64,000 nucleotides of DNA from Octopus vulgaris (lineage: Eukaryota). Below are positions 1 through 64,000 of the stretch, one piece after another. Within the stretch, counting starts at the first letter, position 1. Each line of letters begins with the position of its first letter. The translations under genes and the position numbers were made by a program. Under the pieces are notes generated by a model. It had not been told where the DNA came from. It saw only the letters and a program-made list of their open reading frames with translations, and searched no databases. Where the stretch lies: the NCBI GenBank assembly GCA_951406725.2, contig OX597819.1, positions 65,224,001 through 65,288,000 of the forward strand. Direction: 5' to 3'.

Positions 1-650
1 AAGAAAGTAGTTGGAAAGATCAATCATAAATATCAGGCAGTGACAACGGAAAGGTCTGCTTCAAGGCAGAAAGCAAAACACTAACATTTAAAAGGAACAG
101 GCGAACTTGCGAGCTGAATAAAAATTTTAAAATATTGGAAACCAAAGTTTGAAAGGATAGAATCTGAGGATAGAAGAGTCACCATGGCTGGCATTTCTTA
201 ACGACAGACAGTAACATAATGGCAGTTTAACGGCTGGCGTCAAATTTTGAACTTTATGTAAAACAAAATTCGTAAACACCAAGCTTTGAAGTGATTCTTT
301 CTCAGGACAGTAGACTCACCATGGCAAGCATTCAAAACTTCTTCATCATGGACGGCAGCACATTGACTATTTAAAGGCTGGCGTAAATTTTTAGCTTGAT
401 ATAACAGAGAATTCCCAAACACCCACTCCTGTAAATTTTCATCTCCTTCAAGCCCCATTTAGACATCTTTTCACATTTTGGTTAATATAAACCGATTTCA
501 TTCGGGTCTACTCGGGTCACATTTTATAAGATGAGGAATTTTGTCCTAGAGGTCACGCCTTTCATTTGAGGGAAAAAATAATTGACATGCAAACTCGCCA
601 GCACTTTTAACATAGGGGTGCATATTTTCAGCACAACCGACCACATAATG

Positions 651-736
<86 letters not shown>

Positions 737-761
737 ACGCAATATATATACAAATGTATAC

Positions 762-830
<69 letters not shown>

Positions 831-1379
831 TAAATTAGAGATAAAACCACTATTAGGCAAATCAAACAGTGGAAAACATAAACGAAAAGATAAAAATAAA
901 AATATAATATACAAAATAAATATAATATAAAATTTAAAAATTTAAATTATTTAAATTTAAAATTAAAATTATTAATTTATATTTATTTTTTTAAAAAATA
1001 ATATATATAACTAGCAAAAAGTATTAAAAAGTTTAATATACATATTTAAATATAGAACACACACACACATATAAATTAACCCAATAAATATTTGATTCAT
1101 AATATTTGTTCTCATGATTGTGTAGTTGTGGTGGCGATGATAATTCTGTCTATGAATGCAGACAGACGTAGAGAGAGAGAGTTTGTGCGTGAAAGAGATG
1201 TCGAAGGCGGTGAGGGGGAGCTATAGAGCGCTGTTTTGACGAAGTTATGAAGAGAAAGTGAAGGGGAGTTAGACGCTGTTAAACGACCTTATATATAGAA
1301 AGTGATGGGAAGGGATGGGAAGACAGTGAGTGATGGAGGAAGACAGATACATAAAAGAATGAGAGTAGACTTGTCAAAG

Positions 1380-1563
1380 TGCGTTTTGGGCCCTAGCAAC
1401 CACACCTATTAAGATGGGGATTTCTAACCTAGCCCGCTGGCATCCTCACCTCATTTTACATGTCCCTGTAATAGTTTGGAGTCAATCCGACGGGATCTAG
1501 TGGCCTTTAACCCGTTCTCAATACCAAAACCGGACAAACAAACAAACATTTCGCATTTCAGAT

Positions 1564-1572
<9 letters not shown>
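1380..1572 (+). mobile_element. Helitron/Helentron-like non-autonomous element end
   Basis: AGTTTGGAGTCAATCCGAC...GGACAAACAAACAAACATTTCGCATTT..TTATAATAT resembles HINE/DINE-like termini. Confidence 0.4.
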
Positions 1573-1604
<32 letters not shown>

Positions 1605-2332
1605 CAGAGGCGACTACAGTTCAACGTCGTCACACGCAATCATCACAGATTTCGCAGAAGACACATGTCTGCTCGAACACTTTCACGTTTTTCCGCCTTG
1701 TTTCTAGACCCGAATAGCTTACTTTTTTATATCTAGCACTATGTCGTTCTCCGTTTTTAAGTTAATGATCTTTGCTTACAGAAGCACGGTAGCGGAATGC
1801 ACAATAAACATCAGCGACCTGACTGTCTCATGTACCTTTGACAAGAGACGTGAGTTAATTACTTTTTACCTAATAGGCTCGTTCGTATTAGCCCGAGTTG
1901 CCTGATAAATTTTCGTTCCTTTAAGAATATTGTATAAAGAAACTTTTCATAGATTGGAATGTAAATACTACTATTTATAGAAATATATTGTTTCAAGAAA
2001 ACATTGCATTTTAATTACTTTTAATATTTACGATTATAGATAACAACTGGGGCTGTAACTTCCGAGCCCGAGTCAGGTGCGTGTAAATTATGTCGTGAGA
2101 ACGTGTGCTAGGAATGATATTTTTTGACACAGCTCTTCCAAGACAAGGCTGAACGAAAATAAATGAACCACGAACATGCTCTATCAAAAGAGCCCGAGAC
2201 ATTGTCTGCAATTACATACGTGAAGTCAATGTTTGCAGATATTGAATCAACTTGCGAACATAAGTTCACTTTACTAATTTTTACTCGGGCTAAGATCGAA
2301 CAGACCGTCACTGACATATGTATATGTATATA

Positions 2333-2404
<72 letters not shown>

Positions 2405-2532
2405 GCTGTGTATATATATATAGACATATATAGACATATATATATACATATATATACGTATATATATATAATTTATCTCTCTATCTATTTGTCTATCGCT
2501 CTCTCCTTCTCTGTTTCTCTATTCATACATAT

Positions 2533-2585
<53 letters not shown>

Positions 2586-2739
2586 AATATATATATATAT
2601 ATGTGTATATATATTTATATATATATGTGTATATATATATATATAAGTATATATATATTTATATGAATATAAATATGTATACACACATATATTCGGTGTG
2701 TTTCAATGTATAATTTTTAAAGTTATCCACAGTCTATAG

Positions 2740-2847
<108 letters not shown>

Positions 2848-2856
2848 ACATATATG

Positions 2857-2887
<31 letters not shown>

Positions 2888-3475
2888 AAGTCTAATATAT
2901 CTATATATATGCCTAATAGGTTGAGTTAATCGATTTAAGGTATTGTAAACTGTAGACAAACATGTCTAAAGTTTACAATACCCAAAATCGAGAACTTTTC
3001 TTTATTAAAAGTTAACAAAACATATTAAGTCTAACATATGTCGTGTTGGAAATTGCAATACACACCTTTGTTTGAAATATAGAATTTCCTACATTGTAAT
3101 GGTTATTTCCGTTATTTTGTCCTTGTTACTCAGGGGAAAGAGTCTACTCTGCGAATTCGTCCGTTGCTTTTTATATTATACATACATAACACATGTGTGG
3201 TTATTAGTATGTGTATTTCCTTTTTGCTATATAGAATAATCATAACATAACACCATATATTTGGTAACTTTTGTATATATTTCCAGTGTGAATATCCGTA
3301 ATTCTGTGTTTAAACTATTCATAGATTCTCAGTTAAATTAGGTATGATGTGGAGTCACTGCGGAATATGGATTTCAGGTGTATATATATGTCTAAATACC
3401 ATTTATCTATCTATTCACTTACCTATTCTATCTATTTACCTTCCTGTTTATACAGAATTGCATGTATGTGCGCAT

Positions 3476-3563
<88 letters not shown>

Positions 3564-4682
3564 ACACAAACACATATATGTATATATAAGAAAAATAAGA
3601 GAAGGTAGGGTAGAAAATGCTGAAATACTTATTTCATGAAGTACATTTCAGTACCGGTTTCCGTCCTTTCCACTTTTTTCAATTAAGTGTGAAATAAGCA
3701 AAACAATTGAATTAGTAAAAAAGAAGTAAGGGAAATATTTTGTAGATATTTCCATCGTTTTAAATAAGTAAATATTTCCATAGTCACCAGATAGTTCGTC
3801 TCATTCTATTCATTTGTGAATGCGTCGTAGGTGGGTAGTAATAAATCTGTATTTCATGAAAAAATTATGTTAGCATTTTCTCCCTTGTCTTATTTTCCTC
3901 ATACATATCAAACCGCGGGTTACTTTTGTACCTTCTACGTATATATCTCTATATATCTATATCTATCTATCTATATACATACATACACGCACACATACAC
4001 ACACACATATGTGTGTGTATGTGTTTAGGTATATGTAGGTATTTATATATTTATGTAGGTAGGTATTTACATATATACGTAAACATATATGACCAATTAT
4101 ATAGGCAATAATATTATACAGATGCCTTATTACAGGGGTAAGTATTATCTATACACGCATTGTTTTTTAATTATTTATATTTAAATATGTATGTGCATTT
4201 CATCGACATTGAAGTAGTACATGTAACGGCGGCTATAGTTGGAACGACCTTAACCACAGTAGGAGTTCCTGATGGCCTCACAGGTAGTCAACTAAAGGTA
4301 TATGAAGAGGCTTTTTGCTAAGCCACTTCGGAGTTTCACTGCAAGTGACACATATCCTATAAAGCGTAGAGAATTTATTATATGCCTTGTCTAAAATGGT
4401 GAGTGAGGAACAGAGCCTGAAATATACAGCGCATTCTCTCTGACTTTAAATATCATTCAAGTCAATGAAAGAAACTGATAAATTATCTAGAAAAAATCAC
4501 CCAGAAAGGATGAAAGGCATAGTTAACCAGTTAATGCCGTTGTGCATTTTGCACAGGAAGCTAACACTACTGCCACTTACCGTCTTAAGTTTGTATGTAT
4601 ATCAATACATATAAAACACATACACACACACACAAACGCAAACACACACACACACTCAAATATACGTATATACATATATGCG

Positions 4683-4722
<40 letters not shown>

Positions 4723-4725
4723 TAC

Positions 4726-4885
4726 AACAGGCTTCTTTCAGTTTCTGTCAACCAAATCCAATCACAAGGCATTTGTCGGCCCGGGGCTATAGCAGAAGAC
4801 ACTTGCTCTAGATGCCACGCAGTGGGACTGAACCCGGAACCATGTGGTTGGTTAGCAAGCTACTTACCACACAGCCACTCCTGCG

Positions 4886-4887
<2 letters not shown>
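4726..4887 (-). mobile_element. SINE family A, 5' half (other partial copies near 11862-11990, 22213-22340, 22615-22665, 27380-27475, 31990-32088, 45400-45595, 46830-46990, 50680-50850, 60111-60302, 61765-61965)
   Basis: GCAGTGGGACTGAACCCGGAACCATGTGGTTGGTTAGCAAGCTACTTACCACACAGCCACTCCTGCGCC. Confidence 0.8.
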
Positions 4888-4957
<70 letters not shown>

Positions 4958-5420
4958 TACTTATATATATATATATATATATATATTTTATATATATATA
5001 ATTGTGTGGGCATGTGTGTGCGCGCGCATGTCAATGTATGCGTTCTTATATGTAGACGCATGTATATGCATATATAGAACTTCATTGTCAAAGAACGAAT
5101 TTTTTTGAGGTAACCATTTTCTTATCAATTCCATCATTTTGAATTAATCTTTGCTCAAATCAGTAGTGTCAAAACACAAGATGGCAGCCATATTTTTCTG
5201 ACTATTTTTTCACTGGTTGAATTCTACAATGAAAAATAATTACATCAAAACAAACATTAGTTTACATAAAAGAGACATCTCTATATTCGAAAGATTGAAC
5301 AAAAAAAAAAGAAAGAAAATAAGAAAAAACGAGCAAAGTAAAAATATAATTGTAAAAAAAGTCTCTCCATCATTGTAATAAGTATAAAGGAAATTACTTC
5401 TAAAATAATATATATATATG

Positions 5421-5523
<103 letters not shown>

Positions 5524-5635
5524 ATATATATATATGCATCTATATATGTGCATATATGTGTGTATATATACAAACATACATAGATACATATATACATATT
5601 CTTCTGTATATACATATATAAATAAGCACACAAGA

Positions 5636-5667
<32 letters not shown>

Positions 5668-5838
5668 GCATATACTTGTGTGAATGTGTGTGCACGCGCT
5701 TCTGTGTGTGCACGCACTTCTGTGTGTGTGTACGACAGAAAGAAATTGGTAGAAAGACAAATTGATTGCCGTATGAAAATCACCGTACGAATGAGGGAGG
5801 GAGATATTCAGTGAGAGGGAGTGAGTGGGAGAGCGAGG

Positions 5839-5869
<31 letters not shown>

Positions 5870-6341
5870 TTAGACAGGGGTATCAAAGAGGCGGTGAGGG
5901 ATAGTGATGTGATGTTGTGTCGTTTTATTTCGTATGCTTAAATACGTAAACATTGCGCACAGACAGATTGTTCCGTACAGGATAGAAAATAATATTTACA
6001 TCCTGACAAAGATATGTTTCTCGATGATATTCGAAAAACGACTTCATTTGAAATTGTCATAAACGAAAGAAAAAAAAAATACTGCTTACGTTTTTTAATT
6101 TTATGTTATTTTTTCCTTCATGTTCTGTGTCTAATTTTACTTATAAATTAGATGACAATAGACTCATGTCAGAACAGAGAAATATTAAAAAAATACAATA
6201 GCTCCCATACATCCGTAGGTGGGTATACTTCAGTGCAGTTGTTTGTGTTCGAGGGTGAGATGCCGGTGCGTCATGTCCGTCTCATAATCTGTACTCACAC
6301 ATAAATGTATACTTGTAATGCATGCATACATACATACCTAC

Positions 6342-6473
6342 ATAAATGTTTACCTCTCTACCTTGCTCTCAATAACTCTCTGTATACACACACACAGATA
6401 TATATATATATATATATCTGTGTGTGTGTATACAGAGAGATATTGAGAGCAAGGTAGAGAGGTAAACATTTAT
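6342..6473. repeat. 132-bp near-perfect palindrome centred on (AT)n
   Basis: ATAAATGTTTACCTCTCTACCTTGCTCTCAAT... / ...ATTGAGAGCAAGGTAGAGAGGTAAACATTTAT, one mismatch seen. Confidence 0.9.
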
Positions 6474-6556
6474 AGCTTGTTAATTCTTTTACGATCTATC
6501 AATCTGTCAACCTTTTTTTCATATTCTACCTTTTTTTCTCTATATATACATATGTG

Positions 6557-6603
<47 letters not shown>

Positions 6604-6787
6604 TTTAATACTTTGGTACTTTGATAGGTTTCGGCCATTATTGGCCCAGGCCATGTCTAAATATATACATATATAAATGAATATACATATACACACAGAT
6701 ACATGTATATATACATACATACATCTATATATGTATACATGCATATATATAAACATGGATAATTGTACAGATATATATATATTTAAA

Positions 6788-7192
6788 GGCGCAGGAGTGG
6801 CTGTGTGGTAAGTAGCTTCCTAACCAACTATATGGTTCCGGGTTCAGTCCCACTGCGTGGCATCTTGGGCAAGTGTCTTCGGGCCGACCAAATCATTGTG
6901 AGTGGATTTGGTAGACAGAAACTGAAAGAAGCCTGTCGTATATATGTAAATAATATATATGTGTGTGTGTGTATGTGTTTGCGTGTATGTGTTTGTCCCC
7001 CTAGCATTGCTTGACAACCGATGCTGGTGTGTTTACGTCCCCGTCACTTAGCGGTTCGGCAAAAGAGACCGATATAATAAGTACTAGGCTTACAAAGAAT
7101 AAGTCCCGGAGTCGATTTGCTCGACTAAAGGCGGTGCTCCAGAATGACCGCAGTCAAATGACTGAAAGAAGCAATAGAGTAAAGAGTAAAAG
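6788..7192 (+). mobile_element. SINE family A, near full length
   Basis: Matches 41802-42205. Confidence 0.85.
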
Positions 7193-7272
7193 ATATATAT
7201 ATATATATATATATTGTATATGCACGTATTACTAACTATTATCTATGTACTGAAGTCTCTTTCACTCTCTCT

Positions 7273-7680
7273 CGGGTTCAATGTCACTGCGTGGTACCTT
7301 GAGCAAGTCTTTTCAACTATAGCCTCGGTCCGACCAAAGCCTTCTGGGTGGATTTGGTAGACGGAAACTGTAAGAAGCTCGTCGTTTATATGCATATACA
7401 TATATGTGCGAGTGTGTGTTTGTGTGTGTGTGTGTGTGTGCATGTGTGTGTGTGTGAATGTTTGTATGTCTGTGTTTGTCTCCTCACTATTGCTTGACAA
7501 CCGATGTTGGCGTGATCACTCCAAAGCCCATTACTAACCAGTTCGGCAAAAGAGACCGATAGAATAAGTACTATGCTTACAAAGAGTAAGTACTGATGTC
7601 GATTCGTTAGACTAAAAGCTGTGCTCCAGCATGGCCGTAGTGAGATAACTGAAGCAAATAAAATAATAAAAAGACAAAAG
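7273..7680 (+). mobile_element. SINE family A, 5' truncated
   Basis: Matches 41802-42205 from the B box onward. Confidence 0.8.
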
Positions 7681-7720
7681 GAATTTTGTTAACATCTTCC
7701 TTCGACTCCATTCTTTCATT

Positions 7721-7764
<44 letters not shown>

Positions 7765-8455
7765 CGTGTGTGTGTGTCTGTGTATGTGTTTGTTTATGAA
7801 TGTGTGTACGTGAGTGTGCGTGCGCCTGCGTGTGTATGTGTGTGTGTATGTCCGTGTGTGTTTAGAAACACATCTGAGAAGTTTATCTTTTTCATTGGAG
7901 ATTCTGAATGATAGCATCTTATTCAAACTTACCTATCATTCATGTGATGGTAACTCTCCCTATTTGAAACTCCATCCAACCGCTCCACTGCGATTTTAGA
8001 CTTGCGCTACAGCACGGCCATGAACTTACTTTCCTTAATGTATTCCTTAATCTATTCTTCCTCACCACCACCACCAACAACAATAAAACAACCACTACCA
8101 CCGCCACCACAACCACCAACGCCACCAACAACAACTCAACCACAACCACCACTAACATTTTACAACTTGTGTTGGCTTTTTGCGTCCCCGTAGCAAAGCG
8201 GACTGTTCGACTAAAACCCTTGGAGAGCTACTCTTCCAATATGGCTTTGTTCCAACGACAAAAGGAAATAAAAAATCAAAAGATACGAGAGAATTTGATC
8301 ACCATAATGACTTAAATGGCAGTGACGATTGTGTCCCTTCTACCACTGAGTCGAGTGATGTGGTGACGATGGTCAACGATGGTCAATAACTAAGATCAAA
8401 ACGTATATATGATGGCATATCGATCTTCTGTCCTTTAGTTGATTTCTATTACATC

Positions 8456-9372
<917 letters not shown>

Positions 9373-11126
9373 AGCACGGTTAATTAATTTTTTTCTTGCT
9401 TTTGTCTATTTTATCTGCCTTATTTTTATCCGCCTACTAATTATTTTTTACGCATTTTTTTCTTAAGTAGTTACAAATATATTTCTTTGAAAATCCTCCA
9501 AAACATCTACAACAACAGAAGCTGCAGCACAACCATTACCTCTACCATCACAACTAAAAAAAAGGCAATAACAACGCCAGTAGATATAGCATCATCAAAA
9601 AATAACATAATCTATATTAATACAACAAATAGATGTTGGAAATCGGCATATTTTGTGAAGAACATTTAGAATTTATCAATTCGCTTTTCTATGAATTTCT
9701 TTCAATGACTGTTTTGTAATATCGTTTTTATATTCTGCTTTTTTTTCTTGAATTGCTATTTTTATTTTTTACAAGACTTGAGTACCACATTGATAAATCT
9801 ATAAAATAATCTGTGAATAATAAACTAAAAGCATGAATCTTGTATTGATATGAGATTTGAAAACATTTAGTATGAAACTACAACAGTGCTACGATTTGGT
9901 GGATTTACAAATATATCTTTGCGTAATTTGCTGCATCTCTCTCCGTTCTATTTTGAAAGCCAAGCATTTAGAACTTTTGGGGTACGTTAAAATGATACTA
10001 TCCATTTACACGATTCTGTGAGATCTAGAATACGTTTCCATGAATATGAGCTGCTGTGTCAGTATTGGAAATCATTGTTGATAAACTGAAATGTTTGTCG
10101 AAAATAATTTAGGTTCCATTTTGGTTACACTTAAAATCTGCGATTTTATCGAATCAAAATTGGAAAGACATTTGAAAGGATTCTGTATTTTATTTTGAAA
10201 TAATTTCTATATAGTTCTGATACGTATATTGAGAAAACATCCACTATATTTCTTTTAACAAACTATCTACATTTGAGGCAAAACGGGAAGGAAAAAAAAA
10301 GAGAGTTTATTCATAGGATATTTTTCAGTTAAATTCATTCCTCAGATATTTACAGAATCATTAATTCTTTAACAAATATTGTAATTAGATCTGATAGATA
10401 TCTAAGCAGAAATTTTATCTACATTAAATGGTATCGTTTTATATTTATCGTAAACAAGAAAGTGAAGGAACGAACTGGAGAGAGAATTTAGTAAATTCTT
10501 TCGCAGACAGAGAGAAATGAAAAGATATGTCATTCTAGAATGAATCTTATAAAACCATTTTTACAGTTGCTATTCTTGTCGCTGTTTTTATTTTTTATAT
10601 TAACTGGCATATTCATTAGAAGGCCCGATAAAATGCGACATATCATCCATTACACTTTGAATCCAAATTACGTCGTGGTCGACTCTGCTTTTCATCTTTT
10701 CACGCTTTTGAGCACTGTTGTCAATGTAATCGACTAGCAATGACTCCTGGAATAACGGGTCTTTTCCCTAAATTAGAAAGGATGCTACAGTTGTCTTATA
10801 TTTTCTTACATTTTTCTGCCAATTGAAGACTGATGGTTTAGGTTTGAAAAATGCTATTTAACACGTGACTACCTTCCTCGTCTGTATATATTTCTGCATC
10901 GAATACAAAGTGTTGTTATATATAACAATATGAAATCCATCTGAGAGACATTGCGGGCGTCAGATTTATTACTAATTGCTAATCGACCCGATTCACTGGG
11001 ATCAAGATTCACCGGCGTCAATATTGTATTCCATCGTTTCGTTGTAGGTAAACAAATAGTCCTGAAGTAGGGTAGATCCTTATTTCTTTTCTTGTATGTT
11101 TATATCAAGCTCGCATTTTCTCAAAC

Positions 11127-11209
<83 letters not shown>

Positions 11210-11984
11210 TCTTTTAGCCGCGTTCTTTCTTACATTGTTTGTTTCTTTCATTCTTTCCTTTCAATCTTTCCACTTTGTTTATTTGTTTCTTTCTGCCTTT
11301 ATTTATTTATTTCTCATTTTCAGGAAGAAAAACAAACACACTTGAGTATTTCGACCACGAATGGAACGAGTTTCACCCTGCCTAAATTACTTCCAAACAC
11401 ACGGTGTAGCATAAGATCTGTCTCCTTTGATCTCACCGAGAATTTAAAGTTTAGGTTGTGACATATCTTCGTAATGTGTAATATTCATATCTTAGATTGA
11501 ATAATGGGATTCGAAAATGGTTTGGATGCAGTCAGCAATGGAGCGAAGAAGCTCTTAGTGAATTGTTGCTTTCAACTGGTAATAGTGTCCTTACTGCAAT
11601 ATTTATAGAAAACTGACTGAATTGTTAGCACGCCGGGCAAATTACTTAGTAACATTTCTTCAGACTTCACATCCTCAATTCCAATTATGCTGATGTCGAC
11701 TTTGCCATCCATCTCTTCGGAATCGGTAACATGTATTCCATTTGAGCCCTGGAATTGGTGAAATCGACTTACACTTACCCTAAAACTGCTAACATTTGAA
11801 ACCAATATAACAAGGTGGCAAAGTTACATTTAGTATGACAATTAAATCAATATATAAGATGCAGTTGTGGCTGTGTGATAAGTAGCTTGTTTACAAACCA
11901 CCCGGTTCGGAGTTCAGTTCCACTGCGTGAAGATCAAAGCCTTGCGAGTGGATTTGGTAGACGGAAACTAAAAGAATCCCGGCG

Positions 11985-12015
<31 letters not shown>

Positions 12016-12099
12016 TTAAAAATTAAGGGTAAAAATTGATATTAGTCAATTAAAACCAGTGGTCTAGCACATTAAAAAGAATCCGAAGATTAAAATATT

Positions 12100-12505
12100 T
12101 ATATATACCAATTAAGGACTGAACACGAAAAAGTGGACAGTCAACATGCTAGATATAGACGTCAAATCGCCATTCTCCACAAAGATTTTGTTCTCAAATA
12201 AAAATAAAATTCAGCACGACCTAAAGCAATGGATGAGACAAAAGAAATATACGAAATGGAATAATCACCTACGTACCGTACAGTTTCAGCTATTAATATC
12301 ACAAGGATACCTGTAGCTTCGTCAGCGTAGTTTGTTATGAGAATAATCTGTTGTACTAGATGAAAAAACGGTACCGGAGTCCCGCATGCAAAAAGTACGA
12401 CCTATTACTTTCGGATGTATCTTTCAAAATCTTTGTGGAGAATGGCGATTTGACGTCTATATCTAGCATGTTGACTGTCCACTTTTTCGTGTTCAGTCCT
12501 TAATT

Positions 12506-12515
<10 letters not shown>
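12100..12515. mobile_element. Foldback element with ~90-bp perfect inverted arms enclosing a hammerhead
   Basis: 12100-12190 is the reverse complement of 12425-12515. The right end runs into (TA)n. Confidence 0.8.
12269..12330 (-). ncRNA. Minimal type I hammerhead ribozyme
   Basis: CUACG-CUGACGA-AGCUA...UAGCU-GAAAC-UGUACG-GUA|CGUAG. Stems I and II pair perfectly and the core is intact. Confidence 0.8.
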
Positions 12516-12542
<27 letters not shown>

Positions 12543-12546
<4 letters not shown>

Positions 12547-12785
12547 TTATACATAGTAGGTCTTACAGCCGTTTCCAGGATATTTATAATATCCCTTCTC
12601 CGGAGACGGTGTGAGAGGATGGTTGAGTAATAGTTAAATCTATTTTCTTTCCTCCACCTCACTCTCTATTTTGTAACTTATGTAAATTAACTAGTACTTA
12701 ACCATCCTCTCACACTGTCTACGATGAAGGGATAAATTATATATATATCGTGGAAACAGCTGTATGACCTTCTATATATAAATGT
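12543..12785. mobile_element. Diverged foldback pair, each arm with a degenerate hammerhead (12560-12607 minus, 12717-12768 plus)
   Basis: Minus copy GUCU-CCGGAGA-AGGGAUA...UAUCCUG-GAAAC-GGCU-GUA-AGAC; plus copy GUCU-ACGAUGA-AGGGAUA...GAAACAGCUGUA-UGAC. Confidence 0.6.
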
Positions 12786-14124
12786 TCTAAAATCTGCACA
12801 TCCTTGTTTTTTTATATCACTACGAAAAAAACAATTTTTATTTTATACACACGCTGATATATGACCAATGTTGAACCCCTTATACGCATAATCACCGAAC
12901 CTGGAACTTAATTATGGTCTATCTATTGCACTTATTCAGCATTATCTGACACCTTTGGGTCTCAATGACACCATTATCTCTCATAACCTATATATATATA
13001 TATATACTCATAAATGCGTACAATACATACATACATTTCATACGTATAAACATATATATTAGCAGATCACCCATGCATTGTCTTTACAGCTTGCCATTTT
13101 ATAGAAAATTCTATAGGTAAAATATGGGCATACTATGTATATTTTGTCATATAAAAATGTACACATTTATTATTGTTAAGTCGGGATAGCAGGCTGCCAA
13201 ATCTGATCTGATGTGGAGCAGCTGCAACATACATCAGCAATCTAATCCTTAGACCCCTTTCAGAAAAAGACAATGTTTTATTAGTGAAGCTTCATTGAAT
13301 GTCATACAAGAAAGTAATCAAACAGTATTCATTATATATTTGGCTCCGGGCCATTTGTGGAAGGAACACTATACATTACATCCTTCTCTCCCTCTTTAGA
13401 TATATATACGCATGCATGTACATAAATATATATGTATATATATATATTGAGCGTGAATGTTTGTGTGGGGATATGAATGCGTGCGTGCATGCATATGTTT
13501 GTCTGTGCGTATATTAATTAATATCGATTGATTGCATTATTAACATCAAAGAATAATGATATCTATTATATGCGTTCAGTAAAAATTTTCTCCCGTGTGC
13601 ATCCAAAAGTAGGCATGCATACAATGTAATCCATAAAATCATGTGATCGTGTGCGCGCTTGTTTATGTGTTTTGCAAGAGAATGTTAAAATAAACCTATT
13701 CAATAATAGCCGGTTTCTTATTGCTTTCTGCATGCAGAATATACTGCTGCCCCCTGTAGTTTCCCAATACAAAACATTTCGAAAAGGGAATCACGTCAGA
13801 GGTCATTCACTAAAAGAATTACGGACATGAGTGATCTTAATTATTGGGACCGTTTAAAAACATTGAAACTCTATAATTTCCAGCACTGCTGTGAGCGATG
13901 CATCATTTGCACAATGTGGAGAATATGTCACCAGAATTGTCCAAATGACTTCAACATTAGCTTCAGATTCAACCAAGGCTAGGACCACGAGCCATAAGTC
14001 CCCTATCCAATTCAGGAACACAACACAGAAATACACAGCAACATAATTTTCCTCAACAGGCTCTGCCCTATTTAGCATTATACTGAAACAGAAGAAAGTG
14101 AAAAGGATCCCATTACTTTTAAAC

Positions 14125-14377
14125 AGAGTTCAATTCCCGGCGCCGCGTTGTGTCCTTGAGCAAGACACTTTATTTCACGTTGCTTCAGTTCACTCAGCTG
14201 GCAAAAATGAGTTGTACCTGTATTTCAAAGGGCCGGCCTTGTCACACTCTGTGTCACGATGATTCTTCCTGAGAACAACGTTAAGGGTACACGTGTCTGT
14301 GGATTGCTCAGTCACTTGCAAGCTGTTCCGTTGATTGTATCAGCTGAGACTGTCACCGTCGTAACCGACAGAGGGCT

Positions 14378-14378
<1 letters not shown>
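14125..14378 (+). mobile_element. SINE family B, 5' truncated
   Basis: Matches 59830-60100. Confidence 0.8.
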
Positions 14379-14463
<85 letters not shown>

Positions 14464-14549
14464 TATATGTATATATGTATATATGTATATATGTATGTAT
14501 GTATATATGTATATATGTATGTATATATGTATATATGTATATATGTATG

Positions 14550-14610
<61 letters not shown>

Positions 14611-15486
14611 GCATAAACGTACATACATCCATAACTCGATACGCAGTGTTACTAACAGTTCAACGACAGATGTGTACATTCATTTTTAAACATGCTGCTG
14701 TAGTTTTGAACTTAAGATGCCGTTGGTGTGGGAGATTTCAGTGACACAAGCAAACTCTTTGTCTTCATAGGTATTGTTTGGAAAGTAACAAAAACGCAAC
14801 CTCTATATCACTCATCATGAGGTATGATTAAGCTGGTCCGTCGATCACTTGAAGCTAAGCCGAAGCATTTGTTCATAAACTTAGAAATAGCTGCAAATAT
14901 ATTCCTTACAGAGTGCGGAGGATTGCATTTCTGCAATTCATTTCGTGTAAGCACAGATAGCAAGGAATATCAAAATAAAAGTTCCTACATTTACGAAGGA
15001 CATTCACTCATTGATTTTATCTCCGATAAATACTTTTGTTTATAGACTTCGTGAGTAAAATGAAATCGAAGCTCGGTCCAAATAATTTCAGCAGTCTAGC
15101 AGTTACTCACGTTGTTGATGATTCGGGTTCTCCATTGGCAGATAACTCCTCGTTCATTTGGTACTAAACAGCAACATTTGTCCTACTTTCTAGAAAATAG
15201 CGTATCGCTCTATCAGCCTGTTACGCTATTTCTATTTCTCCCAGTATATCTTTATGTCTATAAAGAGGGAACGCCTCTCCGTGGATAATCCTCACTAATA
15301 ACACCTCTCTTACTCTTTCTTCTTTCTAATTACATGTCTTCCAAATGAGGAAAGCTGTCCCTATATTGAATCTCCTGTGTTCAAAAGATGCATAAATAAA
15401 TATATTTGTTTTTTTTTGTGTGTTTGAACATACATAAATATATATATCTGTGTATTAAATTATGCACATATGTATGTATTGAAGTA

Positions 15487-15649
15487 GGTACAGGCGGAGT
15501 TGTGTGGTAGGAAGTTTGCTTTCCAACCACATGATTACGGGTTCAGTTCCGCTGCGTGGCAACTTGGGCAAGTGTCTTCTGCTAGAGCAACAGGCCGACC
15601 AAAGCCGTGTGAGTGAATTTGGTAGACGGAAACTTAAAGATCCCCGTCG

Positions 15650-15692
<43 letters not shown>

Positions 15693-15891
15693 TTATTTAT
15701 CTATTTGTTTGTGTTTGTTCCCCTACCATCGCTTGACAACCGATGTCGGTGTGTTTACGCCCCACTCGTAACTTAGCATAACTTAGCTGTTCGGCAAAAA
15801 ATAACGATGGAATAAGTACTGGGCTTTCAAAGAATAAGTCCTGGGGTTGATTTGTTCGGCCTAAGTGCGGTCAAAGGACTGGAACAAGTAT
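15487..15891 (+). mobile_element. SINE family A, diverged
   Basis: GGTTCAGTTCCGCTGCGTGGC...GGTAGACGGAAACT...GCTTGACAACCGATG. Confidence 0.8.
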
Positions 15892-16495
15892 GAAAAAAAA
15901 GAAAACACAAACATATATACACACATGCATAAACATATGTATATAAATACGTGTGAATGCAAAATATATGTATATCTATACCCATCTCTCTCTCTATATA
16001 TATATATATATAGGTGTGTGTGTGTGAGTATGTGTGTGTGTGTGTGTGTGTGTGTTTCTGCATGTGTATATAGGCAGCATTTTATGTGTATATGATTGAA
16101 TGAGCTCCAGAAAGCAATCCATCGGTGGACTAAGTATTTTTTGCACTGTTTTATCATTTTGACAGCAGAATTTAAGTGAAATATATTAAGTGTTTAATGT
16201 TGACCTTATAGAACTCCACCGGTGATACTAGTAACTCTAACAAACGACATTAAAGTATAAAATATAGGATCAAATAACCTATACAAATAACAGAATTCGA
16301 ATAAATAAATAAAAAAAAATGTGAATGATAAATGTACGCACGCATACACACACACACACGCACACACACATACTCACATACGCACATAGGAACTTACATA
16401 TATACTCGCTTGTATGTGTATCTCTCTCTCTGTCTCTCTCCCCCTATATATATGTGTGTGTGTGTGTGTTGGCGAGTATGTGCGTTTGTGTGTGG

Positions 16496-16537
<42 letters not shown>

Positions 16538-16698
16538 CTTTAGAGAGAGAAAGAGAAAGAGTGGTGATACATCATGTCGCCAACATTTACTGGAAATAGC
16601 CATACATATATACACACACACACATATATATATATATGTATGCATGTTTATGTGTGTGTTTATATATACATATATATAACTACGTACTAGGCTATATT

Positions 16699-16739
<41 letters not shown>

Positions 16740-17109
16740 TGACGCACAAATGCACACCCATATGTCTGATATTCTATTTTAAAACATTAACAATGGAGTA
16801 TAGGAATAAAATCGCTAACCCATTACAAATGGATATCAAATGATTACCATAGAATACATTATATCATATACCACCCTTTGCTTAGCTATCAAAGATATCA
16901 GTGGGATCAATATGATTATATTATCTTGATGTTGATGTTCTGAAGTCCATTTCCCTATCTAGCTGTATACCGCCATGTAAATTGAAATTCCACACAATAG
17001 AACTGCGTTCACTCTCTTCATCGTTCACACGTATTGTGCGACTCATTTTGAATGCCGCTCATAGTTGCACAAACACAGACACACACGCATAAATATTATA
17101 TATATATAA

Positions 17110-17207
<98 letters not shown>

Positions 17208-17320
17208 GGATAGATATATGTGTGTGTATGTGTGTATACATATATATACATATATATAAGTATGTATGGATGTATGGATGTATATATTCATTTATGCATG
17301 TGTGTATGTGTATATATATT

Positions 17321-17351
<31 letters not shown>

Positions 17352-17398
17352 GTATATACATATCCATATATATGTAAGTATATATGTAAGTATATATT

Positions 17399-17455
<57 letters not shown>

Positions 17456-17896
17456 GGATAGATATATGTGTGTGTATGTGTGTATACATATATATCCATA
17501 TATATATATAAGTATGTATGGATGTATGGATGTATATATTCATTTATGCATGTGTGTATGTATATATATATATATATATTTATATATATGTATATACATA
17601 TCCATATATATGTAAGAATATATTTATGTATATATATATGTATATATACGTCTGTGTGTGTGCGTGTGTGCATGTGTTTGTATGTGTGTGTGTGTGTGCA
17701 TGTGTGTGTGTGTATGTGTGTGTGTGCGTGTTTTCACTCGGTGTGTTCGTGTTTGCGCTTTTCTGTTGATACGTTCACACGTCTCTCTCTCTTGTTATAA
17801 AGGAAAGATATGAGTGAAGTATGAGATATGTGTTGTTTTGAAGTTCAGTAGTTCTTTGAAGTTTTAATGGGCCAGATAATCACATTTAAATGTATG

Positions 17897-17959
<63 letters not shown>

Positions 17960-20032
17960 TTGTGTGTTTGTTTGTACGCGCTTGTGTTTGATCATCTATA
18001 TACATACACCTATCAGTATGTGTGCATGAATCTGTATGATATGTGTGTGTTTGTGCGCGTTCGTTGTATGTGTGTTCGATTGTTAAGTGCATTTGTCGAT
18101 ATCTACATTTAACTACTCTGAAGACATACTTTCTTTGCTGTAAAATTTATAATAAACTATATAAGATAATATATATGCATGCATTCATACTTGCATCGAT
18201 AATTTTACACTAAGGCACTCTATAGTTATTTGCAAACTATCTATCCATCTTTCTATAATTGTTATATATATGTGTGTGTGAGCGTATACATAAATATATA
18301 GCTAGATTTACGCACACACACCACACACACTCACGCACAGACACGCGCTCATACGCATTGTGTGTGTGTTTGTTTTATTGCATCCCTTTAGTAAATTGTG
18401 AATAAGTAAACAACATATTTACATCACAGCTGTTATGTTCCGCCTTGCTAAAATAGTTCTCGCATTTAAGAAAGAAATCATATTTCTTAGACAGTCTTCA
18501 AATAGATTGTTACGTAATTGCTATTTTTAGTGTTTAGTCAAATAAATTGTCCCTTTCTACTTCTGCTGTGCAAGCGTTGACAATGTGAGTTATAATTTCA
18601 TATCGGACAACAATTTGCCGTTCACATGAAATCACTTGCCTACACTAAAGCGCAATTTACGAATATTGAATTCTTCGCTCAATGTTTTAAATACACAACT
18701 TGTGCAGCGTCCAATGATGTGTATAGACTGAAACACTGCAAATTCTTAAGTACATAACAACCATACCACAGATATTCCAGCTACTTCATATTTTCCCAGT
18801 ATTTCCTAAGTATTTAGAAAGATTTACGAACCATTCTGATTCTATAAAACAGGATCAAAGATAGTCGACAAATCACATCTGCTCTCACGAAATGATGGGG
18901 GCCTTCAAATGGCGATGATGGGAGCCGACACAAATCAAACATAACCAACAAGAAAACTTCCTAAGGAAATTTCTTAAACTATTCGTACACACAATCAACA
19001 AAGTGCCAATGAACCATAGCCACCAATACACCAATTTTATACAAAATTACTATAGCACAACCATAACAAACGCATAAAATTCGACATACTGCACAAAAAT
19101 AACAATGTGGGAAAACTCTCCGGGGAAGCAAGACATTTCGGTAAGAAATTTAAGGGGTGTACATATCTTCAAGTCTACCAAAATGTGGAAGTAAAATAGA
19201 AGTGTTGTTTCGCAAAGGTCTGGATTTCTCAGTGGAAACTGTTATTCTGGTAACAGTGGGTAAGTTGGTAGTGATGTACGTGTTCAACGTTGAATGATTT
19301 GCAGCTGTTTACGGCAGGACAGGCGTAATGATGTAGAAATGCTAAAATTTCCTTAAGCGTCTTGAATCTTTCTTAGGGGCAAATGCATATGTGCGTGTAT
19401 ATATGTGTATGTGTGTGTGAATGTGTGTGTGCGTGTGTGTGTATATGTGTGCTTATGTTTAGGCGCGCGTGTAAGCATGTATGTATGTGTGTATACAACC
19501 ATTCGTAGCTTTGATGTTTCGGCTCTTACTAAATATTTTCGATGGTTTCTTAGTTTTTTTTTCTGAATTTTAGGTTTTTCTTTCATAAGACCACCACAAG
19601 TATATGTGATATAACGTACAGAAAGATTTTATTTTCTTGCCATCTCTTATTTGTGTTAAGATTGTAAAGGCTGCTGTAAAATGTCCTTTTCATTTAGAAT
19701 GCGATTCTGAATTTACATGTGTTGTAGAGCATTCGAATTTTCCCCCATACAAGAAAAATTTCACTGGACAAATAAGGACGTCTGTAAAAAGGATACAAAT
19801 GAAAGTAATTATTAACCAGTGTCATAAGACTCACAATTAATCTAATGCTCACTGTAACGGTTGAAACACATTCTACAGATATTCTACCTTACTATAAAGG
19901 GCTACGTGGGAACATTTTATTATGTTGACACAATTACTCATAGCTAAGATAAATACCCATTCTATTGTATGCACTTGTCATGGACAAATAGGAAAAACTG
20001 CAGTCTTGTTCATAAACTGTTGTAAAATTCTC

Positions 20033-20635
20033 CGGCGCACCTCGAGGCACGTGTGATTCGAACTAGAAACTTTCACAGAGTGATAGAATCCGGAAGTGAA
20101 ACACTAATCTATTTATAATTGATATAGGATAAAAGTCTTTTCGGGAAAAAAATTTTATCAATGGCCAGCATATCAAAAAATGCCTTTAAAGATTTTTCTA
20201 TTTGGATATATTTGGGGTAGTTAAGTCTGCTCGGGACTTGGTGCTTGCTTCTTCCGTGGGTATGAATAAGTATTTCATTTATATCTCGCGTATGTGCCGC
20301 TGAAGAATGGAAAATTTCTTGTGAATTAACCTCGAAATTGGACCAATACGGTAATAACGAATTTTTTAGAGATTTCTATCGGTTTATTTCGAGACGCATA
20401 AATTTAATGGTTATCGACAATTTTTTTGTTTCAGCGTATCTGGCATTAGAATTTTTCTTCTGCCCTTATCTTGTAAATTATGCATAAATTACCTTTAAAG
20501 GCATTTTTTGATATGCTGGCCATTGATAAAATATTTTATCCTATATCAAATATAAATAGATTAGTGTTTCACTTCCGGATTCTATCACTCTGTGAAAGTT
20601 TCTATTTCGAATCACACGTGCCTCGAGGTGCACCG
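20033..20635. mobile_element. Foldback element, ~150-bp inverted arms, hammerhead-like motif in spacer
   Basis: 20033-20191 is inverted relative to 20493-20635. Confidence 0.75.
20295..20353 (+). ncRNA. Hammerhead-like motif (stem II base degenerate)
   Basis: UGCCG-CUGAAGA-AUGG...CCUC-GAAA-UUGGACCA-AUA|CGGUA. Confidence 0.6.
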
Positions 20636-21074
20636 AAGATTTTTCTATTTGTATATATATAAACAGATATAGATAGATCGACATATAGATAGATAAATAT
20701 ATTTGTATACATATGAACACATGCAATTCGTGAGTATATTTTATGTATATGCATTTGGGTCACCATGTGTGTGCGTGTGCATGTGTGTCAGTGTGAGTAT
20801 AGCTTTGTTCTTTAAATTTTCCACTGTTTCTCGTTATCAATTATGAAATTTTGGATCCATAGCTATGATTATTTTTTGGTACAATGTATGCCTCGCTATT
20901 CCCACCATTGATTTTATTCTTCTAATTATGGTTTTACGAGGATGCATCTGGCCCGAATTTGTGTGAGGAGTAATGCCTATGATTTTTTTTTTTATATATT
21001 GTGACAACCACAGATGCTATAATAGGTTTTATTCAATTTTGTTATGATTTAGTTATTCTAGAATCTACTTTGTT

Positions 21075-21600
21075 CTACTCTTCTGCCTTAGCGAAGTCGG
21101 AGGTATTGTTTTCTGTCATGTTTGTTTGAATGTGGACAAGATATCTCAAGAATCACTGGATCGATTTGAATAAAACATTCAGAGATGTTTGACCTCGTGA
21201 CTTGTACGAAATAATTAGATTTTGGGTTCGATCCAGTTTCGGACAAGGATTCTGGATTATGTGTTATATTTACATTACATGATTACGATCCTACTTTAAC
21301 TTTCAAGTATTTCTCAAATATCTCCCATTAGACTGTAACTATTTTGAATGGTAAATCTGTTAAGCTTGGCTTGTATAGGATAAGGATAAACTATTTATTA
21401 CTGTTACAAAATTTTTTACAGCCACCTTCACAATTTCATGACTTCCATTAGGATAGATCAGGTACTGGACATGGATTCTGAATTAAACAGTCGAGTTTAT
21501 TTCAGATATTCTCATTTAAAAAATCCTCTCTGGCTAATTGTTGAGAGGGCGTTTGTGTTGCCTATGCAGACTTTTGCACTCTCTGGATGCTTTTGTTCCT
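21075..21600 (+). mobile_element. Helentron-associated (HINE-like) non-autonomous element
   Basis: Start CTGCCTTAGCGAAGTCGGAGGTATTGTTTT, internal ATTAGATTTTGGGTTCGATCC, end TTTGCACTCTCTGGATGCTTTTGTT. Confidence 0.45.
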
Positions 21601-22483
21601 TTATGCTTTTAAGACAGTTCTGATTTTATATGGGTCGCAGATCCACAGAGACAAACCAGTGATTTCAAAATGTTCATGCAGTAAATGTAGCCCTACCACT
21701 CATGGACAATTCAAAATCAACGTAAATAATTGACCGAATTCGATAATACTTCGATGACACAGCAATGGATTTTCTCAAATACTTATTTGAAAAGAAAATA
21801 TGAATAGAATAAGGCAGTGATAAAATCAACCGAAGGAAATTGTTCAATCACAGGGCTCTGAATTTAAATCAGTCATTGGTTGACATTCACTTTTAGTTGA
21901 ATTTCATTTACTATGCCATAACGCTGAAACGAAAACCTTAAAAATCAGCAAGCAGCTGTGATAGAAAGTTTATTATTTAGTTACATGAGCAGTAATTTTG
22001 AAGTTAAGTGGTTAATCGATGCCATTGAGTACAGACGTCTAACAATAGGAATGGTTATTGTTGTATACCGATGTGTTAAAAGGAATGTGATGTTGCAGGG
22101 TATTAATACCAAATAATAAATTAGATAATGTTTATTACCGCAAACATGTGTGCTACTTTGTGTGTTTAATTGGATATCTACCAGATTTTAAGTACGAATT
22201 ATACACATGTAGAGGCGCAGGCATGGCTATGTAGTAAAAAGTTTCCTTCCCAACCACATGGTTCCGGGTTCAGATTTTTACTATAGCCTTGGGCTGCCCA
22301 AAGCCTTGTGAGTAGATTTGGTAGAGAGAAACTGAAATATATAATACAATTTCACTATTTATTACTATGTATTGTACTTTTAGAATAAGGTATTTATAGT
22401 ATATGTTTTCTATATGGTGTGAAAAACATCTTTCATTATTGAATTGTTTAATAGAGGTTTTTTTCTCTAAATTATATACATAA

Positions 22484-22521
<38 letters not shown>

Positions 22522-22580
22522 CATGGTAGCTTCAGCTCAGAGCTGTGGTCATGCTGGAGCACCGCCGTTTTACTACAATG

Positions 22581-22615
<35 letters not shown>

Positions 22616-22665
22616 TTGTACTTGTTTCAGTCATTTGACTGCGGCCATGCTGGAGCACCGCCTTT

Positions 22666-22833
22666 AGAGTGGTGAAAGAGTACAGCAGGGATCACCACCT
22701 CCTGCTGGAGCCTCGTGGAGCTTTTAGGTGTTTTTTTTCGCTCAATAAACACACACAACGCCCGGTCTGGGAATCGAAACCGCGATCCTCCGACCGCAAG
22801 TCCGCTGCCCTAACCACTAGGCCATTGCGCCTC
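22666..22833 (-). mobile_element. SINE family C, 5' half
   Basis: Reverse complement of 40603-40770. Confidence 0.75.
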
Positions 22834-22932
22834 TATATATATATATATATATATAATAAATATTAGGGAATAAATCCAAACTTAAAGGGAAAAATCAGAT
22901 TTAGGAGTGAATCCAATTTTATAGTAAAATAA

Positions 22933-23111
22933 TATATTATATTACATTAGAGACAAAACCACTATTAGGCAAATCAAACAATGTGTGATATTAATTATAT
23001 TTTTTTAATAATTTTGTTATATATTTAAATAATATAAATTAAATAATATTATGTATTGGATTAAGTTTTTCATTGTTTGATTCGCCTAATAGTGGTTTTG
23101 TCTCTAATTTA

Positions 23112-23120
<9 letters not shown>
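22933..23120. repeat. Short foldback; arm family also present at 831-870
   Basis: TTAGAGACAAAACCACTATTAGGCAAATCAAACAATG inverted at 23071-23110. Confidence 0.7.
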
Positions 23121-23193
<73 letters not shown>

Positions 23194-23748
23194 GTTACCA
23201 TTTTTAGGCTATTTTAATGTTTTCTTTACTTACGACACCCATATCAAATGATGAGCGATAGAATTATAAAAAATGAGTTTGCAATATGCTCTTTTGATTT
23301 TTTAAAAGATTTCCACTGCGATTCCCTGTCATCTATGGAAATTACTTTCCATACGTCAACATAATTATTGCTCTCACACTTTATACGTTCAATTATTATT
23401 AACTCCTCGTTAATGTTTGTTTCTTATGATACTTGCTGAACTTCAAAGATTTCTTCGTTTTACATCTAAAGTAATTCTGTATATTCATAGAATGTGACAT
23501 ATGCAATATTTATAATTTAGCAAATCCTTATTTGGTGTAGATTTCGTAGAGATTTTATAAAATGCGCAGTTCCTTTTAAATACAGTTCCTAAAAAAAAAC
23601 TTATATATATATATATTCCAGAGATTCTCAATATTCTTGGACTGAGTAATATGTTGCTTCAAAAATGTTGTACCAGAATAGGAAATACCACATATATATA
23701 CATACATATATATATATATATATATACATATACACACACTCACATATA

Positions 23749-23805
<57 letters not shown>

Positions 23806-23893
23806 CAGAGTTTCTCAATATTCTCGGACTGAGGAATATGTTATTTAAAAATGTTGTACCAGAATAGGAAACACCATATATATACATACATAT

Positions 23894-24008
<115 letters not shown>

Positions 24009-24945
24009 TTATAATCGATGGAGGAAACAGAAGATGGATTTGGTATGTATCTATTTTGCAGGATGATCGCTTCGACCTATTAACTGAAAGTATTACACAC
24101 ACACACACGCACGCACTTATATATAAATAATTATGTATGTATATATACATATATCGGATCAATGCAACCACTGATCAATGTGGTATTTCAGTCTGCTAGA
24201 AACAGCAATCAAATACATTTGATATATCCTGACATAATGCACGTTCATTAATGTGTTACTTGTTCCCTTGCAGTAATGAAGGAATGGAATTTTCAAGACC
24301 GATGTGTCTTACTTCTTTCGTCTGCTCTATTAATCTTTTTACTGTTATTGATCAATTGTCTCTGTTATTAGACTGCAGCCCTGCTAGGATTTTAATTGAA
24401 AAATTTGACGCTAGTACTTCCATATTTTCTTAAACAAAATACTTTTCTTTTTTTAACCTAGTAATTATCAGTATCTTTTCGCGTGCAGCTGTGTTAGGAC
24501 GACGTAAGTAAACCAAGGAAGGTTGTTAAGTAGTGTGACTGACGACTGCAGAGCAGGTTGTAATGTGATCTTCTTAATTACACAGCTATGCTGGGTAGAT
24601 CACCGTGGCAACAAACAGAGTCGTTGCAACAATATTTAAGACCGCAACGATATTAAGAAACACAATCAGGTGACAAAAAAGAAACAACAAAAAGACTAAC
24701 GTCGTAGCAGAAACCAATAGGTAAATATACAACTAGAAGTAATGACAGGATCGTCAGGTGTAGAAATGCTTATTCCGACTTCAAACGGGTGCAAAATAAC
24801 AGGTATATAATATATAAACTTCATAGGAGTGCAACTGATTGCCAATTATAGCTTTAACTTTATGTAATATTTGATAAATATAACACACACACACACACAT
24901 ATATATATATAAGTAAATTTATATGTATATATACATACAAATGTT

Positions 24946-24987
<42 letters not shown>

Positions 24988-25214
24988 TGTATATATATAT
25001 ATATATATACATGTATGTATATATGTGTGAGTGTATGTGTGCATGTTATTTATAGAACATAATTACGCAAATGGTTTGATTGCAACTTGTTGCTTCGTGC
25101 ACATAAATGTTTATACACGTGTGTATCTCCATGTGTATATATATGCCTGTGCGTGGTCATAGGCATATATGTATAGATCTATGTAGGTATATATGCCTCC
25201 CAACTCTCTCTCTC

Positions 25215-25245
<31 letters not shown>

Positions 25246-25834
25246 CATATGTACATTTATTCACATATGATCATGTATAAATACACACATTTATGTATAC
25301 ATTTATGTACACACATATATGTGTTGTGTGTGTATGCATGTATGTGCGTGCGTGCGTCTGTGTGTCTTTTGCATTTGCGCGTGTTGGGTTTATTTTTGCA
25401 TGCGTGTATGTGTGTATGTATGCGCGCGTGTCTGTTTTCGTGTGGTCGCGTGTTTGTGCGGTTGTGTGAAACCCTAACAGAGATGAAAGCTAAATGTGGT
25501 AGGTACGGATGGAGCGTGCAACAGTGTGATACTCAAAGAATTTGTTAGCTGTAGAAAGATATAACATTGTGAAGGGAAGAGAGAACCAATGAATGTGATC
25601 GTGAATAAGGGAGAATTACTATAAGATTCGTAGATTGAGACGCGGAGACAGAAACGTAAGAAGGAGGTAGAAAAACAGTTTCAGACTGAGAGAAATGAAG
25701 ACAAACAGACAGATATCTGTTATTGGTATCTGCTTTTGATATTCGCCAAGCTACGGGAATCATCGTTTGATGTCTTAAGCTACCTTCCAGTGATTAGAAT
25801 TTTAATAGTGAAGATAGTAAGGATAACAAATTCA

Positions 25835-26014
25835 GCAACATCAACATCAACAACAACAACAACAACAATATCAATAATATCACCAACAACATCAACAACA
25901 ATAGCTACAATGACAACCGCATCATCAACAGCAGCAGTAATATAAATGAAAAGCAAATCAACAACTTGAAAATAATGATGATATTAATAATAATAATAAT
26001 AAGAAGAAGAAGAA

Positions 26015-26062
<48 letters not shown>

Positions 26063-26280
26063 TGATAATAACAATAATAATGATGATGATCATGATCATG
26101 ATGATGTTAGTGATATGGATAATGATGATGCAGAAGGTGATAATGATGATGATGACGAAGATGATGATGATGCTACTGGATAATAACTATATTAATAACA
26201 ATACTTAACAAAAAATACTTAGCAAAAATAGAAAAATAGAAAATAAAAATAACAACAGTAATAACAACAACAACAACAAC

Positions 26281-26320
<40 letters not shown>

Positions 26321-26345
26321 GTAATAATAATAAGAAGAAGAACAA

Positions 26346-26412
<67 letters not shown>
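25835..26412. repeat. Compound trinucleotide microsatellites (AAC, AAT, GAT, GCA, GTA)
   Basis: Direct reading. Confidence 0.95.
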
Positions 26413-26413
<1 letters not shown>

Positions 26414-27054
26414 TATGAGGACCACAGGAACATTAATATTCGAAACAATAATGTGAATAATGGCGTTAAGATAAAAACAATATAAATAGTAAATAAAAAT
26501 AATGATATCAGTAACAAGAACGGCATTAATAACTATTAATGAAGAAAAACAGTGAAAGACGATAGCAAAGAGAGAGAGAAAGGAGCAGCAACAAGAAAGA
26601 GAAATGGGAAGATAAAGAATCGGTTCGTGTTGTTGCAAGACACGCAACAAGTCAAAAGAATTGATTCCACAAATACACGCAAAACAAAGTCATGTTTTAG
26701 TTTTGAAATATTTGATGTATCTCTTGTATGCATACATGTCAACAAACTTGCGCGCACTCACTCCTTTCCCCCACGCACACACGCCTGCATACGTGTATAT
26801 ACATATGTATGTATATTGGGTTGTCAAAAATGTTCGTGCCGATTTACAGTAGCTTACCTTTCGACTTATTTTAGAACATGGTTAGGTCCCATAAAATAGG
26901 ATTTCAGTACACGTCCATTTAGAGCACCGTTTAAGTTATTTTCTCGTGGGAAAAGTTTTATGTTCTTATAATCTGTGTTAATTCTGTAACCGTTTAAAAT
27001 GGAAGATAAAAAAGTTCATTTTCGGGACCTGATGCTTTGAGTACCAGAAACAAA

Positions 27055-27365
27055 TTGCTGCAGCCCGGCTGGGTTGTTTTACCCCACCCTCCATTTTCAC
27101 CAGATATTTCTCCTTCGGATTTCCACTTATTCAGGTCTCTGCAGATTAGTCTTAATGGTAAAAATGTCAATTCCTTTGATGACGTAAAAAGATACCTTGA
27201 TGAATTATTTGCCATGAAACCCCCTCGATTCTGGGAAGAGGATATTTTCACGTTAAAGGAAAGATGGAGACGCATTGTACAACATAATGGTTCATATTTG
27301 GTTGATTAAAATATGTAATGGCAAATATATTGACCTACTTTCCTTTAAAAATCGACAACCCAATA
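27055..27365 (+). mobile_element. Mariner transposase C-terminal fragment and right end
   Basis: GWVVLPHPPFSPDISPSDFHLFRSLQ (YSPDLAPxD-type motif)...WRRIVQHNGSY; ends CAACCCAATA. Confidence 0.85.
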
Positions 27366-27583
27366 TGTGTATATATGAGGCTATAGTAGATGTTCGTCCA
27401 AGATACGACGTAGTGGGACTGAACTCGGAACCATGTGGTTAGAAAGAAAGATTCTTACCACACAGCTACTCCCGCACAGATGTATACAGATATATATGCA
27501 CACAAATTGAAAGAAAAAAGAAAGATATATATATATACTTATATATATATATATATATACTTTATTTTAAGCAGCAGAAAATT

Positions 27584-27639
27584 CAACAAAATCTGTTACT
27601 CTGAGTTTCTCGTTGCCGTTCATCAGAGAGTTTTTGTTA
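27584..27639 (-). ncRNA. Minimal hammerhead-like motif in a pLTR-like fragment
   Basis: AACAAAAACUCU-CUGAUGA-ACGGCAACGA-GAAAC-UCAGA-GUA|ACAGAUUUUGUU, with a GCAA tetraloop and near-palindromic stem III. Confidence 0.65.
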
Positions 27640-28723
27640 GAATGGAACCGATATATCAATTCAATCTATACTCTTACAAACGCTACACCTTTAAAAAGAA
27701 ATGGACTTGTTTGATTGGCCCTTTAGAAAAAAACGGTCAATCTTCGAGCGATAAACAAAAAGGTCAAAAATATATGTATATATATATAAAAAAGCTTATA
27801 AAAATTATAAAAATTATAAAATCCGAGGAAAAAACCTTACATTGAATAAAATACATATTGACATTAATGAAGAAAGTATAAATTAATTCATAGGAATTAA
27901 ACCTGTTATAAATATTACACTGCAATACATATTTTTATTAAAATGTGCATATATATATCAACATACACAAAAAGGATGCGCGCCAACGCCATACATATAC
28001 AGACGTATGAATATAAATCTAAATATACACATAAATGCATGTGTACATATATTCAAGCAAAACCATCTCGCACGCAAGTTAAAAATCGTGTATGTAGCGA
28101 TTCTCATATACTGAGTAAGGGGGGGAACGAAAGGAAGGAAGAGAGAGAAAAAGGAACGAAGGAGGGGTGGGGAAAAAACGAAATAAGAAAAAATTATGTA
28201 TACAATCTGTGTAACGGCGTTATTGGCATATATGGAGACAAATATACAAACAAGTTCGTATGGATACATACATACAGTCGTGTATATGTGTGCTTAAGCA
28301 CAAACATACTCTCACTTACACATACACAGATACGCATGCTTACAAATACATATCCTCGGCTATACACATACTTACATCAACATTTTAATTTTGACAACAT
28401 TGCTTTTTTTGAAACAAACATTGCTTTTTAAAAAGAATGGGTGCATTAATAAAAATATATACGAAAGACATATAAAATAAAATAACACCCTATTTTGGAT
28501 CATTTATAAATAATCAAGGTAATATAAATAATCAAGGTAATCCTATACAATACAGTAACCTGAAAACAGGGTCGAAGGTTTTTTTCTGATGTATATGTAG
28601 AAACATAAGACTTTGCTATACGGATTAAGATCCGCATAGCTTGGAAAACAAAATCCATTGTAGCGCTCATCGTTCAAGAGTCAAAATCAAAATTTCAAAA
28701 ATCAAAAATACAAAATATATACT

Positions 28724-28875
28724 CTATCCATATGGTATATTTATATTCGACATTTTAAATTTAGCCGCGTGCCTACATAAGTTCATTAGCTCGCTTCTTT
28801 GATTCAAAGAATTATTGTCTTTGAATAAGATGTACATTTTTTCTAATAGACAAAGTCTGCACTTGAAATTATTTT
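28724..28875 (-). pseudogene. Penelope-like element GIY-YIG endonuclease C-terminal fragment
   Basis: [13 protein letters not shown]...[19 protein letters not shown] matches the CxLCxxEK...LNxRxEL...CRH tail I recognise from PLE ORFs; 5'-truncated at a microsatellite. Confidence 0.75.
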
Positions 28876-28890
28876 TACATATATATATAT

Positions 28891-28965
<75 letters not shown>

Positions 28966-28968
28966 TAT

Positions 28969-29029
<61 letters not shown>

Positions 29030-29054
29030 ATAAACATACATATATATATATATA

Positions 29055-29281
29055 TATTTCTTTACTACCCACAAGGGGCTAAACACAGAGGGGACAAACA
29101 AGGATAGACAAAGGGATTAAGTCGATTACATCGACCCCAGTGCGTAGCTGGTACTTAATTTATCGACCCCTAAAGGATGAAAGGCAAAGTCGACCTCGGC
29201 AGAATTTGAACTCGGAACGTAACGACAGACGAAATACGGCTACACATTTCACCCGGCCTGCTAACGCTTCGCCCAGCTCGC
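29055..29281 (-). mobile_element. SINE family D
   Basis: GGTACTTAATTTATCGACCCC..AAGGATGAAAGGCAAAGTCGACCTCGGC. Confidence 0.8.
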
Positions 29282-30789
29282 ATATATATATATATATATA
29301 TATACATATACATACACACACGCGCATACACACACATGCATGCATACTTGTCCATATAATCAAAGATATTTTGATGAAAATATAAATAACACCTCTTACT
29401 ATTTTTATTGTTATGTCGTTAAGATATTCAATCGGGTACATGAGAATATAGGGAATGGGTATTTGATAAAACCAATCCGCAATGACTCTTTAAAATTTTA
29501 GTGTAATGTTTCAAAATGACTATAATTTTCATGCTAGAAATTCTATAGCGAATGTTTGATACCGTACGTGTCCTGATGTATACTCATGCATATTACTCCA
29601 CACATATTCCATGTGAGTATATATGAATATGTATATTTTTGCGTACGTGTTGATGTCACTTTATTACTTCGTTGTATATTGATATTTTTGTAGAATCATT
29701 TTTCCATGTCAATTTAGTGTGTCAGCTATCCTTTGTAATATAAGAAATTTATATTTATGTGAAACATTAAGATTTTCATTTGGTTCATATTCGTAAGCGT
29801 TTAATCTTTCAAATTTTGCTTAATTCTACTTGCATATATCACAGATTCTTCAATGCAATTTCCACTAACTGCACATTCGTTACAAAGGAGATATTACAAT
29901 TTCTTACTACATTTGTAATAATCTGGTTATATTAATACATATCTTCCTATTGTTTTCGGCTGTTAGCATCTTAAAAAGTTTGTTAAAGCCAAATATTCTA
30001 TATTGAGCGAATTTTAATGAGGATTTTTTGTACGTTTATTATCCTCTCTTGGATAATACCTTGATGGGAACTGAAGAAAAGTTTTGTCCATTTTACTGCA
30101 CATATTAATCGAAAAGGACGATTCAACGCCTACCACTTCCGCATGAAATTGCTTCTGTTTATAATATTTAATAGTTTTCTTGGCGGCATAAGACGTCAAT
30201 GCATTACAATACACAAAGATTATTCTATTAAGAGATTTTTTTTCACGAGACATTGTCGAAAATTGGTTTTGCAAGAAGTTTTATAGACGCATATAATTAC
30301 ATACGTAAAGGCACACGCAAACACACCTAAGTATATATATATATATGTATATATATGTATAGTTGTATGTTTGTGCGTATGCATAAAGGAATTATATAGA
30401 CACATATAATCACATATGTATATACACTCTCATAAACACATACACGCACATATACATTCATATATATAAGTATGTATCTATCAATGCATATAGAAGGTGT
30501 GATAACCGAAACATCGAAGTCAGTGCCTAGTGTTTCCTTGTAAATGCATAATCCCCTCCAAAATAAATATGTATTTGCATGTACATAGTGAGGTCACGGG
30601 TATGCGATTAGAAACATATAAGAAATAGTCGCAGGACAGATTCAATGTGAGCCAACCTTCACGTCTTCTGAATTCTCTTGAATACTTGGCAAGACAGATT
30701 ATCGTAGCAGGTTTAGGTAATTAGTACAAGCCACAATAGTACCAAAGACAATGGGTTATATATTAGTTTCATGATTTGCCGCACTATAC

Positions 30790-31330
30790 TGTAACTACTG
30801 ATTAATTTACACCATATTACTTCATATTATCCAGATTCTCGGGTGTTAATAGGTGCAATTTGGGGGCTTAGTTAAGCTATTTAATTTAAATGTAGGTACA
30901 TCACTCCAAATATATTTGTTGAACTATTTGCTTCTTCTACATACATTTTTAAGTACCGCTCAGCAAACACTTGTATTTTGTCCGGAACGTCGTTATTGAG
31001 TCAGTGAACTATTTTTGGAAACAAGTTTTGAAAAGGCAGTGAACGCTTGATCTTATTTGACACAAATATTGTTGAAATCTGGGATACTATTCTAGTAACA
31101 TTTTTTTTTTTAGTCTAGTCAACGTCCACTGTGTACTGGAGGTTTTCTTGTGGAGATTTTGTGTAGTTTCATAAGCAACAAATTGATCTCTAAATCGAGG
31201 AATAAGTTGCACATGCTGATGAAATACCCTCCGAAACTGTCTCCTTACTTCAACCATGTTCCCAGTCTTCGAGCTGCAACCATAGGATATATTTCCTTTC
31301 TTCAAACTTTAGTAAAGTTTCCTCACTTAT
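30790..31330 (-). mobile_element. Decayed Tc1/mariner-superfamily transposase (DUF4817-type N-terminal HTH)
   Basis: NMVEVRRQFRRVF...RFRDQFVAYETTQNLHKK; downstream WSDVPTFKLN resembles WSDEAxFKLNG. Confidence 0.55.
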
Positions 31331-32672
31331 TATTAATATATTAAATCTAAATTAAAATTAAAATTGAGTTCACATGATCGACCAGGCACACATAGATACA
31401 TACATACATACATATAAACTGCGTAGAGTCGTGGAAATCAGCTGCCCTGCAAATGTTAGCATAAAGCCGAAAATCCGTGTAAAGGAGAATACCTATTCTG
31501 AAATATAAAGAAATCTGCAGTTACTCTATCTAGATTAAAAGGTCAGATTTATACCTGTAATTTTTGGGTCACTAGGATATGTAACACTCTGTCTAAATAC
31601 CAATATTGAGTTATTAGGTTACTCATAACCGAAAAGTAGAAAGCGTATTCGAAGGCTACACATCGCTGGCCACAATACGCTTTTGTTATGTTTTAGCCTT
31701 CAAATGAAACATCCCTCCAACATTCTGCCCCACCTCCGATCGAAGCAGGGACTGGAACAACGTGAAATTAAGTGTTTTCCTCAAGAGCACAACACGCCAC
31801 CTAGTCATCGATTCGAACCCACGATCTAGCGATTGTGAGTGCAACGGCCTTATCTCTGAGCCACGCGCTTAGGTACATTTTACACTGCGACAATGTTTGG
31901 ACGCTGCCTTCAAGAATTTTTCGTCGAATAAATCGGCTCCAGCACATTTTTTGTGGTGGTGGGATCACACACACATACACACACACAAACACTGGCTATA
32001 GTAGAAGACACTTGCCCAAGTTGGGACCGAACCTGGAACCATGTGGTTGGTAAGCAAGCAACTTACCACACAGTCATTCCTACGCCTATACATGCCAATC
32101 TTTTTTTTTGTTTCATATTCAGAAATAATAAAATAAATTTTATCTTAATCAGATTGGTTATTCTTTACCTTTGGTTAGTACAAATTTTATTAGTACAAAT
32201 GTTATTTTATAGATAAATATTATTAATATTACAGATAGACATTTCCAACGAAGGTTGAACAGACTGTAACTCCAAAGTCACTGTCAATAATATTGTTAAA
32301 GGATTATATATAGATATTACACATACGAGCGTGCGAAGACTTATGTATGTGTGTATGTCTCTATGTGTGCGTGTGTATGTGTTATAAAGTGCTGTCTGAG
32401 TTGTGTTTAACGAATGAAACTCCTAATAGTTTCATATTAACAAACTCCTAATCATATAAACCATATACTGTGTTTGTTGAATAATATTTATATCTCACCA
32501 CATGGAGTAACTTCCTTCACGGAACAGTATAATATATATATATATAAACACACACAGAGAGACAGAGAGAGTGGGAGAGACAGGGAGAAAGATAGAGAAA
32601 GGGGAGAGATCGATAGATAGGTAGGTATATTGATAGATAGTTAGATAGATAATTACACAGACAGACAGACAC

Positions 32673-32745
<73 letters not shown>

Positions 32746-33084
32746 CGATTATGGTTTCAGATTATGTTTGAAGCGGAAGGATAATAAAAATGCCGTCATG
32801 AAGCATTGAACACATCAGGTGCAAGATATAATAAAGTATTTAAAGATTGGTTTATCTTTTAGCACTAGTAAGGATACACATATTGTGAATTATTCAATGA
32901 GTATCTCGGATTAATTTCCTAGGAATACAATAGAACAATTCCTGATTGACACTCATATCGACAAACATGAAAAACTCACATATGTTTAGGTGCATTACCT
33001 CCCCTGAATGAACTCTTCTCCACACTCTTTAAGGAATAATTAGACATTATCAGTTTCCAGCTTATCTGTACATCATATTCTGTA

Positions 33085-33800
33085 TGTATGTCATTATTCA
33101 GTTTATTTCAAGATTTCTTGTCAATAGAGAAAGAAGCGGCTTCTAATCAAGATCCAAGGTTCCTTCATTGGAATTTCAACATCAAATATTTGTTTCTATG
33201 TATGTATGTATTTATGTATGTTTGCATGCATTCGTCCATGCAGGCATGTATGTACGCATTTGCGGATTTGTTTGTTTTATGTATGTATACTCATGCATAT
33301 AGTTGTATGTCTTGACATGCTCGTATATATTTAAATGATAATCTCCTGGAAAGTTTTACAGATTTTGACAGTTCCAGTGATGGATTGGATTTCTTCTCCG
33401 AATTAGCTTTCTTCTTTCTGGTTTTGAGAAGCCTAATTTCTTAAGATTGGTATTTAGGCAGTGTGTTAAATATCCTAGGGCCCCAATAATTACAGATATA
33501 AACTTCAACTTGTAATATGGATAGAGTCACTGCAGATTCCTCAATACTTCAATGAAGGTATTCTTTTTCACTGATCTTCACCTTTATCTTAACATCCGCA
33601 GGGCAGCTAATTTCAACAACTGTACACAGATTCTCTTCTCTATCCCCAATCATTATATCAGGTCTGTTGTGCTTATATTTTATTGAGGCCTTCACTGGTA
33701 CATTGCACCAGTATTCCTTCTTATTATGAGTGGCTATGGCTTCTAACATATTGTGAATTCTTATTTCTTTGGCCTCGGGATTATCCTTCTGGCGGATTTC
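33085..33800 (-). mobile_element. 3' fragment of R4/Dong-like non-LTR retrotransposon (restriction-like endonuclease plus 3' UTR)
   Basis: HNRPDIMI...VVEISCPAD...KISEK, then after a disruption LYPYYKLKFISVIIGALG; bordered by (TATG)n. Confidence 0.75.
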
Positions 33801-33839
33801 AGTATGTATGTATGTATGTATGTATGTATGTATGTATAT

Positions 33840-34365
33840 ACGTAATTTTTCGGTTTTATTTAAATATTTCTTGCCAATATTGAAAGAGCCGGTTTTTAAC
33901 CTAGATCTAAGGTACCATCATTGAAATTTCACCGTCAAAACAGGGAATTTTGTTTGTATGTAAGTATATATGAATGTATGTATGCCCAGAGTTGGAGGTT
34001 TTATGTATGTATTTTCATGCATTTATTTGTATATCTAGACGTCCTCATATATATTAAAACGATAAACTTATGGAAAGTTTTACAGATTTTTACAGTCCCA
34101 GTGATTGACTGGATCTGTAGTCTTCGAATAAGCTTCCTCCTTTTTTATTAGTATTTAGGCAGTGTGAAACATTTACTAGTACCCTAATAATTACAGTATG
34201 ATACATATTCTTGTGCCCAGTAATTACATATCCTAATGCCCTCAAAATTACATTTTAATCGACATGGAGTAACTGCAGATTTCAGAGTAGGTATTTTCTG
34301 TTTCGCCGATTTTCAGCTTTATGTCAACATCCGCTGGATAGATGATTTCCAGGACTATACAAAGT
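33840..34365 (-). mobile_element. Second, more decayed 3' fragment of the same R4/Dong-like family
   Basis: Shares GGAAAGTTTTACAGATTTT..ACAGT.CCAGTGAT and GTATTTAGGCAGTGTG with the first copy; flanked by (TATG)n. Confidence 0.6.
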
Positions 34366-34547
34366 TTCTATATATGTATGTATGTATGCATGTATATATA
34401 TATATGTATGTACGTACGTATGTATGTATGCACGTATGTATGTATGTATGTACGTATGTATGTATGCATGTAAGTAGTCATGTATGCATGTACGTATGTA
34501 TGAAGGTATTTATGTATATATGTACAAATATGATTTGTGTGTGTCTG

Positions 34548-34650
<103 letters not shown>

Positions 34651-35030
34651 ATGTGTGTGTGTGTGTAGCGTGTGTGTGTGTGTATGTGTATGTACGCGTG
34701 GCTGTATTTGTATATGTGTCTGTATGGGTTTTATACGCACACACTCATATTTATGCTTTTATGCACGATTATATACAAATACATATATTTATTTAAATGT
34801 ATTTATATTCAATATTTAGATATGAATGTATATATTTATTATACATATCGGTATATTCATCTATGTGTGTGTATGTGTGTGTGTGTGTGTGTTTGTTTGT
34901 GTGTGCACTTTTGCGTGGGTTTACATAAAAATTCAGTGCGATAAATAGAGACAAAAACAGGTAAATCTATTAGGGTGGCATTTTCCTCCCTCTCTCTGCC
35001 TCTGTTCACATCTCTTTCTCTCTCTCTCCC

Positions 35031-35090
<60 letters not shown>

Positions 35091-35759
35091 CTTCCAATTC
35101 AGTCCACCATTGTATTCCCTTCTTTCATACGCTAGTTTGATTTTATCTCATGTGATCTTTGAAATATCTTCAAACAATCATATTTTTCCGTGTGTCTGCA
35201 CCTCAACAACATTTATCGTCTTTTGTTGAGCATATATAATACTTCTGTATGAGATAGTTATGGATATCGGCTACATAGACGTATCACCTTTACAAATCAT
35301 TTAACGTAAGTTTTTACAGTTTAAACTAGAGAATAGCTTACATCAATGTTATGAATTTCTCTTCCCTTCCGGCTCCAGATACTATTCAATGTTAAAGTTG
35401 TCTTTCATGAGTACATCTTGTATTTTGCTCACACAGACAAATACACACAAACAAACACACGCACACACACACACACACACGCACACATATGTATACATAC
35501 GCACACTCAAGCACACAAACATACACATACAGACATACACGTATACATACAGATTGATCAGTTGAATTTCCCGAGGAAATCAAATAATGATAGTTTCGTA
35601 CACCGGCACCCATCAAGCCTACACATTATATATATGTACAGAGAGAGAGAGAGAGAGAGAGAGAAAGAAAGAAAGAGTGACGGTGAGAGAGAAAACGTAA
35701 GGTATATATGTACATCACACACGCATATATATATATATATATATATAAAACGAGAGTAA

Positions 35760-37096
35760 ATATTGTTTTTTCATGACCATCTCACATGTTTGACCTACGC
35801 TTCTAAAAGTTCCACGCACATGGAACCCCTTGAACGTTCTTTAGACAGCAGCCATACTAAATTCGGCAGAGTTTAAATACTGGACTGAATCTAAAAATGG
35901 GGTGAAAGAAATCCAATTATTGGAACGGATTATGTGGACGATTCCATTTGGTTGAGTACGCAGGCTGCAAATCTCGTGATGCAACGATCGAATTGTGTAA
36001 AATCGGATGGAAAAGTGAAATTTATAAGATGTAAGGAATTATAGCGCTGATTTAAAAAGAGGGGTATGTACAAATAATATTCTTTTCTACTCTAGGCACA
36101 AGGCCCGAAATTTTGGTGGGGAGGAGCCAGTAGATTAGATCGACCCCAGTACGCAACTGGTAATTAATTTATCGAACCCGAAAAGATGAAAGGCAAAGTC
36201 GACCTCGGCGGAATTTGAACTCAGAACATAAAGACAGACGAAATACCTCTTTCTTTACTACCCACAAGGGGCTAAACACAGTGAGGACAAACGGATTAAA
36301 TCGATTATATCGGCCCCAGTGTGTGACTAGTACTTAATTTATCGACCCCGAAAGGATGACAGGCAAAGTCGACCCCGGCGAAATTTGAACTCAGAACGCA
36401 GCGGTGGACGAAATACCACAAAGCATTTCGCCCGGTGTGCTAACGTTACAACACATAATATAAGGAGAAATGTTATTTTAAAAAAAGGGGAGCGCATGTG
36501 CAAACATTATACACAGAAATTTCTTTTATAATATTTGGAAGATATCACCCGTTCCCGACAAACTAGCCAACAGTAGATTTACTTATATATATATTTTTAT
36601 TACTTTTTATTTTATTATATTGCAAATAATTTCTATTTCCATATATATTATAATATTATTATTATTAGTGTATATTTTTCATATTCTCTTTGTATTTACA
36701 TTTTCTTTATATATATAGTAGTGTATATTATATTTGCACATGCCCCACTTTCAAAAAAATGTTCCCTCCTTCATTATGCGTTTTGCATATTAATTGTACA
36801 TACACATTTTTTAAAATCTGCTCTATAATTCCTTACATCTTATAAAATTTTATTTTTCATTAGGTTTTACATCGTTCGATCGTCGCATCTCGAGGTTTGT
36901 AGTCTGCGTACTCAGCCTAATGGTATCTTCCACATAATCCGTTCAAAATAATTGGGTTTCTTTCGCCTTGTTTTTAAATTCGGTCCAGTATCTAAACAGC
37001 TTAAGTTTGATGGTATGTCTGCCTTCTAAGCAACTTTCTATGTGCGTGAAACTTTTTGAAGCATGCGCCATACAAGTGATGTTGTCATGAAAGCCA

Positions 37097-37100
<4 letters not shown>
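35760..37100. mobile_element. Old foldback/MITE-like element, left arm interrupted by a SINE
   Basis: 35760-36079 plus 36450-36515 are inverted relative to 36720-37100, e.g. TTTATAAGATGTAAGGAATTATAG / CTATAATTCCTTACATCTTATAAA. Confidence 0.65.
36080..36447 (-). mobile_element. SINE family D, two copies in tandem
   Basis: Two successive AGGCAAAGTCGACC.CGGCG.AATTTGAACTCAGAAC blocks with different 3' tails. Confidence 0.75.
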
Positions 37101-37147
<47 letters not shown>

Positions 37148-37823
37148 ACATTATAGATACACGTATACGTAATATTAAATATATATATATATTCTCTCTC
37201 ATTTCCATATTCCTTTTCTAGCATCCAAACTTCCTCTCTTCCTTAGCTTGCTGGTCAATATCTCTCTCGTTCCCTGCTATTTCTTTGTCTATGTCCATTG
37301 ATGATTTCTTCCAGGAGTTACCCATCATTCTCGTCAATTTGGCCGAAAGGTCGTATTTATTCGTATTCGTTAATCGTTTTAAAGTACACTTCTTTACTTT
37401 CGAACGTTCACTCCCTATCGTTTTGTTTGCTCGAACACTAATACTTGGCAAATCTTGCGGGTGCCGCCGATATGTGAAATTCTCAGTCTTATCGTTAAAT
37501 GCATGAAACTGAGTATTAACATTTCGGTTGGTAACTGAAGAAGAGTTAGGGTCCTTCTGTGTCAGTCCTACATGTACGTTGTTTAGTGTTTAATAGATTT
37601 TCATGTATTAAGTAACTAAACGCCACGCATCTCCACTTTTTTTAACAGTAAGTTTGTGTGTGGTTACATAGATAGAGAGACAGACAGACCGACAGAAAGA
37701 AACCGATAAATTGATAGATAGATAGACTGATAAATAGTTGGATAGATAGATAGGGAGATAGTTATATAGACAGAGTGATAGATACAGAGAAAGAGACTGA
37801 TAAACAGACTGACAGATAGATAA

Positions 37824-37914
<91 letters not shown>

Positions 37915-38329
37915 TAGTTTGGGGGTGCATTGACGAATTTCACACATATGACCGTGTGCTGCTCCCATTACATCGAAAGTAATCTGATATTTAATGTTTG
38001 GTTATTTAACGAAGAGATGAAAAATATTGATGTGTTCGCGACGAGCAAACTTCTTTAAAACAGCATCTTGCTCGAATCTCGGTACCAATGTCGCTAATGT
38101 AACACATCTCCACATACTCCGTGTGCTTGATTTTTGTTCTATTATTATACGGAACGTTAAACGAGAAAGACGGGGATGACGATGCGATGAGAAAAATAAT
38201 TTTAGTTGATAACCGGTATTATAATTTCATTTCTCCATCAAGAACACAAGACTGATTCTAGTTAAGTTTCCGGTCCAACGACTATCAACAGAGATGATCT
38301 GCTTCATCGATTCATTCTACAGCACCCAT

Positions 38330-38932
38330 ATGTGTTTGTGTTTGAGTGCGTGTGTGTGTGTGCGAGTGTGTGTATGTGATTGAGTGTGCGTGTGTGTGCG
38401 TGCGAGTGTGTGTGTGTATGTGTGTAATTGTATTTGTGTATGTGTCTGTGCGTGTATGTCTGTGACGTATACACTTGTATGTCTTTATGATTTACGTATG
38501 TATGTGTGCGTTTCTTCATGTAGGTATGTGTGTATTTCTGTATGTATGTATGAATGCATGTGTTTGTGTGTGTGTGTGTGCATATGCATATGTGCATGTG
38601 TGTATGCGTTTGTGTGTATGTGTGTTTCATTGTGTATGCGTATGTGTGTTTCTGGGTATTTTCCATGTTTCTGTGAACATTTGCCCGTTTTAGTATGTGT
38701 TTGCGTGTGTACGTGTGCTTATATATACGTGAATATGTATCTGTGTGTTTGTATATGTATCTGTGCTTGTATATATATGTGTGTGTGTGTGTGTGCACGC
38801 GTACGCATTTCTGTTTGTGTATCTGGGTTTGTCTGTGTATGTGTGCACGTTTACTTGCATGAGTTCCTGCATGTGTGTATTGGCGTGTGAGCTTGTGTGA
38901 GTGTATGTGTATGTGTGTGCCTGTATGTGTGT

Positions 38933-38979
<47 letters not shown>

Positions 38980-39010
38980 TGTGTGTGTCTGTGTGTGTGT
39001 GTCTGTGTGC
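38330..39010. repeat. Long degenerate (TG)n tract
   Basis: Direct reading. Confidence 0.9.
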
Positions 39011-39550
39011 GCACGGAGAGAGTGCGTGCAGAATAAAGAACAAGTTCGTTACGACTTTTGAATAACAAATATTTATTCGTTTACATTACAGAATTTTCGA
39101 TGTAAGTGGAATTAACGAAACCAAATGATGTGTTGCTTCATTTATATTCTACAAGTGTTTTGCGAAGCACTTCAATGTCAGTAGCTGCAGTAATTTGGAT
39201 ATCTTGATGGCAACATTATCCATAGCGCCATAGCAGAAGTTTTATGCTCTTTATATTGCACATCGAGTGGTATTTATAAAAAAAAAATCCTATAGTAATT
39301 TCGGTTGATGAAGAAATATTTTTCTGCTCAATGGGAAAAAAGGATATGATTATATTGGATAATACGAAATAAGGATGCTTCTTTATATATTTGATGTTAT
39401 GGTTTTCTCTATGTTTCATTCTCTATTCCAATTTCCGATTAAATACATATACTTCACGTTTCGTTTTCATTTTCCTCTCACTGAATATTTCTAATGTATA
39501 TCATAAACCCATATGTGTATCTGCGTGCATGTATGTATATGTCTATCTAA

Positions 39551-39623
<73 letters not shown>

Positions 39624-39662
39624 CGTATGTCTGTCTATCTATCTACCTATCTCTCTCTCTCT

Positions 39663-39708
<46 letters not shown>

Positions 39709-39761
39709 TCATGTAATTATATATTATACATGTATGTATATATAATTATATATATATGTAT

Positions 39762-40420
39762 TGATTCAATATAGAGAAAACAAATTCTTTAAAAAATTCT
39801 GTTAGCTTGCCTTCCCAGATTTCAGCACGACATGTGTTTATGGTGGATGTATATTGTAATATGATTGACGACTTAAAGTCTGTACTCAGCATATTGGCAT
39901 AGAAATCATTTTCTTTTGCCCTCGTATGCAATTGTTTATAATTTTCACCTTTAAAATTATTTTGATATTCTGGCGACTGTGATGAAATTTTTTGGGAAAA
40001 CATTTATCCTATATTAGAATAAAATCTATTACCATTCACTTTGGGACTAGTAGCCACTAAAAGTTGTGGTTCTTGACTAGTCACACGAGTGCTGAGGCTT
40101 GCTAAAGAATTTTACATTTAGATATAACTGGGGTACTTATGTGTACACATGACTGTGGCTTCAGCTTTTCTCCATGGGTTCTCGTAAGTATTTCATTTAT
40201 TTCTTATCGAATTCTCTACTGATCAGGGAAAATCCGTGGGATTAATCGCGAAACTGATTCAATATAGAGGTAACGCATTTTTTAAATAACCTGCTAGCTT
40301 GCCTTCCTCGATTTCAACATGACGTGTATTCATGGAGAATGTATTTTGTAATTTTGTAATAGATGATTTAAAGTCTATTCTCAGCATATTGACATAGAAA
40401 TCTTTCTTTTGCCCTTGTTT
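39762..40420 (+). mobile_element. Old ~1.3-copy direct repeat (period ~493 bp) with a decayed hammerhead at the junction (40214-40269)
   Basis: 39762-39925 resembles 40255-40420. Motif: CUCUA-CUGAUCA-GGGA...UCGC-GAAA-CUGAUUCA-AUA|UAGAG. Confidence 0.6.
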
Positions 40421-40459
40421 ATAAATGGATATATATGTATATATATATATATATATAAA

Positions 40460-40577
40460 GTTAATCCAAACAAGAAAACAAAAAAGACAACAACGCAAGG
40501 AGGTGGAACAATTAAAGTATTATTAGGCGCTCAGGAAAAAGGGAAGAACGACGTTTCGAGCGGAGCTCTTCGTCGGA
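40460..40577 (-). mobile_element. Truncated copy of the 60625-60830 family
   Basis: Shares TTAATCCAAAC...ACAACGC...GCTCAGGAAA...ACGTTTCGAGCGGAGCTCTTCGTCGGA. Confidence 0.55.
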
Positions 40578-40602
40578 TATATATATATATATGTGTGTGT
40601 GT

Positions 40603-40907
40603 GGAGGCGCAATGGCCCAGTGGTTAGGGCAGCGGACTCGTGGTCGTAGGATCGCGGTTTCGAATCCCAGACCGGGCATTGTGAGTGTTTATTGAGCGGA
40701 AACGCCTAAAAGCTCCACGACGCTCCGGCAGGGGGTGGTGATACCTGCTGTACTCTTTCACCACTCTTTCTCCCACTCTTTCTTCTGTTGGCCTGCTCGC
40801 TTAGCCAGCGGGGTGGCGTCATTCAAAGGCTAAAACAATGCGAACGCATTGTGACCAGCGATGTGTAATCACATCTGATGGTCTGGTCGGTCACGTGATC
40901 ACATGAT
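40603..40907 (+). mobile_element. tRNA-derived SINE family C, full length
   Basis: GGAGGCGCAATGGCCCAGTGGTTAGGGCAGCGGACTCG...GTTTCGAATCCC head; partial copy at 22666-22833 (minus). Confidence 0.8.
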
Positions 40908-40963
40908 ATATATCATTGCATAAATATGTAATTTATTTACATACGAAGGCTAGTCTGTATATA

Positions 40964-41009
<46 letters not shown>

Positions 41010-41019
41010 TATACATATA

Positions 41020-41053
<34 letters not shown>

Positions 41054-41066
41054 CATATATATATAC

Positions 41067-41139
<73 letters not shown>

Positions 41140-41149
41140 TATACATATT

Positions 41150-41557
41150 TTTATATTGTATAGAGGGCATCATTACACATAAATGCCACATGCTAGGAGG
41201 GACACTTAAAGTCATAACTACCAAATATAAACAAATTGTACCGAATGCAATTCTCAAAGCGAGTCATTTAAAAACAGAATTTAGCTCCATATAACCTGTG
41301 ATTTCGCAATTAACGCGTCCATATCACCTTTTTGTTTATTTAGGATATATTTTGAATTCGCTTCATTGAAGAGCAAGGGACTCGTATAACGCGTTAATTG
41401 CGAAATCACAGGTGATATGGAGCTAAATTCTGTTTTTAAACGACTAGCTTTGAGAATTGCATTCGGTACAATTTGTTTATATTTGGTAGTTATTACTTTA
41501 AGAGCCCCTCCTAGCATGTGGCATTTATGAGTAAGGATGCCCTCTATACAATATAAA
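41150..41557. mobile_element. Foldback element, ~170-bp inverted arms
   Basis: 41150-41318 is inverted relative to 41389-41557 with few mismatches; (TA)n tracts lie nearby on both sides. Confidence 0.8.
41360..41423 (+). ncRNA. Type I hammerhead with a C3U core variant
   Basis: GCUUCA-UUGAAGA-GCAA...UUGC-GAAA-UCACAGGUG-AUA|UGGAGC. Confidence 0.68.
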
Positions 41558-41654
41558 TAAATATTTACAGTTTTTTTCTCTTATGAGGTTTTTCACGCTA
41601 ACTACCTGATAATTTCTTAAGATTTCTTATTAAGATTTTATCCTATTTTTTTAA

Positions 41655-41718
<64 letters not shown>

Positions 41719-41726
41719 TTATACAT

Positions 41727-41801
<75 letters not shown>

Positions 41802-41802
<1 letters not shown>

Positions 41803-42205
41803 GCGCAAGAGTGGCTGTGTGGTAAGTAGCTTGCTAACCAACCACATGGTTCCGGGTTCAGTCCCACTGCGTGGCATCTTGGGCAAGTGTCTTCTGCTAT
41901 AGCCCCGGGCCGACCAATGCCTTGTGAGTGGATTTGGTAGACGGAAACTGAAAGAAGCCTGTCGTATATATGTATATATATATATGTATGTGTGTGTTTG
42001 TGTGTCTGTGTTTGTCACCCTAGCATTGCTTGACAACCGATGCTGGTGTGCTTACGTCCCCGTCGCTTAACGGTTCGGCAAAAGAGACCGATAGAATAAG
42101 TAATGGGCTTACAAAGATTAGTCCCGGGGTCGATTTGCTCGTCTAAAGGTGGTGCTCCAGCATGGCCGCAGTTACATGACTGAAACAAGTAAAAGAGTAA
42201 AAGAG
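41802..42205 (+). mobile_element. tRNA-derived SINE, family A, full length
   Basis: A box TGGCTGTGTGG, B box GGTTCAGTCC, internal (TA)/(TG) tract, AAAAGAGT tail; many copies in window. Confidence 0.85.
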
Positions 42206-42226
42206 AGGAAAGAGATAGATAGATGC

Positions 42227-42305
<79 letters not shown>

Positions 42306-42910
42306 CATGGATAAATAGATAGATAAATAGATGGATAGATAGGTAGGTAAGTAGATTGATAGATATTTATATATAGATATATACATAAGTGAACGTGTGT
42401 GTATGTATGTGAATATTTATATTTATATGTGAATATACATTTCTTTAAATGTGTGTATGTATGTGCCTTTTCGCGTGATTGTGCTACAAAAATAATCCTA
42501 GGTTTCAGTTGAAGTGCGAAACTGCATTTAGTTTTCTGCGTCCATTTTGTAACAATAACTCAAAGGTGGTATATATTGGCGTCCTTTCTTCTCTCCTTAA
42601 TTTGCTGGAATTTTCGCTACATATTTATCGATTTACAATCTCAAAAACATGTCATAGAAATTAATCATAACAAACGCTCAAATTGAGCACCATAAAGTTC
42701 GGGGAAGAGTTAAATCGATGAGATCGACTCCAGTTTTAAACTGAAAGTTATTTTATCGACTCCAAAACGATAAAAGCCAAGAAGACGTTCACAGTAAGCG
42801 AAATGAGAATGTGAAGACGGACAAAATGCTGCTATGCATGACGTCCGGCGTGCTAACGCTTCTGGCAACTCGGCATTAATGATAAAATGCAACGATTGGG
42901 TTACATATCT

Positions 42911-42942
<32 letters not shown>

Positions 42943-42969
42943 CTATCTGTCTATCTATCTATCTATCTA

Positions 42970-43003
<34 letters not shown>

Positions 43004-43226
43004 ATCAATATAGGGTGGCAAAAAAAATTTTGTAGAATTCTTTTGCCTCCAGCGGCCTAGTGGGAAAAAATTAAATAGTCATAAACCATTTTTAAGTTCA
43101 ACATTAACAATCAAGGAACGGCCATAATAGGCCATTCACCCACTAGAAATAACAGCCAAAAGCTTTAACCGCAAAATAACGTCAATTCCGTAAACCAGGA
43201 GAAAATTGAAAAACATTTACCCTGTA

Positions 43227-43333
43227 ATTTCTTAGACGATGCACCGTTTCATCTTCTGTTTAATGGAAAACTAACCTGATTAAATTAAATCAAGCCAATC
43301 TACCATAGGCCCTTAGATTCATCAGTAAGAAAT
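43227..43333 (-). ncRNA. Type I hammerhead ribozyme, copy 1
   Basis: Minus strand: AUUUCUUA-CUGAUGA-AUCU...AGAU-GAAA-CGGUGCAUC-GUC|UAAGAAAU. Has an 8-bp stem I, intact core, near-palindromic stem III and a GUC triplet. Confidence 0.88.
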
Positions 43334-43718
43334 AGCCAAACCGGAACAGATATTTTTCACGAGGCATTCTCATTGCTACCTCGTCAATATCTGACCTAAA
43401 ATTTTCAAATCGTCGCACTCGCGCCAAATTTATCGGCAGCAAATAAATATAAGCCGCCGATTCCATTACGGAATTAACCAGAAAATTCATAATTAATCAA
43501 TATAGGGTGGCAAAAAAAATTTTGTAGAATTCTTTTGCCTCCAGCGGCCTAGTGGGAAAAAATTAAATAGTCATAAACCATTTTTAAGTTCAACATTAAC
43601 AATCAAGGAACGGCCATAATAGGCCATTCACCCACTAGAAATAACAGCCAAAAGCTTTAACCGCAAAATAACGTCAATTCCGTAAACCAGGAGAAAATTG
43701 AAAAACATTTACCCTGTA

Positions 43719-43825
43719 ATTTCTTAGACGATGCACCGTTTCATCTTCTGTTTAATGGAAAACTAACCTGATTAAATTAAATCAAGCCAATCTACCATAG
43801 GCCCTTAGATTCATCAGTAAGAAAT
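43719..43825 (-). ncRNA. Type I hammerhead ribozyme, copy 2
   Basis: Same sequence as copy 1, +492 bp. Confidence 0.88.
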
Positions 43826-44209
43826 AGCCAAACCGGAACAGATATTTTTCACGAGGCATTCTCATTGCTACCTCGTCAATATCTGACCTAAAATTTTCAA
43901 ATCGTCGCACTCGCGCCAAATTTATCGGCAGCAAATAAATATAAGCCGCCGATTCCATTACGGAATTAACCAGAAAATTCATAATTAATCAATATAGGGT
44001 GGCAAAAAAATTTTGTAGAATTCTTTTGCCTCCAGCGGCCTAGTGGGAAAAAATTAAATAGTCATAAACCATTTTTAAGTTCAACATTAACAATCAAGGA
44101 ACGGCCATAATAGGCCATTCACCCACTAGAAATAACAGCCAAAAGCTTTAACCGCAAAATAACGTCAATTCCGTAAACCAGGAGAAAATTGAAAAACATT
44201 TACCCTGTA

Positions 44210-44316
44210 ATTTCTTAGACGATGCACCGTTTCATCTTCTGTTTAATGGAAAACTAACCTGATTAAATTAAATCAAGCCAATCTACCATAGGCCCTTAGA
44301 TTCATCAGTAAGAAAT
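44210..44316 (-). ncRNA. Type I hammerhead ribozyme, copy 3
   Basis: Same sequence as copy 1. Confidence 0.88.
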
Positions 44317-44701
44317 AGCCAAACCGGAACAGATATTTTTCACGAGGCATTCTCATTGCTACCTCGTCAATATCTGACCTAAAATTTTCAAATCGTCGCA
44401 CTCGCGCCAAATTTATCGGCAGCAAATAAATATAAGCCGCCGATTCCATTACGGAATTAACCAGAAAATTCATAATTAATCAATATAGGGTGGCAAAAAA
44501 ATTTTGTAGAATTCTTTTGCCTCCAGCGGCCTAGTGGGAAAAAAATTAAATAGTCATAAACCATTTTTAAGTTCAACATTAACAATCAAGGAACGGCCAT
44601 AATAGGCCATTCACCCACTAGAAATAACAGCCAAAAGCTTTAACCGCAAAATAACGTCAATTCCGTAAACCAGGAGAAAATTGAAAAACATTTACCCTGT
44701 A

Positions 44702-44808
44702 ATTTCTTAGACGATGCACCGTTTCATCTTCTGTTTAATGGAAAACTAACCTGATTAAATTAAATCAAGCCAATCTACCATAGGCCCTTAGATTCATCAG
44801 TAAGAAAT
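44702..44808 (-). ncRNA. Type I hammerhead ribozyme, copy 4
   Basis: Same sequence as copy 1. Confidence 0.88.
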
Positions 44809-45192
44809 AGCCAAACCGGAACAGATATTTTTCACGAGGCATTCTCATTGCTACCTCGTCAATATCTGACCTAAAATTTTCAAATCGTCGCACTCGCGCC
44901 AAATTTATCGGCAGCAAATAAATATAAGCCGCCGATTCCATTACGGAATTAACCAGAAAATTCATAATTAATCAATATAGGGTGGCAAAAAAATTTTGTA
45001 GAATTCTTTTGCCTCCAGCGGCCTAGTGGGAAAAAATTAAATAGTCATAAACCATTTTTAAGTTCAACATTAACAATCAAGGAACGGCCATAATAGGCCA
45101 TTCACCCACTAGAAATAACAGCCAAAAGCTTTAACCGCAAAATAACGTCAATTCCGTAAACCAGGAGAAAATTGAAAAACATTTACCCTGTA

Positions 45193-45299
45193 ATTTCTTA
45201 GACGATGCACCGTTTCATCTTCTGTTTAATGGAAAACTAACCTGATTAAATTAAATCAAGCCAATCTACCATAGGCCCTTAGATTCATCAGTAAGAAAT
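45193..45299 (-). ncRNA. Type I hammerhead ribozyme, copy 5 (array boundary coincides with the 5' strand of stem I)
   Basis: Same sequence as copy 1, directly abutting (TA)n at 45300. Confidence 0.88.
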
Positions 45300-45351
45300 A
45301 TATATATATATATATATATCTTTCTGTAGATAGTGAGATAGTTGTGTGTAA

Positions 45352-45399
<48 letters not shown>

Positions 45400-45677
45400 C
45401 TTTTATTCTTTTACTTGCTTCAGTCATTTAACAGTGGTCAAGCTGGAGCACCACCTTTAGTTGAACAAATCGACCACAGGATTTATTTTTTGCAAACTTG
45501 GTACTTATATCAGTTTCTTTTACCCAACAGCTAAGTTACAGTGGACGTAAGCACACCAACATCGGGTGTCAAGTGATGGTGACAAACACAAACACATAAA
45601 TATATATATATATATATACATATATATTTATTTACATATAGATACATATCTACATATATATATTTTTTTATACATAT

Positions 45678-45733
<56 letters not shown>

Positions 45734-45735
<2 letters not shown>

Positions 45736-46830
45736 CGTTTTTGTATTCTTATTTGTGCTTTCCTTATTGTTGTCACGTATTCTGTATTTTTATTCATGTA
45801 CATCGTTCGTTTTCTGTCCTTGTGTTGTATCCATACGAAGCTTTCTTCCAAGGGATCTAATGCGCTTGGCTTAGATTTCCCTTGGCGGCTGCCCAGATCG
45901 GAGCAATCTCAAGATTAATCAGCCGAAATTGCAAAGATGATCTGGTTCTTGACTGATGACTGAGGGCTTCGAATATCCCGTCCTGTGGTTCTTGTGTCGT
46001 CTCCTTGGTGTTTCATGTTCTTGTCCATGTTTGTATTTATTTTTTACTGTTTACATATATAACGGCGGCTTCGTATCTACAATCTTGTCCTTATACGTTA
46101 AGTATTTTTTCTCTAGCATTGATACGACTCTTGATCTGTCTCTTTCTCTCTCTCTCCCTCCCTTATTCCCCTCCTTCTTTCTCTCTCCATCCGTCCCCCC
46201 TCCTACGTTTCTCTATCTCTCCTACCTCCACTCCCCTCGAATTGTCTCTTTCTTCTCCTCCCTCGTCCACCCTCTCTCTCTCTCTTCATCTGTCCCTTTC
46301 TCCTGTCTTTTGTCCTCACGTGACCGCTAGCCACTGCTGGTCGCCCTTTTCGTTCCAGCAGTCGTCGAAGCAACACGTTTTTGTTCGTCTCCCGCGGCCA
46401 TTAGGCACAACTTCATAAGCCAGCCCCAACTCAACTCGTTCTGTCGAAAGACCCTTGTCCTACGTCCTGGTTTTGTTTTGTTTTTTATTTTATCCTTACC
46501 GTTATTGTTTTTACGTTTTTGTATTCTTATTCGTGCGTTCCTTATTGTTGTCACGTATTCTGTATTTTTATTCATGTACATCGTTCGTTTTCTGTCCTTG
46601 TGTTGTATACATTCGAAGCTTTCTTCCAAGGGATCTAATGTGCTTGGCTTAGATTTCCCTTGGGGGCTGCCCAGATCGGAGCAATCTCAGCCGAAATTGC
46701 GAAGATGATCTGGTTCTTGACTGATGACTGAGGGCTTCGAATATCCCGTCCTGTGGTTCTTGTGTCGTCTCCTTGGTGTTTCATGTTCTTGTCCATGTTT
46801 GTATTTATTTTTTACTGTTTACATATATAT
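45734..46830. mobile_element. Element with ~320-bp direct terminal repeats (pLTR/TRIM-like) between (TA)n tracts
   Basis: 45734-46060 closely matches 46512-46830; pyrimidine-rich non-coding interior. Confidence 0.65.
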
Positions 46831-46991
46831 ACGACGGGCGTCTTTCAGTTTCCTTCTACCAAATCCTCTCAGAAGAATTTGGTCGGGCCGAAGCTATAAT
46901 AGAAAAGAGTTTACCAATTTGCCACGCTCTGCGTCTGAACTCAGAAGCATGTGGTTGGTAAGCAAGATACTTACCACATAGCCACTCCTAT

Positions 46992-47068
<77 letters not shown>

Positions 47069-47178
47069 TGATCACTAGTACTTCCTAGCTCAAACTATTT
47101 TTGTCCAATCATACGCCATGTTCGACCGCTAAACCCACAAGTTATATTTTTATTCTCTGTGTTCATGTTCTCTTATTC

Positions 47179-47214
47179 CTTTCTGCTGAAGAGCGTAGGC
47201 TCGAAACGTAAAAG
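47179..47214 (+). ncRNA. Minimal hammerhead-like motif, variant core, in Penelope-like pLTR fragment
   Basis: CUUU-CUGCUGA-A-GAGC(GUAG)GCUC-GAAAC-GUA|AAAG. Confidence 0.5.
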
Positions 47215-48899
47215 ACTTTCACACTTTTCCGAGCGTGAAACTAATACCCCTGCTTGTTGTTCATACACCTGTCTTCATCTTTTGTTTTACTGTAAATCTC
47301 ATCTACACATATATGATTCAGGATGTGGTTATGTAATTAAATGCACATAATTACATTACGCACATACACACACACGTGTATAAGCATGTATGTATGCATA
47401 TACGTGTATGTGTATGAAATTCTTCTTCAATTTGACATACATTGTTTGAACAAAATGAATGAGACTACAAATTAAGTTTCATTTAATACAGTAGAAGTAG
47501 AAATTGTATATTATGGATGTTTCAGTTCTGGCTACATTCAAAATAATTATCGTCATTAATCAGCTGGTTAAGTCTATTTAAGTCGATGTTAATCATTTAC
47601 GCTTTTGTCGCGACTAATTCCAAATAATACGTTCTGATAGTTAAACATATTCTACAACGTAAAATTCACTGCCAAAATATAAATCTGAGCTCATTGTCTC
47701 TCTATCAATTTCCAGTTTTATTCTCTGTTTCTCACTCACTTGATATAGCAAACCGAGTTCATTTAACACAGTGTTTTCGAGATACCGACCTGGATTTATT
47801 AATCCTTTTTGCTTCTTACACACACACACACTTACACACATACATCACTAACAGCCACTTTTTCTTATTGTTATTTGCTTCTCTCTTGTATTATTTTTTC
47901 AATTGACTATTTACTGCACGCTTACACAGACCCCTACACCGTCCTTCTGACAGTTTGGGTGGGTTAGCTGATTCATGTATCTCTGTCTCTTCCATTGGAT
48001 TACGTCACCTAAGTCATTCGGAGTACGCCATTTCTGCATCTTTGATTGCGTATCTTATATATAAACAGACACACACAGATGTTTGGGATGTATCTAATTG
48101 AATATTTGTATAGAAGCGAATATGAGCGCTTACTTTACGCTCTTCTTGTGTGGCATATCTTGCACATTCGAGCTTTTAAAACTATGCTTTGACCAATATT
48201 TCTGTATATTCTGTGTCCACGTAAGTAAAATTTTCTGCAATATATATGCTAACATCTATTTTTTCCATTCTTCCAGACAGATGACGAGACTCATATGAAT
48301 TTTATTCTATAGATTGTTGCCCAAAAGTTCCATTAATTATTGCTGTCTACATTTTAAACGTAAATTTATTAACTCACATCATGTTAAACTCCACTCGCCC
48401 ATCAATTTCCCTTTTAAGTTACGATGGGAGCTTCAAAGTGTTTTTATTTATTTACGACATATACATAAAAGGTAAGCTAAGCGAATTACCACTTCATAAA
48501 TAAACATTCAATTTTTAACTAAGAATCAGGTGTTTCACATGTCAAGCATATGTACCGTTGTGAGTTTGTAAATATATACATGCATACATAAATATTTACA
48601 TACATGTATACATAGATTTTTACATAATGTATACATACATATTTACATACATGCATGCAAACATATAAATATTAAATGAGAGAGTGAAAGCCTGTGAGAC
48701 GGATACATTTAAATCCATTTCTGTATACGTGGTTTCATCAATAAGTATCTGTTTTGTTTTGCAATAGTTACGGAGGTAAGGCACGCAGAGTAAAGTCCCT
48801 AGACAGCGATTGACCTTGAAATCTCGTGTGCATGCGCACTAATTTTTGACGTTATAGCTCACTTCACCTGCTTACAGTAGTGCTTGGAATGAAAATGTG

Positions 48900-49440
48900 C
48901 AGACTATGATCTTTGCATTGACCATAAGAGAGAAAGTTGAGCAAAGAATCTGCATCAAATTTTGTAAAATCTTGTCGATACATGCTCAGACGCCCACACA
49001 AAGTTTTCAAAACGTTTTCATCGATCTCGACGCAATCAAGGAGATCCTGGGCAACTAAAACCTTTTAGTCAGCTGAAAGCACTATGGCCACAAATTTAGT
49101 AAACACGCATCTCATACAAAATTCTTTATTGAGAATGAACTGAACTGAAACGTAAAAGATCTGCACATCCTCTGATAACACACGGATGTTGATTTGATGA
49201 TTTCCCTCACAGATGCATGCACATTTATGATATTTTCTCCGTTCTATTGGTTGCGGGTTTCCCAGAACGTTTGTCAATATCGACATTTTTTCGACTATCT
49301 TGGAAATGTCTGAAACACTCGTACAATTGTGTGCGGCTCATGGACTCCTCTCCACACACTTTCTAGAACTTTGCGTAGGCCTCTGATCAGCTAACGCCAT
49401 GACAACTTTTTCTGTCATGGTCAATGCGACGATCACATGC
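48900..49440. mobile_element. Two mariner N-terminal remnants in opposite orientation
   Basis: Plus: KVEQRICIKFC near 48930-48965. Minus: IRVLSEDVQI..SVQFIL...MRCVFTKFVAIVLSAD. Confidence 0.6.
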
Positions 49441-49661
49441 TACACATTTTCTCTCCAAGCACTGCTGTAAAATGGGGAATTGAGCTAGAACGAGTCATAT
49501 TTTAACACGTCGAAGATTTTACGTACACTTGTCTATCTTAACTAAAACCTTTTCGCTTTAGTTACTTCGATCTTATATATTTTCGTTTTGTCAACTGTTC
49601 TACAATCTGATTCTCTTGTTTTCATGATATAAAAATAGGCAGAAATTGTTATCAGCTGTCT

Positions 49662-49698
<37 letters not shown>

Positions 49699-50864
49699 CA
49701 TTTAAATAGTTTTATAAACCACTCAGTGAGACATTTCCATATCAGGGAAGAACAAGAAAACCATAAAGGTCCTGAATTATTGCTCCATCTGAAAACAAGC
49801 AACTGTTCAACATACCCTGAGTGATCTGTACTGGTTTTTAATGTTCCTCTTAAATAGTTGACAAATATAGGCTAACGCTCATACGCTCGGAAACAGGGAA
49901 GAGAGGAGCGCAAGATCACATCTTCTAAAATATTGTTGGGGCAATGAAAAAGCTTTGAACGTCTTCCCGGACAATTAGGTTTCCACCCACTAAGGGAATT
50001 TCGTTACCGCACCTATGCTGAAGCTAAAATGATAAAAAATATATGCGTACACATCTAAAGCTCTTATACTCAGCTTTATCACACGTTAATTTCCTGCATC
50101 CAAAATGATATCGCAACTGTTAATATTATCTACTGAAATGTGATACATATCGTTAACTGAGTAAAATACGTGATATCCAAATAAAGTGTAATTTACTGAC
50201 GTGATCTTCGCATTCCCAAATCATGAAGAATTCATTTCTAACAACTTACAAAGTGTTTTCTACTATCAGTCTCTATGGATAAATTTACTTGAGTCAGACT
50301 ACAAGCACGCTTTTCGAAATACATGACCGAAACTTATATCTCTCCTGAGGTGGCAAGACCGGGAAATTTATAATTTCGTTCAAAATATAACACTCAAAAC
50401 AATACTTTCTAACTGTCTCCCTCCCACCCTTTGCCTCTGCCTTTGTCTCTCCATTTCTCTCATCATTTCTCCTTCCCACCGCATCCTCACCCTCTCCCTT
50501 TGTATCTCTGTATCTCAGACTCTGTGTGTGTCTCTTTCTCTCTTACTTTTGAACAGGAAATAGTGGTTTAAGCGTACATAGCTGCTGTCGTACTTTGCAG
50601 CTTTAAATTTAACTATTGACTTGTGAGCAGCAGATTAGCATGTACATGTATACTTATGTGTGTGTGTCTGCCTGTCTGTGTGACTTTGTTTTTCCCCACC
50701 CCATCGCTTAACAACTGCTTTTGGTGTATTTACGTCACCGTAACCTAGTGGTTAGGCAAAAAACCCAGGCAGCATATGTACGAGGCTTACAAGAAATAAG
50801 TTCTGGTGTGTATTTCTTCTTATATCGAGGCGGTACTCCAAAAGTAAAAAGAAGTTAATTTTAA

Positions 50865-51945
50865 AACGGCTGAAGAAAGCATTCCAACAGTGAAGAAAGG
50901 ATCCGTTAAGAGCTTGGGGCGTGTATACACTGGAACATTGTCAGGAGTCACGGGTTGCAAATTCTGAAACAAGCCGAAGATAGGTTAACATCAATCGATA
51001 GATCAAAAATACAAGGTAAATATAAAAAATGGTGCTCACAGTTCGGCTTGTATCCGCGCCTTTCGTGGCCACTTCTAATAAACGAGGTGACTCTCTCACG
51101 AGTTGAAATAATTGAAAGAAAGTGTAATGTGTTCATTAGAATGTGGTTAGGCCTACCTTGAATATTGAACAGTTCAGCACTCTATCAGAAAATAGGCTCA
51201 TTGCAGTTACCACTGTTAAAATTTAATAAACTAGTGAAGATACAAACGGTGATGATGATCAGGGAGTTGAAGGATATGTACATCAGTCTTAATCTGTCAG
51301 ATGTAAAATCAGCCACGAAGTAGAAAGCAGAAGCATAGAGTGACAATATTCTATCTTCACTTACGCACCGAGTTATGGTGGGTGCAATGCAAATTCGTGG
51401 AAAGGGACTTGGATTTGATGCAGATCGGTTCCTGACCGTTTGCAAGCATGATGCGTCAAAACAAAGAAAACAACGAGTAGAAAACTTTATCTGATCCAAT
51501 GCAACCAACAAAGACAGATGACGAAATGAGAGAAAAATATGTTGGAGTGAGATATGGAGGTGGACTACATCACGGTTAAATTTTCTGATTCATCCATCTT
51601 ATGATGTCTTGCCATCGCCTAAAAATCAAGTAAGACCAGAACGTCTCAGAAAATGATATATGCAGATGCGGAACAGTCGGAACACTGAAACATATTCCTA
51701 CCAACTGTTCACTGGCATTGAGATACAAAATGATATATGCAGATGCGGAACAGTCGGAACACTGAAACATATTCCTACCAACTGTTCACTGGCATGGAGA
51801 TACAATTTGTTCCTAAATGTTATCTCCAATGCTGTAAAGAAGCAAATTACTCTCAACAACATAGCAAACGAACTATTGAAAGAACCAACCAGAGTTATCA
51901 TTACATTCGTAATGGCTAGAAGAATATTCAACTATATCTCATAAC
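50865..51945 (+). mobile_element. Degenerate HERO-like RLE non-LTR retrotransposon fragment (RT thumb to CCHC knuckle)
   Basis: VKSLGRVY, GKYKKWCSQFGLYPRLSWPLL...ERKCNVFIRMWLGLP, CRCGTVGTLKHIPTNCSLA; several stops. Confidence 0.7.
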
Positions 51946-52184
51946 CAGTTGATCTAGCAAGCCGGGCCTCACTTCAATGAGATGAGGCGGTGCACAAGAA
52001 TGCTGCTTAGAAGTAGGCCTCGAAACGGCGCGTAATCTCTCCATACACGTGCTGGATACCTGTATGCGGAGCTTTCTACTGGTAACACTTGCACGAGCAA
52101 GATGTTTGCAAAACATGCACCTTTCCGTAATTTGGACGACAATTTGTTCACCACACGCAGTATATATATATATATATATATACA

Positions 52185-52481
52185 TATGAATCTATAAAAT
52201 GAAACTTAAGCTCGTTTATGTAAACATATATACGCGCAATGTATTACCAGGAAAAGAAAAAGAAAAATTAAGCGTCACTAAATATGACTGAGGTTGTGGA
52301 AGCGCCTACAATGCTAGGATTAAAAATGAAAACGCTTAATGTCCCATGAACGTCTCGAGAATGACTAGACTAGTTTTGCCCGTTTTGTAGGCATCATCAG
52401 CAGTGACTACTCAAACGGTCCATGTTTTGGCTAATGTTTATGTATATGCATATATATATCTATATCTATCTATCTATCTAA

Positions 52482-52545
<64 letters not shown>

Positions 52546-52592
52546 ATTGTATATATATATATAGAGAGAGAGAGACAGAGAGAGAGAGACAG

Positions 52593-52625
<33 letters not shown>

Positions 52626-52711
52626 AAGAGAGAGAGAGGAATAGTATACATAATGATATATGTATACATCTACAGAATATAAACATATATATGTGTATGT
52701 ATATATCTATG

Positions 52712-52796
<85 letters not shown>

Positions 52797-53157
52797 GTAT
52801 ATATATGTATATATATCTATCTATTTATTTATCTATATACATACATACATAAACATTAGCCAAACCATCGATCTTCTGAGTAGTCACTGTTGAATATGCC
52901 TACAAGATAGACAAAACTAGTCTAAACATTCTCGAGACGTTCCTGGAACTGTTGCCGCTAATGTCAGCGTATATATATTACACGGTTCGTTACAACATTA
53001 AGCGTTTTCTACTCTTATTTCTAGCATTGTAGGTGCTTCAGCACCCTCAGTCACAATGATAATTTAAGTTTTTTTTTTCCTTTTTGGTAATACGTTGCGC
53101 GTACGTATGTTTACATAAAAGAGATTCTGTTTTATTTTATAGATTTATTCATATATA
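52185..53157. mobile_element. Diverged foldback element with microsatellite spacer; decayed hammerhead in each arm
   Basis: 52185-52447 is inverted relative to 52845-53157. Minus motif near 52363-52404: ACUG-CUGAUGA-UGCC...GGCA-AAAC-UA-GUC|UAGU. Confidence 0.65.
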
Positions 53158-53567
53158 TTGTATGTACTGCAAAGGGAGTGGTTAGAGATTTCAAATTAGC
53201 AGTACAGAATAAAAGCTTTATCATCTGCAAACACAGAATACTGAAAAGATAGTTTGGTATACGGTGTAATTCTGTATTGTTCCACTGTGAACAGTCCTAC
53301 GAATAATCCATCGAGTGAGCAGTGCTGTTTAACGTACATATACAAGATTATATAAAGAATTTCGGTGTACGCAAAATTCAAAATATTGCCCGTCGGTCTC
53401 GTTGAGAGAAGGATAAATTTTCATTGTCATACATGTTTGTGTGTGTACTTTAGTTTCTAACAATATTTATTTTGCCTCGCATGAGAGAAGAGTTTATCTC
53501 TTATGTTAATGTGATGTTTATCTATATAACAGATTCATACAAGATGTCCCGCCGTGTGTTTAACAGC

Positions 53568-53609
<42 letters not shown>

Positions 53610-53661
53610 AGTGTGTGTGTGCGTGTGTGTATGTATATATTCATACATACATATATATATG

Positions 53662-53694
<33 letters not shown>

Positions 53695-53744
53695 CCTTAT
53701 ATATACATTCATAAATTTATATGTATATATTTATATATACATGC

Positions 53745-53794
<50 letters not shown>

Positions 53795-54281
53795 GTGCAT
53801 CCGAATATTTTCTTTAATTTCGAGTTTCTGTAAATGTATTTAGTTTATGAATACCGTAGGGGGATCATTCGTTTAGGGTCTACATCTGATTCTCATTGGG
53901 GAATGGTAATATTTACTTCAAAAGCATTGAATACACAGACATACACAGAATCATATATTTCTATATACATATCTATACATATACATACATACACAAATAC
54001 AAACTCATTTACATATGTAGGACTGTAAACATGACATCATAGGATCGATTCTTAAGCTACCTGTGAGTGCTTTTCTTGGGTAACCCGCTTCATCTCGTTT
54101 GATGTATATATAAATAGATCTACTTAAACAAGGAATCATGCATACACACACAACCACATACTCCTTACAAATACAGACGAACATGCATCCATACATCAAA
54201 TATATATATATATATATATCGAGAGAGAGAGGGAAAAAGAGGCAGAGAGAAAGAGAAAGCGACAGGCCAGCAGATAGATAT

Positions 54282-54429
<148 letters not shown>

Positions 54430-55444
54430 GTAACTTCCATCAGAAACTGCTTGAAGACGGAATAAAGCTAGGTCGTCAGCAGGTTCTGTGCTTTGGATTT
54501 CAGTGATGTTTGGCTCCTGCTTTCCCGGAACAGAGTGATGTTGCTAAAGAAATAATCAGTCTCATCACCATTGCTGGCGGTGCTATTGTCCTCATTTGGT
54601 CTAAATTAGAGCTCTCTTTAAGATGGTATCTATGGTGTTCGTTACTCTTCTAACTTGGCTGTTATTACATTGCTCCAACCAGAACAGGCAAAACTTGGAG
54701 TGGAAGGTAGCGGCCATCTGACACTGCAGGTCTTCTCGGGGAAGCCCAAACTGTCAGTTTTGCATCTACAAGAGGACTGCAGTACAGGAAATGACCGTAG
54801 CCGATGGTTAAGCTAAATCCTACCTGTCAGTATATAAAAGTTACCATAGGAATCAGTATGCAGATTCAGTAAAATGGTAATGTGAAATTTATAAAATAAC
54901 GATAGTTGCTATACGTAATCTAAAGCCAAAAAAAAATTTCCAATTTCACTAATAATGACTCAGAGTGCACTGTAGCATCAACATTGTTAAATACAAAAGT
55001 CAAAGAAACTTATACCCACAAAAAGCACAAGTTTTTCTACTGACAGGGTTGATAACCACTCGGCAGCAAGTGAGGCTAAAGCATGTATATATATAATCGG
55101 TAGCACATACATAGTGTATGTGTTTCTCGTACCATCCGAATTTGCTGCAGGTTAAGTCCTGGAAAAGCTTCCCAAACGACGCTGTGTTAAAGAATACTTG
55201 AATGTCACAGATCAAGCGAAACAGCTCGCCTCCAAATGTTAGAAACCGATATTACTTCCCCAGTATTATGCCTTATGAACACCAGGTACGCACATAATCT
55301 TGAAATAAAGTTAATTGCTCGTTCTGAGGTATACGCAAATTATACGCAAAATGTATGGACTAAAAGTAACTCTAGTAACATTGTCAGTCGAACAAACAAT
55401 GTATGTTTTGAGTATGCACTAATATATATATATCTATATATGAA

Positions 55445-55477
<33 letters not shown>

Positions 55478-55780
55478 GTTACAATTTTCAGAAAACCAAA
55501 GGCGCGTCATGTATGTATGTATGTATGTATGTATGTATGCATGCATGCATGTGCATACGTACGTATGTATGTATGTGCGTATTATTACACAGCAAAGCTT
55601 CACAAATTTTTAATTCGTTTTTCATCGTTTTCACATAAGTTTTCATAACGATACACTTCTTCATATATGTGTATACACATACATACATACATACATACAT
55701 ACATACATACATACATACATACATACATACATACATACGTACGAAGGTACATATATACATACATACAGTCATACATACAC

Positions 55781-55813
<33 letters not shown>

Positions 55814-57245
55814 CGTGTGTGTACACACCAGTTGGCATGATTCGCTCAAGGAAACAGCCAAGCTAACAAATAGGAAGCAAGTCTATCGATAATAAACTTG
55901 CAATAGTGTCCGCGCCAAGAATCGAAAATGCTCTTGACACCAATACCAAGCTACATAAAATGAATCTGATTCCCCAGTGCTTCGTTATACGAGTCTGGAA
56001 TTCAACACAACAACTTGTTTCACATTGAAAATATGTTCAAAGGTAATATTCCCGCTAGTACATTATTTGCAATATTTCATTCTTTATACTGCTTCTGAAT
56101 TTATTTTGTTTTAAACTCTGTATTGTTTGTGTCTATGCACTTTTATTATTGCATGATAACAATTACTCACGGGTGCGCCAGTGATGGTTTTTAATATTTT
56201 TGTGTTTGCATTGTATTTAATGTTCATGTAATCATGTGTAAACGATGTGATGTTAATTAAAATTGTCGAAACTGGTTTCGAATTTTGGCATAGGGTCAGA
56301 AATAATGGAGGAGGAGCTAAGTCGATTACATCGACCCCTTTGTTCAAACGGTACGAAACGATGAAAGACAGAGTGGACAATGGCAGACCTTGGACGTAGG
56401 ATGGATGAAATACCACTAGGCATTTTCCCCGTTATGCTAACGATTCTCTCTGCCCACCGGGTAAGGAATTAGTTTCGAATTTTGACACAATGCCAGCAAT
56501 TTCGGTGAGTGGTCAATTTGATTACATTGACCACAGTGCATTACTGGTACATATTTCTTTGACATTGTAATATGAATATTATCTTTTAACAAATACCTTC
56601 GGAGTTCTAATTCCGCCGAGGTCGACGTTGTTTTTCATCCTCTCGGGGTCAAAAATAGAAGTGGTAATTGAAAACTGGATGTCTATATAATAGCCTTGCC
56701 CCAACCCAAAATTGCTGGCCTTGTACCAAAGAGTTTAAAATTAATATTACCTCTATCACACGCATATACAATGTATTAGTAAGACAAATGATTACACACA
56801 CCCCCACACATATACACTAATTTATATTTGTGTGTATGTGTACGTGTGTGTGTCTATATGATGTGTGTGTGTGGGGGGGTGTTTGTGCAGGGGGTGGTTG
56901 TGAAGGTGACTAACTTTTCGCTCTAACTAATTTGCTTCTTTCCCCTCAGGCCAAACACAAACATGTTTTCCTTTTCGAATCCCGTAGGGGTGGTATTTGC
57001 TTAAAGCTTCTATTTCTTTGTGTCGAGGGGATTGTGCAGTTGATTTCAAAAGAAATGAGAAAAAGTATTTACACACACGCATACACACACACACGCAAGC
57101 GAATACACACATGCACACACAACTGACATCCTCACACACAAACACACACACACAAATGTATATGTATATATACTTACACACGAACACACATTTATATGTA
57201 TGTATGCTTGTATGTATGTATATTTAAATGTATATTTTTTCTTTT

Positions 57246-57425
57246 ATGTGTTTCAGTCATTTGACAGCGGCCATGCTGGAGCACCGCATTTAGTGGAGCA
57301 AATCGACCCCAGGACTTGTTTTTCGTGAGCCTATCGTTGCTTCATGCCGAACTGCCAAATCACGGGGACGTATGCACAACAGCATCGGTTGTCAAACTAT
57401 TTTGTGGGGACAAACACAGACACAC

Positions 57426-57473
<48 letters not shown>

Positions 57474-57637
57474 ACGACGGACTTCTTTCAGTTTCCGTCT
57501 ACCAAATCCACTCACAAGGCTTTGGTTGGCCCGAGGCTATAATAGAAGACACTTTCTCAAAGTGTCACACCGTAGGACTGAACCCGAACCCATGTGGTTG
57601 GTAAGCAAGCTACATACCACACAGTGACTCCTGCGCC
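57246..57637 (-). mobile_element. SINE family A
   Basis: Reverse complement of 41802-42205. Confidence 0.8.
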
Positions 57638-59113
57638 TATATGACAATGTGTGTATATATATGTGTATAATATATTCTCATTGAGTGAATTACAGCATCT
57701 TTAGTGGAATTTCATTAATCTGATTATATTACTGATGTAGTCACCTACCGCAAGGAAACTCCTTATTTGCTTTAAACTATCGTATTTACTTACGAACGAT
57801 AGTTTGGTATACGGTGTAATTCTGCATTGTTCCAATGTGAACAGTCCTACGAATAATCCATCGAGTGAGCTGTGCTGTTTAACGTACATATACAAGATTA
57901 TATAAAGAACTTCTTTTGTTTAAAGGCGTTTTGAAAGATTTCTGGTGCTATTTTTAAATCATATATTAGATTACGGTTAGCTTGAATTGTATCGAATATA
58001 TCGGGGGATTAGAAAAAATGTTATTTGCTTAATTTAAAGTATGATTGTTTAATGTAAAATAAATTGAAAATTCAACGGATGGCAGAATACAAAATATAAA
58101 ATATCTATATATTAATGCTAACTTGATTAATTCTCTAAGAGTTACCATTTACAAACTCGTAGCAAGTACTCATGCATGACTCCAAATGCCGTAAAAAAAT
58201 AGATGTAATAACCTGTTCAGATAATTCAGCAACAATTTTCATATTTATTAGCGATTAGCCTATTTTCTGAGTTTATGATGCATATCTTATCCTCTAAAAT
58301 ATATTATTTCTTAATCAATATCAAAATCTCTTAAATACATTCTAACACTGAAAATTATCTTGTACTTTTCTTGGCTTTCTCACAGAAGAATGATACATGA
58401 TTCCAGTGTGTAACCCTTGTTCCAAAAAACTTATATAGTTTTAACTCTTTGCAATAGGGTCATATAAGTAGAGTTGCTTCTTGATCAACGTCTCTCTACA
58501 ATTACTTAAAAATACTTCGAAGACCTCAATGGTTATCAGCACGGATACATTTAAAAACCATCTCCTCCGTGTATTAGCTAATACTGATTTAAGGTTTCGG
58601 TAAAAAGGCAGTAATTTCAGGGGAGGAAGTAAATTGATTATTCCGGCCCAAGATTTCAACTGGTACTTAATTTATTGACCCTGGAACGGTAAAGAGCAAG
58701 CAAAGTCAATGTAGAGCAGACTCGACCCCACCGGAATTTGGACACTGAAATAGTGAATGTCTAAGAGAACCTCGGCAGAATTTAAAATCAGAAAGTAATG
58801 ACCGACGAAATGCAACCTAATCTATTGTAAGTATTCTGCCAGATCACCGCCCTAATATTTGCTAATACTGATTTTAAATCTTGACGCAAGACCAGTAGTT
58901 CTGGAGCAGGGAGTAAGTCGATTACATCAACGCCAGTTCTCAACCGTTACCTGCTTTATTGACCCCAAAAGGACGAAGGGCAAAGTAGACCTTGGTGGAA
59001 CTTGAAATCAGAATGCAATGACGAACAGAATTCCACTAAGCATTTTGACCAGCATGCTAATGGTTCTGCCTGCTCGCCGCCTACACTTTAGCAATATTAA
59101 ATTGTGTATGTAT

Positions 59114-59329
59114 GGCGACGAGCTGGCAGAAACGTTAGCATGCCGGGCGAAATGCTTAGCAGAATTCCGTCTGTCTTCACGTACTGAGTTCAAATTCCGC
59201 AGAGTTCGACTTTGCCTTTCATCCTTTCTAGATCGATAAATTAAGTACCAGTTGCGTACTGGGTTCGATCTAATAGACCGGCCCCCTCCGCAAAAAATTC
59301 CGGGCCTTCTGCCTAGAGTCTAAGAGAAT
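59114..59329 (+). mobile_element. SINE family D with Nin-like central domain (other copies near 8632-8830, 10650-10780, 11620-11715, 42700-42875, 56270-56460, 56590-56730, 58590-59080, 60425-60570)
   Basis: GAGCTGGCAGAAACGTTAGC...GAGTTCAAATTCCG...GCCTTTCATCCTTTC..GATAAATTAAGTACCAG. Confidence 0.75.
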
Positions 59330-59776
59330 TTTAAATTCTGTAGGTATTCTAATCCTCTCTAGTTTCAACATAAACCTACTGTTAGGGTCCTGAAAAACTC
59401 TGACAGTATATACATTTTTTGACAAGGAATGATAAAAACGATAACCTAAACAAGGATAGAATCTTTAGTAAATATGGGAAGCCGAACATTAATAAATACT
59501 GTGACATTAATGCTAGTATACTTCTTGCAAAACCTAATTAATTTGACAATCAGTTAAGATGTCTCACCTAAAGAGAAGCCTCTATGATTTTAAAGGATCA
59601 GATTTCCATTTTGGCAAACAGACCTGCCTGTTGTTTTATAAACTCCACTAAGGCAAAGACTGGGTTAGTAGCTAAAAAATCAAAAAGCAACAAAAAATAT
59701 ACGAAAACAAATGGTTATCATTAACAATAAAGTGCATAGAAATCATAGTATTAGGCACAGACGTAGGAGTGTGGTA

Positions 59777-60110
59777 GTGAGGGCGCGTGGCTTAGTGGTT
59801 AGGGCATTCGGCTCATGATCGTAAGGTTGTGAGTTCGATTCCCGGCGACGCGTTGTGTCCTTGAGCAAGACACTTTATTTCACGTTGCTCCAGTCCACTC
59901 AGCTGGCAAAAATGAGTTGTACTTGTATTTCAAAGGGTCAGCCTTGTCACTCTCTGTGTCACGCTGATTATCCCCGAGAACTACGTTAAGGGTACACGTG
60001 TCTGTGGAATGCTCAGCCATTTGCACGTTAATTTCACGAGCAAGCTGTTCCGTTGATCGTATCAGCTGGGACCCTCGTCGTCGTAACCGGCGGAGTCTTT
60101 TAAGTCTTTA
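59777..60110 (+). mobile_element. tRNA-derived SINE family B, full length, with 12-bp target-site duplication
   Basis: A box TGGCTTAGTGG, B box AGTTCGATTCC, GTGTCCTTGAGCAAGACACTT core; AGGAGTGTGGTA at 59765-59776 and 60111-60122. Confidence 0.85.
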
Positions 60111-60624
60111 AGGAGTGTGGTAACAAGCTTACTTCCCAGACAGATGCTGCTGTGTTTACGTCCCCGTAACTTAGCGGTTCTGTAAGAGAGACCAATAGAA
60201 TAAGTACTAGGCTCCCCCAAAAAGTCCTGGGTTCGATTTGCTCGAGTAAAGGCAGTGCATTAGTATGGCCGCAGCAAAGTGACTGAAGCTAGTAAAAGAG
60301 TAAATACATACATACATCATATATATATGACCGATGGAATGCATCTAAACATTAGTGACTCGCTATTGTAACTATTCTGCAAGATCTCCGCCCTTATAGT
60401 AGTTAATATTGATTTTTTTTTTGTCGTGGTGCAAGACCAGGAATTCTAGGGTAGTGAATAAGTCGATTACATCAACTTATTTTAACTTATACCTATCTTA
60501 TCGAACCTGAAGAATGAAGACCAAAGTTGTCCCCGGCGGAATTTGAAATCAAAGGCATAATGACGGACAAAATAACATATTTAAATCTGTAAATATATAT
60601 ATCTATAATATATATATATATATA

Positions 60625-60830
60625 TTTAATCCAAACACGAAAGCACAAAAAACACAACAACGCGAGGACGTGAAACAAATATAGTATTATTGGACGCTCA
60701 GGAAAGAAGGAAAGAAGGAGGGTTTAACGTTTCGAGCGGAGCTCTTCGTCGGAAACATAGGAGAAGGAAAGATCCAGAGAAGGGAAGACAGAGGAAAAAA
60801 ATCCCCAACGCTACGCACGTGGTTCTCAAT
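60625..60830 (-). mobile_element. Penelope-like pLTR fragment with minimal hammerhead-like motif (60722-60756)
   Basis: GUUU-CCGACGA-A-GAGC(UCC)GCUC-GAAAC-GUU|AAAC between (TA)n tracts; related truncated copy at 40460-40577. Confidence 0.55.
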
Positions 60831-60854
60831 ATATATATATATATATGCATATAT

Positions 60855-60905
<51 letters not shown>

Positions 60906-60950
60906 CATATATATATATACATACAGAGATACATATATATATATACATAC

Positions 60951-60981
<31 letters not shown>

Positions 60982-61076
60982 CATATACATATATATATAT
61001 ACATATACATACATATATATACATACATATACATATATATATATATACATATATACACACACATATATATATACAT

Positions 61077-61113
<37 letters not shown>

Positions 61114-61132
61114 CATATATATATATATATAC

Positions 61133-61165
<33 letters not shown>

Positions 61166-61181
61166 ATATATATATATATAC

Positions 61182-61250
<69 letters not shown>

Positions 61251-61324
61251 CATATATGTATATATATATATGCATATATATATACATATATATATATATA
61301 AGAAAATATCAAACTTATATATAT

Positions 61325-61360
<36 letters not shown>

Positions 61361-61428
61361 TATATATATATGCATATATATATACATATATACATATATA
61401 TACATATATATATATATATATACATATA

Positions 61429-61471
<43 letters not shown>

Positions 61472-61480
61472 TTATGCATA
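60828..61480. repeat. Long degenerate (TA)n/(TACA)n tract, representative of dozens in the window
   Basis: Direct reading. Confidence 0.95.
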
Positions 61481-62482
61481 TGTGAGAAAAAATAGGTTGA
61501 AAAAGAAAATTCAAACTTTTTGAGACATCCAAACAAAGAGAAAGAAAGAATGATTTCTAATAAAAATTCATTGTATTCAATAAAAAAAAAACAGCCAGAG
61601 CACGTAATAAGATTATGAAAATAATAATTGAAACATTTTCGTTATAGGTATAAATATACTTGTTTATGGTATATTTATACCAATAACGAAATTTTTCAAC
61701 TATAATGTATATATATATATTTATATACATTTATTACGTATATATGTATATATATACGTATGTGTGAGTCTTTGTGTCTTTGCTTACCCTCCTCCTTTGC
61801 TTGACTGCCTTTGTTGCGTTTATGTTCACGAGAGCAAGCGGTTCGGCAAAGACGTTGTTAAAATAAGTATCAGTCGTTCAAAAAACTAGCATCGGTAATA
61901 ATTAGTAAGATTGAAAATTCTTCAAGGCTGTACTCCGGTATGGCCGCAGATTAATAACTGGATAATGAGAATGAAAAAGTTAAAGCGATAAATAATCGTT
62001 AAAATGATTCCTCATCAAGTGGATTCAGATTTAGCCATGATTACAACTGTTTAAGATAAGAAAACAAGACATCGTAAAAGACAGATGAAAAGGAAAATGA
62101 ATCCACAATTTCCAATTTTAATTAAACCATAATTATTCAAGATTGAAAAAACAAATTACAGGACGCAAGACATAGCGTTTTAATAATACATTCCGACAGA
62201 ATGATTTGTAAATGTATGTATATATGTGTGAGTATTTGACCGCTCACGCGTACATGTGTGTATGCTTGTGTATGGGAGTGTGTTACGCTATGAGTTTGTG
62301 TTTCTCTTAATGTATCTTGTGGCCAGTATTAAAGGTAAGTTATCTGCTATGCTAATATGAAATTTATGTACATAACACATTCTTACAAGATGTTCCGATA
62401 ACGGATATATTTGTAAATAAATAAATTATACACACACACACATAGATATACATACATATATATATATATATATATTCGTATG

Positions 62483-62532
<50 letters not shown>

Positions 62533-62537
62533 CAAAC

Positions 62538-62569
<32 letters not shown>

Positions 62570-63137
62570 GTAGACTTACACATACATGGCTATATACATA
62601 TACATTTATATGCATGTTTAAACATATATGTGAATGATGTATGTATGTATGTATGTATGTATGTATGTATACACACATACATATATATCTCTTGTGATGT
62701 TTGCTATCTTGTCGCTCTAACTGAATGATTTCTATCCCTGCAAGGCTTACATAAAGATGTTTTCCTTTGGAATTCCGTAGGGGTTACAGCTGCTTACGGT
62801 TTCAAATGGTTTCTCTGTAGGGATTGCTGCTGTTTATTTAAAAAGAAATGAAAGTAACAAACACGAGACCTAAACACCCACATAGGGAAACATATTCTAG
62901 CGTACAGACATACAAAATGTAAGGAAAAGGAGAGTAGGGCGAAACATAGGAACAGAGATAGTGAGATGCGAATGCGTATGCGCATGCCTGCTTCTGTTCT
63001 CCAATAACTCCATTTTTTTCCTTAATCATAAAACCCTTGGGCACACGTTTCCAAGATGCTAAAATAATTACGTATGCCTACATATGTATTTGTGTGTTCA
63101 TGTGTCTGTGCGTGTGTACGTGTGTGCGTATATATAT

Positions 63138-63169
<32 letters not shown>

Positions 63170-63181
63170 GACGAGAAAGAG

Positions 63182-63237
<56 letters not shown>

Positions 63238-63279
63238 TGATGGATAGATAGATAGATAGATACATAGATACATAGATAA

Positions 63280-63311
<32 letters not shown>

Positions 63312-63322
63312 ATGTACGTATG

Positions 63323-63372
<50 letters not shown>

Positions 63373-63380
63373 GATACATA

Positions 63381-63432
<52 letters not shown>

Positions 63433-63611
63433 CATATATACACATATAGATAGATAGATAGATAGATACATAGATAAATATATATATATATGTGTGTGTG
63501 TATGTAAGTATGTATGTATGTGTGTATATATATATATATATGTATATATATGTATATATATATATAAACATATATATATATACATATATATATACATATA
63601 TATATATATAC

Positions 63612-63704
<93 letters not shown>

Positions 63705-64000
63705 CATCTGTATGTGTGTGTATGTTTGATCATTGAATTCTCCAAGCCATATTGTTTATGTTTTCAGGCAACATCCTTCGACCATCTGAAAACTGAATCT
63801 TTCAAACTCATACAGGATGAACTTAAAGCATTAATACCCGCTTTAACGTTTCGAAGTCTGCAATGTGTCCAATAGAGCTATTAACAATATACTATTGTGC
63901 TATTTTGTATCTATTCATCTAGTTATATTAGCTTATACTCGTATTTGATAAACTTGCACTTTTGTTGTAAATTCAAATGTAATACGTACTATTTAACCAA

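What the first reader, a model, noticed from the sequence alone, without database searches (positions are those of the whole stretch)
43251..43318. Unusually long (68-nt) rod-like stem II in the array hammerhead, with a possible alternative inactive fold
Seen on the minus strand: AUCU-AAGGGCCU-AUGG-UAGA-UUGGCUUGAUU-UAAUUU-AAUCAGGUUAG-UUUU-CCAU-UAAACAGA-AGAU. This can fold as a long rod with an 8x8 internal loop, closed by A-U rather than the usual G-C next to the core. The same bases can instead form AUCUA/UAGAU and UUUUC/GAAGA local hairpins that sequester both stem II strands. Inference: the internal loop may supply tertiary contacts, or the alternative fold may switch off cleavage in the circle. 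Such a long insertion could evade pattern-based hammerhead searches.
Basis: partly seen in the sequence, partly recalled or inferred. Interest (0 to 1): 0.7.

Follow-up and report, generated by a model that had tools for sequence, protein, structure and literature searches.

The report
Long-armed hammerhead ribozyme in a retrozyme
This is the unusually long side arm of a predicted self-cutting RNA in a protein-free jumping repeat; long arms are the commonest hammerhead form my pattern searches found in this animal genome (about 15,000 matches), the standard RNA-family models missed them, and the proposed two-hairpin off-switch is not supported.

Summary
The 68-nt segment is stem II of a type I hammerhead, present in all five cores of a 491/492-bp array. 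It is predicted to fold as a rod (-19.7 kcal/mol, z -3.3).

The arm is the family norm: 887 genomic copies have 68 nt, 21 differ, none has under 38. At least six other families carry 42-72-nt stems II (about 15,200 matches in all), with compensatory changes in the two aligned. Rfam misses the array.

A better candidate contact is GGCU (beside stem I) with GGCC (internal loop). It is invariant in 13 of 13 haplotypes and one subfamily extends it by a double change. It may be an activating pseudoknot or an inhibitory fold. The palindromic stem III predicts dimer cleavage. The element is a non-LTR retrozyme with Penelope-like insertions in (TA)n. Cleavage and expression are untested.

The scan found this family and long-stem relatives before on other DNA. 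Long helices II are known in two plant replicons. Verdict: new variant of a known kind.

The parts
42997..45300 (-). Tandem array, 4.7 copies of a 491/492-bp non-coding monomer (retrozyme family F1); a one-armed insertion between (TA)n tracts
   Evidence: no ORF of 120 aa or more overlaps it
43251..43318 (-). Stem II, 68 nt: 4 basal pairs, 8x8 internal loop, 19-position rod with one U.U mismatch, 6-nt loop
43263..43306 (-). Distal rod (stem II positions 13-56); positions 19-51 carry no subfamily-shared variant among 69 distinct monomers
43308..43311 (-). GGCC in the 5' strand of the internal loop; predicted partner of GGCU
43334..43337 (-). GGCU directly 5' of stem I; predicted loop I-loop II pairing strand
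43326..43333 (-). Stem I, 5' strand (8 nt)
43319..43325 (-). Catalytic core C3-A9 (CUGAUGA)
   Evidence: sequence
43235..43250 (-). GAAA core, weak self-complementary stem III and GUC triplet; predicted cut between 43235 and 43234
   Evidence: monomer -0.9, dimer -18.9 kcal/mol
43227..43234 (-). Stem I, 3' strand
43743..43810 (-). Identical stem II, next copy (core at 43817)
44234..44301 (-). Identical stem II (core at 44308)
44726..44793 (-). Identical stem II (core at 44800)
45217..45284 (-). Identical stem II of the 5'-most copy (core at 45291); the array begins at its stem I, so this copy lacks GGCU
42970..43001 (.). (TA)n target at the element's 3' end (monomer position about 235-238, one of the family's two fixed ends)
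45301..45320 (.). (TA)n at the 5'-truncated end (monomer position 393)

Best explanation
The 68 nt are stem II of a type I hammerhead motif carried in every unit of a dispersed, non-coding tandem repeat, and they are predicted to fold as one stable rod that likely keeps the ribozyme's normal geometry rather than switching through the two proposed hairpins. Shown: intact core, three helices, fixed arm length across the family, and Penelope-like insertion anatomy. Inferred, in order: (1) the basal 4-5 pairs act as the ordinary stem II and the internal loop takes the place of the usual terminal loop 2; (2) GGCC in that loop likely pairs with GGCU beside stem I as a pseudoknot that holds stems I and II side by side; (3) the weak, palindromic stem III makes cutting efficient mainly as a double hammerhead in multimeric transcripts; (4) released monomers likely circularise and are copied into (TA)n by a Penelope-like RT/endonuclease; (5) the distal rod is likely a folding aid or protein handle not needed for the chemistry.
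For: Fold. The rod's outer and inner pairs mostly have P 0.7-1.0 in linear and circular monomers.

Length: 887 copies at 68 nt, 19 at 38-67, 2 at 69, 0 at 8-37, controls 0.

F1 comparison, 13 of the 22 haplotypes aligned (mostly the multi-locus ones): 97.5% of 520 cells pair; pair 5-64 changes A-U to G-C in 4 rows; one subfamily gains pair 6-63.

Sister families: F2 (17 sequences) has 4 of 14 pairs with double changes and F3 (16 sequences) 5 of 10; 0 of 500 shuffles reach either covariation score.

GGCU and GGCC are invariant in 13 of 13 rows while flanks vary. The AUC-GGCC subfamily (L093/094, L105, L108, L159) extends the helix to GGCUG/CGGCC by a change on each side.

Stem III: dimer duplex -18.9 against monomer -0.9 kcal/mol. 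The loop changes UGCA to UAUA and stays palindromic. 30 of 30 sampled long-stem relatives have a self-complementary loop III.

Mobility: in 37 of 46 complete insertions both outer ends are element 3' ends, and 71 of 80 3' ends fall at positions 120-139 or 230-249. This matches the PLE inverted/tail anatomy and two RT start sites in PMC8557442 and PMC11167929. A young RT + GIY-YIG element with ORFs up to 851 aa is abundant in the genome.
Against: F1 covariation does not beat its shuffle control (44 of 500 for the score, 492 of 500 for pairs with double changes), because the family is young. The window's own subfamily carries two changes that weaken the rod (-19.7 against -22 to -27 in most others).

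Invariance of 8 nt is weak alone (background 54 of 389 columns variable). The GGCU:GGCC extension is one evolutionary event. Comparable helices were not found consistently in other families (L344 has a 6-bp candidate).

Without pseudoknots the active fold is 2-5 kcal/mol above the ensemble in 10 of 10 subfamily contexts.

No genomic sign of cleavage in F1: 0 of 107 5' ends at positions 487-8. The 20 junctions at the cut site among 28 matches lie within my rough expectation of 7-22.

No homology between F1 and the one PLE family examined. A10.1-U11.1 is expected to slow cleavage (recalled).
Confidence: 0.65

Rival explanations
1. GGCU:GGCC is an off-switch, not an activator: it forms a nested helix that opens stems I and II, so finished circles and monomers stay uncut and cleavage happens only in dimers or during transcription.
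For: In the window's subfamily the nested helix has P 0.79 with stems I and II at 0.08-0.09, and it is in the MFE of the circular monomer. satRPV has a long, internally looped helix II (PMC1636495 Table 1) and needs a double hammerhead (PMC6466107); its inhibitory loop-loop pairing is recalled, not read.
Against: The nested form is at P 0.06 or less in 7 of 10 subfamily contexts, although GGCU and GGCC are kept in all. ViennaRNA cannot draw the pseudoknot, so the nested form may be its stand-in. Stem I-II pseudoknots activate in tested hammerheads (PMC3088659).
Confidence: 0.25
2. One reading: hairpins AUCUA/UAGAU and UUUUC/GAAGA sequester both stem II strands and shut cleavage off in the circle.
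For: Both complementarities exist. Pair 52-64 of hairpin 2 shows one double change, completed in the window's subfamily. One sister subfamily lengthens hairpin 2 (alternative fold -15.9).
Against: Hairpins alone -0.1 and +0.7 kcal/mol. Fold probability 3e-7 and 0.000 in the circle. The gap to the rod is at least 7 kcal/mol in 22 of 22 haplotypes. 14 of 130 cells in the two hairpins are unpaired, and the double change is reached by 88 of 500 shuffles.
Confidence: 0.04
3. The rod is selected for a job outside catalysis, for example as a sequence-specific handle for the Penelope-like protein or a host dsRNA-binding protein, and the hammerhead merely tolerates it. This is compatible with the best explanation but shifts the weight.
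For: Stem II positions 19-51 show no shared variant among 69 distinct monomers, where about 4-5 would be expected from 54 of 389. Long arms recur in many families. In PMC11167929 a PLE hammerhead cleaved only with protein present, and cleavage was not needed for insertion in vitro.
Against: Arm sequences differ between families, and a canonical 14-nt-stem family with 353-bp period is also mobile here. No binding data.
Confidence: 0.3
4. The F1 hammerhead is a slow or dead relic, and the arrays spread from linear read-through transcripts without cleavage.
For: A-U closing pair; no excess of 5' ends at the cut site; 8 of 9 Xenopus retrozymes tested did not cleave (10.64898/2026.07.22.740005).
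Against: The core varies across subfamilies only at N7 and at GUC/GUA, the tolerated positions, while 54 of 389 other columns vary. Note that my patterns required an intact core. The stem III palindrome is kept.
Confidence: 0.1

Closest known systems
Animal non-LTR retrozymes (Cervera & de la Pena 2020, PMC7229834: passages and section 14 read, supplement not readable; Li et al. 2026, 10.64898/2026.07.22.740005: parts 1-3 of 5 read)
   Same: Non-coding tandem units each with a type I hammerhead, dispersed copies, weak palindromic stem III, strongly self-paired monomer (z -5.0), PLEs in the same genome.
   Different: Stem II is 68 nt rather than about 4 bp plus a short loop; A-U closing pair; the 492-nt monomer exceeds the 170-400 nt of Cervera (within the 51-972 bp of Li); circular RNA not shown here.
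sCYDV-RPV (+) and CChMVd (-) hammerheads (PMC1636495 Table 1 footnote; PMC3705267 passage; PMC6466107 passages)
   Same: Long helix II; in sCYDV-RPV, segments separated by internal loops and cleavage as a double hammerhead.
   Different: Single plant RNA replicons (type III topology, recalled) with shorter arms (5+4+4 bp in sCYDV-RPV); here type I, genomic, in many families and thousands of copies.
Pseudoknotted hammerheads (Perreault et al. 2011, PMC3088659, passages read)
   Same: A base-paired contact of 4 bp or more between the stem I and stem II regions, predicted in about 40% of hammerheads.
   Different: Here the stem II partner is an internal loop capped by a 44-nt rod; the contact is predicted only.
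PLE hammerheads and PLE insertion anatomy (PMC4209133 parts 1-2 of 4; PMC8557442 passages; PMC11167929 parts 1-2 of 4)
   Same: Inverted 5'-truncated arm, two fixed 3' ends, (TA)n targets, helix II longer than canonical.
   Different: Their helix II is 6-8 bp and their tail 30-40 bp; here the arm has about 23 pairs, the two ends are about 106 nt apart, and there is no ORF.

Membership tests
Type I hammerhead ribozyme | Core C3-U4-G5-A6-N7-G8-A9, G12-A13-A14, A15.1-U16.1, NUH triplet | tested here: met
   CUGAUGA...GAAA...GUC in 5 of 5 copies
Type I hammerhead ribozyme | Three helices, II and III closed, I open | tested here: met
   Stem I 8 bp, stem II 4 bp plus rod, stem III up to 4 bp; the active fold is 2-5 kcal/mol above the nested-only ensemble
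Type I hammerhead ribozyme | G10.1-C11.1 (usual, not obligatory: PMC3088659 reports a U.U case) | tested here: not met
   A-U in 11, G.U in 1, A.C in 1 of 13 haplotypes; sister families F2 and F3 have G-C
Type I hammerhead ribozyme | Tertiary contact between stem I and stem II regions | tested here: inconclusive
   GGCU:GGCC invariant in 13 of 13, extended in one subfamily; role unknown
Type I hammerhead ribozyme | Site-specific self-cleavage | not testable with these tools
   Genomic 5'-end proxy inconclusive for F1
Rfam RF00163 Hammerhead_1 (detection model, not a biological criterion) | Score at gathering threshold | tested here: not met
   No hit in the window; none at E<=10 in L011, L082, L341, L350, L346 or L165; 24.3 bits for L344; 32.2 bits for the canonical L371, itself below the 34-bit cut-off
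Non-LTR retrozyme | Two or more tandem units, each with a type I hammerhead | tested here: met
   Five cores, four full monomers of 491/492 nt
Non-LTR retrozyme | No protein coding | tested here: met
   No ORF of 120 aa or more over the array
Non-LTR retrozyme | Dispersed insertions; PLEs in the genome | tested here: met
Non-LTR retrozyme | Homology to a PLE pseudo-LTR | tested here: inconclusive
   No match better than E 0.2 to six loci of the one PLE family examined; other PLE families not examined
Non-LTR retrozyme | Expressed as circular RNA | not testable with these tools
   Only contigs available; no holder on record as RNA

The most novel reading that the evidence does not exclude
A large, undescribed class of animal type I hammerheads has opened loop 2 into an internal loop and carries a 40-70-nt cargo hairpin, like a natural aptazyme. 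In this family the internal loop forms a Watson-Crick pseudoknot with the stem I flank, and that same helix, or a protein bound to the invariant rod, gates cleavage and circle formation. More than 15,000 such motifs in one genome escape the standard models.
Probability: 0.3. Interest if true: 0.7.

Novelty: new variant of a known kind. Interest (0 to 1): 0.43.

Why it matters
Hammerhead censuses built on short stem II models would miss most of the hammerheads my patterns found in this genome: about 15,200 long-stem matches against about 1,200 short ones (the patterns were not exhaustive). The families give natural, covarying test cases for two questions: whether loop 2 contacts survive as an internal loop, and what a large stem II cargo does for a retroelement RNA. 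The single finding, a two-hairpin switch, does not hold, and retrozymes and long helices II are each known.

Tried and rejected

Short-stem version of this family: none at 8-37 nt. The looser 25-54 nt pattern gave 80 matches against 83 controls, a few of them deletion copies.

A-to-I editing of the rod as a source of variants: not supported; singletons A>G 3 against T>C 9 in 69 monomers.

Cut-site signature in genomic 5' ends: inconclusive for F1. In one search there was 1 at the site against 0-4 at six clean control offsets; three offsets were swamped by low-complexity matches.

Expression: no RNA holder listed. Four guessed-RNA runs hold contigs over the region but are not shown to be RNA.

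The three metagenome matches showed no convincing stem I. Organisms B-D hold related contigs but haplotypes cannot be phased.

Master element: the RT + GIY-YIG family found shares no 3' homology with F1.

A general loop I-loop II helix across families: not found consistently.

Literature: nine searches showed no description of long-stem-II type I hammerheads in animal retrozymes. Not seen: the supplement of PMC7229834, which may show such motifs, and PMC353766. Descriptor limits were not found in the PMC3088659 supplements. Passages of PMC13725137, PMC6155905, PMC3185516 and PMC12382478 were read; 'long helix II' in PMC13725137 means 6-8 bp.

Full report
Observation. The minus strand of 42997-45300 is a 4.7-copy array with period 491/492. 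Each of its five cores reads CUGAUGA, 68 nt, GAAA, stem III, GUC, with an 8-bp stem I across the predicted cut. The finding is the 68 nt of the last copy.

The proposed switch. The two hairpins score -0.1 and +0.7 kcal/mol alone. The best fold with both is 9.2 kcal/mol above the rod, P 2.8e-7. It stays at or below 4e-6 in 22 of 22 haplotypes and is absent from the circular monomer. In folded prefixes hairpin 1 peaks at P 0.28 and vanishes once the rod closes. On 13 subfamily haplotypes each hairpin has 89% of cells paired. The shuffle control reaches this 88 times in 500, so I treat it as chance.

Family context. The genome (2.8 Gb, 227 contigs) holds 887 copies with this core, stem III and exactly 68 nt, 19 with 38-67, 2 with 69 and none with 8-37. 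A pattern ending in CGUA adds 2,996 matches (control 23), a mix of GUA-cutting F1 subfamilies and a second family, F2, with 60-76-nt stems II. A pattern for G10.1-C11.1 hammerheads with a 4-nt loop III gives 11,358 matches at 42-72 nt (control 30) and 1,095 at 14-41 nt (control 51) (only the first required a non-G first loop letter). A minimal PLE-type family appears among 134 matches (control 44). Of 30 sampled long matches, 24 fold with z below -2, 29 have at least 3 basal pairs, 30 have a self-complementary loop III and 20 have a stem I of at least 4 bp. By eye the sampled loci fall into at least six further families. F2 (17 of 22 haplotypes aligned) and F3 (16 sequences) show compensatory changes that no shuffle reaches; kin share changes, so this overstates independent events. 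F1 is too young: 97.5% of cells pair and pair 5-64 covaries, but the score is reached by 44 of 500 shuffles.

Detection. Rfam found nothing in the window. At E up to 10, RF00163 missed five of six long-stem loci, gave the sixth 24.3 bits, missed the minimal-type locus too, and gave a canonical neighbour 32.2 bits, also under the cut-off.

How it likely works. Canonical animal type I hammerheads have a 6-bp helix I, a 4-bp helix II with interacting loops, and a short palindromic helix III that works in dimers (PMC4209133). F1 and F2 keep the basal 4-5 pairs and place an internal loop where loop 2 would be. In F1, GGCC in that loop is complementary to GGCU just 5' of stem I, antiparallel when the stems lie side by side (my inference from geometry). 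Both are invariant in 13 of 13 haplotypes while flanks vary, and four insertions of one subfamily extend the helix by a change on each side. Such pseudoknots activate other hammerheads (PMC3088659). The same pairing can also form in nested fashion and open stems I and II: P 0.79 in the window's subfamily but 0.06 or less in 7 of 10 contexts. Stem III is -0.9 kcal/mol in a monomer and -18.9 as a dimer, and its palindrome survives a double change, which predicts double-hammerhead cleavage. Positions 19-51 of the arm have no subfamily variant in 69 monomers against about 4-5 expected, which hints at a sequence-specific role.

Mobility. Insertions sit in (TA)n. In 37 of 46 complete ones both outer ends are element 3' ends, and 71 of 80 3' ends lie near monomer positions 132 or 238. 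F2 ends near 195 and 300. This matches PLE inverted arms, tails and two internal RT start sites (PMC8557442, PMC11167929). A young RT + GIY-YIG element with ORFs up to 851 aa is abundant but is not homologous to F1, so the helper is unidentified. Cleavage in vivo is not shown: F1 5' ends are not clearly enriched at the cut, whereas 4 of 35 F2 ends lie within 6 nt of it (about 0.7 expected; BLAST boundaries are approximate). Expression could not be tested.

Comparison and novelty. The element meets the sequence criteria of non-LTR retrozymes (PMC7229834; 10.64898/2026.07.22.740005). Long helices II are recorded for sCYDV-RPV (+) and CChMVd (-). I found no paper describing them in animal type I hammerheads; the unread supplement of PMC7229834 could bear on this. 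Earlier notes of this scan report the same family on other pieces of this genome and long-stem relatives in other genomes; they are unchecked AI notes and no support.

Noticed in passing
window 12251-12335 (minus), inside an element at about 12015-12508: A second type I hammerhead of another family: 31-nt stem II also closed by A-U, 5-6 bp stem I, GUA triplet, in a (TA)n-flanked element with inverted arms.
   Followed up: partly
F1 monomer positions 217-238; F2 (L097-L100) about 172-195 and 277-298: A similar short motif (ACCC then an AU-rich run with UUG or AUU) precedes fixed 3' ends in both families, and a 17-nt similarity (E 0.035) lies upstream; possibly shared RT initiation signals.
   Followed up: partly
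L135, L291-L332 (e.g. L323:2665-5217): Very abundant, young, (TA)n-flanked Penelope-like element (RT, CxxxxCxxC linker, GIY-YIG; 20,111 first-look candidates; ORFs up to 851 aa) with no canonical sense-strand hammerhead found by my pattern; a CUGAAGA...GAAA-like string lies antisense in its 3' end.
   Followed up: partly
L367, L371-L377: Canonical retrozyme family, 353-bp period, 14-nt stem II with a UCAAUA loop; a ready comparator for the long-stem families.
   Followed up: partly
L098, L141, L154, L156: Four of 35 F2 5' ends map within 6 nt of the predicted cut, a weak hint of cleavage in vivo.
   Followed up: partly
L344:1495-1570: A family with a 45-nt stem II has a 6-bp complementarity between the stem I flank and the stem II internal loop, like F1's GGCU:GGCC.
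   Followed up: no
window 33549-33917 (minus): Fragment resembling a restriction-like endonuclease of a non-LTR retrotransposon (motif recalled; no Pfam hit at 1e-3).
   Followed up: partly
window 51650-51805: Two near-identical copies of a 77-bp unit.
   Followed up: no
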